DNA from: Candidatus Spongiisociaceae bacterium
GTDB taxonomy: Bacteria > Actinomycetota > Acidimicrobiia > Spongiisociales > Spongiisociaceae
DNA: 64,000 nucleotides
Assembly: GCA_965262915.1 (NCBI GenBank)
Contig: OZ253564.1
Location: 544,001 to 608,000, forward strand
Direction of reading: 5' to 3'
The position numbers were made by a program, and so were the translations under genes. This document shows, piece by piece, positions 1 through 64,000 of this stretch. Within the stretch, counting starts at the first letter, position 1. Each line of letters begins with the position of its first letter. The notes under the pieces were generated by a model. That model was given only the letters and a program-made list of their open reading frames with translations, was not told where the DNA came from and ran no database searches.

Positions 1-2
1 TG

Positions 3-695
3 GCCTGTGGCGACAGCGGCAAGGTGCTGGCGATGATCCCGGGCCGTACGAAAGGGTCGCTGGCCAGGTTCTTTAGGGATCAAGGACCCCAGTGGTGCCG
101 GCAGGTGGAGATAGTCGTGAGCGACGGGTCCCGCTCATATCAGGCCGCAATCGCACAGTATCTGCCAGCTGCTCGCCATGTGCTCGACCGGTTCCACGTC
201 GTACGCTGGTTCACCCAAGGCCTCACTCTGGTACGCAGAGAGCTGCAGCGCCGCGACCCCCACCGGCGTCCCCCAACGTTCGAGCCGGATCTGTCCCGAG
301 CCCGCTTCACCCTCCTGCGCCGGGCCGATCACCTAACCGAAGCCCACCAGGCGCACCTCGACAGACTGTTCGATGCTCATCCCCGTCTCCGCACCGCGTG
401 GGACGCTCTCCAAGAGCTCTACCAGCTATATCAGGCAGACGACCTCGACGGGGCCAACCAGGCGCTCGGACGGTTCGCCGACCTCTACGCCACCGGCCAG
501 ATACCCCAATACCACCAAGTCGTGGACACCATCATCGCATGGGGAGAACAGATCTTGGCCTACCACACCACCCAACGACGGGTATCCAACGGACCCCCCG
601 AAGGGATCAACAACCTCCACCAAGTCCTACGACGCGTCGCCCACGGCTTCACCAACTACGACAACTACGCCGCCCGAGGAATCCTCGTAACATGA
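3..695 (+). CDS. ISL3-family transposase (5' part outside window)
   Basis: Motifs VVSDGSRSY, HVLDRFHV, SNGPPEGINN, AHGFTNYDNY. Confidence 0.9.
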   Translation, partial: ACGDSGKVLAMIPGRTKGSLARFFRDQGPQWCRQVEIVVSDGSRSYQAAIAQYLPAARHVLDRFHVVRWFTQGLTLVRRELQRRDPHRRPPTFEPDLSRARFTLLRRADHLTEAHQAHLDRLFDAHPRLRTAWDALQELYQLYQADDLDGANQALGRFADLYATGQIPQYHQVVDTIIAWGEQILAYHTTQRRVSNGPPEGINNLHQVLRRVAHGFTNYDNYAARGILVT

Positions 696-736
696 CCCCA
701 CACCGAGCGCCAGCACAGCCAAAACCCACGATGCTC

Positions 737-1969
737 CTATGTTTTGCAAATCGGTTGTTGGGTGAGCCAGTGTTGGTATCGGGTAGCGAGGTGGTGGTTG
801 TGGTGGAGGCCTCGTTCGAGTTGTGATAGGACGGTGGGCTGCGTGTCGAGGTGGTGGGCGGCGCGGGTGAGGGTGATTCGGGCTTGGGTTCGGCGGTGGC
901 GTAGGTCGGTTCCGTGGGGTGTTGGGGGCGGGTCGGTGAGGAGGTGGTATATCTCGCGGGCGATGTGGCGTTTCAGGCAGCGGATTATTTCGGTGTGGGT
1001 TTTTCCTTCCGCTTCGCGTCTGGTGACATATTCTTTGGTGGCAGCGTCGGTGCGCATTCGGTTGGTAGCGATCCGCCATAGCGCGTTGTTTGCTTGGCGG
1101 TTGCCGCCTCGGTTGAGACGGTGCCGCACTATCCGTCCCGATGATGCGGCTACGGGGCTGACACCGCAGAGGGCCGCGAAGGCTGCTTCTGAGTTCATAC
1201 GTCGTGGGTTGTCACCAGCAGCGACCAGCAGAGCAGCGGCGGTGTCGGGTCCTACTCCGTAGGCGGCCAGCAACGCAGGGTTGGCCCGTGCGCAGAGACC
1301 GCGGATCTGTTTGTCGACCTGTGTGATCTCGGTGTCTAGATTCTGGTATCGGCGGGCTAGAAGCCGCAGTGCCCGCTTGGCGTATGCCGCAGTGGTCTGC
1401 GCTGTGCCCGGACGGAAGCGGGCACAGACCTTGACCTGTGTCCGGGTCGGGAGATCCCGGAGTTGGTGTTTGACCTGCTCAGGAGCGGTTACTACCAGAG
1501 CGTGCAGCTGGTTGGCGGCCTGGGTGCGGGCTTTGACCGCGGAGCGGCGAACTACCCGCAGCATCCTGGTGGCTTCTACCGGTCCGTCGCCCGTCTTGGG
1601 TAGGGCGGTCGCTTCACCGTTGAGAGCAGCCCGGGCTGCTGCTTCGGCGTCGGTGGTGTCATCCTTGCCCCGCCGCCGGCGAAGCTGGCGGTTGGGACGG
1701 TTCACCTCCACCACACCGATACCCGCCTCGGCAAGATGACGTGTGAGCCCAGCGCCGTAGCTGCCCGTTCCTTCCACCCCGACCCGTGTGATCCGACCCC
1801 ACGACTCCATCCAGGCGACCAGTTGGGCATAACCGGAGGTATCAGCGCCGAACTGATCGGATCCCAACAGGCGACCCGCGCCATCCACCACCGCCCCAAC
1901 GTGGAAATCCCGATGTGTGTCCACCCCGCCAACCACACCTACCCCATCGGCCCTAACTTGCTCCGCCAT
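737..1969 (-). CDS. IS110-family DEDD recombinase with C-terminal XRE-like HTH extension
   Basis: GVDTH, VGVEGTGSYG, GKDDTTDAEAAARA, ASSG, RHRLNRGGNRQAN; AAAGG upstream of ATG 1969. Confidence 0.93.
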   Translation of the reverse strand: MAEQVRADGVGVVGGVDTHRDFHVGAVVDGAGRLLGSDQFGADTSGYAQLVAWMESWGRITRVGVEGTGSYGAGLTRHLAEAGIGVVEVNRPNRQLRRRRGKDDTTDAEAAARAALNGEATALPKTGDGPVEATRMLRVVRRSAVKARTQAANQLHALVVTAPEQVKHQLRDLPTRTQVKVCARFRPGTAQTTAAYAKRALRLLARRYQNLDTEITQVDKQIRGLCARANPALLAAYGVGPDTAAALLVAAGDNPRRMNSEAAFAALCGVSPVAASSGRIVRHRLNRGGNRQANNALWRIATNRMRTDAATKEYVTRREAEGKTHTEIIRCLKRHIAREIYHLLTDPPPTPHGTDLRHRRTQARITLTRAAHHLDTQPTVLSQLERGLHHNHHLATRYQHWLTQQPICKT

Positions 1970-2019
1970 GTGCTCGCCTTTCGTCGGCTGCCTAGAATCC
2001 AACCCCCGGAGCCGGGCAG

Positions 2020-2170
2020 AGCGGCGGACAGAACACTCACGGTGGAGAAGTCGAAGGCTCCTATCAAGTCACCCCGCTCCCCGGTTCAGGGTTCCTAGCC
2101 GGGGCCAGGTCGACAGATCGTGGGAAAGGCACCAAAGGCCAGTTTTCGCGTGAGTCAGACCCGGCCCCAA
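2020..2170 (-). ncRNA. IS110 bridge RNA (target-binding loop, then donor-binding loop); ends approximate
   Basis: Minus-strand segments CGCGAAAA (2143-2150) and CCCACGAT (2117-2124) match the insertion site; ATAGGAGC (2057-2064) and GAGTGT (2033-2038) match the element ends. Confidence 0.8.
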
Positions 2171-2218
2171 CCGGAAACCCTATAAGTATGAGTGTTTTCG
2201 CGCAGCCTCAGAAGGTTT

Positions 2219-2551
2219 CTACGGGAGCGGTTCGATGTCCTCCACCTCGTACCGGCCGTACTGTCCCGATTTTTCGGGTCGCCAGTCCCCAACCCCGACC
2301 CGGCGTCCCCCAATGTCCAACCATCGCAGCAGCTGGTCGCGGTCTACGAGTTCGGGGTCTACCTCGACGAGGATCGTGGCTGCCCACTGGTCGAACCGGG
2401 CCCGGGTACGCAACAGACGGCTCCCCCCGACTCTCACCCCGGTGGTGAACTGGCAGCTGCGGGCCAGCTCCTCGGCGGTGGTGCCCGGGCTCCGGTCGTG
2501 GTGGAAGCGCTCCACTGCTTCCACCACCAGCCCTTCCCGAACTTTGGGGCC
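2219..2551 (-). pseudogene. 5'-truncated RAMP/Cas7-like protein of phage type
   Basis: C-terminal RTRARFDQW...GGRRVGVGDWRPEKSGQYGRYEV glycine-rich loop; the upstream part of the ORF does not look protein-like. Confidence 0.6.
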
Positions 2552-3104
2552 GTGCCGCAACCCCCAAGGAGAGGGACGCCGCCTCATGAGGGCTGTGCCG
2601 CAGCTGCGTGTGCCAGTCACAAGGCGAAACTGAACACAGCCTCCCTCCACTACCAGCCGGAACGCCCACCGAGAGACAAAGCACGACGGATCAGAGCAAA
2701 AGCCATCCCACAAATCAGCGACGAACTCGCCCGAGCTGGCGGAACCGTCGAAGGCATGGGAACCCATCAACGCCAAAGACCGCCGACAACCCGTCCCCGA
2801 ACGTGGCATCACCCACACGTCGGCTTAAAACCAGGCTCGGGAAGAACCTCCGATACGGGACGGGTACCGGTCCGCCCGCGGCTTCCTAGCGTAGGAGGTC
2901 TGTACTCCCTCGAGTTCTGCACTCCCGGCGTCCTCGAGGAGATCGGTCGTGTGCCGATATTGGGTGACCACGAGGTCGGCCGCAACAGCGATACTGCCCA
3001 CCGAGATCAGGGCTACGTTCTCAGCGAACCATCAACGGCGAGACCTCAACCCGTTCGATATGCGGTGTCAAACACAAGATGCGTGCGCAGGAGCCGCTGC
3101 GTCA

Positions 3105-4334
3105 TCATTCGAGAGCGGCGGCCCACCGGGACAGATGATCCAACGGAATCCGGACATTGCCGGGTATTCGTCTCCGAGCCCTGGTGGCTCGCGCCTCGTC
3201 CTCGCGCATTGCATCCCGTAACTGTGAACTCTCGTTCTCTTCCGATAGCTGCATTTCCCATGCGCGTGCGAGAGCGAAGTGCCGTTTCAATTGGTGATAG
3301 TCAAGCTCGTTGGGGCGTCTAGCGCCCCCGCCGCACACACTACACTCACACGCAAACGCTCGGTCCACTTCCACCAACGAGGTGGCTGCAGCTGTTGGCA
3401 TATAAGCGTGCAGCTTCCGCACATAATATCGAGCAGGTGCAGCACCAGTAGCATCTAGTGTCGGCCAGTCTCGTGACTCGCTATATCCCAATCCGTTATT
3501 AAACCCAGCTAGCCCAACCTTACCCAAGAGTATGCTGAAGTATCCACCGTAGAGGTTCATAAGTTTACGGTTCCCACTCAGTACAGATATCGTCGCTCTA
3601 AGTGAACGAAGATCAGCTACAGACCTCGTACGCTCATCGAATCCTGGTACCCAGAAGAAGATCCTGGAGGAGAGATGATCTGGGACGCAGAGAATTGCTT
3701 CTTCAAGCATCGACAACTCGGTGATCGCAACGACAGGTGAGATTTCATTTGGACGATCAAGACGTTGAGCTGAAGCCCAGAGCCGTTGTGTCACCTCCCA
3801 CCAATCGCTTGATCTGGTTCTAGCCGCGAAGTACGGGCACAACAAGTATGTCGGGCTCTTCGCATCGCTTTCGGATTCCACGTTGCCAGACCCACCTTGG
3901 GCACGATCTAACAGGGACTTATAGCGGTTCAACTTCTCAGCTATATGTTCGGCTCTACCACCGTAGTCGCGTTGAAAGCTGATCATCGATGAGACTACTT
4001 CGTCGCATACGTCAGAGGAATAAAACTCGGCCGGGAACCGGACGCCCTGACCTTCTTGCTCTGACGGTCGACCGAGTCTCTCTACCACCGATTGACCCAT
4101 CGTAGATGCAAGGGTGTAGTGTGAGGCACGCGGATCTCTGATAACCTCCTGGAAGAGAGGGGTTCGCGGCTCAATGAAGTAGTCAAGTCCTGACGACAGC
4201 ACGAAGCCCGCAGTCGCGTCCTGATAATACGAAGCGATCGTAGACGGAACACTCATCACGTCAAAGCAGCGTCGGACTTCTAGATTACGAAAACTAGCTT
4301 GATCTGAGTTCCCGTAGGCGAGGCAATGGAGCAT
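3105..4334 (-). CDS. Uncharacterised 409-aa protein, TGT/queuine-tRNA-ribosyltransferase-like with C-terminal CxCxxC...H Zn site
   Basis: FACECSVC...LKRHF motif; alternating alpha/beta pattern; start overlaps the upstream stop (TGATG). Confidence 0.6.
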   Translation of the reverse strand: MLHCLAYGNSDQASFRNLEVRRCFDVMSVPSTIASYYQDATAGFVLSSGLDYFIEPRTPLFQEVIRDPRASHYTLASTMGQSVVERLGRPSEQEGQGVRFPAEFYSSDVCDEVVSSMISFQRDYGGRAEHIAEKLNRYKSLLDRAQGGSGNVESESDAKSPTYLLCPYFAARTRSSDWWEVTQRLWASAQRLDRPNEISPVVAITELSMLEEAILCVPDHLSSRIFFWVPGFDERTRSVADLRSLRATISVLSGNRKLMNLYGGYFSILLGKVGLAGFNNGLGYSESRDWPTLDATGAAPARYYVRKLHAYMPTAAATSLVEVDRAFACECSVCGGGARRPNELDYHQLKRHFALARAWEMQLSEENESSQLRDAMREDEARATRARRRIPGNVRIPLDHLSRWAAALE

Positions 4335-4756
4335 CAGACGGATGCTCCCATACTCGCTTCCTCCATATTGGAGTTCACGAGTCGATCACGGATCCGTGTG
4401 ACCGGTGGCGTTCGGATTGCTTGCTGAACTATGCACGTTCTTTCAGTGTCGACGGAGACAACGCCGATCCGATACCGCGCTGCTTCACTCAGCCTCTCTG
4501 GGGTCACCTGGTGCACAAGGATCGCTACGTAGACGTAGTCTACACAGTATTGGTGCAAGAAGGCCTGCGCCAATAGGCGCCCCCAGTGTGAGAGCTTGGC
4601 CTCCACGGCAAAGAGCGCTGACGGTGTTTTTACCAAGATGTCCATCCGTGCTTGATCATGGCAGCGTACCTCTACATGACTGCTAGCCTCTGCTCCCCAT
4701 AGCTCGGCAACATCTCGTCGAAGGTCGGCAACCATCTCAGCCTCAGAATTGTACAT
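4334..4756 (-). CDS. Small PD-(D/E)xK restriction-endonuclease-fold protein
   Basis: E...RMDIL...AVEAKL..W...LAQA...YVYVA signature; TAATG coupling to the upstream gene. Confidence 0.65.
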   Translation of the reverse strand: MYNSEAEMVADLRRDVAELWGAEASSHVEVRCHDQARMDILVKTPSALFAVEAKLSHWGRLLAQAFLHQYCVDYVYVAILVHQVTPERLSEAARYRIGVVSVDTERTCIVQQAIRTPPVTRIRDRLVNSNMEEASMGASV

Positions 4757-5343
4757 TAGCTTGTCTCCGGTCCGTGCCGGACGAGGGCAGTCAGGCGCCG
4801 CTCAGTTAAGCGAGCGTAGATGAGCAGTATGCTGTATCCCATGGCAGCAACAATGGTCGCTGCAAACAGCGCCCAAGAGCCCTTCGATAGAGTGACTCCG
4901 TCGTTCCGGAGCGCAATCACCAACGGCACTATGAATCCTAGGAAACACAAGCCGCCAACGATAGAACATAGTCGTCGTGCCCGTCTCAGCTGACTTGAAC
5001 GCCTATATAGAGTGTCGAACTCGAATACGTTGAAGTGGTACGCAGCGATAGCGTCCAGAACTTCCGGTTTGTCAAAGGTGTATTTTAGTTCCGTCTCCAA
5101 ACGGTCTTCCTCGCTTTGCTGAAGGTATAATCGCCTGATGGGGATCATATGCGTGTACAGCAGCCTGATCATTTGTGATCCTATGCTGTTCCGGAGCATT
5201 CGTACCTGCTCGTTTAAGCTATTACCTCCTGCCTTCGTATCGCGGCGATCGTGTCGCCACATAAGCGTGACACTGATCACTGCAACAGCGGCGATAACGA
5301 TATCGTAGACGGTCTGCCAATAATTAGGCATAGCCTGCGACAA
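4756..5343 (-). CDS. Uncharacterised membrane protein, about 3 TM helices (start may be ATG 5331)
   Basis: One N-terminal and two C-terminal hydrophobic stretches; in operon. Confidence 0.7.
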   Translation of the reverse strand: MSQAMPNYWQTVYDIVIAAVAVISVTLMWRHDRRDTKAGGNSLNEQVRMLRNSIGSQMIRLLYTHMIPIRRLYLQQSEEDRLETELKYTFDKPEVLDAIAAYHFNVFEFDTLYRRSSQLRRARRLCSIVGGLCFLGFIVPLVIALRNDGVTLSKGSWALFAATIVAAMGYSILLIYARLTERRLTALVRHGPETS

Positions 5344-5349
5344 GCCTCA

Positions 5350-5889
5350 CTAGTCGGAGTGAACTATCTTGTCACGAATAACGGATCTGACTGCATAGTC
5401 AGGATACTTAGTGTATACATAATAGATCAGAGTCTGCAGAGGCAGGCCGGCATAAGTGTCCTTGATTCGTCTGATCTCAGCCTCAAGCTGAGGACGATTA
5501 CGAAACAAATAACGAGCGATACTTTTACCATCGTCGGTGAGTATGAACTGGCGCTCGTAGGATATTTCTGTCGCCATACCTGAGTAAAGCAATTCTTCAG
5601 CACGATCAAGTTCTGAATCAGTGAAGTTCCGCTGCTCCTCTATTAGGCCAGCCTCCTCTAGGAGTTCGACGGCCTCGTATACCTCTTTGGAGTAAGGCCC
5701 GTAGTGATAAGGCACAAAATCGAAGGTCTCATCGAGAGCTTCCCCATAGTTGCATTCTTTGTCTACGAGGAACAAGAGTTTCTCGAGGCGCGTGATTCCG
5801 TTGATTCGATTGGTAGCTTGTTCCCAACGAGTTGAAGTTGCCAGTAGCAAAAGCACCAGATCTGGAGCTATCAGCGGTTCGTTCTCCAC
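5350..5889 (-). CDS. YwgA/DUF4065 (Panacea/SocA-like) family protein
   Basis: GITRLEKLLFL...FDFVPYHYGPYSKEV...LTDDG...YVYTKYP. Confidence 0.7.
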   Translation of the reverse strand: MENEPLIAPDLVLLLLATSTRWEQATNRINGITRLEKLLFLVDKECNYGEALDETFDFVPYHYGPYSKEVYEAVELLEEAGLIEEQRNFTDSELDRAEELLYSGMATEISYERQFILTDDGKSIARYLFRNRPQLEAEIRRIKDTYAGLPLQTLIYYVYTKYPDYAVRSVIRDKIVHSD

Positions 5890-6711
5890 AAGACGCTCCT
5901 ATCGTGACTAGGCTGCGGACTCAACCGAATGGTCGACTCGTGCTCGCTATACAGTACCTCGCAGGGACGCTCCGTATCCGTACGAGGTGCTAGACGGAGT
6001 TTACTCAAACGAGGTCCCGATCCGGGTCGGTTCTGACTTCCAGATATGTGAAGGAGTGGGGGAGTGTCCCCTCTCGAATGTCGTCCGTATCGATGGTCGG
6101 GGGAGGAGTTGATCAGCGAATGGTGGTACGAAGAGTGGGACTTCACCACTCGGCTGCCGCCTACCACAGCCGATTACCTGACTGTTCACCCCTGTTCGGC
6201 AACGGAGGATTCCTCCGCTGGGAGGGTTCAGGACGTGGCGGGGAGGAAGCAGACCAGGTTTCTCACGACAACTAGCACCATAGCTCCCCATCGAGGTCCT
6301 CGCGGGGTGGGTGATGATCCCGGACTCGGCGTGGAGCTGTCCGTCGGCGTCTACGGTGACGGCCGGGGCCGGGCCGCCGTCTACTACCTCGATGTGTCCG
6401 TTCTGGTCGATGCGGAACAGTACGCTCACGGCCATGCTCATTCCCCTTCCGTGCCGGTGGGTCTGAGGGTACCGGGAGGGTGTGACAGAACGGCCGACGG
6501 GGGCGTTGCGCACGTTGGGTCCTTCGTCATCGGACGGGTTCGTGCCGCATCGGGCGAGCGTTTGCCCGGATGGGGTTCCTTGGTAGGTTCGGCCCGGCGC
6601 GAGTACGTGGCCGCCACCGTCTAACAGGCAACCACACGGGGCGCAGAGCACTGCGTTATCACGTTTCGCCCCGGCTGCGCCTGCTAACAGCAGCGATCAG
6701 ATTGCCATCAC

Positions 6712-6790
6712 TGGACCGCTCCGGTGGATAGTCCTGATCTTAGGGAGGCTTGAGTGGTCGGGTGGGTTCTGGGTTGGTGGGTGAGGGCTC
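6712..6790 (-). mobile_element. Probable IS3-family right-end remnant
   Basis: TGGACCGCTCCGGTGGATAGTCC terminus-like sequence after a short ORF tail; a second TGAACCGTACCGGG end lies nearby. Confidence 0.3.
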
Positions 6791-6903
6791 TCTGAACCGT
6801 ACCGGGTCATTCACACCATCCAGGTTCAACAACCGAAACCCTCAACAACGACCACGAAGGCAAACAGCGATCGCTGGCCCCTCCCCTGCTAAACGAAGTA
6901 CGG

Positions 6904-7074
6904 CCGGTCCAGCATGGCAGCGGCGATGGTGCTGTCGGAGAAAATGTCTCCCCAGGAGGCGACGCTGCGGTTGGTGGTCAGGATTATGGAGCCTTTCTGG
7001 TAGCGGCGGGAGATGACCTGGAAGAGGGAGGCGGCGTCTTCGGCGGGCATGGGCAGATAGCCGAGTTCGTCGGC
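6904..7074 (-). pseudogene. istB: IS21-family helper ATPase fragment
   Basis: Manual translation: DELGYLPMPAEDAASLFQVISRRYQKGSIILTTNRSVASWGDIFSDSTIAAAMLDR. Confidence 0.85.
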
Positions 7075-7176
7075 CTGGTATGTTGATAAGGGGGCAGGAT
7101 GGTCGTCCCTGGTCGACTGTGGGTCGGATTGTGGGACAGAGCGGCTAGAATAGCCGTTTATACTGGGGTTTTACCC

Positions 7177-7223
7177 TCCCTGATAAGGATGAGGTCCCTG
7201 GTTCAAATCCAGGTGGGCCCACC
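7177..7223 (+). other. 3' half of tRNA-Ile(GAT), att-site duplication of an integrated element
   Basis: TCC-CTGATAA-GGATG-AGGTC-CCTGG-TTCAAAT-CCAGG-TGGGCCC-A with no 5' half or D-arm; TGTGGG direct repeats just upstream. Confidence 0.85.
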
Positions 7224-7346
7224 CGGACGGTGTTATCCACGCCGGGCGTCGAACCTGGCTCCGTTGGGTTGGAGCACCGCTGCCGTGACGTCAGGCATGT
7301 GTCACCGTCTGCGATCACCAAGTACTGTCGCTTGAAGGAGCGCCGC

Positions 7347-7766
7347 ATGACCGCATCGGGCAGCAGCGAACGGATGATCACGTTGGAGGACTTCCACCAT
7401 TCCCTCGATGACGAGACCACCGTGAAGGCGAAGCCGTCAGACACGGTCGACGAGGTGGAAATGCGGATGGACAGTCACAACATCGATCAGGTCCCGGTCG
7501 TCGATCCGAAGTCAGAACTGATGGTACTGACCCGTAGGATGATCTCGAGAGTGCCTCCGATAGAGAGGACTGCCATGCGGGTTTCCCAGGTGCCGGACAT
7601 CGACCAAATGCCGTGGGCGTGGCCCGCCTCCACACTGCTGCCCGACGCGGCGCCGGATCTCGTCGAGCACGACTGGGTCATCACCACCGACGAGGATGAC
7701 AAGCCGGTAGGGCTGGCAACGGTAGGTGATGCCCTCAAGGAGGCCTTGTCTCGCCTTAACGGTTGA
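7347..7766 (+). CDS. CBS-domain protein
   Basis: MDSHNIDQVPVVD...KPVGLATVGD; RBS AAGGAG. Confidence 0.7.
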   Translation: MTASGSSERMITLEDFHHSLDDETTVKAKPSDTVDEVEMRMDSHNIDQVPVVDPKSELMVLTRRMISRVPPIERTAMRVSQVPDIDQMPWAWPASTLLPDAAPDLVEHDWVITTDEDDKPVGLATVGDALKEALSRLNG

Positions 7767-7930
7767 GGAGCCGGCCCCTAACCCACCGCTCCCGTTGATC
7801 TCACCACCGAACATCGGGTACCAACCGGGTTGCTCGCAACACGCTCATCGGCGTGGGCGAACGTGGAGGCACTGCGGGCAGTGGTGTGTAAAGACTTCGG
7901 ATAGCCTCCAGTAGACTCGGCCGCACGCCG

Positions 7931-8326
7931 ATGACTCTCAGGGGAGAAACTGAATTGGTAACCGCGGGGTCTCTTCGAGTGGTGGACTATCCGCCTCCGT
8001 CCGACAAAGCAGTGGATGAAGCAATAACCAAAGCCGTCGCGGGCTATAGGCGAGTATTCGGCGAACGGCTAGCTCAGGTCTGGCTCTTCGGTTCGCGAGC
8101 ACGGGGGGACCATCGACCCGACTCGGATGTTGATCTGTTGGTCGTCCTACATGAGGAAGGCCCGATGCACTCGGAGTCCAAGCTGCTATGTGCCGTCTCG
8201 GGTCCTATCCGTCTGTCCTCCGGCGTGTTCATCGACGGGCATCCGACTACTCTGGCGTGCTTCGAAACAGGCAATGACGATTACCACTACTTCATCAGAC
8301 GCGAAGGGCGGCGAGTAGATGTATGA
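7931..8326 (+). CDS. MNT nucleotidyltransferase (antitoxin-type)
   Basis: LFGSRARGDHRPDSDVDLLVV. Confidence 0.9.
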   Translation: MTLRGETELVTAGSLRVVDYPPPSDKAVDEAITKAVAGYRRVFGERLAQVWLFGSRARGDHRPDSDVDLLVVLHEEGPMHSESKLLCAVSGPIRLSSGVFIDGHPTTLACFETGNDDYHYFIRREGRRVDV

Positions 8327-8700
8327 AGGGGATATCACCTTCCTGATGGAGTACTGCCAACGGGACTTGGGCTACGCGCAGGGTCTGATCGTGAAAGGAG
8401 ATTACGCCAAGAGCATCGGGGAAAGCTATTACGCCGTGTTCTATGCGGCCAAAGCAGGACTGCTTCACCTGGGTATCAGATCAAAGAGCCACCAGAGCGT
8501 ACAGGCGGGGATAGACAGTATCGTTGAGAGAGATTCTGTCTCCTGCCTTGGGAAACGTACCCGCAATACTCTTGAGCATGCGCAACGAGGCGGTCTATCG
8601 CTTTGCAAGACGTGATTGGAATGTGCACGACGCCACCAATTGCTTGACCATGGCAAGAGGATTCGTAGAGGTGATAGAGGCCATCCTTGCTACTTCATAG
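8319..8700 (+). pseudogene. HEPN-domain protein, frameshifted at (GA)4 tract 8526-8533
   Basis: YYAVFYAAKA...KSH in the first frame; MRNEAVY...AILATS* in the shifted frame. Confidence 0.85.
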
Positions 8701-8842
8701 CTAGTAGGCATCCTGAGGAAGATTGTGTCGAACGGTCATGGAGAGCGCTGCTCGCGGATAACCCGGCGGCACCGTGGCTTCGGTCAGTGCGCGCTATTCG
8801 CGCTCGCGGGCCGTTCGATCACCACACCGGAGCCTACGGCTG

Positions 8843-9427
8843 CTACCGGCTCCGGCCCAACCTCCGGCTGCGCGCCCAGGACAGCGCCACGCTTGAGGTC
8901 ACCGCCATCATCGCTGCCAGGACGTTGAACAGGATGTCCTCGGGATCGAAGACACGGCTGGGAAGGAACGCCTGGACACATTCGTCGATCACTCCGACCA
9001 CGGACGCCGCGACAACGGCGATCAAGGCGGGTATCGGGACGGGGCGACCCTGTTCCACCCGCTCCTTCAGTGCTTCGTGGATGAAGACGGCAACTACTCC
9101 GTATTCGATGAGGTGTGTGCGCTCCTCCGGAAGCGCCATCCGGACGAGCACCATGAAGTACGCGGCCCCGATACCCAGCGCGATGCCTATCTCTGCGGCG
9201 CCCGGCCGCCTCCTCAGCCCCTGGACCAGGACAGTTGCTCCGACGAGGAGCATACCGAGGGCGAATGAGGCTACGAGTACCCCCTCTTCTCGCAGCACCC
9301 CGGACAGAGTTCGCGCCAGGCCCAGAGTCGAGTAGATCGCCACCACGACAGCCAAGGTCCATGCCCAGAGCCGCCGTTCCCGACCCGAGGTGAACATGGA
9401 CGACGAGGACCCCTCGTCGGATGTCAC
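8843..9427 (-). CDS. VanZ-family membrane protein
   Basis: ERTHLIEYG, GVIDECVQAFLPSRVFDPEDILFN. Confidence 0.8.
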   Translation of the reverse strand: MTSDEGSSSSMFTSGRERRLWAWTLAVVVAIYSTLGLARTLSGVLREEGVLVASFALGMLLVGATVLVQGLRRRPGAAEIGIALGIGAAYFMVLVRMALPEERTHLIEYGVVAVFIHEALKERVEQGRPVPIPALIAVVAASVVGVIDECVQAFLPSRVFDPEDILFNVLAAMMAVTSSVALSWARSRRLGRSR

Positions 9428-9462
9428 CGGGGTATCTCCTCAGTGTTGCGCCTGGCTCTCAG

Positions 9463-10701
9463 TCATTCGATGATGGCGAGTTCCCTGGTGTTGGAGGTGA
9501 GTACCTCGGCGCCGTCTTCGGTGACCGTTACCGTCTCGCTCACTCCGACGCCTGCGAAGCCGACGTGGCGGGCCATGGCGCGTACGTGGAATGTGTGGCC
9601 GGGTTTGAGGGTCGCGTAGCTGGCGGGTCTCGGTGAGGGCAGGTATTGCTCGGTGGCGATCTGCAGTCCGGGGCAGTCTCCCCACCCGGCCGGGAAGCTG
9701 AGCCCCATCGAGTAACCGCGGTTGCCGTCCACGTATACCCCTTCGGGGAGTGAGAACAGCCGCTGGGAGGCCTCCTCGGCCAATGGCGTGACCTCGGCGC
9801 CGGGTCGCATGAGCCGGATGGTGTTCTCCACGGCGTCCTTGCACGCCTCCCACATCTCCACCCACAGCGGGTTGTTGGGCTGTCCCAGGAAGCCGGCCCG
9901 GATCATCGGTGACGTGTAGCGGTTCACGCAGGCCCCGAACTCCATGAGGATCGCCTCGCCCGGTTCGATCGGTTTGCGGCGGAAGGTGGTGTGGGGGATA
10001 CCCGAACGCCTGCCCACCGTCACGATGGGTTGCAGGCCCATCCGCTCGCTCCCGCCGCCGATGATGGCGTCGTAACCGGCGTTGGCTATGTCGTTGTCGA
10101 TGGCGCCGGGGCGGATGGCTTCGCGGGCCGCCTCCATGCCGAGCACCGTCAGGCGACCGGCCCGGCGGTGCTGCTCGATCTCGGCGGGGCTCTTCTGCGA
10201 GCGAGCCTCCTCGAGAACGTTGCGCATGGGTACCCACTCCGCATCGATGGCGTCCGAGACGCCCTCGAAAACGTCGACCGCGGCCCGGTTGTAGTCCCAG
10301 CCGAGCCTCTTGCCGGACAGCCCGCGGTCCTTGGCCAGGTCGATCAGGCCGCCGGTGGTGTTGGCGGCCCAGGGGAAGGTGACCACGTCCTCGACCCACG
10401 ACGAGGTCAGGGTATTGAAAGCCTCGAAGTCGTCGATCATCAGCGTCGGTTCGCCCTCGGCCGGGATGACCAGGGCGGCCGGCGCCCCGGCGGCCAGGGT
10501 CTCGTATCCCGTTATCCAGCAGATGGGCGGCAGGTAGGTGCTGAACAGGTAGTCGAGGCCCGCGTCGGTCACCATCTGCTGGACCTTGCGGTAGCGGCCC
10601 CGGTACTCCTCGAGCGGGAAGGTCAAGCGGAGCAGGTCCCCGCGGATGGCGTCGACATGGGCCGGAGGCTCGAACACCTTGTAGCGCTTGCTATCCCCCA
10701 C
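9463..10701 (-). CDS. M24/creatinase-family hydrolase (ectoine hydrolase DoeA-like)
   Basis: Creatinase-like N-domain, KSPAEI, RSGIPH; metal-ligand positions look substituted (EFGACVNRYTSP); RBS GAGGAGG. Confidence 0.8.
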   Translation of the reverse strand: MGDSKRYKVFEPPAHVDAIRGDLLRLTFPLEEYRGRYRKVQQMVTDAGLDYLFSTYLPPICWITGYETLAAGAPAALVIPAEGEPTLMIDDFEAFNTLTSSWVEDVVTFPWAANTTGGLIDLAKDRGLSGKRLGWDYNRAAVDVFEGVSDAIDAEWVPMRNVLEEARSQKSPAEIEQHRRAGRLTVLGMEAAREAIRPGAIDNDIANAGYDAIIGGGSERMGLQPIVTVGRRSGIPHTTFRRKPIEPGEAILMEFGACVNRYTSPMIRAGFLGQPNNPLWVEMWEACKDAVENTIRLMRPGAEVTPLAEEASQRLFSLPEGVYVDGNRGYSMGLSFPAGWGDCPGLQIATEQYLPSPRPASYATLKPGHTFHVRAMARHVGFAGVGVSETVTVTEDGAEVLTSNTRELAIIE

Positions 10702-10944
10702 GACCGAACCTCCTCTCTGGAACGCGGCCGACTGTAACAGGGGGAGGATGCGGGCATCGGAGCGAACGTAACGGCGGCATGACCGTAGGAGGGTGCTGAG
10801 CAATCCATCCGCGGCCCACCACTCAACTCTTGAATGCCTGGTCGGCGAGTGGTGGGCCCTGGCAATCGTCACTGTTCAGCACCCTCCTAACCTGTTGGAC
10901 CGAGCGTTGATGTAGCCGGGTGGTCCGTCGAGGGAGGAGTCCGG

Positions 10945-11478
10945 ATGGCTGAGTACGTGGAACTGCTCGAGTTCCTGAGGAGCGAGGGAACCGCCGAGGT
11001 CCAACATTCCAAGGTCGACTTCATGGCCCACCTGGTCGGCGTACATCAGGTTCTTGTCTCGTGGCAATGCTCCGAAGCGGTGTGCTTGGGAGGCCTGTTC
11101 CACTCGATCTATGGAGCGGAGGGTTTCAGCGACGGAGCGCTCGATCTCCGGCGCCGGCCGGAGATTCGAACTCTCATCGGAACCGCAGCCGAGCACCTCG
11201 CTTTCGTGAACAGCTCGATGACTTACGACTCCTTCGACGCGACCCTACGAGAAGGTCCGCCTCACCGCGTGGTCAATCGGTTCACCGGTGCGCCCATCGA
11301 GTTGACCGACCAGGAATTCGCCGATCTCTCCCGGATACAACTTGCGGACTGGCTCGAACAGGTCGAGCGTTTCCCGGACAACTGGGACTATCGACGGCAG
11401 GTCTACCGCACCATCGCAGAACGCATCGGAGGCCGGGCATCGGCTACCTACGAAGAGGTCTTCTCCCGCGAGCCCTGA
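10945..11478 (+). CDS. DUF6817-like HD-related protein
   Basis: HS...AHLVGV...W...GLFHSIYGAEGF. Confidence 0.7.
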   Translation: MAEYVELLEFLRSEGTAEVQHSKVDFMAHLVGVHQVLVSWQCSEAVCLGGLFHSIYGAEGFSDGALDLRRRPEIRTLIGTAAEHLAFVNSSMTYDSFDATLREGPPHRVVNRFTGAPIELTDQEFADLSRIQLADWLEQVERFPDNWDYRRQVYRTIAERIGGRASATYEEVFSREP

Positions 11479-11502
11479 CGGCCGGCCTTCCGGGTGGAAC
11501 CC

Positions 11503-12330
11503 CTACCCCGCAGCTGGCAGGGATCTCCAATGAGCGTTGATGTCCTCCCCGTTTGCGATCCAAGCGTCCATCTCCCGGGCGTGCATGATGGTGCGCCGTA
11601 GCGTGTCGATCCGGTACGGACGGCCCGTGACCTGGGGATGGTTGACGAGGGTGAACAACCCGCCCACCTCCCGGATGCCTTCAAGTTCGGACGACCACAG
11701 CGACACGACGTGGTCGTTGGTCATGACCGGATTGACGTGCGGCGCCGGGTACGCATTGGGCGAAACCATGGCGAATCCCCAGTCGTCGGCTACCCAGTGC
11801 ATCGGGAGTTCGAGAAGTGACAGGCCCTCGAGATCATGAAAGTACGGAATGACAGAGTCCATGTGGTGCGACGTGTACTCGACGCCTCGCTCGGCCAGTA
11901 CACGGTTGGTTACCGGGCTGATCTCCGCGACCGGGGCGCGGTGGCCGATGGGCGACCGGCCCGACATCTCGCTAAGGATGTGGATACTCCGCTCGACTAC
12001 CTCGACTTCCTCATCTTCCGACAGGAGATCCGGTCGCTCGTGCATGTGGCCGTGCAAACCGAGCTCGTGTCCCCCGGCGAGGATCGCTTCAACCGCTCCC
12101 GGATAGCGTTCGGCCACCCACGTGGGTACGAAGAAGGTGGACCTCACTTCGAGTTCGGCCAGCACATCGAGGATGCGGTAGACGCCAACCTTGGGGCCGT
12201 ATGCGGCCTGCGACATGGTGATCGGGAGATCGGCGTTCCGCCGGTCGACCGAGAGCAGCCACGACTCGCCGTCGAGGTCGAACGAGAAGAATGCGGCTAC
12301 GTTCCTGCCACCGGGCCATTTCGGGTCCAT
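11503..12330 (-). CDS. Polysaccharide deacetylase family (PuuE-like)
   Basis: FSFDLD, TFFVP, GHELGLHGHMHE, GHRAP, HPQVTGRP. Confidence 0.9.
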   Translation of the reverse strand: MDPKWPGGRNVAAFFSFDLDGESWLLSVDRRNADLPITMSQAAYGPKVGVYRILDVLAELEVRSTFFVPTWVAERYPGAVEAILAGGHELGLHGHMHERPDLLSEDEEVEVVERSIHILSEMSGRSPIGHRAPVAEISPVTNRVLAERGVEYTSHHMDSVIPYFHDLEGLSLLELPMHWVADDWGFAMVSPNAYPAPHVNPVMTNDHVVSLWSSELEGIREVGGLFTLVNHPQVTGRPYRIDTLRRTIMHAREMDAWIANGEDINAHWRSLPAAG

Positions 12331-12358
12331 CGTGTTCCTCCTTCGCAATACTGGGTTG

Positions 12359-13465
12359 TCACGGGGCTCTGACGGTCAACAAGCGGCGCGGGTTCGCTAC
12401 CAGCAGCTTGTCGATTACATGCTCCGGGACACCGAAGACATCCCGGAACCTGGGCATCACCCTCCGGATCACATGGTCGTAGCCCATCCCGCCGAAGGAC
12501 TTGAGCATGCACTTCATGCAGATGTCCTGGCCGACGACCAGCTGGTCCTCGAATCCGGCGTCGATTAGTCGTGCCAGCATCTCGAGGCGTTGCAAGTCGC
12601 TCTTGGCCTTCCATTCGGCCGTGAAGTAGAAGTCCTGGCCGAAGCTGTCGAATCCCAGGGTCGCGCCTGTTTCGAGAACAGCCGAGAGGTACCGGACGTC
12701 GTCGATCTCGTCGAGGTGTGACAGGTAGACCCGGCGGAGATCGAGGCCGGCGTCCGACAGAGTGGCGAGGATGTCCAGTGCCACTGCCTGTTCGGGGGGA
12801 TGGGTGTGGATGTTGACGGCCAGACCGGTTGCGTCGGCGACCCGGGCGCCGGCAACGAGAACCCTCCGCTCCACCTCATCCAGTTGTTCCGATGTCCCCA
12901 ACTCACCGATGACACCAGGCCTGATGTCCGTACCGGAAAGGCCGTTATCCACCTCGTTGCGGAGGTACTCCTCGATGCGTTCGGTGGACATGTCCCTCAA
13001 CCACTCCGGGTGCGAGGGGGCGACGTAGAACCCGCACGCTGAAACGATGTGGAGATCGAGTTCTGTCGCGACGCGCTGCAGTAGCAGGGGCTCGGGTTTC
13101 AGCCCCACGTTGGTGACATCGACGATGCAACTGCCACCGCCTGCCTTGAAGTCACCCAACTCTCCGGTGATCGTTTCGTAGTCATCCGGACTCAGCAGGA
13201 GGTTGTCGCGGATTGCGAACGTGTTCCAACGGGCAATCCCACCCAAGCGCGGCTCCATCGGGCGCGACCCCAAATCCGGCTGGCTCGATGGGTCCGGCCG
13301 GAACCATGCTGTTGCCGCATCGACGAACACATGCTCGTGCATCGAGGTAGGCCCGAGACGTGCCGCATCCAACGGTCCGAGGACGGTCATGATCTGGCCT
13401 CCCTCGGGACCGTTCCGGCCACGCCCGTCACCCTCAGCACTAGGGATCCCGGATTCCGAGGTCAC
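12359..13465 (-). CDS. Phosphotriesterase-family amidohydrolase
   Basis: MTVLGP...HEH, GVIGELG, IHT, SHLD, GQD. Confidence 0.9.
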   Translation of the reverse strand: MTSESGIPSAEGDGRGRNGPEGGQIMTVLGPLDAARLGPTSMHEHVFVDAATAWFRPDPSSQPDLGSRPMEPRLGGIARWNTFAIRDNLLLSPDDYETITGELGDFKAGGGSCIVDVTNVGLKPEPLLLQRVATELDLHIVSACGFYVAPSHPEWLRDMSTERIEEYLRNEVDNGLSGTDIRPGVIGELGTSEQLDEVERRVLVAGARVADATGLAVNIHTHPPEQAVALDILATLSDAGLDLRRVYLSHLDEIDDVRYLSAVLETGATLGFDSFGQDFYFTAEWKAKSDLQRLEMLARLIDAGFEDQLVVGQDICMKCMLKSFGGMGYDHVIRRVMPRFRDVFGVPEHVIDKLLVANPRRLLTVRAP

Positions 13466-13767
13466 GGGCAGGAGTATACGATCGCCCGGAGGTCGACGAA
13501 GGTTCGGGTGGTAGCGACGGGGGTCTGCTCCTGGCCACGGGCGAGGTCCGAGCTTCGCCGACCACCATAGGTAGCGTATGGTCTACGTATGAAGAAGGTC
13601 CCGAAGGCGGAAGCAGCGGAGCGCGTAACCGAGACTTTCGAGACCGCGCCCGTCACCATCCCGGTCGTCGCCGCCAGCGACGACTTCACCCACCGATGGC
13701 AGCCGGGTGGTCGCCTTCTCGCCTGCCGGGCGGAGGGCGCCGCCGCCGCGCTCCCTTCTGACGGCTG

Positions 13768-14910
13768 ATGCCGCAACCACCCCCGGACGAGTTTCGCAAC
13801 CGCGTCATGCGGGCTCGATCAGCTATGGGCGATGCCGGCCTGGTCGGCTTGGTGGTCTCGACGCAGGCCAACTTCGTCTACTTCACCGGTCTCCGGTTCG
13901 ACCCGCTGTGGTCCTCGGCCACCAGGTCGATGATCGTGGTGATCCCGGCGGTGGGTCCTCTGCAGCTGTGCCTTCCGGCCTTCGTCGCCGATGAAGCCGA
14001 GGCGGCATGGGCCGACGCCGTGGTCCACCGATACGACGTACCGCCCCAGAGCGTGGTGCCGTACGTGATCGATGCGATCAGCGCCCTTCCGGCCGGCGCA
14101 ATCGGTTTCGAGTTGGGTAAGGAGGCCAGGACGGGAGTCACCCCCGTCGATTTCCGGGCCATTACCGGGAGTGTCGACGACCCCCGGGTCGTCGATGGCC
14201 AGGAAGTGCTCTGGTCGCTGCGGACGATCAAATCCCCCTACGAGATCGCCTGCCTACGGGCAGCGGGCCACGCCACAAGCGCAGCGTTTGCAGAGGCTCT
14301 GTCGGGGACCGTCAGCGGAGCCACCGAGCGTGAACTGGCCCGCCGCATCGCGTCGGCTGCGATCGGTGCGGGAGCCGACACCGTGGGCTGGATCTCCATG
14401 ACTTCGGGGTCCGGATCGTACGACCGGTTCGTCAGCGCGCCGCGCAACCGCGTCGTCCGGGAGGGGGACCTGGTCTGGGCCGATGTCGGCGTCCGTGTGG
14501 ACGGGTACTGGTCCGACTTCTGCCGCGCCGCGGTGGTCGGTGCCCCGAGCCCCCGGCAGTTGGAACTGCACGAGGCCGTGGTCGAGGCCACCAACGCCGG
14601 GATCGGAGTGGCCCGCGCCGGTACCGCGGTTGCCGAAGTGGCCGCCGCGGTGCGGGATCGGTCGAACTCTTTGGGCCTCGCCTCGCTGGGGTTCGGACGG
14701 CTCGGCCACGGTATCGGCCTCGATGCCACCGAACCCCCCAGCATCGCCGAGTTCGACGAGACCGTCCTGGCACCGGGCATGGTGGTGACGGTCGAGCCGG
14801 CAGTCGTGGACGAGACCGGCCTCTATTGCGCCGAGCAGGTGCTCGCCATCACCGACGGCGCGCCCGAGGTGCTGTCGAGGGCTCCGACATGCCTGCGCAC
14901 GGTTCGATAA
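13768..14910 (+). CDS. Xaa-Pro peptidase (M24) family protein
   Basis: D...GYWSD, GHGIGL...E.P, VEP, EQ. Confidence 0.9.
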   Translation: MPQPPPDEFRNRVMRARSAMGDAGLVGLVVSTQANFVYFTGLRFDPLWSSATRSMIVVIPAVGPLQLCLPAFVADEAEAAWADAVVHRYDVPPQSVVPYVIDAISALPAGAIGFELGKEARTGVTPVDFRAITGSVDDPRVVDGQEVLWSLRTIKSPYEIACLRAAGHATSAAFAEALSGTVSGATERELARRIASAAIGAGADTVGWISMTSGSGSYDRFVSAPRNRVVREGDLVWADVGVRVDGYWSDFCRAAVVGAPSPRQLELHEAVVEATNAGIGVARAGTAVAEVAAAVRDRSNSLGLASLGFGRLGHGIGLDATEPPSIAEFDETVLAPGMVVTVEPAVVDETGLYCAEQVLAITDGAPEVLSRAPTCLRTVR

Positions 14911-14949
14911 CGCTGAGAGAAGGTGCCGTGATCGGTCGGCCTGGTCCCC

Positions 14950-15681
14950 TCAGGCCTGGTGGCTTTGCCATCCGATGCCGAGGAGCCGTTGGGAGACCAG
15001 GGGCGACCGCATACCGATCGATCCCAGGGCCGCCCACATCGTGACCTGGTTGGCGGTCAGCACCGGCATTCCTAGGTCGGCCTCGAGAGGGGCGATCAGA
15101 TCGATGGTCGGGACGCCCGTGCAGGCTAGAAAGACCGCCTCCGGACGGCCGGCCGTGGCCTGGCGCGCCAGGTCGATCACCGCGTCGTCGGCCACCGGGC
15201 CGATCACGTCGTGGAGTTCCATATTGGTGACGCCCGTCACGTGGTATCCGGCTTCGGTGAGGAAGGATCCGAGTCTTGCGCCGACCGACTCTGTGTAGGG
15301 CGTCCCGAGCCCGATCCGCTCGATTCCCAGCGCGGCGAGCGCATCGAGGAGCGCGCCGCTGGTGGTCTGGGCGACCGCAGCTCCCGCATCCTCCATCAGG
15401 GTCCGGATCCGGGATTCGCCGTCGAGACCGAGAACGAAGCTGCCGGACGTGCATGCAAAGCTGATGACGCCCGGGGCGATCTTGGTGAGGCTGCGGGCCG
15501 CGTAGGCGATCTCGGACGGTGAGGACACTCCCAGGATGAAGTCGAGATCGAGATCGCCGGCGTGGAAGCCGGTACGGGTCAGGTGAACGGTGGCTTCTTC
15601 GGGGAGGTAGCGGGGGTATTCCGCATCGAGTGTCAGATCGCACGGGACGATCAAGCCGATCCGCCCGCGGCTGGTTACCAC
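14950..15681 (-). CDS. Asp/Glu racemase / maleate isomerase family (EutA-like)
   Basis: IGLIVP, FACTSGS, GTPY, LACT, PVLTANQ; start approximate. Confidence 0.85.
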   Translation of the reverse strand: MVTSRGRIGLIVPCDLTLDAEYPRYLPEEATVHLTRTGFHAGDLDLDFILGVSSPSEIAYAARSLTKIAPGVISFACTSGSFVLGLDGESRIRTLMEDAGAAVAQTTSGALLDALAALGIERIGLGTPYTESVGARLGSFLTEAGYHVTGVTNMELHDVIGPVADDAVIDLARQATAGRPEAVFLACTGVPTIDLIAPLEADLGMPVLTANQVTMWAALGSIGMRSPLVSQRLLGIGWQSHQA

Positions 15682-16190
15682 CGCCGTATCCCCCGGCGTG
15701 CCCAAGTGATTCCGGCCGCGCTGCCCTCCGCTTGCCGTCCGGGATTCCTTGAGCGAGAGTTCGACAAGTCCGTGCCGGTGCTCTCCCTTACCTGGCCTTC
15801 CAGGCCCATGCCGGCTCCCGCGATCGCAGAACTGCATTGTAACTTTGGTCGGTGGTCGCCTCGGCAAGCTCCCCGGCCGGATCCAGTCGAGCCGGTGGCG
15901 GCTGTGCCCGCGGTCGTCCTCTGATGGCCCCCCGTCAATCGATCATTCCGAGCCACCTGCATGCCGAGACCGTCGGGCGACCCGCCCCGCAGAAACGCTC
16001 GATCGCCGCCGAGCTCCTCAGCGAGCGAGCCTGCTCCGGTATGCAACTCGGGAATCCAATCGGCGTCGACGGATTTCTGCAGGTATGGCAGGTGCGGCGC
16101 CCATTGACAGCGGGGGGTTGAACGACGATGATTCTGGTGTATATCGACAGGCCGACGGGGATTCGGTACTGATTCCGAGTGGAGGGCGAA

Positions 16191-17162
16191 ATGGATTGGG
16201 ACGCACGGAAAGCGGAGATATGCGGGCCTGCCTCGCTGGCGATGATTCCCTGGAACGACGACTTCAGCCCCGACCTCGGCGCCTTGGAGGACAACATCCG
16301 GTGGATGGTCGACGGGGGCCTGGTAACCGGTCGTGGCTTCGTCATCTCCCCGTCCGGGACAGGTGAGCTCGTCCACCTGAACAAGGAAGAGCACAGCCAG
16401 ATAGTCGAGGCGTCTGTCAAGGGTGCCGACGGGAAACTCCCGATCGTGGCCGGAGTGGGCTCCTGCAGCGTGTTCGAAGCGATCGAGATGACCCGAAACG
16501 CCCGTGAGGCCGGGGCCGGCCATGTGATGCTGACCCCGCCGTTCTACTACCGCCTTGACGACGACAGCTTCTACACCTTCATAGGCATGGTGGCGGAAGC
16601 GGTTCCGGACATGGCGATAATGCTGTACGACCAGCCCTGGCGCGGGAATCTGGCCACCAGCCTCACCACGACGTTGCTACAGCGCGTGACCGACATACCG
16701 AACGTCCTATCCCTCAAGTTCGGGGGTCCGGGCATATACGTCCAGATGATCAGCACTATCCCCATGTTCAAGGACCGGTACGCGTTCATCGACAACTCGC
16801 TGGGCTTTACCTCGTCGGTCGGCCACATCCACGGCAGTGCCAGCTTCATCTCGGGTCCGGCAAGTTGGTGGCCCGAGTTCGAGCTCGAGTACTGGGACCT
16901 GCTGGAGAAGGGCGACTATGGCGAGGCGGATCGCATGCACGCCCGGTTGGCGCCCTACATGCACTTCTTCATGGGAGAGGAGTTCACCACCGGCGAGCCG
17001 TACCCGTACTACTTCGGGGCCTCGGTCATCAAGGGGACCCTCGACTACGTAGGTCTGAAGGGCGGGGCTGTCCGGCCACCCTTCAGCGCTTTGGGTGACG
17101 ACGACAAGAAGCTCCTTTTCCGGATCCTCGACGACATCCCCTACGACGGCCGCCGCGTTTGA
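16191..17162 (+). CDS. Dihydrodipicolinate synthase/NAL family aldolase
   Basis: SGTGE, VAGVG, PPFYY, LYD, SLKF. Confidence 0.85.
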   Translation: MDWDARKAEICGPASLAMIPWNDDFSPDLGALEDNIRWMVDGGLVTGRGFVISPSGTGELVHLNKEEHSQIVEASVKGADGKLPIVAGVGSCSVFEAIEMTRNAREAGAGHVMLTPPFYYRLDDDSFYTFIGMVAEAVPDMAIMLYDQPWRGNLATSLTTTLLQRVTDIPNVLSLKFGGPGIYVQMISTIPMFKDRYAFIDNSLGFTSSVGHIHGSASFISGPASWWPEFELEYWDLLEKGDYGEADRMHARLAPYMHFFMGEEFTTGEPYPYYFGASVIKGTLDYVGLKGGAVRPPFSALGDDDKKLLFRILDDIPYDGRRV

Positions 17163-17202
17163 CCACACAGGCAGCCTGACAATTCAGAACGGTGGTTTGT
17201 GG

Positions 17203-17574
17203 TCAGGCTCTCATCAGCTTGACGCCATACTGGCTCAACGCCCGATCCCGGCTCACCAGCGTCAGGTCGCGCGCAAGAGCCTGCGCGACGAGCATCCTGT
17301 CGAAGGGATCGCGGTGATGTCGCGGCAGAGAACCGGCTGTGCGGGCATCTGAGATGGTGATATGAAGAGGCTCGAAGTCTTCGTAGACGATCGTGTAGAA
17401 TTCGTTACTGATAGTGAGCTTGCCGATGGTCTGCTTGATGCTGATCTCCCAGATGCTGGCCACGCTCACGTACACGAGATTGTCGGGATCCGCGATGACA
17501 TCCGCGGCTCCTGCAAAGAGACGATCCTTGTTGAACCACCACAACGCTGTGTGGGTGTCGAGCAGTAGGTTCAC
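17203..17574 (-). CDS. vapC: VapC PIN toxin
   Basis: LLLDTH..LWW, S.WE, HRDPFDRML. Confidence 0.92.
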   Translation of the reverse strand: MNLLLDTHTALWWFNKDRLFAGAADVIADPDNLVYVSVASIWEISIKQTIGKLTISNEFYTIVYEDFEPLHITISDARTAGSLPRHHRDPFDRMLVAQALARDLTLVSRDRALSQYGVKLMRA

Positions 17575-17804
17575 TCCCGACCCTCGAAAGCGTCGAGCAG
17601 CCAGCCGGGCGTGGCATCGAAGTCCTCGGCCATGACGATCTTGCCGGCCAGCCTGCCCGGCACCCTTGGAGTCCGCTTCGCGACGAAGGGAACGAGGCGG
17701 GCGACGGGCTTGCCCGCCCGGCCTATCACGATCTCCTCACCGTTCAGAACCCGGTCGAGGAGCTTGGAGAGATGGGTCTTGGCTTCGTAAACGTTGACGA
17801 TCAT
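17571..17804 (-). CDS. Phd/YefM antitoxin
   Basis: NVYEAKTHLSKL...GEEIVI.RAGKPVARL. Confidence 0.92.
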   Translation of the reverse strand: MIVNVYEAKTHLSKLLDRVLNGEEIVIGRAGKPVARLVPFVAKRTPRVPGRLAGKIVMAEDFDATPGWLLDAFEGRE

Positions 17805-17909
17805 GCGGTTAATCTATCTGACTAGACCAGACTTGACCAGATTCTGACCAGGGGCACTGCCGGGCGTAGCGCTATTCGGGCTGCCGGTCGATTGGCCGAT
17901 CGGCCGGAG

Positions 17910-17971
17910 GTGGGCGATCCTCGGACCCGTCACGATCCCGCTCAGGCTCGGGTGGTGGTCGATAGCCGCGA
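17910..17971. repeat. 62-bp copy (60/62) of an internal segment of the amidohydrolase gene at 19431-19492
   Basis: Direct sequence comparison. Confidence 0.9.
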
Positions 17972-18062
17972 CCTGCGCGTCAAAGGGCTTCGGGTTAACC
18001 CCTTCGACACATGGAGCCATGTAGTTAGCTAGCCTAGCTAGGCTTGGGTCTGGGTACCGGAG

Positions 18063-18314
18063 GTGACAGTGATGCTGGTCAACATGCATGAGGCCAAGTC
18101 ACAGCTATCCAAGCTCGGAAGGCTGGCCTGGGAGGGCGAAGAGGTCGTGATCGCCCGCGCCGGCAAGCCCTACCTGCGTCTCACGCCGTATGACGAACCC
18201 GATCGCAAGCTCGGGCTCTTGGAGGGCAAGATATGGATTGCCGACGACTTCGATAAGACACCACAGGATATCATCGACTCCTTCTACGAGTCCGACCTGG
18301 ACGATTATCTTTGA
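18063..18314 (+). CDS. Phd/YefM antitoxin
   Basis: NMHEAKSQLSKL...GEEVVIARAGKP. Confidence 0.9.
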   Translation: MTVMLVNMHEAKSQLSKLGRLAWEGEEVVIARAGKPYLRLTPYDEPDRKLGLLEGKIWIADDFDKTPQDIIDSFYESDLDDYL

Positions 18315-18691
18315 GACGCCTCTTACTCGACTCCCACGTCTTGCTGTGGGCGCTGTCGGACGTCCCGAGGTTGCGTGTGGACGCGCGGGACCTGATTGCC
18401 GACAGCAGCAACTACGTCGCGGTCAGTGCCGTCTCCGTATGGGAGCTGAGAATCAAGGCTGCCCAGGGCAAGCTGTCGGTTCCCGATACATTGGAGGAGG
18501 CGACCCGCCGGAGCGGCTTCGCGGAACTGCCGATTACGTTTGACCACGCCAAACGAGCCGCCGCCCTGCCTGCGGTCCATGGTGATCCCTTCGACCGGAT
18601 GCTCGTGGCGCAGGCGCAGATCGAGCAGTTCGAAATCGTCACGCGAGACCGTATCCTCGTCGAATACGGCGTCGGGGTGGTTGCGGCGTAA
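18311..18691 (+). CDS. vapC: VapC PIN toxin
   Basis: LLLDSH.LLW, SVWE, HGDPFDRML. Confidence 0.92.
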   Translation: MRRLLLDSHVLLWALSDVPRLRVDARDLIADSSNYVAVSAVSVWELRIKAAQGKLSVPDTLEEATRRSGFAELPITFDHAKRAAALPAVHGDPFDRMLVAQAQIEQFEIVTRDRILVEYGVGVVAA

Positions 18692-18884
18692 CCTGGATCT
18701 GGAGGGCTTGCCCGAGGTTATGTACAGATGATCGCTTGACGCGTTACCGACGGTCGTCATACAGTGCCAGCATCTGCTCCCCGCCCGCTGGACAGTAAGC
18801 CAAGGCTCTGTCCCCGGGCGGGTGTTTCGTGATATGCGAACCCTCGTCCTCGATCGGAGGTCAAACCGGCGGGCCTCGGAATCT

Positions 18885-19889
18885 TCAGGTCAGCCGGAAG
18901 AGAGCGGAGGCGGTGCCTGCGAAGATCGATTTGCGGGTTACGTCGTCGATCGCACCCATTGCGCCCTCGGTGGCTTCGGCATCCTCGATGGAGAATGGGT
19001 GGTCGGTGCCAAACATGACCCGGTTGCTCCCGACCATGGCGATCGCTGCCTGGAACGGGCCGGCCGAGTAGGTGATGGCGTCGACGTACAGTCGGGCGAT
19101 CGATCTGGACGGTGGTTCCGGCAGTCTCGTACGGCCGATCTCGTCCGATCGCCAGGCGGCGTCGAGGCGTCCTACCAGCGCCGACAGGGTCCCACCACCG
19201 TGCGAGACGACGATCTTGAGATCCGGGTGGTTGAAGAGCACGCCACCGAACACGAGACGGCTTACCACCGCGGTGGTCTCCATCGGGAAACCAACCCCCA
19301 CGGGCAGGACATGTCCGTAGCCCTCGAGGAGGTCCAGACCGATACCGTCCTGGGGGTGCAGCAGCACCGGGAGATCCCGCGACTCGAGTTCGGCCCACAC
19401 CGGTTCCAGCTCCGGATCGTCCAGCCGACAGTGGGCGATCCTCGGACCCGTCACGATCCCGCGCAGGCTCGGGTGCTGGTCGATAGCCGCGATCTCCGCC
19501 AGCGCGTCCTCGACACTGGTTGCGGGAAGGGCTCCGAGACCCACCAGGCGCCCTTCGGTCATCTCCTCCAGAGCGCCTAGTTCGTCGTTGACCACCCGCG
19601 TGAGCTCGACCCCCTGCTGACCCTCGAACGGCTCCATCCAGGGGTTGCCGAGCGAGATGACTGAACGCGAGATCGCTTTGCGGTCCATGAAGCCGACCTT
19701 GCCGGCGATGGTCCACCACCCATCCTCGATGGGCCGACCTATGCGCGGATTGGCGTGCTCCTCCGGGAAGATCACGAACCGCCTGACCGCACCGTCCCTG
19801 TACACGCGAGGAATGTCTTGTCGTTGCTCCAAGGCGGTGAGGTAGGACTTCGGGTAGAAGTGGGTATGAACATCGATTCTCATACTCAT
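18885..19889 (-). CDS. Amidohydrolase_2 decarboxylase, uracil-5-carboxylate (isoorotate) decarboxylase-like
   Basis: DVHTHFYP, GRP, SVISLGNPW, LHP, YGHVLP..VGFPMETT, SHGGGTL. Confidence 0.75.
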   Translation of the reverse strand: MSMRIDVHTHFYPKSYLTALEQRQDIPRVYRDGAVRRFVIFPEEHANPRIGRPIEDGWWTIAGKVGFMDRKAISRSVISLGNPWMEPFEGQQGVELTRVVNDELGALEEMTEGRLVGLGALPATSVEDALAEIAAIDQHPSLRGIVTGPRIAHCRLDDPELEPVWAELESRDLPVLLHPQDGIGLDLLEGYGHVLPVGVGFPMETTAVVSRLVFGGVLFNHPDLKIVVSHGGGTLSALVGRLDAAWRSDEIGRTRLPEPPSRSIARLYVDAITYSAGPFQAAIAMVGSNRVMFGTDHPFSIEDAEATEGAMGAIDDVTRKSIFAGTASALFRLT

Positions 19890-20677
19890 ACTGAGTTGCC
19901 TCCCCGGTCGGCGGCTTCGGCGAGTACCAGGGCGTCGAGTGCGGCGAGAATCACCTTGTCGATCAGAGTAGCCGACTCTTCGGGTGTCAAGCGGGTGGAC
20001 GCGTCGTGCGAGCTGGCCACCATGCAGATGGAGCCCGTTCTCAGCCGGAGCATGGACCCGAGGATAAACAGGGTGGAGGTCTCCATCTCCGACGCGAGCG
20101 CCCCGCCCATCCTCCAGGCCGCTCGCTTGCCTCGCAGTTCCTGTGCCACCCCTACCCGGTCCGGATCTCGGTGGGAGTAGAACGAATCCTTGGAATGGAG
20201 TACGCCGACCCGTACCGGCAGGCCCAGTGCCTCGGCCGCCTCCCGCAAGCATGCCGTGATGTCGAGGTCCGCTACGGCCGGGAACTCGATCGGAAGGTAC
20301 GACGTTCCGGTTCCCTCCTCCCGTACCGCGGCCGTTCCGACGATCACCTCGCCCGGTTTCACGTCGGGGGTCATCGACCCGCTGGTCCCGGTTCGTATGA
20401 GGGTCCTGGCGCCGACCTTGGTGAGCTCTTCGACCGCAATGGCCAACGACGGACAGCCGATGCCGGTTGACGTGACGGACACCGGCATGCCCCGGTAGGT
20501 CCCGGTGTAGGTGGTGTATTCGCGATTGGTGGCGATGTGGCGGGCATCGTCGAGAAGCTGTGCAATGCGCTCGGCCCTCTTGGGGTCACCGGGTAGGAGC
20601 ACCTTGTCGGCCACGTCACCCGGAAGGCATCGGATATGGTGCTGGGGTTTGTCGGTGCTCAACGGGTCGAGATTCAT
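19886..20677 (-). CDS. udp: Uridine/nucleoside phosphorylase
   Basis: LPGDPKR, NREY, STGIGCPS, R.GT.G, EME. Confidence 0.85.
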   Translation of the reverse strand: MNLDPLSTDKPQHHIRCLPGDVADKVLLPGDPKRAERIAQLLDDARHIATNREYTTYTGTYRGMPVSVTSTGIGCPSLAIAVEELTKVGARTLIRTGTSGSMTPDVKPGEVIVGTAAVREEGTGTSYLPIEFPAVADLDITACLREAAEALGLPVRVGVLHSKDSFYSHRDPDRVGVAQELRGKRAAWRMGGALASEMETSTLFILGSMLRLRTGSICMVASSHDASTRLTPEESATLIDKVILAALDALVLAEAADRGGNSV

Positions 20678-21480
20678 GGAGTTGGACCTCCTGCGGATCT
20701 GAGATGTTCCTCCAGTTCATCCACGCTGTGGATGGGAGGATCGAGCCCGAGCCCCTGCGAGACCTGATGCATCGTGGAGGGTTCGACACCGGCCTCCGCC
20801 AACCGGGGATCGCCGAGGACCGACATCGGATCGCCTTCGAGATGGATGTCGCCCTCCCGGAGCACCAGAACGCGATCGGCGCAGTCGAAGGCCAGGTCCA
20901 CGTCATGGGTGACCACCACGCAGCCATGGCCACGGCGCTGCGTGTCCGTGATGAGGTCGACGAGAATGCGGGTCCCCTCGGCGTCCTGCCCGCCGGTAGG
21001 TTCGTCGAGCACGAGAATCGGACTACCCATAGCGACGACCGACGCGATTGCGACTCGCTTGCGCCACGAGAGGGAAAGATCGTACGGGTTTGAATCGGCG
21101 ACCGACTCGAGGCCGAGCAGCGCCATCGCTCGTTCGAGCCGTGCGGTCGTGTCCTCGGACCCGGAGCCGTGCTCGGCCCCGAAAGACACCTCGTCGGCGA
21201 CCCGGTCGCGGAACAGCTGCGTGTCGGGGTTCTGGAACACGAGCCCGACAGTGCCTGACAATTTAGCGGTCCTCACTTTTCTCGTATCGGTACCGGCAAC
21301 CGTAACGGTCCCCGTACTGGGCTTTATCAGCCCGTTGAGCAGACGGAGCATGGTCGACTTGCCGGCGCCGTTGTGGCCGAGAACGAAGAGAGCCTCACCT
21401 GTGGATATGTCGAGGTTGACCTTCCGGATCGCCTCAACCCCCTTGGGGTATGTGTAACTCACGTCACGGAGCTGTATCAC
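20674..21480 (-). CDS. ECF transporter ATPase
   Basis: GHNGAGKST, FQNPD, LDEPT. Confidence 0.9.
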   Translation of the reverse strand: MIQLRDVSYTYPKGVEAIRKVNLDISTGEALFVLGHNGAGKSTMLRLLNGLIKPSTGTVTVAGTDTRKVRTAKLSGTVGLVFQNPDTQLFRDRVADEVSFGAEHGSGSEDTTARLERAMALLGLESVADSNPYDLSLSWRKRVAIASVVAMGSPILVLDEPTGGQDAEGTRILVDLITDTQRRGHGCVVVTHDVDLAFDCADRVLVLREGDIHLEGDPMSVLGDPRLAEAGVEPSTMHQVSQGLGLDPPIHSVDELEEHLRSAGGPTP

Positions 21481-21484
21481 TGGC

Positions 21485-22380
21485 TCAGGCCCCGGACCGA
21501 GCCAGTGCTTGCAGCGAAGCCACCAGCTGATCGGTCCCCAGAGGCGCAGTGCGGCTCGGTACGATTCCTCTCTCGCGTAGCTCTGCCCAGATCGCAACGT
21601 ATCGGGGAAGCATGATCATGTCGGCAAGGGGCCCTAGGTCGGCCAGCAGTGACGCCGGCTCCCCGTCAGCTATGACGCGCCCGCCGTCCAGGATGACCAG
21701 CCGATCGGTAATCCCGAGCCAGTGACTCAGGTCTTGAGCTACCACCAGTACCGTCGTGTGCCCTTGCCGGAGTGTCTTCACCATGGAGACCACTTCCGCC
21801 GTACCGGTGGGATCGAGTTGTGAGGTCGGGTCGTCGAGAATCAGGATGGGTTTCCTCTGGGCCAAGGCGCAAGCTATCGCGAGGCGCTGCGATTGGCCGC
21901 CCGATAGGCGGCGGGGATGATGGCCGGCCATTTCGGCCAGTCCGACACTCTCCAATGCTCCAAGAACCCTTGCCACGATCTCCTCACGTGGCAGACCCTC
22001 GTTTTCCAATGCGTAGGCCGTCTCGTCGAATGCCGTCCTCGTAGCGGCGGTCAACTGATCGAACGGGTTGTCGAACACCATGCCGATGGACTCGGTGATC
22101 GCGTTCAGTGGGGCGGACTCAACATCGTGTCCGAGCACCTGGGCCGCACCCTCGATCTTGCCATGCAGAATTCGCGGAACGAATCCGGCCACAACGCGCG
22201 CCAGCGTTGACTTGCCGCTTTCGGAAGGCCCGGTGATGAGGGTGAGTTGATCGCCATACAGCTCCAGGCTCAGACGGGTCAGCGACGGCGTGGAGGCAGT
22301 GTCGTAGGTGACGCTGAACTCGTTGAAGGTGGCAAAAGCGGCGGTCTCCGACCCTTTGGAGCCAGACGAGTTGGCGCCGC

Positions 22381-22387
<7 letters not shown>
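21485..22387 (-). CDS. ECF transporter ATPase
   Basis: GPSESGKST, LSGGQ, LDDPT. Confidence 0.88.
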
Positions 22388-25650
<3,263 letters not shown>

Positions 25651-26032
25651 TATATATTCATGTGTTCTTGTGGTGTCTATTCACAGTTTCTATGGTCTGG
25701 CCAGTCTCTAATTGCTGGAACACCGGCAGCCCACCTCAGTTGTCTAGGAAGCCTTGCAATTGTAGACGTTTCTTACGCCTAGAGATCGTTCCCAGCGTTG
25801 CCGATGCGCATGTGGTTCGTCGTTGCGATGGTTGCCATCAAGCGAAGCGCTTCCTCGCAGTAGCGATCGGGATGGACTTCCACCCGGTCATCGCCGGTTG
25901 CGCCATCCACACCACACCTGGTTGAAGCATGTGACCGCGCCGGCTGGTTCTAACCATGTTGACCTATTCGATCCGGATGCTCGTTGTACAGGTGGAGAAC
26001 GAGTTGGTCGAGGTCGTCGCTGCGACTGCCGC

Positions 26033-26138
26033 CTAGGAGAATGCTGAAAAACGGGGTAGCGGTCGGCCTTCCGTCGGCTGACCAGGTAGTTTGCTATCGG
26101 CCCTCGGGCCAACAGGGGGTTTCTCAGCACTCTTCCAG
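26033..26138. mobile_element. ~105-bp MITE of a second family
   Basis: GGAGAATGCTGAAAAAC ... GTTTCTCAGCACTCTTCC imperfect inverted ends; 24-bp end recurs inverted at 51328-51351. Confidence 0.6.
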
Positions 26139-26261
26139 CAGACCACGGTGTCCACCTGCTAGCTGTACTCCCAGGCTCTCGGCGGATGTGTGACATCGTC
26201 CTGCGGGCTGGTTCTCCCGCCCCCGGGGGGAACCAGGTAGCGACGGTGACCTGACCAGTGG

Positions 26262-26588
26262 TCACCGATCACCTGCTACTGACCATGGGTGGTTCAAGGC
26301 CTTCTCCAGGTTGGAGAGGTACTCGGCGAAGGCGCGACGGCCCTCCGGTGTCGCCCTGATCCAGGTGCGCGGTTTGGAGTCACGGAACTCCTTGGTGATG
26401 GCCAGGTAACCGGCGCCTTCCAGCTTCCGCAGATGGGTGGTCAGGTTGCCTCCCGTCAGGTCCAGCGTCTTCTGGATGAAACCGTAGGCGAGCCGATCCG
26501 TGTCTGGTTGGAGGACCAGCATGGACATTATCCGCAGCCGGGTGGACTGATGGATGGTCTCGTCGAGGACGATGGTCTCTTCTGTCAC
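26262..26588 (-). CDS. Winged-helix transcriptional regulator (HTH_34/MarR-like)
   Basis: IHQSTRLRIMS, LTGGNLTTHLRKLEGAGY, TPEGRRAF; GTGA overlap. Confidence 0.85.
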   Translation of the reverse strand: MTEETIVLDETIHQSTRLRIMSMLVLQPDTDRLAYGFIQKTLDLTGGNLTTHLRKLEGAGYLAITKEFRDSKPRTWIRATPEGRRAFAEYLSNLEKALNHPWSVAGDR

Positions 26589-27220
26589 GCCATGTCGTTC
26601 TTGCGGATCCACGCCCAACCGAGCCCCGCCACGACCAGCGTCGCGACCCCCGACACGGCTGGTGCAGCATCGCCGGCGAGGTAACTGGGAAGGTAGAAGG
26701 AAGCTGCGATTCCTAGACCCACCACTGCCAAGGCCGGACGGAACATTATGCCGAACAAGACGTATCCAAGCCCCACGATGCCGACCACGACGTAGGGTAT
26801 CTTGGCGGCGAGTTCGGCGTTCCACATTCCCGCTGCGCCCGGGACGAGGAACGCCGTGGTTATCACCGCCAGCCAGAAGAGAAACACCCGGATCCCGGCG
26901 CTGCGCGCGTCGACCCCAACGGCGATCCTCCCGGTTGCGCGGTGTCCGATGATGGCGCTGCCCACCATCCCTCCGACACCGAGTGCTATCCAGAGCGGCA
27001 GGGGAATCCAGGGCCGGCGCGCCAGGAGATCGGTAGCCAACGTCTGCGATGCGTACTGCCAGAAGTATCCGAGGGAGACTATGGCGCCCCAGAGGAGCAG
27101 GATCGTCTCCATTCCGGCGGCGTACATCGAACTCCGCGATCGGTCCAACGTCTCGTGGATCGTGCCCCAACTCTCTTCCGGCGTAAGTGCCGCCGTACCT
27201 CCGTCAGATCTCCCCATCAT
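26585..27220 (-). CDS. Membrane protein paired with the wHTH regulator
   Basis: About 6 hydrophobic helices; translationally coupled. Confidence 0.75.
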   Translation of the reverse strand: MMGRSDGGTAALTPEESWGTIHETLDRSRSSMYAAGMETILLLWGAIVSLGYFWQYASQTLATDLLARRPWIPLPLWIALGVGGMVGSAIIGHRATGRIAVGVDARSAGIRVFLFWLAVITTAFLVPGAAGMWNAELAAKIPYVVVGIVGLGYVLFGIMFRPALAVVGLGIAASFYLPSYLAGDAAPAVSGVATLVVAGLGWAWIRKNDMA

Positions 27221-27375
27221 CCGCCTCCCTTTCCAATCGGGCGGGCCCTGCCTCGCCTCGCTTTGGTTTGTGTCGCAAACCACTTTAGGAGAGGTCGGTT
27301 TGCAATGCAAACGAGTTTGCAGAATTCACAGAGGGTTGTTCAACTGCCACCTGCGCGAACAAGAAGGAACATCAT

Positions 27376-27571
27376 CCGACTACCGACTACCGACTACCGA
27401 CTACCGACTACCGACTACCGACTACCGACTACCGACTACCGACTACCGACTACCGACTACCGACTACCGACTACCGACTACCGACTACCGACTACCGACT
27501 ACCGACTACCGACTACCGACTACCGACTACCGACTACCGACTACCGACTACCGACTACCGACTACCGACTA
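27376..27571. repeat. Perfect heptamer tandem repeat (CCGACTA)x28
   Basis: 196 bp counted directly. Confidence 0.97.
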
Positions 27572-28689
27572 CCTAAGACTTCCGTCATCCGCCTGGCCAC
27601 CACGTCGGCGTCGCCCGGCAGCATCGTCATCGGGTCGATCACGATGGCTTCTCCGTCGGCCCGCATCGCGATCGAGGGTTCCCCGGCCAGGAGTTGGTCG
27701 ATGATCGATGCGGCCGGCGGTGTCTTGGCGGGATCGAACGTGACGTATCCGCGAGCGACCGCGGCGGGTGCAGCCGCGTGACCCTTGGAGCCCACCTCGG
27801 CCTGTACCCCGTCGATCGTGTTGAGGACGGCGGCGATTGCCTCCAGGTCCTTCCTCCAGCGCGCCAATTCCTCTTCCTCGTCCGCGGCGAGGAACAACTC
27901 GACGGCGGCCAGCAGACCTACGATCTCCTCCTTGCCCACCTTCATGCCACGGCCGATAGCAGTGAAGGGGTTGGCGTTCAGCCGGACCGCCTCCACCAGG
28001 TCGGCCTGCCCGAGGACCAAGCCGGTGCTCTGCGGTCCTCTGATCGCCTTACCGCCACTGAAGACAACCGCGGAAGCCCCCAACTCGAGAAGGGATCTCA
28101 GGTTGGACCGGGGCGGAAGTTGGGCAGCGGCGTCGACGATAAGCGGTACGCCGCGCTCCGAAGCGGCGGAAGCCAACTCGGCCAGGTCCTGCTCGGACTG
28201 CAGGCCGTAGAACAACACTACGGCCGCGGCGCGCGGCCCTATCGCAGCAACCATATCGGCGGTGCTCACGTCTGTCCGGCTACCGACCTTGATCAGCTTC
28301 CCGCCCACTGACTCGATGCCCTGATGGACGAACACATGGGGGTCTATGAGACTGATCACGAACTCATCGGGAAACGCCTCGGTATGCGGCAGGCTTGCGA
28401 TCCTCTCCGGGTCTCCTTTCGTCATGCAGGCCGCCGCGCACATCGCCACGCCACTGGAGGCACCGCACGAGATGAAGGCGGCTTCGACACCGATCATCTC
28501 GGCCAGCTTCTCGCCTGCCTTCCGGTGCAAAGCGTTCAGGTCGATGAACGATCGGGCTGCGGCGGCCATCGCTGCGACCACCTTTTTCGGCATAACGCTG
28601 CCCCCCAGCGTGGTGGAGTTTCCTGACGCGTTTAAGAACGGTCGCAGACCAAGGAGTCTCCGGTAAGGATCGTCGTCGCATCTGCCCAT
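27562..28689 (-). CDS. SelA-like PLP-dependent enzyme (DgaE-like)
   Basis: NASG..T.LGGS, VDAAAQ, FSGGKAIRGPQSTG, GRGMKVGKEEI. Confidence 0.88.
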   Translation of the reverse strand: MGRCDDDPYRRLLGLRPFLNASGNSTTLGGSVMPKKVVAAMAAAARSFIDLNALHRKAGEKLAEMIGVEAAFISCGASSGVAMCAAACMTKGDPERIASLPHTEAFPDEFVISLIDPHVFVHQGIESVGGKLIKVGSRTDVSTADMVAAIGPRAAAVVLFYGLQSEQDLAELASAASERGVPLIVDAAAQLPPRSNLRSLLELGASAVVFSGGKAIRGPQSTGLVLGQADLVEAVRLNANPFTAIGRGMKVGKEEIVGLLAAVELFLAADEEEELARWRKDLEAIAAVLNTIDGVQAEVGSKGHAAAPAAVARGYVTFDPAKTPPAASIIDQLLAGEPSIAMRADGEAIVIDPMTMLPGDADVVARRMTEVLGSR

Positions 28690-28959
28690 GGTCGTCCCCT
28701 CCGTCTACCCGGATCTCACCATACCGAGATCGACAGTTCCGCTCCGGACGGGGCCGCATGGATACACAAAAGCCGCAATATCGGTTGACGGTCCTTTTCG
28801 CTTGCTCCTAGAGTCAGAAGAGAGCAGTGCCCGGTCGTTTAAGGGAGGAATCGAGGAAACTCACGTCGAGCCCACTTCAGTCGTCTACGGCCGTGGCCCG
28901 GGCACGCCGAGCATCAGCCGCGGTGGGTAGGTCGATTGGGGAATCCCGGAGGAGAATCC

Positions 28960-30738
<1,779 letters not shown>

Positions 30739-30745
30739 CAGGCGG

Positions 30746-30910
30746 TAGTGGTCTGCCTGCAAAACAACTTGGCGTGCCCTGCTTGCCAGCGGCGCCCCTC
30801 GCTGCGTTCCGTCTCCTCGACGTACCGCTGTGGGTACGCCTTCGTCGGCGGGCCTTGCGAGGAACGTCGCTGCCGGCGCATACCACGGCACTGTTTCGCA
30901 GACAGACCAC
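30746..30910. repeat. ~165-bp MITE/REP-like element, third copy
   Basis: High identity to 23186-23351. Confidence 0.85.
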
Positions 30911-31113
30911 CGTCGAACTTGTCCGCCGCTCGTCGACCAGTGATCGTGTCGTCGAGCGGCAGACCGCGGGTGTCTTGGTCCACCGCTTGCCGGTGGCGTT
31001 TACACGAACCCTGACCGTGTCGATCGGTTGGGCGAGGGAATTGCCAGTGCCTCGTATCCCGCTCCTGCGAGTGGAACCATGCGGGCAGCATGCAGCCTGA
31101 TTGTGGTTGAGGC

Positions 31114-32070
31114 GTGGGCTCCTACATAGTCCGCCGGCTGGCGTGGGCGGTCGTGGTCACGGTCGGGGTGACCACGCTCGTCTTCTTCCTGATCCGGGCC
31201 ATCGGTGGTGACCCGGCCCTGATCAGGTACGGCGAGATGGCCCGGGAACATCCGGAGCTGGCAGACGAGTTCCGGCGCCAACACGGGCTGGACAAGCCCT
31301 TGGTCGAGCAGTACTGGGTGTTCGTGACCAGCGCGGTCAAGGGTGACCTGGGTAACTCGCTCTACTCCGGCCAGCCCGCCTTCGAGATCCTCAGACGGGG
31401 TCTCCGAGTGACAGTCCCGCTGGCCATCATGTCATTGGCGTTCTCCGTCTTGATTGGGATGTCGCTGGGCATGACCGGCGCCTTCAACCATCGAACCTGG
31501 CTCGACGGTGTCTCCTCGGTCGCCTCGTTGGTGGGCGTTGCCCTGCCCAGCTTCTACCTGGCCATGTTGCTCCTGCTGACGGGGGGACTCTGGCTCGGCT
31601 GGTTTCCGATCATCGGCAGCCTGGGAATAGACCCGCTCGGCGATCCGCTGGGAACCGCCCACAGCCTGTTCCTTCCTTCCCTGGCGGTGGCCATGTACAG
31701 CGCGGCAGCCGTCAGCCGCCTGCTCCGGTCCAGCACGCTGGAGGAACTCCGGAGGCCCTACGTGCTGGTAGCCCGCGCCAAGGGTCTTCCGTCCAGCGTG
31801 GTCAACACCCGCCACGCGTTGCGAAACGCCCTCATCCCCACCGTCACCATCATCGGTCTCCATGTAGCGGACCTGATCTCGGGTCTGATATTCGTGGAGG
31901 TGGTTTTCACCCTGCCGGGCGTGGGACGGCTGTTCCTCGAAGCCGTGTCGTCGCGCGACTACATCGTGATCCAGGCGGCGGTTTTCTTCTTCGCTATCTC
32001 GTTCTCCCTGGTGAACCTGGTCACCGATCTGCTCTACCCGGTTCTCAACCCGAAGGTGAGGCTCGAGTGA
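31114..32070 (+). CDS. ABC permease (DppB/OppB-like)
   Basis: GLDKPL..QY, GDLG.S, ARAKGL, HALRNAL. Confidence 0.93.
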   Translation: MGSYIVRRLAWAVVVTVGVTTLVFFLIRAIGGDPALIRYGEMAREHPELADEFRRQHGLDKPLVEQYWVFVTSAVKGDLGNSLYSGQPAFEILRRGLRVTVPLAIMSLAFSVLIGMSLGMTGAFNHRTWLDGVSSVASLVGVALPSFYLAMLLLLTGGLWLGWFPIIGSLGIDPLGDPLGTAHSLFLPSLAVAMYSAAAVSRLLRSSTLEELRRPYVLVARAKGLPSSVVNTRHALRNALIPTVTIIGLHVADLISGLIFVEVVFTLPGVGRLFLEAVSSRDYIVIQAAVFFFAISFSLVNLVTDLLYPVLNPKVRLE

Positions 32071-32975
32071 CCGGAACAGGGACCGAGCAGGTGACCGCGC
32101 GGGAGGTATCGATCGTCCGGACCACCCGCCGGGCGAGGGCCCGAAGGGTGCTCTCGACGATCCTTCATACCCGGCGGGCTCTGGTCGGACTCATCCTGGT
32201 CCTGAGCATGGTGTTCGTGTCCGCCTTGGCGCCGATCCTCGCGCCCTACGATCCGGTGATTCCCGACCATGGTCCGCAGTTCGCTCCTCCCGGCTGGGAT
32301 TTCCCCTTCGGCACCGACGACTTCGGGCGTGACATGTTGAGCCGGGTGATATGGGGGGGGAGGAAGGCCCTGGTCATCGCAGTGGCCGCGGTGTTGCTGG
32401 CACTCATGGCCGGAGGCGTCCTCGGTCTGGTGGCTGGGTTCGTCGGGCGCAAGGTCGATCAGCTGATCATGAGGTTGATAGACATCCTGCAGGCCATACC
32501 GTGGCTGGTACTGGCGCTCATGGTCGTGGCCTTCCTGGGTCCGGGTCTGTGGAATGTGATCATCGCCATAGCACTACCCGGAATACCCGGATATGCCCGA
32601 CTGGTGAGGAGTTCGGTCCTCGAAGTGCGGGAACAGGACTACGTGACCGCCGCCCGGGCCATCGGCGACGGTCCCGTGTCCATCATGGTCCGGCAGGTTC
32701 TTGCCAACAGCTTCGTTCCGGTTCTGGTGGTCATGACCCTCGGATTCGGCGGCACGCTCATCGCCGAGGCCGGCCTGAGCTTCGTGGGGCTCGGTACCCA
32801 GCCGCCGGAGCCCAGCTGGGGAAGGATGCTGAGCGAATCCCGATCGTTCATCTCGGTGGCGCCTTGGACGGTGGTCTTCCCCGGTCTTGCCATCAGCTGG
32901 GGTGTGATCGGCTTCAATATCCTGGGAGACGGGTTGAGGGACGCCCTCGACCCACGCATGCGGGACATCAGGTGA
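32067..32975 (+). CDS. ABC permease (DppC/OppC-like)
   Basis: GTDDFGRD, EAGLSFVGLG, GDGLRDALDP. Confidence 0.93.
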   Translation: MTGTGTEQVTAREVSIVRTTRRARARRVLSTILHTRRALVGLILVLSMVFVSALAPILAPYDPVIPDHGPQFAPPGWDFPFGTDDFGRDMLSRVIWGGRKALVIAVAAVLLALMAGGVLGLVAGFVGRKVDQLIMRLIDILQAIPWLVLALMVVAFLGPGLWNVIIAIALPGIPGYARLVRSSVLEVREQDYVTAARAIGDGPVSIMVRQVLANSFVPVLVVMTLGFGGTLIAEAGLSFVGLGTQPPEPSWGRMLSESRSFISVAPWTVVFPGLAISWGVIGFNILGDGLRDALDPRMRDIR

Positions 32976-32982
32976 AACTGAT

Positions 32983-34050
32983 ATGACTGAGGCGGACACC
33001 ACGGCGGGCGACGGAACGGTACTGAGCGTCGAGGACCTGCGGGTCTACTTCCACACTCGCAGCGGGGTGGTACGCGCCGTCGACGGGATCGACCTGGATA
33101 TCCGGAAGGGTGAAGCGGTGGGACTGGTGGGCGAGTCCGGGTCCGGAAAGAGCCAGACCGCTCTGGCCGTCATGGGCCTGACGACGGCCCCCGGACGGAT
33201 CGAGTCCGGCAGGATCGTCTTCAATGGGATGGACCTGCGCCGCCAATCCGCCGAGGCCATCCGCAAGATCAGGGGACGGGACATGGCCATGATCTTCCAG
33301 GATCCCATGAGCAGCCTCAACCCGGTGCTGCGGGTCGGAGAGCAGGTAGCCGACGGGATGCGGGTCCATCAGCCGGGCCGTACCCGGGCCGGGGTGGTGT
33401 TCGACGAGTTGTCGGGACTGCACCGCCTCCGCAGGTTCGCCAGGAAGGTCAAGGCCACGGTGGTCGAGCTGTTCCGAAGGGTGCGGATACCGGGCGCCCG
33501 ACGGCGGGTGAGGAGCTTCCCCCACGAGTTCAGCGGCGGTCTCCGCCAGAGGGTGATGATCGCCGCCGGCCTGGCATGGAGCCCGTCGCTCCTGATCGCC
33601 GACGAACCCACCACCGCCCTGGACGTGACCATCGAGGCCCAGGTGCTGCGGCTGATCGCCGAACTCCAGCAGGAGATGGAGATGGGCCTGCTGCTGATCA
33701 CCCACGACATCGGGTTGGTAGCCGAGAATTGTGATCGGGTCTACGTCATGTACGCAGGCCGGATCGTGGAGGAGGCGCGGGTGCGGGACCTGTTCACGAA
33801 CCCCCGCCACCCCTACACCCGGGGACTGCTGGCCTCGACGCCGGACCTCGACGACGACCGGGAGTGGCTGGTGACGATGGAGGGGGCCATGCCGGACCTG
33901 ACCGAACCGTTCGCCGGGTGCGCCTTCTATGACCGGTGCCCCCACCGGCTCGACCCCCGTTGTGCCACGGAGCGGCCGCCTCTGCGGGAGGTCGACGACC
34001 ACCACCGGGTGGCCTGCTTCTACGACGTACCGGACCCGGCCCGTGCCTGA
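32983..34050 (+). CDS. ABC ATPase (DppD/OppD-like)
   Basis: GESGSGKS, FSGG, DEPTTALD, C-terminal Cys cluster. Confidence 0.93.
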   Translation: MTEADTTAGDGTVLSVEDLRVYFHTRSGVVRAVDGIDLDIRKGEAVGLVGESGSGKSQTALAVMGLTTAPGRIESGRIVFNGMDLRRQSAEAIRKIRGRDMAMIFQDPMSSLNPVLRVGEQVADGMRVHQPGRTRAGVVFDELSGLHRLRRFARKVKATVVELFRRVRIPGARRRVRSFPHEFSGGLRQRVMIAAGLAWSPSLLIADEPTTALDVTIEAQVLRLIAELQQEMEMGLLLITHDIGLVAENCDRVYVMYAGRIVEEARVRDLFTNPRHPYTRGLLASTPDLDDDREWLVTMEGAMPDLTEPFAGCAFYDRCPHRLDPRCATERPPLREVDDHHRVACFYDVPDPARA

Positions 34051-34084
34051 CCGCCACGGGTTCGGCAGTCGGCGGAGGTCGTAG

Positions 34085-35149
<1,065 letters not shown>

Positions 35150-35150
35150 A

Positions 35151-36713
35151 ATGAACTTCGATGTCCTGATCAGGAATGGGGCCGTAATCGACGGATCCGG
35201 GAGATCTGCCCGGTCCGTTGACGTCGGGATAGCGGGAGGCGTCATAGAGGCGGTTGACCGGCTTGATGACGCTCAGTCCGAGGTGACCATCGAGGCCGAT
35301 GGGATGGTCGTCGCTCCGGGGTTCATCGATTCGCACGCTCACTCCGACGTGATGCTCCTCGCCGATCCCCAGCACGCTCCCAAGCTCCTCCAAGGGGTGA
35401 CGACCGAGGTGTTGGGACAGGACGGCCTCTCGTACGCCCCCCTTTCCGCCTCCAATCTGCAGCTCTACCGCCGTTACCTGGCCGGTCTCAACACCAGCCT
35501 GGACGTGGACTGGAACTGGTCGAGCGTCGCCGAGTACCGGGCGCGCTTCGACGGTCATGTGGCCATCAACACCGCCTACCTGATCCCCCACGGGGCAATC
35601 CGGCTGGAGGTCCTCGGCATGGAGGACGTGCCTCTGGTCGGCGAGGACCTGAGACGGGCTCAGCGTCTGGTCGAACAGGGTATGGAGGAGTGGGGGGTCG
35701 GGTTCTCCACCGGGCTGGGCTACTACCCGCAGGTCTATTCGGACACCAAGGAACTGGTGGAGTTGTGCCGCCCGGCCGTCGGAGGTGTCTTCGCCCCGCA
35801 CCTCCGGACCATCTTCCGGGGCGAGCCGTTCGACCCCGTGCAGGAGGCCCTCGATGTCAGCCGCAGGTCGGGGATCGCCCTACACCTCACCCACTTCGGT
35901 CCCGGTTGGGACATCTCGATGGTGGACCGGGCCAAGGCCGCCGGTCTCGATGTCACCTTCGACGCCTACCCGTACTTCTCGGGATCGAGCACCCTCATGG
36001 CCTTCCTACCTCCATGGGCGCAGGTGGGCGGACCCGACGACATCCTCGAGCGGTTGGCCGATCCGGTCCAGCGCAAGCGGATGGAGGGCGAGGTTGCAGG
36101 GGTGCGGATCGCCAACCGCATCAAGACATGGGGCGACATGATGATCAGCCACGCACCCTCGGCTGCCAACAGCCACCTGGTCGGGCTCACCATCCCGGAG
36201 GCGACCGAGGCTCGGGGGTTCGAGACGTGTGAGGAGTTTGTCTGCCAGATACTCCTCGAGGAGAACCTCGAAGTGGGCCACCGCATGCCCCCACCTGCCG
36301 ACGAGGTGGTCGAGGCCGGCAGCGAGAAGTACATGAAGCTACTCGAGCGGGAGGACTACGCGGTCAGCAGCGACAGCATCCTGGCAGGCGACAAACCCCA
36401 TCCGAGGGCGTACGGCACCTTCCCGAAGGTGCTCGGACCGCTGAGGAGGAGGTACGGCAACTCGCTCGAGTCGCTCGTCAACCGCATGACCGCCTTCCCG
36501 GCCTCCCGGTTCGGCCTTTCCGACCGTGGCCTCCTCCGCCCCGGCAAGGCGGCCGATGTGGTGGTCTTCGACCCGGACCTGGTCAACGACACGGCCACCT
36601 ACGACGAACCGAAAAGCTTCCCGGAGGGTATCGAGCACGTGCTCGTGAACGGGCAGGTCGCGGTGGAGGAGGGTGCCCCGACCGGGGTACTGGCCGGCCG
36701 GGCCCTACCGTAG
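35151..36713 (+). CDS. N-acyl-D-amino-acid deacylase family amidohydrolase
   Basis: PGFIDSHAHSD, HPRAYGTFP, ADVVVFDP. Confidence 0.9.
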   Translation: MNFDVLIRNGAVIDGSGRSARSVDVGIAGGVIEAVDRLDDAQSEVTIEADGMVVAPGFIDSHAHSDVMLLADPQHAPKLLQGVTTEVLGQDGLSYAPLSASNLQLYRRYLAGLNTSLDVDWNWSSVAEYRARFDGHVAINTAYLIPHGAIRLEVLGMEDVPLVGEDLRRAQRLVEQGMEEWGVGFSTGLGYYPQVYSDTKELVELCRPAVGGVFAPHLRTIFRGEPFDPVQEALDVSRRSGIALHLTHFGPGWDISMVDRAKAAGLDVTFDAYPYFSGSSTLMAFLPPWAQVGGPDDILERLADPVQRKRMEGEVAGVRIANRIKTWGDMMISHAPSAANSHLVGLTIPEATEARGFETCEEFVCQILLEENLEVGHRMPPPADEVVEAGSEKYMKLLEREDYAVSSDSILAGDKPHPRAYGTFPKVLGPLRRRYGNSLESLVNRMTAFPASRFGLSDRGLLRPGKAADVVVFDPDLVNDTATYDEPKSFPEGIEHVLVNGQVAVEEGAPTGVLAGRALP

Positions 36714-36864
36714 AAGCGAACTCGCAACAGGTGTTGAGACGCCTTATCGAGGCTTCGTGGAACGCCGGGAAATTGACGAATCCCAGACATCTCCATAGGC
36801 GAACCCCCCTCTGATTCGAGCCAGTGCAATACGGGCTTCCTTGGCCCACGGCTCTGGATTATGC

Positions 36865-38297
36865 GGCTCATCGGATTTCAGTGGGGAGTGACCGATGGGA
36901 GTAGGTCCCAGTTGGGTTTCCCCGCGTAGAGAAGGGCGCGGATTCGGTAGTTCGCGAAGTTGCGGAACCCGAACGCTGCTCGTTTGATCCGTTTGATGAG
37001 GTTGTTGAGGGCTTCGGTGGGTCCGTTGGTTACCTTCGAGATGTGCCAGTTGGTGATCTGGGGGGTCCAGCGGGCGATGGTACGACCCAGCTTGTTGATC
37101 TCGGGTGGGCAGGATTCGTGTTGGAGGTCGTCTGCGAGCTGGAGGGTGTATCGGAGAGCAAGGACCGGACTCTCGATCCCGTAGATGCCTCGTACCGTCT
37201 CTTTCGCGTGCCAGGCTGTGCGCACTTCCCCGTAGGGGTCACCAGCATCGAGGAGACCACGCAGCCGTATTTGACCCCGGTCGCTGATCCTCTCATGCGC
37301 AGCGGTTAGGAGCCGCCGTATCCGATACAGCGGGTCATCCTTGCGGCCTCGATGCCCGAGGGTTTCGTTTTGGACTCTTCGTCGTACCTCGTCGAGACGC
37401 TGGTTGGCGAGGCGGATGACGTGGAACGGGTCCGCTACCTGCAGCGCGTGCGGCAGCACCCTGTCATACGCCTTCCGATACGAACCGGACATGTCCAACA
37501 CCGCCCAGCGGATAGCCTCACACCATTCGGTGGGTTGTGACCGGAACCAGGCTGCGGCGCTTTCTGCTGTTCTACCAGGGACTATGTCGATCAGCTGGTG
37601 GCCGCCAACGTCGACGACAGAGGTGCACCAGACTTTGGTACGCCAACGGCCCCGACGCCAGAACAACGTCTCGTCCACTCCCACAGCTTCGACGGTCCCG
37701 ACCCGATCGGTGTCTGCTTCCAGCAGCGCTTCGCCCCAGCGGCCAACCTCTTTGTTCACCGTATGCCAATCACAACCAAGTTCTGCGGCGACCTCGTCGA
37801 CCGAACGGCCCCGCCCACCCACCTGGATGGTCACCCACCGGGCCGCTCGGGATGTCAACAACGCCCGTTGGGGACCAATCTTGGGGTCTTGTTCGATGAA
37901 CGATCTGAGCGCACAGTCGGGGTTCGGACATGTCCAGCGCCGTTTCCGCCACCGCAGCCGCACAGGCCGGCCGAACGCCGGTAAATCCACCAACACAACC
38001 GTCCGATAGCCCTTCGACCACACCGACCCGCCACAGGACTCACACAACGGCCGGGGCTTGCGGGACCGGATCACCACCTCCAACGGTGCCTCCTCGCCCG
38101 GGTCGTTGATCCCTACCAGATCAACCTCACCTAGGCCTACCAACTTCTCGCACATGCGCGTAGGATCAGCTTCCACAGGGGTCCTCCTGCCTCGGATGTC
38201 ATTACCAACACCCGATTATGGAGGACCCCTCCTCACTTCTGGTGGATTCCAACTCCCCCTGGCAGATCCCCTACTCCCCACTCATTTCCGAAGAGCC
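36865..38297 (-). mobile_element. Complete ISL3-family element, 1433 bp, 8-bp TSD GATTATGC
   Basis: Ends GGCTCATCGGATTTCAGTGGG / GGCTCTTCGGAAATGAGTGGG; TSD at 36857-36864 and 38298-38305. Confidence 0.95.
36878..38176 (-). CDS. ISL3-family transposase
   Basis: Zn finger CESC...CPNPDC, GVDE, LDM, ADPFHV, TNGPTEALN, FGFRNF. Confidence 0.95.
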   Translation of the reverse strand: MEADPTRMCEKLVGLGEVDLVGINDPGEEAPLEVVIRSRKPRPLCESCGGSVWSKGYRTVVLVDLPAFGRPVRLRWRKRRWTCPNPDCALRSFIEQDPKIGPQRALLTSRAARWVTIQVGGRGRSVDEVAAELGCDWHTVNKEVGRWGEALLEADTDRVGTVEAVGVDETLFWRRGRWRTKVWCTSVVDVGGHQLIDIVPGRTAESAAAWFRSQPTEWCEAIRWAVLDMSGSYRKAYDRVLPHALQVADPFHVIRLANQRLDEVRRRVQNETLGHRGRKDDPLYRIRRLLTAAHERISDRGQIRLRGLLDAGDPYGEVRTAWHAKETVRGIYGIESPVLALRYTLQLADDLQHESCPPEINKLGRTIARWTPQITNWHISKVTNGPTEALNNLIKRIKRAAFGFRNFANYRIRALLYAGKPNWDLLPSVTPH

Positions 38298-38941
38298 GAT
38301 TATGCTCAGCAATCAGTTCAAGACCCTCGATGGCTCGTCGATCTTGGAACTCACCAACTTGCCGTATGACCACCTCACCTAAGCTAGGGCGCGCAGGATA
38401 GGAATCCTCTGGAGGATATCGGCGAAGTTCACGAGTAGCTCGAGGAGATGCTTTCGAATCGGTTCTGTATCAGGAGAGCGTATCCATGTTACTCGCACCT
38501 CTCCGCCAACATATCTGATAGTTGGCCCGATCGGTATCGGGTCACGTTCAGGTCTTCGATGCGGATGATTAGCACAGTACGTGTAGAAGGGCTTACCAAT
38601 CATCACATCTCTAATATCACAATATGGCTCTTGATCAGCTTGGTCCTTAGGGTAGCCGTGCCTGCCTTGATTCCTCCGATTGAACCAACAAGTACCACAG
38701 CAATCTGATCCCCCATTCGGCACTCTGTGATCCTCCTCTGAGCCAGCGATAGACTATAGCAGCGCGGGTAGCCCCCCGAAGCGGTCGAGTTCCTACGAAG
38801 GCCAGGCTTCGCGTTTCGTTGAGGAAGGGGTTGGACTTGCTCGAAGCGGCTATGCCCTAGGGTGGCCGATCCCAAGGGGCCGGTCGCAAGGGGAACGCCA
38901 CGATGTGCGGACCGAGCGAGCGTTACAACGCAAGACTCCGC

Positions 38942-39352
38942 TCATATCCAACTTTCTACGCGTAGATCAGCGAATTCGTGAAAGTCCTTCGCGTTCAACG
39001 TAACGAGTGTCAACCCATTGACGATGGCGATTGCTGCGATCTGTCCGTCGACGAAGGGAGGCGTCTTGCCTGAGGCGGTTAGTCTCGCCCTCTCTGTCGC
39101 ATGTCGGTCCGCAGCCTCCTGACCGTACTCGAGCACCGGGAAGACGGCTAGGACCACGCCCTCGATATATCGCTCGATGACGTCGCGCCGTTGCGAATGT
39201 GGCAACCGAGAACAGCCGAATCGCAGCTCGTGCCAGACCGGGGCAGGAATAGCGCTTTCATGGCCATGGTTGTGCAACCGTCGCACGATGGCGGCGTTCG
39301 GTCTGGCCCGCAGAGGTTCGGAGACCACGTTGGTGTCGAGTAGGTACTCCAC
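38942..39352 (-). CDS. vapC: VapC/FitB PIN toxin
   Basis: YLLDTNVVSE, DGQIAAIA, LVTLN..DF. Confidence 0.92.
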   Translation of the reverse strand: MEYLLDTNVVSEPLRARPNAAIVRRLHNHGHESAIPAPVWHELRFGCSRLPHSQRRDVIERYIEGVVLAVFPVLEYGQEAADRHATERARLTASGKTPPFVDGQIAAIAIVNGLTLVTLNAKDFHEFADLRVESWI

Positions 39353-39355
39353 TGC

Positions 39356-39637
39356 TCACAACCGGACGTCGCGCCCGGTTGTCTCTTGGCGCGCGACCGT
39401 GAACAGTTGGTCGGGATCGAGAGCTAGTTCTGTGAGATCCACATCGGCCGCAAACTCATCGTAGGCCTGGGTGAAGCCGCGGCGACTCGCGGTAAGCTGC
39501 TCGAAGTGTCGTTGTCCGATCAGCACGGCGACCGGGTTTCCCCGCCGAGTCAATTCGACAACCCCGCCGCCCTCTGCCTCTCGGATGAGCCTCGGCAGGT
39601 TGCGACGGGCCTCCGTTATCGAACGGCGATCATGCAT
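39356..39637 (-). CDS. Phd/YefM antitoxin
   Basis: SITEARRNL..LIREAE...ELTRRGNPVAVL. Confidence 0.9.
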   Translation of the reverse strand: MHDRRSITEARRNLPRLIREAEGGGVVELTRRGNPVAVLIGQRHFEQLTASRRGFTQAYDEFAADVDLTELALDPDQLFTVARQETTGRDVRL

Positions 39638-39740
39638 GCTATCTCCTTCCTGGGAGCACGCCGATCAAGAATGGTTCTTCTCGCTCGATACTCCCTGACG
39701 AGGCAATCTGTCGGTGATCGATGGACACTGAGACTGCTCC

Positions 39741-39776
39741 CCTGTCTAGTGTACATATATATGTACACTAGACAGG
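39741..39776. promoter_or_regulatory. 36-bp perfect palindrome, probable TA operator
   Basis: CCTGTCTAGTGTACATATATATGTACACTAGACAGG containing two TGTACA boxes. Confidence 0.6.
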
Positions 39777-39846
39777 CGCCGGGGTCGCCACGCCTCTGTT
39801 GGAGGCCACCGATCATTGGATTAGGGAATAGACTGCTACCTGATCT

Positions 39847-39920
39847 GGGGGTGTAGCTCAGTCTGGCAGAGCGCCTGGTTTGCAACCAGGAGGCCGTCGG
39901 TTCGAATCCGATCACCTCCA
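39847..39920 (+). tRNA. tRNA-Ala(TGC)
   Basis: Cloverleaf GGGGGTG/CACCTCC with G3:U70; anticodon arm CCTGG-TTTGCAA-CCAGG; TTCGAAT T-loop; CCA not encoded. Confidence 0.97.
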
Positions 39921-40190
39921 CCCCGGCCTCCCGCCGGGGCATCCACGCGCATGGATGCCCTTGGTCTGTGACCTGTGCAAACCACACCGTCACCGGGCCG
40001 GTTGCCGAACACCCGCTGGAACCCGTCACTGCTAAGCCGATGGCCCCTACGACGGCCCCAGCGCGAACGAGTAGGGGTTTGTATGATTTGGTAATAGTGG
40101 TCGCTGATCGCTATCGACCTTCAGGAACCTGGTGGGCCGCTCTTTCCTGCGCCTTCTCGATTGGGAGTGGCGACTGCTAGGGTCCGCGGC

Positions 40191-40499
40191 ATGGGCGGCG
40201 AGATAGAATCCGTCAGGGTTGTCGAGGTCAAGGCGCTGGAGGAGTATCGGGTCTGGCTTCGATACAACGACGGTGTCGAGGGTGTGGTCGACCTGTCCGA
40301 CATGGTGGAGTACGAGCCGTTCGAGCCGTGGAAGGATAAAGAGTTCTTTGAGACGGCGGTGCGTGTCGACGAGTGGGGAAGCATCCGGTGGTCCGACGAC
40401 CTCGACTTCTGTCGCACTGCGCTGTACATGGAGATCACGGGCAAACCACCAGAAGAGGTGCTTACCGGGCGCCGCGAGAAGGCTCTCGTTGGCGCCTGA
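40191..40499 (+). CDS. DUF2442-family protein
   Basis: V.ALEEYRVWLRYNDG.EG.VDL, W..DLDFC...LY. Confidence 0.85.
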   Translation: MGGEIESVRVVEVKALEEYRVWLRYNDGVEGVVDLSDMVEYEPFEPWKDKEFFETAVRVDEWGSIRWSDDLDFCRTALYMEITGKPPEEVLTGRREKALVGA

Positions 40500-40764
40500 G
40501 CTCTGTCGCCTCGGCGACGGGGACAACATCCGCATCACGATCAATTGGAGGGACCACCCACCGCCCCATGTTCATGCGGAGTTAAGGGGCAAGACCGACG
40601 CGACTGTGGGCATCGAGAGCCTGGCGATAGAGGACGGAACCCTCCCCAAGAAAGAGCGCGATCTGGTGATCGGATGGGTCACGCTCCGTCAAGCTGAACT
40701 GCGTGTAGCGTGGGAAATGGCGTCCCGGGGTATCAACCCGGGAAAGGTCGAGCCGTTGCGGTAA
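40489..40764 (+). CDS. DUF4160-family protein
   Basis: DHPPPHVHA, G.LP, W...RQAEL..AW, VEPL. Confidence 0.85.
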   Translation: MAPELCRLGDGDNIRITINWRDHPPPHVHAELRGKTDATVGIESLAIEDGTLPKKERDLVIGWVTLRQAELRVAWEMASRGINPGKVEPLR

Positions 40765-40796
40765 GTCGCCATCGGCCGCATGAACTAGGAGATGCC

Positions 40797-41975
40797 ATGC
40801 AGAGAGCAGTGGTCGTCGATGCTGTACGAACCCCGACCGGCAAGCGAAATGGCAAGCTCGAGGGGTACCACCCCGTCGATCTGGCGGCGATCACCCTGCG
40901 GGCCCTCGTGGAGCGGAACGACCTGGATGCCGGCCTCGTCGACGACGTGATCATGGGCTGCGTGATGCAGACCGGCGAGCAGGGCATCAACGTGGGCCGC
41001 AACGCAGCCCTGGCCGCCGGGTTCCCCGAGGAGGTGGTGGGCACCACCATCGACCGCCAGTGCGGGTCGGGCCAGCAGTCCTCGCACTTCGCCGCCCAGG
41101 GCGTGATGGCCGGTGCCTACGACGTGGTGATCGCGGCCGGCGTCGAGTCCATGACCCGGGTCCCGATGGGGATCACCGCCCAGCAGGGGCCGGGCAAACC
41201 GTTCGGTCCCCTGATGGTCGACCGCTACGCCCGCAGCCTCGTCCCCCAGGGCATCTCGGCGGAGATGGCCGCCGAGAAGTGGAGCCTCTCCCGGGAGTCC
41301 CTGGACCGGATCGCCTACGACTCCCACATGCGGGCCGTTCGGGCCACAGAGGAGGGCCGGTTCAGCAGGGAGATAGTGCCCGTCGAGGTGCCGATGAACG
41401 GGTCGACCGGGATGATGGTCACCGATGAGGGGATCCGGCCCGACACCTCCATGCAGGTGCTGGAGGATCTCCGGCCGGTCTTCAAGCCCGATGGTGTCGT
41501 CACAGCGGGGAACTCGTCTCAGATATCGGACGGCGCCGCCGCTGTGCTCGTGATGTCGGAGGCCAAGGCGGAGCAGCTCGGCCTGTCGCCGATGGCGCGC
41601 TACGTACAGTTCTCCCTGGCGGGGGTCGATCCGGTCTCCATGCTCACCGGGCCAGTGCCGGCCACCGCCCGCGTGCTGGAGAGGGCCGGCCTGACCGTCG
41701 ACGACATCGACCTCTTCGAGGTGAACGAGGCGTTCGCGTCGGTGGTGGGCTTGTGGTTGGCCGAGCACGGGGGAAGCGACCCGGACGCGCTGTGGGAACG
41801 GACCAACGTCAACGGCGGGGCCATCGCGCTGGGCCACCCGCTCGGCGGCACGGGCGCCAAGCTGACCGCCACGCTCGTCCACGAGATGGAGCGCCGCGAG
41901 GCCCGCTACGGTCTCCAGACCATGTGCGAAGGGGGAGGGATGGCCAATGCGATGATCCTCGAGAGGGTCTGCTAG
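40797..41975 (+). CDS. Thiolase (acetyl-CoA acyltransferase)
   Basis: DRQCGS, NEAF, GGAIALGHP, MCEGGG. Confidence 0.95.
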   Translation: MQRAVVVDAVRTPTGKRNGKLEGYHPVDLAAITLRALVERNDLDAGLVDDVIMGCVMQTGEQGINVGRNAALAAGFPEEVVGTTIDRQCGSGQQSSHFAAQGVMAGAYDVVIAAGVESMTRVPMGITAQQGPGKPFGPLMVDRYARSLVPQGISAEMAAEKWSLSRESLDRIAYDSHMRAVRATEEGRFSREIVPVEVPMNGSTGMMVTDEGIRPDTSMQVLEDLRPVFKPDGVVTAGNSSQISDGAAAVLVMSEAKAEQLGLSPMARYVQFSLAGVDPVSMLTGPVPATARVLERAGLTVDDIDLFEVNEAFASVVGLWLAEHGGSDPDALWERTNVNGGAIALGHPLGGTGAKLTATLVHEMERREARYGLQTMCEGGGMANAMILERVC

Positions 41976-42029
41976 CCGGCGGATGGGGACCGTCCACCGG
42001 CTGCCCGGCACGACTCGGAGCGGGTTGAA

Positions 42030-42275
42030 ATGACAGCCCTGAACATCATCATCGCACTTGGCATCGGCGTGGTCATCTGGACCGTGCTGATGACGGTGTT
42101 GCGGGCGGTGGCCAACCCGCCCCCCGAGGTGGACCCCGACGACGTGGTCGAGACCCGCCGCCGCTTCAGGTGCAGCCTGTGCGGTACCCAGGTAACGATG
42201 ACCGTCACCAATATCGCCGAGCCCAAGCCCCCGCGCCACTGCCGCGAGGAGATGGACGAGGTCCCGGCCGAGTGA
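42030..42275 (+). CDS. Small membrane-anchored Zn-ribbon hypothetical protein
   Basis: N-terminal TM helix, CSLC...HCREEM. Confidence 0.7.
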   Translation: MTALNIIIALGIGVVIWTVLMTVLRAVANPPPEVDPDDVVETRRRFRCSLCGTQVTMTVTNIAEPKPPRHCREEMDEVPAE

Positions 42276-42319
42276 TAACCCGATCCGCACCCACCCCCGC
42301 CGGGTGCCCGTCCCCCGAG

Positions 42320-42569
42320 TTATCCACAGACCGGGGAAAACTCGGGGGATAAGCCACAACAGGCAACTCGGGGTTCAAGGACCGTTAACCCAGGAGAAAT
42401 GATTGTCCTGTTCGGACCCGGCATGGCGTTTGATATTGCTTAGTGTGCGGTACCGGCGTGTCCCCGTCAACCGCCCGGCGAGGGGACGGTTACTGCGAAT
42501 GTGGATAAGAGGGCGACCGATAGGTGCCGGCCTCGGGAAAACACAACTCGGGACAGCTCGTGTGGATAC
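42320..42569. promoter_or_regulatory. DnaA-box cluster
   Basis: TTATCCACA 42320-42328, TGTGGATAA 42500-42508, TGTGGATAC 42561-42569, GGGGGATAA 42344-42352. Confidence 0.7.
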
Positions 42570-42694
42570 TGTGCTCGACAGGTGGTTCCGAGCAGCAGAC
42601 GAACAAGGAAGGCCTACAGGGCGATCAGCCCTCGGCCTATCCGCGCACCCCTCAGTACCTGTCCGAGAACCACCGGCTACCGGCTACCGGCCGG

Positions 42695-42940
42695 CTAGTG
42701 ATAGTTGGTGGTCATGAGGAAACCGATCCCCATGCATCCCAATCCGGCCATTAGCAGCCATGATGGCGTATCGAGGATGTAACGGGTCACGACCATCAGC
42801 ACGCCGAGAGCCATGAGGCCGAACATGGCGGCGACGTAGATCTTCGGTGACTGCTTGGCTCGCTTCCCCCCGGACGCGCTCTTGGGAGGTGTCGGACGGC
42901 GCACCGTTTTGGCCTTGCGGCGTCCCTTCGATTGAGGCAT
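42695..42940 (-). CDS. crgA: Cell division protein CrgA
   Basis: MPQSKGR basic N-terminus, two TM helices, GFLMTTNYH; conserved context. Confidence 0.88.
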   Translation of the reverse strand: MPQSKGRRKAKTVRRPTPPKSASGGKRAKQSPKIYVAAMFGLMALGVLMVVTRYILDTPSWLLMAGLGCMGIGFLMTTNYH

Positions 42941-43036
42941 GGTCGGAAGGCTAACCGGTTTGGGACCCTCATGCGCAACACGGAGCCTCCGGACCGGCTA
43001 CCGGCCGGCCGCCGGTCCGGTAACCTCGGAGGCATC

Positions 43037-43612
43037 ATGCGGGTTCTGGTGCTCGACAACTACGACAGCTTCACCTTCAACCTGGTGCAGTACCTGGGCG
43101 AGCTCGGAGCGGATCCCACCGTGGTGCGGAACGATCAGCTGGATGTGGAGGCGGCGTTCGCACTGGAACCGGACCGGTTGGTGATCTCACCGGGCCCGGG
43201 CCGCCCCGAGGATGCCGGTTACTCCGTCGCCTATATCGAGCGGTTCGCCGGAACGGTGCCCATCCTCGGCGTGTGCCTCGGTCACCAGGCCATAGTCACC
43301 GCCTTCGGAGGACGGGTGGACCTGGCGCCGCGTGTCATGCACGGTAAGACCTCGTCGGTCAGGCACGACGGCAAGGGGATGTTCGCCCGGCTCAGCAACC
43401 CCTTCGTCGCCACCCGCTACCACTCGCTGGCGGCGGTCCGGCTACCGGACGTGCTGGAGCCGTGTGCCTGGAGTGAGGATGATGTGGTGCAGGGGGTGCG
43501 GCACCGGGATCTCGACATCCACGGTGTGCAGTTCCACCCCGAGAGTGTGCTCACCATCGAAGGCATGGTGTTGCTCGAGAACTTCCTGCAGCCGGCCGAC
43601 GCCGACCGGTGA
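43037..43612 (+). CDS. trpG: Anthranilate/aminodeoxychorismate synthase glutamine amidotransferase
   Basis: DNYDSFT, SPGPG, GVCLGHQ, RYHSL, QFHPES. Confidence 0.92.
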   Translation: MRVLVLDNYDSFTFNLVQYLGELGADPTVVRNDQLDVEAAFALEPDRLVISPGPGRPEDAGYSVAYIERFAGTVPILGVCLGHQAIVTAFGGRVDLAPRVMHGKTSSVRHDGKGMFARLSNPFVATRYHSLAAVRLPDVLEPCAWSEDDVVQGVRHRDLDIHGVQFHPESVLTIEGMVLLENFLQPADADR

Positions 43613-43638
43613 CGCGGGCCCGCCACCGCCCCGCCGGG

Positions 43639-44508
43639 TCAGTCACCCTGGTGCAGGTCAGTCGGGTCGGACTCCACGTGGATCGACCGGGTGTGGGCGT
43701 GGTGCGGGTCCGCCGGTGCATGGTGCGGGTCGTCGAGGAGCAGGTGGGTGCCCTCCACGTTCAGCAGCCCTGCGCCGTACGCCTCGGTGAGGTGGGAGGC
43801 CCGGAGTACTTCGGAGGGAGGCCCGCTGGTCACCACCCGGCCCGCCAGCAGGACCACATGGTCGGCCCCCCAGGCCTCGTCGAGGTCGTGGGTGGTGAGA
43901 ACCACGGTGCAGCCGCGGGCGTGCTCGTCGCGGACCGTTTCCCTGATCGCCTGGATGGAGACCAGGTCGAGGCCGGTGGCCGGCTCGTCGAGGAGCAGGA
44001 TGTCGTGATCCTGTACCAGGCCTTGTGCCAGCAGCACGCGGTGCCGTTCCCCGCCGGAGAGGCGGGAGAGGTGGCGCTTGGCCAGGTGGTTTATCTCGGT
44101 TCGCTCCATCACCTCGTCCACCAACCGGCGATCCAGCCGGGAGAGGGGGCGCAAGGGTCCCTTCCCGGGATAGCGGCCCATGCTCACCACCTCGCGCACC
44201 GTGACGGGTAAGGACTGGTTGATCTTCGTATCCTGGAGGACGTAGGCGATCCGGTAAGGACGGCCGTTCGCCTTGCCCAAGGTCACCCGGCCCGAGGCGG
44301 GCGTCACCAGACCGGCTATCCCGTTGAGCAGCGTCGACTTGCCGGCTCCGTTAGGACCGATGAGGATGGTGACGGTTCCCGCCGGTACGACGAGGCTGGA
44401 GCGGTCGAGGACCAGGCGAGTTCCGTAGCGGAACACGGCATCGGTTATCGTCACCGCCGGCTCCCGATCACCGTCGGAATCCGGCAGCGGGTGGTGGACT
44501 CTGCTCAT
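43639..44508 (-). CDS. Metal (Zn/Mn) ABC transporter ATPase
   Basis: GPNGAGKST, LSGGE, LDEP, THDL, His-rich tail. Confidence 0.85.
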   Translation of the reverse strand: MSRVHHPLPDSDGDREPAVTITDAVFRYGTRLVLDRSSLVVPAGTVTILIGPNGAGKSTLLNGIAGLVTPASGRVTLGKANGRPYRIAYVLQDTKINQSLPVTVREVVSMGRYPGKGPLRPLSRLDRRLVDEVMERTEINHLAKRHLSRLSGGERHRVLLAQGLVQDHDILLLDEPATGLDLVSIQAIRETVRDEHARGCTVVLTTHDLDEAWGADHVVLLAGRVVTSGPPSEVLRASHLTEAYGAGLLNVEGTHLLLDDPHHAPADPHHAHTRSIHVESDPTDLHQGD

Positions 44509-46652
44509 CCCGTGTCTCCCGTGCTCTCGTCCTCGTTCCCGTCGTCGTTCTCGGGCTCGTCCACGGGGGCCCTGTACTTCCCGAGGACCGCCAGGACGGT
44601 TTCGCCCTCGAGCAGCTCGTCGCCCGGCTTCGGGGCTTGCCGAGCGACCCTTCCATCGAGTTCCGGCTCGGATACGGTAGCCGGCGAGATCGCCACCTCC
44701 AGGAGCAGTCCCCGCGCGGCCAGGGTCGCCTCCGCCTCGTCCTCGGTGGCCCCGGTGAGATCGGGTACCGCCACGTACCGCGGACCGATGGACTCGACGA
44801 CGGTGACCCGATCACCCAGGTCAATCGCGGTCCCGCCGGGCGGTTCGGTCCGGATCACGATCCCGGCGGCGACCTCGGAGCTGTTCTCCTGGTGGATCAC
44901 CGCCTCGAGGCCCAGTTCCTCGAGGCGGCTGGTTACCTCCCCGAGCGGCCGGCCGGACAGTTCCTCGAGTTCGACCCGGTCCGGAGCTTCGGACACCACG
45001 ATCTGTACCGTCCTCCCCGGGTTGATCTCGGAGCCGGCGGAGGGGGTCTGGCTGATCACGATGCCCCCTTCCACGTCGTTGTCGACGACGGTGCTGGTCT
45101 CCACGTCCAGCTCCAGGCCCTCCAGCAGCCCCTCGGCCCTGTCCCGAGTCCAGCCGATCACCCGCGGCATCTCTATAGGTTCCGGGCCGGCCGACACCAG
45201 CACTTCTACCGTGGATCCGCGGGGCGCGCCGGATTCTCCGGGCGGTGCCTGGCTGATCACCCGGCCCGCCCCCACCGACTCGTCGCGCGCCGTGAGGACC
45301 ACGACCACGAACCCCTGGCCCTCGAGCCGTCCCTTGGCCCGTTCCTCGGTGAATCCCACCACCGGGGGCACCAGAACGGGAGTGGGCCCGGCGGAGACCA
45401 CCATGGTCACGAACAAATCATCGGCCGGGTCCCCTGCCTCCGGGTCGGTGCGGATCACCGTTCCCGGCTCCAGGTCGCTCGCCTCGTTCACGGGCGTGAC
45501 CCGGAGCCCGGCATCCTGGAGCACCTGGCGGGCCAAGTCCTGCGGTCTCCCCACCACGTTCGGCACCTCGATGGTGGTGACCGGGGGGGACGTGGTGGGG
45601 GTCGTCGTCTCGGGCCTGAAGACGGAGAGCAGGTAGTAGACCCCGATCACCACCCCGGCGGCCAGCGCGATCGAGGTGATGACGAAAGGTAGTTGCGACG
45701 GCTGGCGGGGAGTGGCGTGCAACCTGCGGTACACCTCGTCGGGGGTGACGGTCGGCGGCGGGAGATCGGTTCTGCGGGAGACCTGGGCGGGGACGGGGGG
45801 CGGTTGGGCCGGCGCGGCCGACTGGAAGGTCCTTCCCTGCAGGAACAGCAGGAGGTCGCGGCGTATCCCGGCGGCTGACCTGTAGCGCCGGGCGGGGTCC
45901 TTCTCGAGGCTCCGCATCACGATGTTCTCGAGTTCGATCGGAACGTCGGGGTTGAGCCGCCCCGGAGGGGGAACCCCGGCCGTCACGTGCTGGTAGGCCA
46001 CCGAGACGGGCGTCTCCCCGCTGAACGGCGGGCGTCCCACCAGCATCTCGTAGAGCACCACCCCGAGGCTGTAGATGTCGGAGCGCTCGTCGGCCGGGTC
46101 GCCCCGGGCCTGCTCGGGGCTGAAGTAGCTGGCCGTACCGATCACGGAGCCGGCCTTGGTCAGGTCGTGGGAGTCGTCCCAGGCGCGGGCCACCCCGAAG
46201 TCGGTGACCTTGACCGTGCCGTCCGCCGCCAGCAGGACGTTGCCGGGTTTGATGTCGCGGTGGATCACGCGGTTGCGATGAGCCACCTCGAGGGCCGAGG
46301 CGACCTCGGCAGCGATTTCGGCCGCCCGCCGGGGGAGGAGACTCCCCTCGGACCTGACCACGTCCCGGAGCGACCGGCCCTTGATCAGCTCCATCACGAT
46401 GAAGTAGGTGCCGTCCTTCTCGCCCCAGTCGTAGATCGAAACGATGTTGGGGTGGCTGAGGTTGGCGGCCGCCTGGGCTTCCTTGCGGAACCGGGCCACG
46501 AAGGTGTCGGTATCGGCGTAGCGCTGGTGCAGGATCTTCACCGCCACCCGCCGGTCCAGCATCCGGTCGGTGGCCTCGAACACGTCCGCCATGCCGCCGC
46601 GCGCGATGTGCGCGGTCAACTCGTACCGCCCGAGTGATTGCGATGACTCCAT
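44505..46652 (-). CDS. pknB: PASTA Ser/Thr kinase (5 PASTA repeats)
   Basis: GGMADV, VAVK, HRDIKPGN, DFG, SPEQ, TM helix, PASTA repeats. Confidence 0.95.
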   Translation of the reverse strand: MESSQSLGRYELTAHIARGGMADVFEATDRMLDRRVAVKILHQRYADTDTFVARFRKEAQAAANLSHPNIVSIYDWGEKDGTYFIVMELIKGRSLRDVVRSEGSLLPRRAAEIAAEVASALEVAHRNRVIHRDIKPGNVLLAADGTVKVTDFGVARAWDDSHDLTKAGSVIGTASYFSPEQARGDPADERSDIYSLGVVLYEMLVGRPPFSGETPVSVAYQHVTAGVPPPGRLNPDVPIELENIVMRSLEKDPARRYRSAAGIRRDLLLFLQGRTFQSAAPAQPPPVPAQVSRRTDLPPPTVTPDEVYRRLHATPRQPSQLPFVITSIALAAGVVIGVYYLLSVFRPETTTPTTSPPVTTIEVPNVVGRPQDLARQVLQDAGLRVTPVNEASDLEPGTVIRTDPEAGDPADDLFVTMVVSAGPTPVLVPPVVGFTEERAKGRLEGQGFVVVVLTARDESVGAGRVISQAPPGESGAPRGSTVEVLVSAGPEPIEMPRVIGWTRDRAEGLLEGLELDVETSTVVDNDVEGGIVISQTPSAGSEINPGRTVQIVVSEAPDRVELEELSGRPLGEVTSRLEELGLEAVIHQENSSEVAAGIVIRTEPPGGTAIDLGDRVTVVESIGPRYVAVPDLTGATEDEAEATLAARGLLLEVAISPATVSEPELDGRVARQAPKPGDELLEGETVLAVLGKYRAPVDEPENDDGNEDESTGDTG

Positions 46653-46667
46653 GGGTGACCCCGAATC

Positions 46668-46740
46668 TAGTGGGATGTCTGTGAAATGGCGTCGCCGCAT
46701 GCAAGCAGGACACGGCAAGTTGTCCTGCGAGCAGACCACT
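46668..46740. repeat. Internally deleted, inverted copy of the ~165-bp MITE
   Basis: TAGTGG..GTCTGTGAAA ... CAAGTTGT...GCAGACCACT matches both ends of the 23186 element. Confidence 0.7.
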
Positions 46741-46902
46741 GGTTGGGAACGTCCCGGAAGTGGCGCGGCGTCGGGCCACCGCGGGTCGCGGCCCGACGCC
46801 GCCCCGCAGCCATCGCTCTCCTGGGAGGGTGGTCGCAAACCCCCCGTCGGCAGGACGGTCGATGACAGGAGGCCACGTCAGCGGACGGCGGACCAACCAC
46901 AG

Positions 46903-48045
46903 TCACCGTTCCTGACCACCCTCCTGATCCTGGTGGTCCAACCACGCGGCTATCACGGCGCGGCCGATCGAGGCGGCCTCGGAGGCCCCCGTGGCGTTTG
47001 CTCCGGTTTCCGTCATCGGCTCCACCACGACCGCCACCACTATGAGCGGCTCGCCGGCCGGCACGTATCCGGAGAACCAGACCTGCCGCCGACCGGTCGG
47101 CCCGGCGCCGCCGCCGGTCTCGCCGGCGCCCCGCACCTCACCCAACCGGGCGCTGTGGATCGCCAGCTGCTCCATCCGGTCGGCCAGGACGGCGGCATCG
47201 GCCGTGCTGATCGGCTCGCTATGGAGGACCGGAACGGTCTCGGATTCCAGGTTGGAATCGCCGTCGAACACCCTGGCTACCAGGTAGGGCGTCATCACCC
47301 GGCCCTCACGGGCGATCGCCGCGGTCCTCAGCGCGATCTCCAGAGCCGTGCTCGCGCCCGGTGCCGGATCCGGGCCGGGCAGGACGGGATCCTCGGGTAG
47401 GGGCTCCCCGGGGAGGGACCTCCCGGTGGCGCGGTTCTCGAGGGGCCGGGCGACATCCTCCTCGAGCGCCTCCCAGGCCGGGTCGGTATCCACGCCGATC
47501 AGGGAGTTGGGATCGAAGGTGGGTGAGCTGGCCATCGCCAGTATCTGGCCGGAGGCCGGTTCGAGTGCGACCACGGCCCCCCGCCGGTCGCCGAGGGCCC
47601 GGGCGGCGGTCTCCTGGAGACGGTGGTTCAGCGTGAGTTGGAGGGAGCGGGCCCGCAGGTCTTGGCCGAGGAGGGCGTTGATGATGCTCGAGACGGTCAG
47701 GTCGCGCCCCGATGTGAGCTTGGTGGCGTAGGAGGCCTCGATCCCGCTGTCGCCGAAGAGCAGCGACGAGAACCCGACGGTATGGGCGTAGAGGGATCCG
47801 TGGGGATATTCCCTCACGTAGTAACGGGGATCGGAGGGATCCGGCACGGACCGGGCCAGCACCTCGGTGTCGGCGGAGATTATCTGGCCCCTCTGGCGAC
47901 CGGATCGGGTGAGCATCACCCGGGAGTTGCGGGGGTCTTCCCGCAGGCCCTCGGCGGCGATGGTCTGCCAGTAGGTGACATCCAGGGCCAGCACCAGGAA
48001 GGCGATGAACAGGCAGAGGGAGACGCGCCGCATCGGGCCGTTCAT
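46903..48045 (-). CDS. pbpA: PbpA-like class B PBP lacking catalytic motifs
   Basis: RGQIISAD, R.YP, GIEASY, GAVVALEP.SGQILAMASSPTFDPN; no SxxK after NRAT; ETG in place of KTG; only 380 aa. Confidence 0.85.
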   Translation of the reverse strand: MNGPMRRVSLCLFIAFLVLALDVTYWQTIAAEGLREDPRNSRVMLTRSGRQRGQIISADTEVLARSVPDPSDPRYYVREYPHGSLYAHTVGFSSLLFGDSGIEASYATKLTSGRDLTVSSIINALLGQDLRARSLQLTLNHRLQETAARALGDRRGAVVALEPASGQILAMASSPTFDPNSLIGVDTDPAWEALEEDVARPLENRATGRSLPGEPLPEDPVLPGPDPAPGASTALEIALRTAAIAREGRVMTPYLVARVFDGDSNLESETVPVLHSEPISTADAAVLADRMEQLAIHSARLGEVRGAGETGGGAGPTGRRQVWFSGYVPAGEPLIVVAVVVEPMTETGANATGASEAASIGRAVIAAWLDHQDQEGGQER

Positions 48046-49334
48046 GCGCGTTCCTCGTGGCTCACCCGGGCGAGGAGGGCGAGGAGCAGGAAGCCGGCGG
48101 CCAGCGAGAAGGCGCCGTACGACATCAGGGGGGTGGGCATGCCCGTGGCCGGGAGCAGGCGGACAACCCCGGCTACTACGAGGACGGTCTGCAGACCGAG
48201 CACCAGCGACAGGCCGGCGGCCAGAAGCTTGCGGAACAGGTCCCGGGTTCGCAGGGCGATGCCGAAGCCGGTCGCCACCAGGAGGCCGTAGGCGGCCAGG
48301 ACCACGATGGAGCCCGCCAGGCCCAGTTCCTCCGCCACGGCGGCGAAAGCGAAGCCGGTGTCCGCTGCCGGGATCAGGTCGGGCCGGCCCAGCCCGAGGC
48401 CCGTTCCGGAGAGGCTCCCGGCGCCCAGAGCGAACAGACCCTGGACGATCTGGTAGCCGGCTCCCTCGTAGTGGGACCACGGGCGTAACCAGGCGGAGAT
48501 GCGGGGCTGGACGGAAGGGGACAGCAAGTAGGCGAGCGCCGCGCCGAAGACGAACAGTCCCAGCCCGGTGGCCAGGTAGGAAGGGCGGTTGGTGGCCATG
48601 TACAGCATGACCAGAAACACCCCGAACAGCAGGAGGGAGGCGCTGAGATCCCGCAGGTACACCAGCACGCCGAGACTCGCCACCCAGGCCACACCGATCG
48701 GTACCAGCCCGCGCGGATCCGGAAACCGGAGCTTTCCGAACTTCGGACCGGCCGCGCTCAGGGCCGTCTGATGCTCGGCCAGGTACCAGGCGAGGAAGAC
48801 CACCAGCAGCAACTTGGCTATCTCGCCGGGCTGGAGAGCCGTGTACGTGCTCCCCTGCCACCCGATCCAGAGCCGCGATCCGTTCATCTCCACCCCTTGC
48901 ACGGGGAAGGATCCGCCGGACGGGAGCAGCGGGAGCGCCGCCAGCACCGCCGCGGCGATGAGAATCCCGTATCGGTGGCGCCGGAGCGTGTCGAGACCCT
49001 TGGTCCGGACTGAATAGAGCCAGAGCGCCGCCAGCCCGGCGGTCACCAGGAGCCACCAGCGCTGGAGACCGGCCAGGTCCTTGTCGAGCCGGTAGATGAC
49101 CACGAAACCCACCGCCGTGATGGTTGCTCCCAGCGGGATGAGGAAAGGTACCGCCCGCGATGCCCAGGCGCGCACCGCGGCCAGGAGACCGCCGAATACC
49201 GCCGCGAAGACCAGGAAGGTCACGACCGGCCAGGCGTCGAGGTTCCTTCCCTCTGCGTAGTTGACCAGCAGAACGCCGAAACCCGCCAGTGCCGCCGCCG
49301 CCAATACGAGGACGGCCTCGGCGGTGCGGCTCAC
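48042..49334 (-). CDS. rodA: SEDS protein RodA/FtsW
   Basis: QPGEIAK, GYQ, GTGLGLG, EELG, P.TG..PLMSYG. Confidence 0.9.
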   Translation of the reverse strand: MSRTAEAVLVLAAAALAGFGVLLVNYAEGRNLDAWPVVTFLVFAAVFGGLLAAVRAWASRAVPFLIPLGATITAVGFVVIYRLDKDLAGLQRWWLLVTAGLAALWLYSVRTKGLDTLRRHRYGILIAAAVLAALPLLPSGGSFPVQGVEMNGSRLWIGWQGSTYTALQPGEIAKLLLVVFLAWYLAEHQTALSAAGPKFGKLRFPDPRGLVPIGVAWVASLGVLVYLRDLSASLLLFGVFLVMLYMATNRPSYLATGLGLFVFGAALAYLLSPSVQPRISAWLRPWSHYEGAGYQIVQGLFALGAGSLSGTGLGLGRPDLIPAADTGFAFAAVAEELGLAGSIVVLAAYGLLVATGFGIALRTRDLFRKLLAAGLSLVLGLQTVLVVAGVVRLLPATGMPTPLMSYGAFSLAAGFLLLALLARVSHEERA

Positions 49335-49416
49335 CGCGGCGAGCGGACCGGCGGCCGGGTCGTGGCCCGCCGTGCGGTGGAGTCCCGACCGGCTGTGAGC
49401 GGATCGGGGGCGGTCG

Positions 49417-50169
49417 TCATCGTCCGGCCTCCTCCGGCGTCCCGCCCTCGCCTTCGTCGATGCTCCTGTTGACCAGGACGACCACCGCCGACACGTTGTC
49501 GTGCCCGCCGGCATGGTTGGCCGCTTCGATCAACCCCCACACGGCGTCGGAGGGTGGTCCCTCCCCGAGGATGGCGGCTATCCGGTCGTCGGTCAGCATC
49601 GAGGTGAGGCCGTCCGAGCACAGGAGCAACCGGTCGCCGACCGCCAGGTTGGCGCTCCCGATGTCGACGGGGAGATCCTGGCCGAAGCCCAACGCCCGGG
49701 TCAGGTGGTGACGTTTCGGGTGTTGCCGGGCTTCCTCCTCGGTCAGGCGACCGGCGTCGACCTCCTCCTGGACGTAGGAGTGGTCGACGGTCAGCCGGGT
49801 GAGCTTGCCGGCGCGCAGCAGGTAGGCGCGGGTGTCCCCGACGTGTCCGAGGGCTACGCTGCCCGCCGGGCTCAGCTGGGCCATAGTGAGGGTGGTGCCC
49901 ATACCGACCAGATGGGGCTGCTGGAGCACGGCATCGAGGATGGCCGTGTTGGCCGCCCTGACCCGGAACCACGGAGCGCCTCCGGCAGCCACGGCGCTGT
50001 CCATCGCGATCCGGCTGGCCACCTCCCCGTCACGGTGACCGCCGAGGCCGTCGGCCACCGCTACGAGGACAGGTTCGGAGCTGTAGCCGTCGTGCTCGGG
50101 ATGGATGACATCCTCGTTGTTCTTCCGCATCCGGCCGCCGTGCGTCCCGGAGGCCCACACGAACTTCAT
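49417..50169 (-). CDS. pstP: PP2C Ser/Thr phosphatase (no TM domain)
   Basis: R.NNED, VADGLGGH, GTT, HVGD, LCSDGL, GG.DN. Confidence 0.92.
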   Translation of the reverse strand: MKFVWASGTHGGRMRKNNEDVIHPEHDGYSSEPVLVAVADGLGGHRDGEVASRIAMDSAVAAGGAPWFRVRAANTAILDAVLQQPHLVGMGTTLTMAQLSPAGSVALGHVGDTRAYLLRAGKLTRLTVDHSYVQEEVDAGRLTEEEARQHPKRHHLTRALGFGQDLPVDIGSANLAVGDRLLLCSDGLTSMLTDDRIAAILGEGPPSDAVWGLIEAANHAGGHDNVSAVVVLVNRSIDEGEGGTPEEAGR

Positions 50170-50579
50170 ATCACCTCCATGACTGTCTTGCCGACCTGAA
50201 CGGAGTCACCTGTGTTGAGTTGCAAGGGAGCCGTCACCCGCTTGCCGTTGACATAGGTGCCGTTGGTGCTGTCGAGGTCGTGGAGCGAGAGGATTCCGGT
50301 GTCGATGACCAGGCGCAGATGGAACTCGGAGGCGTAGGCGTCGTCGATGAGCACATCCGCCCCCTCGCTCCTTCCGAGGACCACCGGGTTGCGAACATCC
50401 ACCCGCAGGCCGGTCTGGGTGTCGCTGCGGACCACCGTCAGCCCCGATCCCGGGCGGATGCGAGCTCGGGGACGGCCCGTTCCCACGTGGGCGGCGATCG
50501 CCTTGGCGATCTGCCAGACGAACAGGTAGATGTAGGCCACAAAGATGAGCTTCAGCGAGACCAGGATGATGGCCGGCAT
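50166..50579 (-). CDS. fhaB: FHA-domain membrane protein
   Basis: TM helix + GRS...S..H...DLDSTNGT. Confidence 0.88.
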   Translation of the reverse strand: MPAIILVSLKLIFVAYIYLFVWQIAKAIAAHVGTGRPRARIRPGSGLTVVRSDTQTGLRVDVRNPVVLGRSEGADVLIDDAYASEFHLRLVIDTGILSLHDLDSTNGTYVNGKRVTAPLQLNTGDSVQVGKTVMEVI

Positions 50580-50582
50580 CGC

Positions 50583-51245
50583 CTACAGGACCCTCAGCAG
50601 GTACCGCACCGTCCCGAAGGTCACCCGCGCCTCCGGCGCGACGGCGGTGGCATCCGGCGCCGGCTTACCCTCCACGAAGGTCCCGCCGGCCGAGCCCAGG
50701 TCGTGCACCCACACCCCCTCTCCCTCATACCAGACCAGGGCATGGTGGCGGCTCACCGAGTGGTGGGGGATCTCCACGTCGGTCTGCCCACCCCGCCCCA
50801 GCAGCGAACGGTTGAGGGTGATCTCGAGGGCCGGCCCCCGGCCCGTCAGCAGAGCCCACGCCGGGCGCCGCCCCTTCCTTTGCGATGCCCGCACCTCCGC
50901 CGTGCCCCTCTCCAGGGCGGGATCGGCCTCCACCCACACGCGCACCGGGCCTTCGAGCCGCCGGCCGCGCGCCATCGACATGGCCTCGGTCGCCACCTCC
51001 AGCTCGCGGGCCAGCCGTCGCGGGTTGGGCAGGCCGGCCAGGTCCCGCCGGTTGAGACGCAGGGCGAACCGGTTCGGGGCCACCGGCCCGTAGGGCCCCT
51101 GGCGGCAGGCCAGATCGGACTCACGGGTGATCTGGGCAGCTAGTTCGGCGGGGTGGATGCCACCTCTGAGAACCAGCCCCGCCGTCCCTACGGCTAGTTG
51201 AGCGAGTCTCATCTCGGATTCTTCCAAGTCCCGCACGAGCTTCAC
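50583..51245 (-). CDS. fhaA: DUF3662 + FHA protein
   Basis: HPAELA, APNRF, GR...VSRHHA...DLGS.GGT; start approximate. Confidence 0.82.
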   Translation of the reverse strand: MKLVRDLEESEMRLAQLAVGTAGLVLRGGIHPAELAAQITRESDLACRQGPYGPVAPNRFALRLNRRDLAGLPNPRRLARELEVATEAMSMARGRRLEGPVRVWVEADPALERGTAEVRASQRKGRRPAWALLTGRGPALEITLNRSLLGRGGQTDVEIPHHSVSRHHALVWYEGEGVWVHDLGSAGGTFVEGKPAPDATAVAPEARVTFGTVRYLLRVL

Positions 51246-51592
51246 GCCCGGCATTCTACGCCACACCGCCGGTAATACCCCTGGACAGGACACCGGGTAT
51301 GGTCCCGGCCGGCGCCCGCCGGGTATCCCCCGTTTTTCAGCATTCTCCTAGTCGAGGACATCCGACCGGGAGGCACCCGCCCGGACAGGAGGGGAGACCG
51401 GTTCTCCGTATGCGGTCTCGACCCGCGGCCTACCGGCGGGCGACCGCCGCTACGGGCGGGCCGGGCGTTGATCCCCACCCGAACCGGGGAGGACGGGTTA
51501 CCGCGCTACCGGCCCGGCCCGCGCAGCAGAGCGCTGACCGACCCGGAAGGCGGCACCGGCCATCGGCGACCGTGCCGCGGGTCGCCGGTCTC

Positions 51593-52384
51593 TCAGTAGA
51601 GAGGCGAGCCCGGTCGGGCCGGTTCGCCCCCCCGGGCGTCGGCGATGGCCAGGTCGACGGCGACCCGGAAGGCGAGGATGTCCGTCACCACGGTGACCAT
51701 CCGGAACCCGCGGGCCAGGAGGTCGGCCGCGGTAGCCGGAGAGGCCTGTATGGCGGGTACCACGCCGTGGCGGTCGCAGGCCTCCACGATGTGGTCGAGC
51801 ATGGCCAGGAAGGGCTCGGCCTCGGTGCCCGGCCAGTACCCCATCGAGATGGCCAGGTCGGAAGGGCCGACGTAGGCGACGTCGATCCCGGGGACCGACA
51901 GGATGTTGTCGAGGTCGTCGATCGCCTCGAGCGTCTCGATCATCGGTACGCAGACGACTTCCTCGTTGGCCCGGTCGTAGTAATCGGAGCCTTCGACGGC
52001 GGCGGCCCGGGTCGCCCCGTAGCTGCGCTCGCCGACCGGCGGGTACCGGCACCCCGCAACCGCGGCGGTCGCCTCCTCGACCGAGTTGACCAGCGGGATG
52101 ATGACCCCGATGGCCCCTGCGTCGAGGGCGGTCGAGATGTTGGCGGCCGAGTTCTCCGGTACCCGGACGATGGGGGTGACACCTCCCAGGGCGATGGAAG
52201 GCAGCATGCGCACGACGTCGGAGTAGTCGATGAGCCCGTGCTGCATGTCGATACATACATAGTCGAGGTCGGCTGCAGCCGTGGACTCTGCGGTTAGCTG
52301 GCTGGGGATCGTAAGCCAACCGCCGATCGCGGGCTCGCCCGCTGCCCACCTGGCGCGGAGTGGATTAGGTCGCATAGCAGCCAT
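51593..52384 (-). CDS. HpcH/HpaI aldolase family
   Basis: IDMQHG, VRVP, YPP.G.RS, MIET, VGPSDL. Confidence 0.92.
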   Translation of the reverse strand: MAAMRPNPLRARWAAGEPAIGGWLTIPSQLTAESTAAADLDYVCIDMQHGLIDYSDVVRMLPSIALGGVTPIVRVPENSAANISTALDAGAIGVIIPLVNSVEEATAAVAGCRYPPVGERSYGATRAAAVEGSDYYDRANEEVVCVPMIETLEAIDDLDNILSVPGIDVAYVGPSDLAISMGYWPGTEAEPFLAMLDHIVEACDRHGVVPAIQASPATAADLLARGFRMVTVVTDILAFRVAVDLAIADARGGEPARPGSPLY

Positions 52385-52419
52385 GATGGCAGCCTGGTGG
52401 CCGAATACCTAGAGAAGAC

Positions 52420-52600
52420 CGCTTGGCGTCGGCACTCTGTCTTGGAAACATACTCTGGTTCGCACTGGCCGGCGTGTAGCTGGCGATCGGGGCATGTGGT
52501 CGCCGACCTGCTTATGTTCACCATCATCGGTATTCCGGTCGCAGTAGCCCACTTCAGCTTGTGCGCCTCGCCTTCACCCCGTTCGGTATAGAGCTCAGGA
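52420..52600 (+). pseudogene. YccF-domain membrane protein remnant
   Basis: GNILWFALAGV*LAIG / IIGIPVAVAHF / LAFTPFG spread over frames with a stop. Confidence 0.65.
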
Positions 52601-52735
52601 ACGGGCCGTGCCCGTGCATGTCTCCCCGCTCGGAAACAGCATCGATCCCGACTTCCGCTACCACACTCGACCCATTGACGCCACGGCATTGCCGGTCTCG
52701 GCTGGATAGGGTTACGCGGATGTTGATCTGCTACC

Positions 52736-53769
52736 TAGATGATCTGTTCCAAGGTTTTAGTGGTCATATGCGATCAGGGAGCGGGCCGGGCCGGGCCGTT
52801 GGGTGGTTTGGTTGTGCCAGATGACGGCGGTGAGGGCGAGTATGCGCTGTAGTACGCGTACGGCAACACCGGTTCGGGTGCGTCCTCCGTGGCGTTGGAG
52901 CCCGAGTTGGTCTTTGAGGGTGTCGTAGACCGATTCGATGGTTTGACGGAACGCTTTGAGGAGCTGTTTGCCCGCCCGTGGTGTTTCTGTTTGGTGGCGG
53001 GTCGGATGAGGCTGATCCCAGCCGTCTTGAGGTCTTCCTCAAAGGGGCCGCTCTTGTATCCCTTGTCCGCCATGAGCGTCTGGCCTTGGCGGGCTATTTG
53101 GGCGTGGGCCAACATGTGCAAGCAGATGTCGCGTTCGTCGGCTTTGGCGCCGGCGAGAGCGAACGTGATTGGTAAACCGGACGGTGTGGCGACGAGATGG
53201 AGACGCAGTCCCCAAAAGTAGCGGGAATGCGACGCGCAGTAGCCGTATTCGGCCCATCCTCCCAGGTCAGGGCGCTGGGCGGTCTGGCGGCTGCGGCCGC
53301 ATTCGACCGGGGTGGAATCCACTAGCCACAGATCGTCCCACCAACTCGGGGAGTCTCTGGCCAGCCACCGGATCACATGTTGGAGAAGCCCGGCGCTGCG
53401 GCGCAGCCGCTTGTTGTAGGCCGCCCGGGTGGGCAGATAGGGGAACCAGGGTCCCAGATGGGCGTGGGCGTAGCGCAGGAAACGGGCTTCGGTATCGAAT
53501 CTGAGCAGCACCCCGATCACCGCTAGGGTGACCAACTCGGCGTCGGACAGCTTGGGAGCGATCCCCACCGCGGGACGCTGGGGCGCCCATTCGGGGTGCT
53601 GGATCAACAGATCATCGACTGTCACGTATAGTGTGGTAGCGAGGGTGTCCAGGTCCGGGCCCATACCGGGTCCTTTCGGATCGGGGAAGGTTTGATACCC
53701 TGGATCTTGGACCCCTCAAGCCCCGAAACGGTGGATTTCGCCCCCGCACCCCTTGGAACTATTCATCTA
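52736..53769 (-). mobile_element. IS982-family element inserted at CTAG
   Basis: Ends TAGATGATCTGTTCCAAGG / TAGATGAATAGTTCCAAGG. Confidence 0.9.
52757..53664 (-). pseudogene. IS982 transposase, frameshifted near 52990
   Basis: KLSDAEL, VDSTP, ADKGY; RQTIESVYDTLKDQLGL lies in the shifted frame. Confidence 0.85.
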
Positions 53770-54509
53770 GACGAATCGGGTAACACCGGTCGCCGACTCG
53801 ACGACCGCGGCCAGCCGTTCTATTTGATCGCCGCGGTGATGGTACGTGAAGACCGGGTACGTGAGATGACCGTCCGGCTCGACGAACTCGCCGCCCGGAC
53901 ACCGACGCGCGAAACACTTGTCGAGTACCATGGCTTTGAACTCTTCCATGGTTCGGGAGAATGGGAAGGGGTCTCCCCGCACCGACGAATCCGTGAGTAC
54001 GCCAAGGCCTTGTCCGTATTGTCGAAGGTGAATGCCGACGTCTTCCATGCATCAATCGACAAGCGGAAACTAGCTCGTAGGTATCGGGAGCCACCTCCTC
54101 CCCACCTGTTTGCCCTCCAGTTCCTCGCCGAGAAGCTCGAGCGATGGATCCGGGGTCAAGCGGACAGCCTGAGTCGCCGGGCTCTCCTAGTGGCAGACGA
54201 GAATCGCGAACACGAACAGTACTCCTTCGATCTGATACGGAGTATGCAGGAATCGGGGGGGCCGATTGGCACGGGTCTGGGAATAAATATCCCGCTTGGT
54301 CACATCATCGACAACATCTATTTCACTCCCTCGGAACGGAGCCGAGGAATCCAGCTAGCTGATCTGGTCGCGTTTGTGCTCAACCGCCACCAGAGGAACA
54401 AGTGCCGGCCGAGTAAGGATGTACGATCTGATGGCGCTGTGAGGGACTTGGTGGATGGTCAGGTCCAGCCGGCTGTCCGCGGATATCGAGTGCTCTGGCC
54501 ATAGAAGGT

Positions 54510-54600
54510 ACCGTAGACAGCGACCGAGGCCCGCAACTCGCGGGCCTCGGCGAGGGGTGGACCGATGCGCCTCAGTGACCCGAAACGACTTACGGCCTCA
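54510..54600. ncRNA. Candidate DUF3800-associated structured RNA
   Basis: 11-bp stem CCGAGGCCCGC/GCGGGCCTCGG (54524-54550) with no U-tract, directly after the DUF3800 stop. Confidence 0.35.
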
Positions 54601-54768
54601 GAGGTATTCTAACCCGTCGCCGTGACAAAGTCTCTAGATTGACGGGGTGTGCTCACGAACGTTGCGCTCCCGGGGGCTAGGGAAAGGCAAAGCAGCTTAG
54701 GCCGACGGCCCTTTCTGCCCTCTGGGGTGAGCCGAGACAGGACCCAGTCCATCACTAGCCGCGGGGGA

Positions 54769-55983
54769 TCAAAGGAGACCCTGTTGCCGTAGGTGATCGA
54801 GTCGGGAAGCTTGCAAGCCGAGCACCTCGTTGAGGACGGACTCGGTGTCGACGCCCAGCAGCGGCGCCGGGCGGGGGGCGGTCCGGGCTACCGACGAGAA
54901 GGCCATGGGCGTTCCCGGCACGGGGTAACGACCGATCCCCGGCTGGTCCACGTAGGACCACATCGGGTTGACGCCGGGCTGCACCCTGGGGTCTCCCTCC
55001 ACCAGTTCCCTCACCGTGCGGTACGGACCCCAGCAGATCCGGTACCGGTCGAGGACGCGGCTCACCTCGGCGGTGGTGTGCCGGCAGAACCATTCCTCCA
55101 GGATCGTGGCGATCCGCTCCCGGGCGGCGAACCGGTCCCCCTCGTCCGACAGGTCCACCCCCAGTTCGCCCTCCAGCCGGGCCATGGCGCCGGCGGTGCC
55201 GGTGGCCTCCACGAGGGAAGACCAGTGGCGGGGTGTGAGAGCGATGATCATGACCCGGCCGCCGTCGGAGGTGACGAAGTCCTTGCCGAAGGTGCCGTAT
55301 ACGTAGTTGCCATGGCGGCCGCGGTCCTCGTCGTTGATGACAACCTCCGCCACCTGCCCGAGGTGGCCGAGGGTGGCGAAGCCCACATCCGCCAGGGAGA
55401 GCTCGACCAGGCTGCCCTCGCCCGTCCGGGAACGGCGCCGCTCGGCGGCCAGCACCGCGGTGACCACCATGCCTCCCGCCACGAGGTCCCAGGCCGGGAG
55501 GACGTGGTTGACGGGCTCGCCGCCGACCCCGGTGATCCCGGGGTAGCCGGCGGCCGCGTTGACCGTGTAGTCGACCGCGATCGAGCCGTCCGGATTGCCC
55601 TTGAGGGCCACCATTATCAGATCGGGCCGGTCCTGCCGGAGATCCTCGTAGCGAAGCCAGCGCGGGGAGAGGTTGGTGATCAGGATGCCGGCGTCGTCGC
55701 CGGGTGCGGTGATGAGGCGGCGGACCAGCCGCCGACCCTCCTCCCGTCTGAGATCGAGGGTCACCGAACGTTTCCCCTTGTTCAGGCCCGCCCAGTAGAG
55801 ACCGGCGCCCCCGGCGGTGATGGGACGCCGCCGGTAGTCCAGGCCGCCCCCGGGCGGGTCCACCCTGATGACCTCCGCGCCCAGCTGCGCCAGGGTCATG
55901 CCTGCCAGCGGTACCGCGACGAACGCGGACAACTCCACGACCCGGAGACCGTCCAGAAGGCCCGCCGTTGTGCCTGACTCCAT
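54769..55983 (-). CDS. CaiB/BaiF family III CoA-transferase, mesaconyl-CoA isomerase (Mct)-like
   Basis: SAFVAVPLAGMTLAQLGAEVIR.DP.GGGLDY.R, WAGLNKGKRS, VDYTVN, NHVLPAWD. Confidence 0.85.
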   Translation of the reverse strand: MESGTTAGLLDGLRVVELSAFVAVPLAGMTLAQLGAEVIRVDPPGGGLDYRRRPITAGGAGLYWAGLNKGKRSVTLDLRREEGRRLVRRLITAPGDDAGILITNLSPRWLRYEDLRQDRPDLIMVALKGNPDGSIAVDYTVNAAAGYPGITGVGGEPVNHVLPAWDLVAGGMVVTAVLAAERRRSRTGEGSLVELSLADVGFATLGHLGQVAEVVINDEDRGRHGNYVYGTFGKDFVTSDGGRVMIIALTPRHWSSLVEATGTAGAMARLEGELGVDLSDEGDRFAARERIATILEEWFCRHTTAEVSRVLDRYRICWGPYRTVRELVEGDPRVQPGVNPMWSYVDQPGIGRYPVPGTPMAFSSVARTAPRPAPLLGVDTESVLNEVLGLQASRLDHLRQQGLL

Positions 55984-56035
55984 CCCGGCATCCTACGATT
56001 AGCCGGCGCGATTACCGAACTGCCAAGGAGGATCC

Positions 56036-56404
56036 ATGCAGGAAGTCATAGGGGAAGGAACATACGACCCGGCCGACTACGAGGCCGAGTTGGCCGCCGC
56101 CCCGACCAACCACCAGGTGGGAACCAAGCTCGTCTTCGAGAACGACCGGGTGGGGGTATGGGAGATCAGACTCCAGCCCGGTGAGAGGGGCGCCTTCCAC
56201 ATCCACGACAGGCCGTACTTCTGGACGGTGGTGGACGCGGGGATCGGCCGGCAGCGCTCGGACGACGGTACCTATGCCGTGCGCCGCTACGAGGTGGGGG
56301 ACACCAGCTTCGGGAACCACTCCCGCGACGACTACATGATCCACGACTTCGAGAACTACGGCGACACCCAGATACGCTTCATCACCGTCGAGCTCTACGG
56401 TTGA
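56036..56404 (+). CDS. Cupin-domain protein
   Basis: FENDRV.VW...L.PGE...H.H, H..EN. Confidence 0.82.
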   Translation: MQEVIGEGTYDPADYEAELAAAPTNHQVGTKLVFENDRVGVWEIRLQPGERGAFHIHDRPYFWTVVDAGIGRQRSDDGTYAVRRYEVGDTSFGNHSRDDYMIHDFENYGDTQIRFITVELYG

Positions 56405-56408
56405 GCCT

Positions 56409-58010
56409 GTGGCCCGCCCGCTGATGGCGGGCTTCGTATCCGGAGCGGACCTCCTCGCCGGGGCGGCCATGTCCAGGCTGGCCTCGGCGGGGGCCGACCT
56501 GATGTTCGGCGTTCCCGGAGGCGGTCCCAACATCGGCATGATCCGGAGGGGCGCCGATGCCGGCATACGGTTCGTCCTGACCCACGGGGAGACCGCCGCC
56601 TGCATCGCGGCCGGCGCCTACGGCAAGCTGACCGGATCGCCGGGCGTGGCGGGGGTGACGCGGGGGCCCGGAGTCACCTCGGCTGCCAACGGTATGGCCC
56701 AGGCCACACTCGACCGGTTCCCCCTGATCCTGCTGAGCGACGCGGTTCCGGCCGCGGAGCGGGGCTGGGCGGCCCACCAGCGGCTGGATCAGCAGCGGAT
56801 GATGGCGCCGCTCACCAAGTGGACCGGCGCCCTCGGGTCCGCGGAGCCGTCCCGGGTGATCGAACGGGCCGCCCGGCTGGCTGTGACCGCCCCGGCCGGA
56901 TCCGTCCACCTGGACTTCGATCCCACCGCTCCTGGCGACCTGCCTCCCGATCCCCCGCCTCCCACCGTCCTCGATCGCCGAGCCCTGGGGTCGGCCCGGG
57001 GGTTGGCTGCCGGGGCGCGCCGGCCGGTGTTCCTGGTGGGGGCAGAGGCCATTCCCCAAGCCCGGAAGGTGCGCTCGGTGGTCGAGAACCTGGGCGTCCC
57101 GGCCCTGGTGACCTACCAGGCGAAAGGGGTCGTCCCCGACACCTCGCCCAGCTACGGGGGCCTGTTCACCAACTCCATGTCCGAGCGGCAGTTGATCGAG
57201 CAGGCCGATCTCATCGTCGCGGTGGAGCTCGATCCGGTGGAGCCCCTGGCCCGTCCCTGGCCCTACACGACTCCGGTGCTGGCCCTGAACAGCCGGCCGC
57301 TCACCGATTCCTATTACCCGGTGGCCGTCGAGGTGATCGGTCCCGTCGATGCCGCCCTCGACGCCCTCGCGGAGTCGTTCTCGGCCACGTGGCCCGCCGG
57401 CGCCGGGCCCGACGCCAACGCCCTGGTCCTCGAGGCGCTCCGCGCCGAACGCCCGGGATTCTCGCCATTCGATCTCATGGAGGCGGTCGCCGATGCCGGC
57501 CCCGACGACCCGATCGTGACGGTCGACGCGGGCGCCCATTTCCTGGTCGTCATGCCCTACTGGCCGGTGAGCCGCCCCCTCGACCTGCTGATCTCGAACG
57601 GGCTCGCCACCATGGGGTTCGCCCTCCCGGCCGCCATCGGAGCCGCCCTGGCCCGGCCGGGGAGACCGGTGCTCTGCCTGACCGGTGACGGCGGGCTGGG
57701 AATGACCATGGCCGAACTGGAGACGCTGGCCAGGCTGGATCTCGACATCACCGTCGTGGTCTTCAACGACTCGACGCTCAGCCTCATCGACATCAAGCAG
57801 GGCTCCCCGAGCGCCGAGGGCGTGAACCCGGTCTGCTACGGGACCACCGACTTCGCCGCGGCCGCCCGGTCGATGGGGGTGCCGGGTCATGTGGCCGGGG
57901 GACCCGATGATGTCCGCAGGGCGCTGGCTGCCGGACGCGGCCCCCGGGTGATCGACGCCCGCATAAACCCCGAGGTCTACACCCACGTGATAGATACCGC
58001 CCGCGGTTGA
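56409..58010 (+). CDS. Thiamine-pyrophosphate-binding enzyme (acetolactate-synthase-like)
   Basis: FGVPGG, HGE, GPG, SNGLATMGFALP, GDGG...VFND. Confidence 0.9.
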   Translation: MARPLMAGFVSGADLLAGAAMSRLASAGADLMFGVPGGGPNIGMIRRGADAGIRFVLTHGETAACIAAGAYGKLTGSPGVAGVTRGPGVTSAANGMAQATLDRFPLILLSDAVPAAERGWAAHQRLDQQRMMAPLTKWTGALGSAEPSRVIERAARLAVTAPAGSVHLDFDPTAPGDLPPDPPPPTVLDRRALGSARGLAAGARRPVFLVGAEAIPQARKVRSVVENLGVPALVTYQAKGVVPDTSPSYGGLFTNSMSERQLIEQADLIVAVELDPVEPLARPWPYTTPVLALNSRPLTDSYYPVAVEVIGPVDAALDALAESFSATWPAGAGPDANALVLEALRAERPGFSPFDLMEAVADAGPDDPIVTVDAGAHFLVVMPYWPVSRPLDLLISNGLATMGFALPAAIGAALARPGRPVLCLTGDGGLGMTMAELETLARLDLDITVVVFNDSTLSLIDIKQGSPSAEGVNPVCYGTTDFAAAARSMGVPGHVAGGPDDVRRALAAGRGPRVIDARINPEVYTHVIDTARG

Positions 58011-58089
58011 GATCCGCCGGCCCGATGGCCTGGGCGCGGGGCGGTGGGAGTACGATCCGAGCGAACCGACCGACCAGGAGGTGCTACCA

Positions 58090-58611
58090 ATGGGAATCAG
58101 GCTCTATGAGTTTCTGGACGTATCCGGCGGGCTACAAGCAGGCCAGTTCGGTATCGGAGGTCGCAGGGAGATCGACAGCCTCAACGACTTGAACCCGATC
58201 TACAAGCAGCTCTTGGACGAGCGGGTGACGGCGGTGATGAGCGTCATAGCGGCCGACGGCCGGCCGAGCCTCACCGCGATGTGGTTCGACTACGAGGACG
58301 ACAAGGTGTTGGTCAATGTTGCCTCGCAGCGCAAGAAGACAGCCTGGATCAGGGCTAATCCCGAAGTCTCCCTGATCCTGATCAACCCGAAGAATCCGTA
58401 CCACTGGGTGTCGATGAAGGTGACAGCGGACCGGGAGATCTCCGAGGACGATCCAGGCGAGGGTGCCCGCGTCACCGCCCAGCTGGACGGGATCTGGACG
58501 AAGTACACGGGTGCGGAGCCGCCCTATGGCCTGAGAGATCCGTCCATCGACGAACGCCGGGTCCTGTTCGAGTGCCGGGTGGACAAGGTCTCGACCTTCG
58601 GGCAGCCCTGA
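58090..58611 (+). CDS. Pyridoxamine-5'-phosphate oxidase-like (PPOX class, possibly F420-binding) protein
   Basis: DGRP....MWF, RKK..WIR.NP.VSL. Confidence 0.78.
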   Translation: MGIRLYEFLDVSGGLQAGQFGIGGRREIDSLNDLNPIYKQLLDERVTAVMSVIAADGRPSLTAMWFDYEDDKVLVNVASQRKKTAWIRANPEVSLILINPKNPYHWVSMKVTADREISEDDPGEGARVTAQLDGIWTKYTGAEPPYGLRDPSIDERRVLFECRVDKVSTFGQP

Positions 58612-58648
58612 CAGAGGGCGCCGGCCGGCCCCCTCCCCGGGCGGCGCC

Positions 58649-59851
58649 GTGAGCGCGATGCCCAAGGTGGCCGTGGTGGGCGGATCGGTGGGCGGTCTCA
58701 CCGCGGCGCTGGTGCTGGCAGACCTCGGCTGCGACGTGGACGTGTACGAACGGTCCACGGCGGAGCTGGAGGCGCGCGGGGCCGGCATAGTCTTGCACCC
58801 GGTGACGGTCCGGTACTTCGAGGAGCACCGTCCGCTGGAGGTGGCCAGGGTGATGGTCCGTCTGCCCTGGCTCCGTTTCCTGGATCGCGTCGGCGCCACC
58901 CGCTACGAGGAGCGGAGGAACTACCGGTTCAGCTCCTGGAACACCATCTACCGGAACCTACTGGCCCATTTCGATCGTGACCGGTACCACCTCGGCTTCG
59001 AGATGACCGGTCTGGATCAGGACGCCGACCGGGCCACGGTCCACTTCGCCGATGGCGGCAAGGCCTCCGCCGACCTGGTGGTATGCGCCGACGGGGTCTC
59101 GTCGCTGGCAAGGGCCATACTCCAACCCCACATCGAGCCCCGCTACGCCGGGTACGTGGCGTGGCGAGGCACGATACCGGAGTCGGAGCTGTCGTCCTCC
59201 ACCGCTCAGCGGCTTGGCGATGCGATCACCTACCACCTCAGCGACGAGGGCCACATCCTCGTCTACCCCATCCCGGGCCTCGACGGCGAACTGGAACCGG
59301 GCCGCCGGGTGCAGGGCTTCGTCTGGTACCACAACTACGCCGACGGGATCGAGCTGGAGGATCTTCTGACCGACCGGACCGGGATCCGGCGCGAGGCTTC
59401 GGTTCCTCCCGGTCTGATGCGCGAGGAGTACGTGGCGTGGACCAAGGAGTACGCCGAAGCCCGCTTCCCCCCGGTGGTGACCGAAGTGGTGTCCAGGATC
59501 GCCAACCCGTTCGTCCAGGTCGTATTCGACGTGGCGGTGGATCGTATGGCCTTCGGACGGATCTGCCTGATCGGGGACGGCGCGATCTCGGTACGTCCCC
59601 ACGCCGGAGCCGGAACCGCCAAGGCCTGCGCCGATGCGTGGGCGCTGGGAGACGCGCTGAGGGATACGGAAGGGAACGTGGTCGCGGGCCTGGCTGCTTG
59701 GGAGCCGGGCCAGCTGGAGCTCGGCCATGCCCTGCTGGAGCGGGCCCGCTGGATCGGAGACGGCAGCCAGTTCCGCCACGACTGGACACCGGGCGACCCC
59801 CGCCTTCGTTTCGGTCTGTACGAAGCGGGCGATGCGGCCTTCCCCGAGTGA
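58649..59851 (+). CDS. FAD monooxygenase, 2,6-dihydroxypyridine 3-hydroxylase-like
   Basis: VVGGSVGGLTAA, ADG, YAGYVAWRG, LIGD, RPHAGAGTAKA. Confidence 0.85.
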   Translation: MSAMPKVAVVGGSVGGLTAALVLADLGCDVDVYERSTAELEARGAGIVLHPVTVRYFEEHRPLEVARVMVRLPWLRFLDRVGATRYEERRNYRFSSWNTIYRNLLAHFDRDRYHLGFEMTGLDQDADRATVHFADGGKASADLVVCADGVSSLARAILQPHIEPRYAGYVAWRGTIPESELSSSTAQRLGDAITYHLSDEGHILVYPIPGLDGELEPGRRVQGFVWYHNYADGIELEDLLTDRTGIRREASVPPGLMREEYVAWTKEYAEARFPPVVTEVVSRIANPFVQVVFDVAVDRMAFGRICLIGDGAISVRPHAGAGTAKACADAWALGDALRDTEGNVVAGLAAWEPGQLELGHALLERARWIGDGSQFRHDWTPGDPRLRFGLYEAGDAAFPE

Positions 59852-60204
59852 CCGCGCCGGCGCCCGCCGACTGCCGGCCGGTGGCCCCACCCGCCAGATC
59901 GCGAGAAACGCGGTACGGCGCCCCCCTGCGGGGCCCGGCCCCCACCTCCACCACTCCGTACCGGATCACGGGCGACGCCGCGGGCTTGCCGCCGGCCGGA
60001 GCTTCTCGGCTGCCCGTAGCGGTCGCCCCCGTCGGGTGCAGGTCCTATCCGGACCGCTCCCTCCGGGGGGTGACCCCAAGATGATCGCCGCTTCCGGAAC
60101 CGCGGCGATGTTTGCGTTTTCGGTACTCCCAACTATGCCGCATGGGTGTGACATCGACAACCCCCTTGCCGCGCGCCTGGTGGATCTGCCGGTCCGGGAA
60201 GCCT

Positions 60205-61221
60205 ATGGATCCTGAAGTGCGGGCCGCGGCGCTGATATCCCATCGGGGACCCTTCGCCATGCAGGGGAAGGAGGCGTCCATGGGCCTGGAACTGTGGGCA
60301 CGCCTGGACGGTGCGGATCTGGAGCTGGTGGACGACCCGGCGCCTGCCTCGGTCACCGAGACCTACCACCGCTGGCTGCGGGACGATCGGATCCACGTGG
60401 TGCTCGGATCCTACGGGAGCGGCCTTGTGCGCCGGACGCTACCCGCGGTGGACGGGGCGGGGAAGGTGCTCTGGAACCATGGGGGCTCGGCCGACGACCT
60501 CACCCGTCCGGGGGTGGTGCAGGTCGTGGCGCCGGCGTCCGGTTACCTGGTGGGAGCGGTCAGGCTGTGCGCCCGCCTCGGTATCCCCCGCCTGGCCATA
60601 GTGACGGGGCGGGGACCCTTCGCCGCCTTCGTGGCCAGGGGCGCCCGTGACGAGGCCCGGCGGCTGGGTATCGAGGCCCGGATCGTGGCCGGTACGGACC
60701 GGCTCCCTGCGGTCGACGCGGCGGGGGCGGTGCTGGTCACCGCCGGGTTCCAGGAGGATGCGGCGGTAGTGGAGAGGATCCGGGCGGGCACGATCCGACC
60801 CGCCCTGCTGGGGTGCGTGGCTGCCGGGGTCCCGCAGTTCGCCGAGCGCCTGGGCCGGCACGCGGAGGGCGTTGTCGGCCCTACCCAGTGGACTCCCGCA
60901 ACGTCCGCTCCCGAGGTGGGGCCCTCCGGGGAGCGCTTCGGCCACCTCTACGAAGAGGCCTACGGGCGGCGTCCCGGATACGTGGCGGCCCAGGCAGCGG
61001 CTGCCGGGTTCCTGGGGGCCCGCGCCCACCGGCTCGGCATGGGGTACGACGGCATGCTCGCTTGGCGTTCCTCCACCCTGCTGGGCGGGTTCGCCCTCGA
61101 CGAACGGTGGCGGCAGGTCGGGTACGACGTCTCTACCATCCGCTGGCGCGGCGGCCGTATGGTGCTGGTCCCGACCGACCCCGGCCCCGGTGGCGGAGAG
61201 CACGCCCAGACAGGGGGGTAG
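60205..61221 (+). CDS. Type-1 periplasmic-binding-fold (branched-chain amino acid-like) protein with no signal peptide
   Basis: G.FA.QG, VLGSYGSG, WNHGG, EGVVGPTQW. Confidence 0.7.
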   Translation: MDPEVRAAALISHRGPFAMQGKEASMGLELWARLDGADLELVDDPAPASVTETYHRWLRDDRIHVVLGSYGSGLVRRTLPAVDGAGKVLWNHGGSADDLTRPGVVQVVAPASGYLVGAVRLCARLGIPRLAIVTGRGPFAAFVARGARDEARRLGIEARIVAGTDRLPAVDAAGAVLVTAGFQEDAAVVERIRAGTIRPALLGCVAAGVPQFAERLGRHAEGVVGPTQWTPATSAPEVGPSGERFGHLYEEAYGRRPGYVAAQAAAAGFLGARAHRLGMGYDGMLAWRSSTLLGGFALDERWRQVGYDVSTIRWRGGRMVLVPTDPGPGGGEHAQTGG

Positions 61222-61270
61222 CGCCGCTGCCGATGCGGTCCGGGCCGCCGTCGGCGTCCTCGCTAGACGG

Positions 61271-61436
61271 TCACCCGGAGAGGTCGAGTCGGTAGAACGC
61301 GACCGCGTTGGCGCCGAACAGGGCCTCCTCGACTGCGGCCTCGATCCCGCCCAGCACTTCCCGCAGGGCGGCGATCACGGACCCGTACGAGGCGGCCAGG
61401 TCGGGGGGCCGCCATCATGCCCGACAGCTTGCACCA
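61271..61436 (-). pseudogene. Decayed duplicate 3' end of the amidohydrolase at 62857-63699
   Basis: 61302-61400 equals 62882-62980 (97/99); 61414-61436 matches 63098-63120; own C-terminus FYRLDLSG*. Confidence 0.88.
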
Positions 61437-61629
61437 CCTGGCCGGATCGTGGCTGGGAAGAGCACGAATGGAAGCTCCCATGGGTGGCCCTTTTGGGATT
61501 GGCGTGTCCGGGGGCCGGTCGATGCGGGTGGTTTGGGTCGTGCGCCGTCGCGGGCGAGGCGAGTCGTCGTCTTCGTATTCATGCTATTTTGGCGCGACAG
61601 TCCGTGGGCGATGTTGCAGAGGAGGCGCT

Positions 61630-62298
61630 GTGGGTGATGTGATCGCCCTGTTGGATCGCGATGTGTACGGCATGGGCCAGGTGGATCGTCTGTTGGGCCT
61701 CTCCCGTGGTACTGCATATCGTTGGATCGATGGGTACGAGCGGCGAGGGCGGCGCTATGAGCCGTTGGTGAGGGCGGCGACCAGCGGTTCGGAGACTGTT
61801 ACATGGGGAGAGTTCGTGGAGGTACGTCTCATTTCTGAGTATCGACGCCAAGGAGTGTCGGTCTTCCGTATGCGCCCGGCGATCATGGCGCTTCGCGACG
61901 AGTTCAGCACGGACTATCCACTGGCCGCTGCACAACCGTTCTTGAGCGCTGAGGGCCGTGAATTGGTCCTGCGAGTGCAGCAGGAAACGAACTTGCGGCC
62001 TTCGCTTCGTTTCGTGGTTCGTAGTGGGCAGACCGTTCTGCCGTCCCTTGAGGTTTACCGTTTTCAGCAGGCCGCGGACTACGACGATGACATGGTGCGC
62101 CGGTTCCGTATCGCGGATAACGTTGTGATCGATCCCGAGTACGCGTCGGGCGAGCCGACTATCACGGGGCGCCGCCTGCGGGTAGCTACTGTTGCCGAGT
62201 CCATCGCAGCGGGTGAACAGCGAGAGGCTGTCGCGGAGATGTGGGATATCACACCCCAAGCCGTAGATGACGCTGTGCGCTGCTCCAACGTTGCATGA
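61630..62298 (+). CDS. HTH + DUF433 antitoxin (VapB45-like)
   Basis: N-terminal HTH, TWGEFVE, IDPEYASGEPTI.GRRL; RBS GAGGAGG. Confidence 0.85.
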   Translation: MGDVIALLDRDVYGMGQVDRLLGLSRGTAYRWIDGYERRGRRYEPLVRAATSGSETVTWGEFVEVRLISEYRRQGVSVFRMRPAIMALRDEFSTDYPLAAAQPFLSAEGRELVLRVQQETNLRPSLRFVVRSGQTVLPSLEVYRFQQAADYDDDMVRRFRIADNVVIDPEYASGEPTITGRRLRVATVAESIAAGEQREAVAEMWDITPQAVDDAVRCSNVA

Positions 62299-62698
62299 GA
62301 TCAGGGGGTGTTTTCGCTGATGAGAACATCCTTCCGGTTGGGAGGAAGCTAGCGGAGCTACATGAAGTAGGAACCGTTCTCTATCCGGGGCACGAAGATA
62401 TCGCAGAACTGCCGCTGGGCGCGAAAGACACCGAAATATTCGGGGAGATCGGCGCGGACCGAAGAACCTGCTGTTTATCACCCGTGACAAGAAGATCAGA
62501 ACGCGGCCGATAGAGCGCGAGAAACTCCGTGATGCGAAAGTTCGAGCTGTCATCCTCACGGGACGGTCGAATATGACACAGGACGACATCGGCCATCTCA
62601 TCCTCGAGTTTTGGGATGAGATGGCCGAATTGGATGCTTCACGAAGCGGGCCATGCATCTTCTCCCTCACGACGCAAGGGCTTCGGGAGTTGTCCTAG
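62295..62698 (+). pseudogene. VapC45-like PIN toxin, frameshifted near 62460
   Basis: FADEN...G.KD.E in frame 1; LLFITRDKKIRTRPIE...GPCIF in the shifted frame. Confidence 0.82.
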
Positions 62699-62856
62699 TT
62701 CCGCTCAAACCACAAGACCGACTCGCGCCTAGTCCTGCAACCACGGATACGGAACCGCTTCGGCGTCTGAACCCAGGCGTCGGATAGATCAGGACACTGG
62801 TGTGCCGAGTCGGAAGGTCGTTCCAGATACCCGGGGGACACCAAAGACCTGGAACA

Positions 62857-63699
<843 letters not shown>

Positions 63700-63919
63700 T
63701 CGCGACCTCCCCGACGGTGCCTCCCCAGGCTACCCACCCGCCTGGCAAGGCAGCCGCCGAGAGCCCGGACCCACCCGCCCCGAGGTCCGGGTGTCCGTAA
63801 CCGATCCGCCATTGGGGTGCTGGACCGCGCTCACGGGGAAAAGCCGTCTCCGCGTTTGCGATCCGGCTCGGGTTTTCTCCTCCCGCCCCTACACTGTGGT
63901 TCGACAACCGATCGAGAGT

Positions 63920-64000
63920 CGTTCAAGCGCCTGGCCCCGGTCCCCGCCGGGGTGACGAGGAAGAGGGAGTATCGAAATACTCGGCGGATACCCTCTCGGC
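63920..64000 (+). ncRNA. glmS ribozyme (5' catalytic core; runs past the window end)
   Basis: AGCGCCTGG-[P1 CCCCGG/CCGGGG]-TGACGAGG-AAGAGGG..ATCGAA...TCGGCGGATACCCTCTCGG matches the glmS core consensus. Confidence 0.9.

Follow-up and report, generated by a model that had tools for sequence, protein, structure and literature searches.

An IS110-group element, probably guided by a bridge RNA, in the end repeat of an ISL3 insertion sequence

The locus

The window, by which we mean the whole stretch of 64,000 nucleotides that was analyzed, opens inside an insertion sequence of the ISL3 family. Judged by its sequence, positions 731-2194 on the minus strand are an insertion sequence of the IS110 group with a DEDD/Ser recombinase, and this element splits the right terminal inverted repeat of the ISL3, 15 nt from the tip. 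The features of the locus are:

1-730, plus strand: right part of the host ISL3, comprising the C-terminus of the transposase (3-695) and the inner portion of the right end repeat; from Pfam
725-730: complement strand of CGTGGG, inner ISL3 repeat, seen from the sequence
731-2194, minus strand: IS110-family element, a net insertion of 1464 bp, CACTC...GGAGCAT; from the junctions, the empty sites, and one identical and two 98% copies
737-1969, minus strand: recombinase open reading frame of 410 aa, with ATG at 1969 and stop TAG at 739-737
2195-2209, plus strand: the outermost 15 nt of the right ISL3 end repeat, which the IS110 severs; from comparison with uninterrupted ISL3 ends
2210-2217, plus strand: 8-bp ISL3 target duplication AGAAGGTT, from the flanks; its partner directly flanks the ISL3 on the left, beyond the window

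The open frame at 3-695 matches DDE_Tnp_ISL3 (Pfam, E 1.5e-52), and the body of the host ISL3 spans genome positions 543405-544731, with an open frame of 408 aa. All the traits of ISL3-family membership were found: a DDE_Tnp_ISL3 transposase, terminal inverted repeats, and an 8-bp duplication, 8 bp being the usual length of an ISL3 target duplication. After removing the IS110 copies, the ends of the host ISL3 read GGCCCTGCGCGAAAACGTGGGTT and GAGGCTGCGCGAAAACGTGGGTT, with AGAAGGTT on either side.

The recombinase has an N-terminal DEDD RuvC-like domain (DEDD_Tnp_IS110, PF01548, E 7.1e-24, residues 16-160) and a C-terminal Tnp domain (Transposase_20, PF02371, E 7.5e-19), both identified with Pfam. 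When the single sequence was compared to solved structures there was no relevant match (the best were peroxisomal enzymes, E ~0.002), and for that reason a profile of relatives was needed. The profile built from 15 recombinase relatives matches the transposase of ISCro4 (E 3.2e-24) and that of IS621 (8wt6_A, E 1.8e-24), the E. coli element of the IS110 group that served to define the bridge RNA (Durrant et al. 2024, PMC11208160; Hiraizumi et al. 2024, PMC11208158). In the profile alignment, the catalytic motifs GVDTH, VEGTG, and KxDxxDA correspond to GIDTA, IEATG, and KTDTVDA in IS621, and the serine motif S277-G278, invariant across the 15 sequences, aligns with the SG of IS621; the motifs were assigned by eye to the catalytic residues named in PMC11208158. 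The C-terminal ~65 aa show a weak HTH_31 match (E 8e-4, below the Pfam cut-off), and some homologues carry precomputed HTH_31 or HTH_3 labels.

The left end of the element has 225 nt, and the right end extends only 6 nt past the recombinase stop codon, which itself falls inside the ATAGGAGC end motif. The only terminal symmetry is short and imperfect (TAGGAG/CTCATA). The traits of the IS1111 group that we tested are absent: the right end stops 6 nt past the stop codon, and the guides described below are in the left end. An earlier description of this DNA, made without database searches (the sequence-only reading), had given the coordinates 725-2207. These take in, besides the element, 13 nt at the tip of the ISL3 and 6 nt from the inner repeat.

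The insertion site and the crossover

Read on the minus strand, the left junction is CGCGAAAA followed by CACTC (window 2195/2194), and the right junction is ATAGGAGCA followed by TCGTGGG (window 732/731), both as the sequence-only reading had given them. Uninterrupted ISL3-type tips in this genome have the form GCGCG-N5-GTGGG in all 17 clear cases, and one such tip, GCGCGAAAACGTGGG, occurs three times in the genome as an exact 15-mer. One contig from a public run (run X5) joins 699 to 2193 via 30 other letters; it is the uninterrupted end of a variant ISL3 (…GAAAACATGGG…), again with the shorter spacing. The empty sites of target classes g2, g4, g5, g6, and g8 (the classes are introduced below) also require a net insertion of CACTC...GGAGCAT, before C. 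And the right flank opens with TC in 30/30 copies whatever the target, so that the T belongs to the IS110.

These junctions and empty sites give GGCTGCGCGAAAA-C-GTGGG as the target and ATAGGAGCAT-C-ACTCAT (GGAGCAT-C-ACTCAT) as the donor junction, and the sole base that the two have in common at the crossover is C. Exactly one base, this C, is common to donor and target in all classes; the preceding base is T in the donor and A, C, or T in the targets, and differs in five of the seven classes. A dinucleotide core, either CA or TC, was considered and is ruled out by the empty sites. The C at 2194 is common to element and target, so the boundary of the element can be moved one base either way.

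The sequence-only reading had undone the recombination at a shared A, which gives the target GGCTGCGCGAAAATCGTGGG, the donor ATAGGAGCACACTC, and a spacing of 16 on the circle. Such a model implies ISL3 ends with GAAAATCGTGGG and a circle junction GGAGCACACTC. The junction strings do permit it if the empty sites are ignored, and it would make CCCACGAT and GAGTGT match target and donor over their full length. But its 16-mer GCGCGAAAATCGTGGG is found 0 times in the genome, the 17 uninterrupted tips, with their 5-nt spacer, are all one base shorter, and neither the five classes of empty sites nor the constant TC of the right flank agrees with it. We find a shared A hardly credible: the undone target was one base too long, and the common base is C. 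That donor and target have only one base in common at the crossover was correctly seen. Taken literally, CCCACGATTTTCGCGCAGCC is not the end of uninterrupted ISL3 copies, an observation that had been set down as one that would count against the whole reading; it results only from that one-base error.

Guides in the left end

Upstream of the recombinase ATG at 1969, the left end holds a bridge-RNA-like region with four guides, in the order left target guide (LTG), right target guide (RTG), left donor guide (LDG), and right donor guide (RDG). All are on the minus strand:

2012-2177: bridge-RNA-like region of the left end; from an alignment of 21 distinct left ends, limits approximate
2142-2150: LTG, CGCGAAAAC, same sense as the left arm of the target plus the common C
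2117-2124: RTG, CCCACGAT; CCCAC, then G opposite the common C, then AU
2057-2064: LDG, ATAGGAGC, identical to the right end of the element
2032-2039: RDG, UGAGUG + UU, which contains GAGTGT at 2038-2033

The presence of these four strings in canonical order, matching the ISL3 end repeat and the element's own ends, had already been recognized in the sequence-only reading. For the target, the LTG string CGCGAAAA at 2150-2143 (minus strand) is part of a 9/9 match between this guide and the element's own left flank. The reverse complement of the RTG, ATCGTGGG, is the right junction, and its AU occupies handshake-type positions matching the last two bases of the donor, AT, in the logic described for IS621 (PMC11208158). 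The N5 of the RTG covaries with the right flank in 7/7 classes, while GAT is constant. For the donor, the classes with right end GTAGGAGC carry GTAGGAGC in the LDG too (an A/G covariation); in all classes the LDG matches for only 8 nt and then mismatches the donor two positions before the common C. The reverse complement of the RDG, AACACTCA, is the left junction; its UU matches the last two bases of the target left arm, AA, and in 5/7 classes the next base after GAGUG is complementary to the target base immediately 5′ of the common C.

The LTG is found in two registers. The 9-mer has the common C as its last base in g1, g3, g4, and g8, and stops one base short of it in g2, g5, and g6. As a marker of the register, a T/C difference within the scaffold (GACUCA vs. 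GACCCA) was tried and abandoned, as the G002 relatives pair GACCCA with the g1 register.

How often would such matches arise by chance? When the left end was shuffled 5000 times, the individual guide matches were reached in 39, 100, 40, and 36 shuffles, and all four together in none. As for structure, the target-binding loop appears when RNAalifold is applied to 14 sequences; run unconstrained, the program misses the donor loop, and the guide segments pair with their neighbors instead. Folding the sequences one at a time with the guides constrained to be unpaired produces the closing stem of the donor loop in 12/12 distinct sequences. Rfam, searched with window 1-4000, which includes the left end, gave no match at E ≤ 1.

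Copies, target classes, and relatives

The genome has 31 copies of this family, with common ends CACTCAT...[A/G]TAGGAGCAT, which fall into seven target classes; the copies within one class are not all independent insertion events. Among recombinases with ~70% mutual identity, seven different sites are in use. The cognate matches between guides and flanks are 9/9 for the LTG and at least 6 nt for the RTG in all seven classes, vs. at most 8 and at most 4 for non-cognate pairs. Relatives in other Acidimicrobiia genomes obey the same rule with 0-1 mismatches. One element with guides of class g2 sits at an unrelated site (genome 3663666-3664868).

Whether other copies of the window's element also sit in ISL3 ends was the check suggested by the sequence-only reading, and they do. 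The four copies in this genome that are at least 98% identical are all in ISL3 end repeats, between CTGCGCG[A/G]AAA and TCGTGGGTT. They occupy three ISL3 copies, with the identical twins A and B in the left and right ends of a single ISL3, and copy D at a site with one mismatch. The donor loop of copies C and D is interrupted by another insertion, so that these two have no full bridge RNA of their own. C and D have the same nested insertion and the same inner flank. In a genome of the same genus, both of the two elements that carry the same guides, only 77% identical, are at the same site, and one of them adjoins the C-terminus of an ISL3 transposase.

The circle and its promoter

Joining the two ends in a computed circle junction brings together two promoter-like hexamers, both on the minus strand:

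744-749: -35-like hexamer TTGCAA, right end
2185-2190: -10-like hexamer CATACT, left end

The pattern TTG[AC][AC][AC]-N17-CATA[ACG]T appears at the computed circle junction of all 25 copies for which both ends were located. The two hexamers (749-744 and 2190-2185) are those that the sequence-only reading had proposed as a promoter, with the spacing corrected from N16 to N17. IS621 has an equivalent promoter layout (PMC11208160, PMC11208158). Neither a circle junction nor an empty form of the exact ISL3 was seen when window 500-2500 was compared with four public runs, as assembled contigs. All 24 public runs are assembled contigs, which cannot reveal rare forms, and this result says nothing against a circle.

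Proposed mechanism and its alternatives

We consider it highly probable that this is a bridge-RNA IS110 guided to the ISL3 end repeat, recombining at the single common C. The ~225-nt left end would encode a bridge RNA with two internal loops. In the target loop, CGCGAAAAC together with CCCAC, G, and AU would read both strands of the ISL3 repeat at GCGCGAAAA-C-GTGGG. In the donor loop, ATAGGAGC together with UGAGUG+UU would read the joined ends ATAGGAGCAT-C-ACTCAT, which on the circle would appear as ...ATAGGAGCAT-C-ACTCATAC.... The DEDD/Ser recombinase would then join donor and target at the single common C, so that the element comes to lie 15 nt in from the ISL3 tip, its left end always toward that tip. 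ISL3 ends, which are present in many copies, may be harmless landing sites for the IS110.

The genomic sequences directly show the element and the family it belongs to, the matches between guides and flanks and how they covary, the specificity for the site, and the true sequence of the empty site. By analogy with IS621, transcription would start from the circle-rebuilt promoter TTGCAA-N17-CATACT, cleavage would take place after the common C, and the dinucleotide that follows each right guide on its 3′ side would provide the handshake pairing. With both of its end repeats split, it is reasonable to infer that the ISL3 has been immobilized.

The same element with the same guides could well transfer its top strand only, leaving the second strand to replication, and that is how the mismatch between donor and target just 5′ of the common C (donor T, targets A or C) would be tolerated. 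The left junction keeps the target base in the 22 insertions with known empty sites (four in g1, 16 in g2, one in g6, and one in g8), the right junction keeps the donor T in 30/30 copies, and the reciprocal arrangement occurs in none. For IS621, a top-strand cut following core position 9 and a crosswise joining of the cut strands have been described (PMC11208158), and insertion of the top strand and copy-out of a single strand are reported in two preprints (10.1101/2025.10.25.684509, 10.64898/2026.08.31.748434). But the same pattern is produced by a two-strand exchange without stagger beyond the single C, and also by biased mismatch repair; not every copy in a class is an independent event, and elements with an altered right end could be lost by selection. 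Transfer of the top strand alone is a serious candidate, to which we incline a little less than halfway.

Two other explanations would do away with the RNA or with repeated targeting. The protein might pick the site, for instance with its C-terminal HTH-like tail, and the guide-like strings would be leftovers of the ends. The ~65-aa tail is indeed absent from IS621 and has its weak HTH_31 match (and HTH_31 or HTH_3 labels on some homologues), but recombinases ~70% identical use seven sites, with two short segments of the left end changing to match each, and elements elsewhere that are 77% identical keep both segments and the site; we regard protein choice as extremely unlikely. The presence of the IS110 in several ISL3 copies might instead be a by-product of ISL3 duplication with the IS110 already inside. 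The nested insertion and inner flank common to copies C and D go in that direction, as does the possible lack of independence within a class. But copies A and B, in opposite ends of one ISL3, are separate events, the host ISL3s of A/B, C, and D are 84-95% identical where their IS110 copies are 98-100% identical, and elements 77% identical occupy this site in another genome as well. Co-duplication is very unlikely to account for the distribution.

Wider significance

Taken together, the bridge-RNA elements of Acidimicrobiia may form a layered parasitic network whose junctions are a natural record of integration, a joint reading that we offer as a whole only tentatively. Its first layer would be a single IS110 lineage with at least seven guide classes in one genome, four of which would aim at ISL3-family elements, at two end repeats and two internal sites. 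Its second layer would be another, distantly related IS110-type element with a CT core, whose guides would be aimed at ATAGGAGC; that string is both the donor guide 8-mer of the first lineage and its own right end. Integration in the first lineage would proceed by top-strand transfer or a one-base crossover, and not through a matched dinucleotide core, given that donor and target differ beside the single C and that the junctions are all of the top-strand type (22 insertions and 30/30 right junctions).

These 31 related elements with seven guide sets, and empty sites for most, provide a natural test set for the rules of bridge RNAs outside the IS621 clade. They show which positions are programmable and which are fixed, and how the handshake positions track the partner DNA. 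Their one-base overlap and top-strand-like junctions bear on whether IS110 elements exchange one strand or two. RNA-guided insertion sequences can specialize on the ends of other insertion sequences, and on each other. The targeting of such ends may curb the spread of ISL3 in symbiont genomes that are rich in insertion sequences. The findings on IS110 within ISL3 leave the known mechanism unchanged and add natural-history detail.

Comparison with known systems

The idea of a hyperparasite has published precedent in the sister IS1111 group, with IS4321 and IS5075. In 2003, Partridge and Hall reportedly described how these two elements target the end repeats of the Tn21 family. Like them, the element in the window is an insertion sequence of the DEDD type that inserts specifically, and in a single orientation, into an end repeat of another transposon; the host is here an ISL3 and there a Tn3-family transposon. 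The IS1111 group is described as having subterminal inverted repeats of 7-17 bp and its guide RNA in a long right end (PMC11208160), whereas here the RNA would be in the left end, and the symmetry is the short TAGGAG/CTCATA. We found no IS110-group element aimed at ISL3 ends in the literature that was searched; Supplementary Data 2 of PMC11208160, a list of natural targets, may include some.

As in ISPpu9, ISPpu10, and ISPa11, which target REP sequences, insertion is site-specific into a multi-copy, non-essential repeat. Unlike them, this element inserts into the functional end of an autonomous insertion sequence, and insertion plausibly immobilizes the host. The junctions resemble the top-strand joining of CazIS110-1 and of cell-free IS621 (10.1101/2025.10.25.684509, 10.64898/2026.08.31.748434); those are experiments, while ours is an inference from genomic junctions alone.

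The closest comparison is with IS621 as it has been described. Both have a DEDD RuvC-like domain and a Tnp domain with a catalytic Ser, a long left end and a very short right end, guides in the order LTG, RTG, LDG, and RDG in two internal loops, a left target guide of nine bases, two handshake-type bases after the right guides, and a -35 in the right end, putative here, that the circle would unite with a -10 in the left end. The differences are in detail. The core of IS621 is a CT common to donor and target, and here it is a single C; the right target guide has 5 nt plus C, compared to four bases in wild-type IS621; the recombinase has 410 aa and a tail, and the solved IS621 chain has 328 residues without the tail, with a similarity between the two proteins that only a profile detects; and the natural target is the end of an insertion sequence instead of a REP element. 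A bridge-RNA IS110 aimed at ISL3 ends is a natural example of a mechanism known since 2024, and not a new one.

An IS110 element in the ends of ISL3

The source genome (G000) is a single contig (C1) of 5.06 Mb with 64% G+C. The window covers its positions 544001-608000, and in it an IS110-family element splits the right end repeat of an ISL3 transposon. The features concerned are these:

731-2194, minus strand: IS110-family insertion, 1464 bp
1969-737, minus strand: recombinase ORF, 410 aa; Pfam DEDD_Tnp_IS110 (E 7.1e-24) and Transposase_20 (E 7.5e-19)
3-695, plus strand: ORF for the C-terminal part of the ISL3 transposase; Pfam DDE_Tnp_ISL3 (E 1.5e-52)

An 8-bp duplication, AGAAGGTT, lies on either side of this ISL3, which therefore inserted normally and was struck by the IS110 afterwards. 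One nucleotide (position 2218) separates the target duplication (2210-2217) from the end of a 199-aa ORF without a Pfam match (2219-2818, minus).

A BLAST search of the element against its own genome finds an identical copy at genome positions 541931-543413, just left of the window, inverted, in the repeat at the left end of the same ISL3 (body, genome 543405-544731). This ISL3 is therefore interrupted at both ends, in each case 15 nt from the tip. Two more copies, 98-99% identical, each sit in the left end of another ISL3 (84% and 95% identical to the window's). All four copies are flanked by CTGCGCG[A/G]AAA and TCGTGGGTT and turn the IS110 left end to the ISL3 tip; one of them, copy D, has one mismatch between site and left guide. 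A sequence-only reading had proposed asking whether other copies all sit in ISL3 ends, and 4/4 do. Judging from sequence comparison, the finding holds and so does the main reading of it: the window element is a bridge-RNA IS110 with decodable guides that homes into ISL3 end repeats.

A search of solved structures with the single recombinase sequence returned nothing relevant. A profile of 15 relatives matches the transposases of IS621 (8wt6_A, E 1.8e-24) and ISCro4 (E 3.2e-24), with the D, E, D..D and SG motifs lined up. The C-terminal 65 or so amino acids (740-935, minus), a tail that IS621 lacks, resemble HTH_31 weakly (E 8e-4, 20.1 bits for a cut-off of 27 bits); for some homologues, the precomputed labels include HTH_31 or HTH_3.

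Corrected target and donor

The strings quoted in the sequence-only reading, at the junctions and as four guide-like segments, are all present, with the places and order it gave them. When the left end was shuffled 5000 times, the individual guides matched as well in 39, 100, 40 and 36 shuffles, and all four at once in none.

The target reconstructed from them is one base out. Where ISL3-type tips in the genome are uninterrupted, 17/17 clear cases have the form GCGCG-N5-GTGGG; the GCGCGAAAATCGTGGG of the sequence-only reading occurs 0 times and the one-base-shorter GCGCGAAAACGTGGG 3 times. The insertion flanks therefore carry one base too many. On this comparison, the T before CGTGGG is part of the IS110 and not of the target. 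In sister elements, the right flank starts with TC in 30/30 copies, irrespective of the target, and empty sites of four further target classes require a net insertion CACTC...GGAGCAT preceding a C (for example ACTGAAATCCGATGAG, 12/13 hits; CCGGGAAACCCGGGGC; and, internal to ISL3, GTGAAATCCTTGG and CGTAACATGAC). With the T assigned to the IS110, the ends join to a donor ...ATAGGAGCAT-C-ACTCATAC..., and GGCTGCGCGAAAA-C-GTGGG is the target. Donor and target do have one base in common, as had been proposed, but the empty sites make it C, not A. Similarly, the promoter suggested for the circle junction, TTGCAA-N16-CATACT, keeps its hexamers but not its spacing: on the computed junction, TTGACA or TTGCAA stands 17 nt from CATAAT or CATACT in 25/25 copies with both ends located.

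Guides vary with their targets

About 31 family copies are found in the genome by tblastn, about 70-100% identical at the protein level, with common ends CACTCAT...[A/G]TAGGAGCAT. They fall into seven target classes, numbered within g1 to g8, of which g1 includes the window element. Their left ends share a constant scaffold in the alignment: GGGTCTGAC[C/T]C[A/C], a variable 9-mer, T and a small hairpin; then GCCTT[T/A], a variable 5-mer, GAT, CTGTCG and a linker; and finally [A/G]TAGGAGC[C/T]T, a loop, GAGTG with 2-3 variable bases, and TGTCC. In 7/7 classes the 9-mer is identical to the left flank of its own class (9/9), and the 5-mer together with the G after it reverse-complements that class's right flank over at least 6 positions; non-cognate pairs reach at most 8 (left) and at most 4 (right). 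When classes are compared, those with the right end GTAGGAGC carry its G in the left donor guide as well.

The pattern extends to other genomes. Two elements of a same-genus genome, with only 77% DNA identity, both have CGCGAAAAC and CCCAC and are inserted between GGCTTCGCGAAAAC and CGTGGG, one adjoining the C-terminus of an ISL3 transposase; a third copy is at a near-cognate site. Relatives in other Acidimicrobiia MAGs obey the guide-flank rule with 0-1 mismatches. An unpublished genome, G028, was counted in one tally, and no claim made here depends on it. An element with class-g2 guides (G000:C1:3663666-3664868) lies at an unrelated site, between CCCAAAGAACCC and CACCGCCG, where neither guide is matched; it may be an off-target or rearranged copy.

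The left target guide has two registers, one base apart relative to the shared C. The last base of the 9-mer falls on the shared C in g1 (window 2141-2150), g3, g4 and g8; in g2, g5 and g6 it stops one base before, and the U that follows could wobble-pair opposite the C. A T/C difference in the scaffold was considered as a marker of register and rejected, as it does not track the shift. In all classes the left donor guide has a mismatch to the donor two bases before the C.

Predicted structure of the guide RNA

RNAalifold recovers the target-binding loop from 14 sequences. Its outer stem has 12 pairs, one of which shows three pair types, and the left guide lies 5′, and the right guide 3′, of an inner hairpin with a 3-bp stem. 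The donor loop is not recovered by folding without constraints; when both donor guides are held unpaired, a closing stem forms in 12/12 distinct sequences (GAGCGG/CCGCUC plus GAC/GUC in the window copy). Folding, another check proposed from the sequence, bears out the target loop, and the donor stem only under that constraint. Rfam 15 has no match to the left end.

Transposons as targets

The target of g1 is the ISL3 end repeat; g4 and g8 have theirs in the interior of the same ISL3 family, one about 33 nt in from the left end and one at the stop codon of the transposase. The target of g2 (16 copies) is the end of a second ISL3-family element (transposase of 445 aa, DDE_Tnp_ISL3), so 4/7 classes reside on ISL3-family elements. 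Of the remaining three, one neighbours an IS21-type element, another an IS110 remnant, and the third lies in a short hairpin repeat.

IS110 elements also occur on one another. In two g1 copies and one more family member, the left donor guide is interrupted (GATAG^GAGCC) by a second, distantly related IS110-type element:

L031:245-1728 (G000:C1:3638544-3640027): second IS110-type element
G000:C1, about 4420434-4421949: second IS110-type element
G000:C1:287290-288795: second IS110-type element

Its recombinase (406 aa, PF01548+PF02371) is 26% identical to the window's; its ends are CCTAATGGGGG...CCTGGGGTGTCT, and its core is CT. The insertion site in the donor guide matches the element's guide-like segments, CCAGGCTCCT and CTGATAGA; sister copies with different segments are located in CACCTGA heptamer repeats instead. 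The first-family copy 288892-290094 carries an 84%-identical variant of the second element (G000:C1:290123-291612) in its right end (ATAGG^AGCAT), at the other copy of the 8-mer hit in the left donor guide.

In a relative from an Acidimicrobiia MAG, a tandem array (L003:2929-3294; 51-nt unit x 7.2, 99% matches) repeats the stretch from the beginning of the left end (ACTCAT) up to and including the left target guide, and every unit boundary mimics a left junction; its sequence suggests recombination between the real junction and guide-coding DNA. In a relative from another such MAG (L051), the left target guide TTGACAAAC equals the left flank GATTTGACAAAC and the right flank goes on TAGGAGC; a sibling IS110 appears to harbour this element in its right end.

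Strand transfer

In 22 insertions with a known empty site that differs from the donor (g1 4, g2 16, g6 1, g8 1), the target's base is kept at the left junction, and the donor's T is kept at the right junction in 30/30 copies; these counts include copies within a class and are not all independent events. Read from the junctions, the arrangement is that produced by top-strand joining. Top-strand insertion and single-strand copy-out are reported in two preprints (10.1101/2025.10.25.684509; 10.64898/2026.08.31.748434), and the junctions here fit them. A one-base crossover on both strands would yield identical junctions, and so would biased repair.

Comparison with IS621

In IS621 (PMC11208160, PMC11208158), the left guides pair with the bottom strand at positions 1-9 (7 + CT core) and the right guides with the top strand. 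Both top strands are cleaved behind position 9 and rejoined crosswise, and handshake guides, the two bases 3′ of each right guide, pair after exchange with positions 6-7 of the other DNA. In our family, the constant GAU after the 5-mer reads as a G opposite the shared C and an AU opposite the donor's last two bases, AT, so that the previously proposed CCCACGAT fits the right junction over 8 nt and the true target over no more than 6. The left junction (AACACTCA) fits UGAGUG+UU in the same way, and the base that follows GAGUG pairs with the target base 5′ of the shared C in 5/7 classes (A, C, A, C, A) and fails to do so in two, both with T there. That base is T in the donor and A, C or T in targets, so donor and target are unmatched at it.

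The article texts searched describe no IS110-group element on ISL3 ends, though one may figure in supplementary lists of natural targets. As read from the sequence, the mechanism is the known bridge-RNA one, and targeting the end repeat of another transposon has precedent in the IS1111 group.

What the first reader, a model, noticed from the sequence alone, without database searches (positions are those of the whole stretch)
3105..5889. Candidate undescribed defence operon: YwgA/Panacea-like + membrane + PD-(D/E)xK + TGT-like Zn protein
Seen: four co-directional genes, the last three coupled by TAATG/TGATG overlaps, visibly more AT-rich than the flanks, inside the tRNA-Ile-integrated element among IS debris. 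The 409-aa protein ends in CxCxxC...H; the 140-aa protein has a D...EAK...Q nuclease signature. Established: CxCxxC...H is the Zn site of tRNA-guanine transglycosylases and DpdA; DUF4065/Panacea domains are antitoxins; element ends often carry anti-phage cargo. Inference: a base-exchange or modified-base-sensing enzyme paired with a nuclease-fold partner, plus a Panacea-controlled membrane effector. I cannot match this combination to a named system.
Basis: partly seen in the sequence, partly recalled or inferred. Interest (0 to 1): 0.85.

Follow-up and report, generated by a model that had tools for sequence, protein, structure and literature searches.

The report
Four-gene TGT-like toxin-linked defence candidate
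A small, horizontally acquired four-gene operon pairs a new family of enzymes shaped like tRNA-guanine transglycosylases with a nuclease, a regulator and a swappable toxic protein, and is probably an undescribed relative of a known anti-phage system.

Summary
Four co-directional minus-strand genes (179, 195, 140 and 409 aa) occupy 3105-5889. The last three are joined by TAATG/TGATG overlaps, and GC is 0.526 against 0.63-0.66 around them.

The domain guesses hold too:
- The 140-aa protein is a PD-(D/E)xK fold with a conserved D...ExK...Q motif.
- The 179-aa protein is YwgA/Panacea-like with a winged helix.
- The 195-aa protein has three hydrophobic segments.

New findings:
- The TGT-like family is large (831 cluster representatives) and has no Pfam model.
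- Its partners are nearly always present: nuclease in 69 of 70 loci, Panacea gene in 46 of 46.
- Gene 2 is a swappable slot: a membrane protein in 43 of 69 loci and a PIN RNase in 23.
- Loci often lie in defence islands, some inside DISARM or Hma loci.
- The host lacks QueC, which argues against preQ0 insertion.

The closest known system is phage P4 gop-beta-cII, one of the "TIM-B systems". This family is not Beta_protein (PF14350). I read it as a new variant of that kind, with mechanism inferred, not shown.

The parts
5350..5889 (-). Gene 1, 179 aa. YwgA / SocA-Panacea (DUF4065)-like protein with a winged-helix-like middle region. Probable regulator or antitoxin-type component.
   Evidence: Pfam SocA_Panacea E 0.0028 (19 bits, below the gathering score of 25.7) and RTP E 0.0049. 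PADLOC PDC-M19A 7e-16, a Type I S-subunit C-terminal region 1e-11, DarG 1e-4. 269 homologs; sources name some YwgA, SocA family or DUF4065, and 7 of the 120 listed carry a precomputed PF13274. Residues 72-138 of the profile align weakly to GntR/MarR-type winged helices. Strongly conserved motifs such as GITRLEKLLFL and YGPYS.
4756..5343 (-). Gene 2, 195 aa. Membrane protein with an N-terminal hydrophobic segment, a soluble linker of about 90 aa and two C-terminal hydrophobic segments. It occupies the variable effector slot. The start is ambiguous (TTG 5343 or ATG 5331).
   Evidence: Three hydrophobic segments at about 11-29, 125-143 and 157-175. The pattern recurs in 12 homologs that share only 12-36% identity. 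Weak SLATT hit, E 0.023. In other loci the same slot holds a PIN-domain protein: 16 of 16 tested pass Pfam cut-offs. Over 69 loci the slot holds 43 membrane proteins, 23 PIN proteins and 3 others.
4334..4756 (-). Gene 3, 140 aa. Minimal PD-(D/E)xK (restriction-endonuclease-fold) protein. Its start overlaps the gene 2 stop (TAATG).
3105..4334 (-). Gene 4, 409 aa. TGT-fold TIM barrel with a C-terminal Zn subdomain (C329, C331, C334, H352). It founds a family with no Pfam or NCBIfam model. Its start overlaps the gene 3 stop (TGATG).

Best explanation
This is a horizontally acquired, modular conflict operon, most likely anti-phage.

Three genes form a conserved core:
- a Panacea/winged-helix protein;
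- a small PD-(D/E)xK nuclease;
- a zinc-bearing TGT-fold enzyme.

The core travels with one interchangeable toxic effector. Here that is a three-segment membrane protein; elsewhere it is a PIN RNase.

It probably works like phage P4 gop-beta-cII and Panacea-type toxin-antitoxin modules. In uninfected cells the core keeps the effector silent. An infection cue then relieves this control, and the effector (here a membrane-damaging protein) stops growth before the phage completes its cycle.

The TGT-like enzyme is predicted to carry out an N-glycosidic reaction on a macromolecule: nucleobase exchange, removal or transfer. It may act together with the nuclease, to which it is translationally coupled. 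It is unlikely to insert host-made preQ0.

Shown here: gene structure, folds, conserved residues, co-occurrence, effector swapping, genomic context and patchy distribution.

Inferred: toxicity of gene 2, which core protein restrains it, the enzyme's substrate, and the defence phenotype.
For: Folds and motifs.
- TGT fold with a Zn site for gene 4.
- PD-(D/E)xK fold with an intact D..ExK..Q motif for gene 3.
- Panacea/YwgA-like gene 1.
- Three hydrophobic segments in gene 2.

The operon behaves as a unit.
- One-base stop/start overlaps. 1- or 4-nt overlaps recur in other loci and in RefSeq's annotation of plasmid pSI-1.
- Same gene order in 15 genome loci from Actinomycetota, Verrucomicrobiota, Dormibacterota, Planctomycetota and Chloroflexota.
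- In a subfamily only 20-25% identical to the window's protein, the nuclease is present in 69 of 70 loci and the Panacea gene in 46 of 46.

Effector slot.
- Over 69 loci: 43 membrane, 19 PIN, 4 PIN_3, 1 interrupted, 1 other, 1 empty.
- PIN was confirmed by Pfam above cut-off in 16 of 16 tested.
- The effector label changes at least 3 times on well-supported branches of a quick g409 tree.

Context.
- L008: DrmD-DrmMI-[cassette]-DrmA-DrmB.
- L002: HmaA-[cassette]-HmaB. L003: HmaB-[cassette]-HmaC.
- Ppl, LmuB/SIR2, PifA-like/Mrr/Type I and SoFic/HNH/Type I genes nearby in other loci.
- Relaxase-bearing elements: L010 carries a TrwC relaxase beside the cassette and the Arthrobacter plasmid pSI-1 carries the cassette itself.

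Mobility.
- Found in 1 of 201 genomes of the host's order, the host's own genome only, and in 0 of 7 congeners.
- Cassette GC is below flank GC in the window and in 13 of 13 other loci.

Precedent.
- gop-beta-cII protects E. coli against lambda and P1, and gop is toxic without beta (PMC9122126, passages).
- Beta is a TGT-related TIM barrel coupled to swappable effectors and an REase (bioRxiv 10.64898/2026.10.19.760177, section 33 read in full).
- Panacea antitoxins neutralise membrane disruptors and RNases (PMC8832971, passages).

Predicted gene 3 / gene 4 complex: weak support.
- ipSAE 0.59 against a best control of 0.02.
- That mark was reached by 58 of 80 solved complexes and 2 of 110 mismatched pairs. 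At 0.60 or under it was reached by only 7 of the 80 and by both mismatches.
- Runs agree in at least 90% of contacts, and partner pLDDT is at least 83.
Against: - No experiment bears on this family. Toxicity, neutralisation and phage protection are all by analogy.
- The TGT-like protein is not detectably homologous to P4 beta. 0 of 55 members hit PF14350 at E<=10, and hhalign probabilities are 0.1% and 0.04%. The gop-beta-cII parallel may therefore be convergence.
- The link of gene 3 to cII is weak: 3 of 22 members, best E 0.001, and hhalign probability 1.1%.
- Gene 1 scores below Pfam's Panacea cut-off.
- Gene 1 does not diverge faster between loci with different effector types than between loci of the same type at matched g409 divergence (0.310 against 0.311; 0.361 against 0.336; 29 loci, pairs not independent). 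A tailored direct antitoxin would not be expected to behave this way.
- Defence genes were not seen near 7 of 15 genome loci or 14 of 23 metagenome loci, and no background rate was computed.
- No homolog was found in phage records or IMG/VR.
- Catalytic equivalences to TGT rest on motif order and secondary structure, not on a residue-level superposition.
Confidence: 0.55

Rival explanations
1. A Dpd-like restriction-modification system. The TGT-like enzyme swaps a base in host DNA for a modified one (7-deazaguanine or another base). The PD-(D/E)xK nuclease then cuts unmodified incoming DNA. Genes 1 and 2 are accessory.
For: - The Zn site is conserved.
- A nuclease gene is translationally coupled to the enzyme gene and is present in 69 of 70 loci.
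- The cassette sits among RM-type systems.
Against: - QueC (PF06508) was not found in the host genome, which is a single 5.06-Mb contig that is 96% complete.
- QueC was found clearly in only 1 of 5 other cassette-bearing genomes, marginally in 1, and not at all in 3, including a complete 4.5-Mb chromosome.
- QueF is only sub-threshold in the host.
- The cassette has no DpdB- or DpdC-like gene.
- No Asp was seen at the strand end where TGT has its guanine-binding Asp. This rests on a recalled residue and on inference from motif order.
- A swappable membrane/PIN effector slot is not a feature of RM systems.
Confidence: 0.1
2. A modified-base sensor and executioner. The TGT-like enzyme flips out and excises (or traps covalently) an unusual base in phage DNA or RNA. 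The nuclease cuts at the lesion. The effector is a second-line abortive-infection arm.
For: - TGT chemistry starts with cleavage of an N-glycosidic bond through a covalent enzyme-nucleic acid intermediate. This is established for TGT and recalled here.
- Acidic residues are conserved at the ends of strands 3 and 8: 55 of 55 at position 55, and 48 of 55 at position 286.
- The nuclease is coupled to the enzyme, and the predicted complex has weak support (score and counts as given under the best explanation).
- No base-supply genes are needed, which fits the missing QueC.
Against: - No TGT-fold protein is known to me to act as a plain glycosylase (recalled).
- Nothing here identifies the substrate.
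- The P4 precedent points to a negative-regulator role instead.
Confidence: 0.15
3. An addiction or stabilisation module of mobile elements. This would be a Panacea-type toxin-antitoxin pair with two accessory genes that favours retention of the island or plasmid and has no role against phages.
For: - Panacea-like gene 1 lies directly upstream of a membrane or PIN protein.
- The cassette occurs on a mobilizable plasmid and beside a relaxase, and here beside IS elements.
- Plasmid toxin-antitoxin pairs are known addiction modules (PMC8832971, passage).
Against: - The two 'accessory' genes are the most conserved parts and are almost never lost (69 of 70; all 80 loci were found through gene 4).
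- Many chromosomal loci lie inside defence systems such as DISARM and Hma.
- The closest analogue, gop-beta-cII, protects against phages.
Confidence: 0.12

Closest known systems
Phage P4 gop-beta-cII anti-phage system, with the computationally defined 'TIM-B systems' (Pfam PF14350 Beta_protein). Sources: PMC9122126 passages; bioRxiv 10.64898/2026.10.19.760177 section 33.
   Same: - A TGT-related TIM-barrel protein sits just downstream of a small toxic effector. In P4 that effector is a predicted 2-TM protein.
- The effector position is swappable across loci.
- A restriction-endonuclease-fold protein is linked to the pair.
- The system is carried by mobile elements and defence hotspots.
- Gene 3 shows a weak sequence link to the cII / sce7726 family.
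   Different: - The barrel protein here is a different family. 0 of 55 members hit PF14350 at E<=10, and hhalign to P4 beta gives 0.1% or less.
- It keeps the canonical CxCxxC...H zinc site, which the P4 beta sequence lacks.
- It is 400-450 aa rather than 355.
- The nuclease is a minimal 140-aa protein that is co-directional and translationally coupled. In P4 it is a 264-aa protein on the opposite strand.
- A conserved Panacea/winged-helix gene is added.
- The effectors seen are 3-segment membrane proteins and PIN RNases. The preprint passages I read name neither PIN nor Panacea in TIM-B contexts. Its supplements were not seen.
PanA-PanT (Panacea / DUF4065) type II toxin-antitoxin pairs (PMC8832971, passages)
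   Same: - Gene 1 is Panacea-like and lies 6 nt upstream of gene 2.
- The gene 2 classes (membrane protein, RNase) match the main validated PanT classes.
- One validated PanT has C-terminal transmembrane helices after a coiled-coil, as gene 2 does.
   Different: - This is a four-gene conserved operon. That study's pipeline excluded neighbourhoods suggesting operons longer than three genes.
- Gene 1 scores below Pfam's cut-off (19 against 25.7 bits).
- Gene 1 tracks the core rather than the effector type.
DpdA of the Dpd 7-deazaguanine DNA modification-restriction system (PDB 7ui4)
   Different: - No sequence-level membership.
- No DpdB, DpdC or helicase partners.
- The host lacks QueC.
Cap10 of type IV CBASS (PDB 9ntn; bioRxiv 10.1101/2025.04.06.647259, passages)
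   Different: The cassette contains no QueC-like Cap9 and no CD-NTase. The structural score is barely above that of unrelated TIM barrels (12.1).
Bacterial and archaeal tRNA-guanine transglycosylases (TGT, ArcTGT)
   Different: - Profile searches align only the CxCxxC motif.
- The host has its own canonical TGT and QueA elsewhere in the genome.
- The distribution is patchy and island-borne.

Membership tests
TGT structural superfamily | (beta/alpha)8 barrel followed by a C-terminal hairpin and a zinc subdomain with CxCxxC...H | tested here: met
TGT structural superfamily | Two catalytic acidic residues, Asp102 and Asp280 in Zymomonas TGT numbering (numbering recalled) | tested here: inconclusive
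   Position 55 at the end of strand 3 is acidic in 55 of 55 members. Position 286 in the strand 8 loop is E, D or Q in 51 of 55 (45 E, 3 D, 3 Q). The equivalence is inferred from motif order and secondary structure. No residue-level superposition was available.
Pfam TGT (PF01702) | Match to the family HMM | tested here: not met
   No hit for the window protein at E<=1. 0 of 55 superfamily members hit at E<=10. A profile search against PDB sequences finds no TGT. hhalign against 19 TGTs aligns only CxCxxC.
TIM-B / Beta_protein (PF14350) | Match to the family HMM or to P4 beta | tested here: not met
   0 of 55 members hit at E<=10. PF14350 finds no candidate in the host genome. hhalign of A5 against P4 beta gives probabilities of 0.1% and 0.04%.
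gop-beta-cII type system | Architecture: small toxic effector + TGT-like barrel + REase-fold protein | tested here: met
   Membrane or PIN gene, PD-(D/E)xK gene and TGT-fold gene sit in one operon. This is a likeness of architecture only.
gop-beta-cII type system | Effector toxic alone and restrained by the barrel protein; protection against phages | not testable with these tools
   Needs expression and phage challenge.
sce7726 family (P4 cII, NF033832) | Match to the family HMM | tested here: inconclusive
   It is the top NCBIfam family by member count, but with only 3 of 22 members and a best E of 0.001. The window protein itself has no hit. hhalign to P4 cII aligns D..ExK..Q..GVV at 1.1% probability.
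PD-(D/E)xK nucleases | Restriction-endonuclease fold with the D...(D/E)xK motif | tested here: met
SocA/Panacea (PF13274, DUF4065) | Match to the family HMM above the gathering score | tested here: inconclusive
   E 0.0028 and 19.0 bits against a cut-off of 25.7. 7 of 120 listed homologs carry a precomputed PF13274, and sources name some YwgA, SocA or DUF4065. PADLOC PDC-M19A 7e-16.
PanA-PanT toxin-antitoxin | Antitoxin and toxin genes no more than 100 nt apart; direct neutralisation | tested here: inconclusive
   The spacing criterion is met with a 6-nt gap. Neutralisation is not testable here. The operon has four genes, beyond that study's limit of three.
Dpd system | preQ0 supply (QueC) and DpdB/DpdC partners | tested here: not met
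   QueC was not found in the host nor in 3 of 5 other carrier genomes. The cassette has only four genes, none of them an ATPase.
Catalogued defence systems (PADLOC-DB v2.0.0, 2023) | All components match the models of one system | tested here: not met
   Gene 4 and gene 2 have no hit. Gene 3 has only PDC-S26 at 1.7e-4 over 42 residues. Gene 1 hits PDC-M19A. Newer catalogues such as DefenseFinder were not available.
SLATT 2-TM effectors | Match to the SLATT model | tested here: inconclusive
   NF033634 E 0.023, 14.6 bits against a cut-off of 41.

The most novel reading that the evidence does not exclude
A widespread, unrecognised branch of the TGT superfamily has been recruited into immunity. 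It acts as a nucleobase-exchanging or base-excising enzyme that needs no 7-deazaguanine supply. Together with a dedicated mini-nuclease and a Panacea/winged-helix protein, it reads or marks a nucleic acid (or a partner protein). That readout gates interchangeable suicide effectors, either a membrane pore or a PIN RNase. This would be a new enzymatic principle for sensing infection or controlling a toxin. It would be distinct from Dpd, from Cap9/Cap10 and from P4 beta.
Probability: 0.3. Interest if true: 0.9.

Novelty: new variant of a known kind. Interest (0 to 1): 0.74.

Why it matters
- TGT-fold enzymes are known for inserting 7-deazaguanines into tRNA and DNA. More recently one was shown to attach such a base to an immune protein.
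- This family is large: 831 cluster representatives at 50% identity, none covered by Pfam or NCBIfam. It would add a fourth or fifth immune use of the fold, in hosts that cannot make preQ0. That raises the question of what base chemistry it performs.
- The fixed three-gene core with a swappable membrane/PIN effector gives a clean genetic handle for asking how an enzyme gates a toxin.
- It may also explain the still unknown mechanism of the validated gop-beta-cII system by comparison.
- A cultured source exists: Arthrobacter sp. AK-1 plasmid pSI-1, where all four genes are annotated 'hypothetical protein'.

Tried and rejected
- Sequence links of gene 4 to solved structures. phmmer and a profile of 45 sequences against PDB chains gave only noise.
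- hhalign of A1 against 19 TGTs from the host's order. Global mode failed, and local mode aligned only CxCxxC. L021 of the unpublished genome G016 was left out.
- Profile of gene 3 against PDB sequences: nothing.
- Profile of gene 1 against PDB: only weak winged-helix hits, E 0.12 and 1.4.
- ESM Atlas for genes 1 and 2: unnamed clusters, plus one archaeal cluster with Panacea in 21% and PadR in 15% of members. No structure search was possible.
- Phage records (tblastn) and IMG/VR: no relative of gene 4.
- BFVD Foldseek: no match at E<=0.001. Phage queuine ribosyltransferases appear among the weak rows.
- Promoter and terminator scan of 2800-6300: counts no higher than in shuffles, and nothing upstream of gene 1.
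- Repeat search of 2000-7600: no flanking direct repeats or terminal inverted repeats.
- Rfam over 1-12000: only the sub-threshold tRNA-like match and a spurious RNase MRP match.
- Sequencing runs: no RNA holder listed.
The tighter alignment A7 worked.
- Literature searches that found no description of this four-gene set: 'TGT-like'+defense+phage, YwgA+defense, Panacea+DUF4065+toxin, DpdA/'TGT superfamily'/uncharacterized, sce7726, gop+'phage P4'+beta+toxic. Two searches failed on term syntax. Supplementary tables of the TIM-B preprint and of the Panacea paper were not seen and could list this family.
- Contig-length matching of the gene 1 and gene 4 hit lists: 38 of 76 gene 1 hits on contigs of at least 3 kb share a contig length with a gene 4 hit. 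This is only a rough proxy and was superseded.


Full report
**What is in the sequence**

Four ORFs lie head to tail on the minus strand:
- 5350-5889: 179 aa, GTG start preceded by AGGAG.
- 4756-5343: 195 aa, TTG start, with an alternative ATG at 5331.
- 4334-4756: 140 aa.
- 3105-4334: 409 aa.

The sequence shows TAATG at 4756 and TGATG at 4334, so the last three genes overlap by one base. Six bases separate the first two.

The cassette GC is 0.526. The 3.1 kb to its left has 0.637, the 6 kb to its right 0.626, and the rest of the window 0.656.

Around it lie an ISL3 transposase fragment (3-695), an IS110 transposase (737-2002), an IstB fragment (6889-7050) and a nucleotidyltransferase/HEPN pair (7931-8615).

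- ARAGORN does not call it.
- Rfam gives a sub-threshold tRNA-like match at 7165-7221, 23.8 bits against a gathering score of 29.
- A GAT anticodon loop is visible in the sequence.
- No integrase lies in 1-12000. The nearest integrase-family matches in the genome are about 15 and 39 kb left of the window.

**The 409-aa protein**

It has no Pfam, NCBIfam or PADLOC hit, yet it belongs to a well-conserved family.
- A word-indexed search gave 219 relatives, all 'hypothetical'.
- A full HMM search of 1.84 billion cluster representatives gave 831 at E<=1e-3 and 667 at E<=1e-10.
- None of 25 distant representatives has a credible Pfam domain.
- 0 of 55 members touch PF01702 (TGT) or PF14350 (Beta_protein) even at E<=10.

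An AlphaFold2 model built on 45 sequences is confident, with pLDDT 91.8 and pTM 0.91. VIA-align against 48,161 representative chains puts five TGT-superfamily proteins on top:

|---|---|---|---|---|
| ArcTGT | 1iq8 | 20.0 | 3.2 | 285 |
| Bacterial TGT | 3unt | 18.0 | 3.7 | 293 |
| DpdA | 7ui4 | 16.6 | - | - |
| QTRT2 | 6fv5 | 16.1 | - | - |
| Cap10 | 9ntn | 13.0 | - | - |
| Best unrelated TIM barrel | - | 12.1 | - | - |

. Foldseek also ranks TGT first, but weakly (E 1.7e-3, TM 0.43-0.5).

The relationship is visible only in structure. Profile searches and hhalign against 19 TGTs align nothing but the CxCxxC motif.

Across 55 superfamily members as little as 20% identical, the conserved residues sit at the C-terminal ends of the barrel strands:
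- position 55 is acidic in 55 of 55 (D 50, E 5);
- P167 and Y168 in 54;
- E234 (46 E, 3 D);
- Y262 in 49 and G263 in 53;
- E286 (45 E, 3 D) and R/K288 in 55 of 55;
- R302 in 52 and Y304 in 55 of 55;
- C329, C331 and C334 in 45-46, and H352 in 53.

The order of these motifs parallels the TGT active site as I recall it: D102...Q107, E235, M260-G261, D280, C318/C320/C323/H349. The parallel motifs here are an acidic residue plus Gln after strand 3, Glu after strand 6, an aromatic-Gly pair after strand 7, an acidic residue in the strand 8 loop followed by W-P-T, and then the zinc site. The host's own TGT shows the classical versions. This mapping is inference, because no residue-level superposition could be made here.

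**The other three proteins**

The 140-aa protein:
- It models confidently (pLDDT 91.8).
- E52-x-K54 and Q64 are invariant, and D39 is nearly so, in 22 sequences. The nuclease site looks intact.

The 179-aa protein:
- It is weakly Panacea-like by Pfam (E 0.0028, below the cut-off).
- It hits PADLOC PDC-M19A at 7e-16, a C-terminal appendage of some Type I S subunits, and the DarG linker.
- Sources name its relatives YwgA, SocA or DUF4065.
- Its middle part looks like a winged helix.

The 195-aa protein:
- It has three hydrophobic segments: one N-terminal and two C-terminal, separated by about 90 soluble residues.
- Homologs that share only 12-36% identity keep this pattern.

**Conservation of the set**

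A scan of one genome per species found 15 loci. By record titles these come from Acidimicrobiia, Opitutaceae, Dormibacteraeota, Pirellulales, Phycisphaerales and Chloroflexota.

tblastn with the four window proteins found:
- gene 1 in 14 of 15 loci (missing in L007);
- gene 3 in 13 of 15;
- gene 2 in 7 of 15.

ORFs of the right size and place fill the gaps.

A mobilizable Arthrobacter plasmid, pSI-1, carries four overlapping 'hypothetical' genes of 184, 200, 148 and 409 aa.

A metagenome scan seeded with a distant subfamily gave 80 loci. With HMMs of my alignments:
- gene 3 is present in 69 of 70 loci that have more than 480 nt upstream (missing in L099);
- gene 1 is present in 46 of 46 loci that have more than 1900 nt upstream.

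**The new observation: gene 2 is a slot**

In loci with a short gap between gene 1 and gene 3, the intervening gene is a PIN-domain protein. All 16 of 16 tested pass Pfam cut-offs, 4 as PIN_3 and 12 as PIN.

97 sources were examined, and 69 of them hold both gene 1 and gene 3. In those 69 the slot holds:
- a protein with two or more hydrophobic segments in 43;
- PIN in 19;
- PIN_3 in 4;
- an insertion in 1 (L004);
- another protein in 1;
- nothing in 1 (L093).

On a quick maximum-likelihood tree of 57 gene 4 proteins the label needs 7 changes. Well-supported branches force at least 3 for the membrane type (the careful search did not finish).

Gene 1 identity between loci with different effector types is no lower than between loci of the same type at matched gene 4 divergence (29 loci, non-independent pairs).

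**Context and distribution**

PADLOC on flanking ORFs of the 15 genome loci shows:
- L008: DrmD-DrmMI-[cassette]-DrmA-DrmB.
- L002: HmaA-[cassette]-HmaB.
- L003: HmaB-[cassette]-HmaC.
- L006: [cassette]-HmaB.
- L001: Ppl.
- L007: LmuB/SIR2/PIN.
- L009: PifA-like, Mrr and a Type I methylase.
- L011: SoFic, HNH and a Type I R subunit.
- L013: a Type II methylase.
- L010: a relaxase (seen in the Pfam scan).
- L004, L005, L012, L014 and L015: nothing recognised.

L002, L003 and L006 are congeners, so these loci are not independent.

Of 23 metagenome loci with long flanks, 9 have a PADLOC hit at E<=1e-15. No background rate was computed.

The gene was found in 1 of 201 genomes of the host's order, the host's own only, and in 0 of 7 congeners.

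Cassette GC is below flank GC in 13 of 13 other loci, by 0.018 to 0.177.

**Against 7-deazaguanine chemistry**

- The host has a canonical TGT and QueA.
- It has no QueC (one 5.06-Mb contig, 96% complete) and only a sub-threshold QueF-like match.
- Of five other carrier genomes, one has a clear QueC, one a marginal match and three none. These are mostly MAGs, so absence is not proof.

**What is known that resembles it**

- Rousset et al. 2022 report that P4 gop-beta-cII protects against lambda and P1, and that gop is toxic without beta (PMC9122126, passages).
- An October 2026 preprint unifies P4 beta (Pfam PF14350) with the TGT barrel as 'TIM-B'. It finds TIM-B next to many alternative effectors and an REase. 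It proposes that TIM-B restrains the effector through a nucleobase-transfer-like activity (bioRxiv 10.64898/2026.10.19.760177, section 33 read in full; further passages).
- The Panacea paper shows that PanA antitoxins neutralise membrane disruptors and RNases. It also states that its pipeline excluded neighbourhoods suggesting operons longer than three genes (PMC8832971, passages).

The present operon has the same logic as gop-beta-cII plus a PanA-like gene, but it is not a member:
- PF14350 does not match.
- hhalign to P4 beta gives 0.1% or less.
- P4 beta has no CxCxxC motif.

Gene 3 has a weak link to P4 cII:
- sce7726_fam is the NCBIfam family hit by the most members, but by only 3 of 22, with a best E of 0.001.
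- hhalign aligns D..ExK..Q..GVV at 1.1% probability.

**Predicted complex**

A predicted complex of genes 3 and 4 got 'weak support'.
- ipSAE 0.59 against a best control of 0.02.
- That mark was reached by 58 of 80 solved complexes and 2 of 110 mismatched pairs.
- At 0.60 or under it was reached by only 7 of the 80 and by both mismatches.
- Runs agree in at least 90% of contacts, and partner pLDDT is at least 83.

**Verdict**

The operon is best seen as a new variant of the gop-beta-cII / TIM-B and PanA-PanT kinds of toxin-linked conflict systems. It is built round a previously unmodelled, zinc-bearing TGT-fold family. The defence role, the substrate and the control logic are inferred.

Noticed in passing
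window 7931-8615 (+): An overlapping pair: a nucleotidyltransferase (131 aa; NTP_transf_2 and Polbeta) and a HEPN protein (98 aa). This looks like an MNT/HEPN-type toxin-antitoxin pair. The first gene hits PADLOC PDC-S09 at 1e-20.
   Followed up: partly
window 7165-7221 (+): A tRNA-like remnant with a GAT (Ile) anticodon loop and a good 3' half. The 5' half does not pair. It scores below Rfam's gathering score and ARAGORN does not call it. It may be an old attachment-site remnant.
   Followed up: partly
window 3-695, 737-2002, 6889-7050: An ISL3 transposase fragment cut by the window edge, an apparently whole IS110-family transposase (421 aa), and a 53-aa IstB fragment. This is a graveyard of insertion sequences around the cassette.
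   Followed up: partly
window 2219-2818 (-) and 5890-6880: A 199-aa ORF just downstream of the cassette has no Pfam or PADLOC hit. About 1 kb upstream of gene 1 has no recognisable gene.
   Followed up: no
L008 (1-17245) and L002, L003, L006: The cassette sits inside other defence loci. In L008 it lies between drmMI and drmA of a class 1 DISARM locus. In three Aldehydirespirator genomes it lies between Hma genes. It may use these loci as an insertion hotspot or work with them.
   Followed up: partly
L004 2142-9218: The cassette is split by about 4.9 kb inserted between gene 2 and gene 3. The insert includes an HTH_38-bearing ORF, which suggests an IS-type insertion.
   Followed up: no
L007 6980-9068: A degraded copy. 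The gene 1 homolog is missing, and the gene 4 match starts at residue 54 (344-aa ORF). A PIN gene on the opposite strand lies upstream.
   Followed up: no
L093 4943-7308: The only locus in which gene 1 abuts gene 3 with no effector gene between them.
   Followed up: no
G000 genome (L016 413-2640): The host has QueA and a canonical TGT side by side, but no QueC and no clear QueF. It probably salvages a queuosine precursor rather than making preQ0.
   Followed up: partly
L119 (G264:C19:511-4572): The only Beta_protein (PF14350) match in 301 genomes of the phylum lies next to a 403-aa ORF with an HExxH motif (HELAH in the sequence), which suggests a metallopeptidase. I ran no family scan on it. 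This may fit the metallopeptidase partner described in the TIM-B preprint.
   Followed up: no
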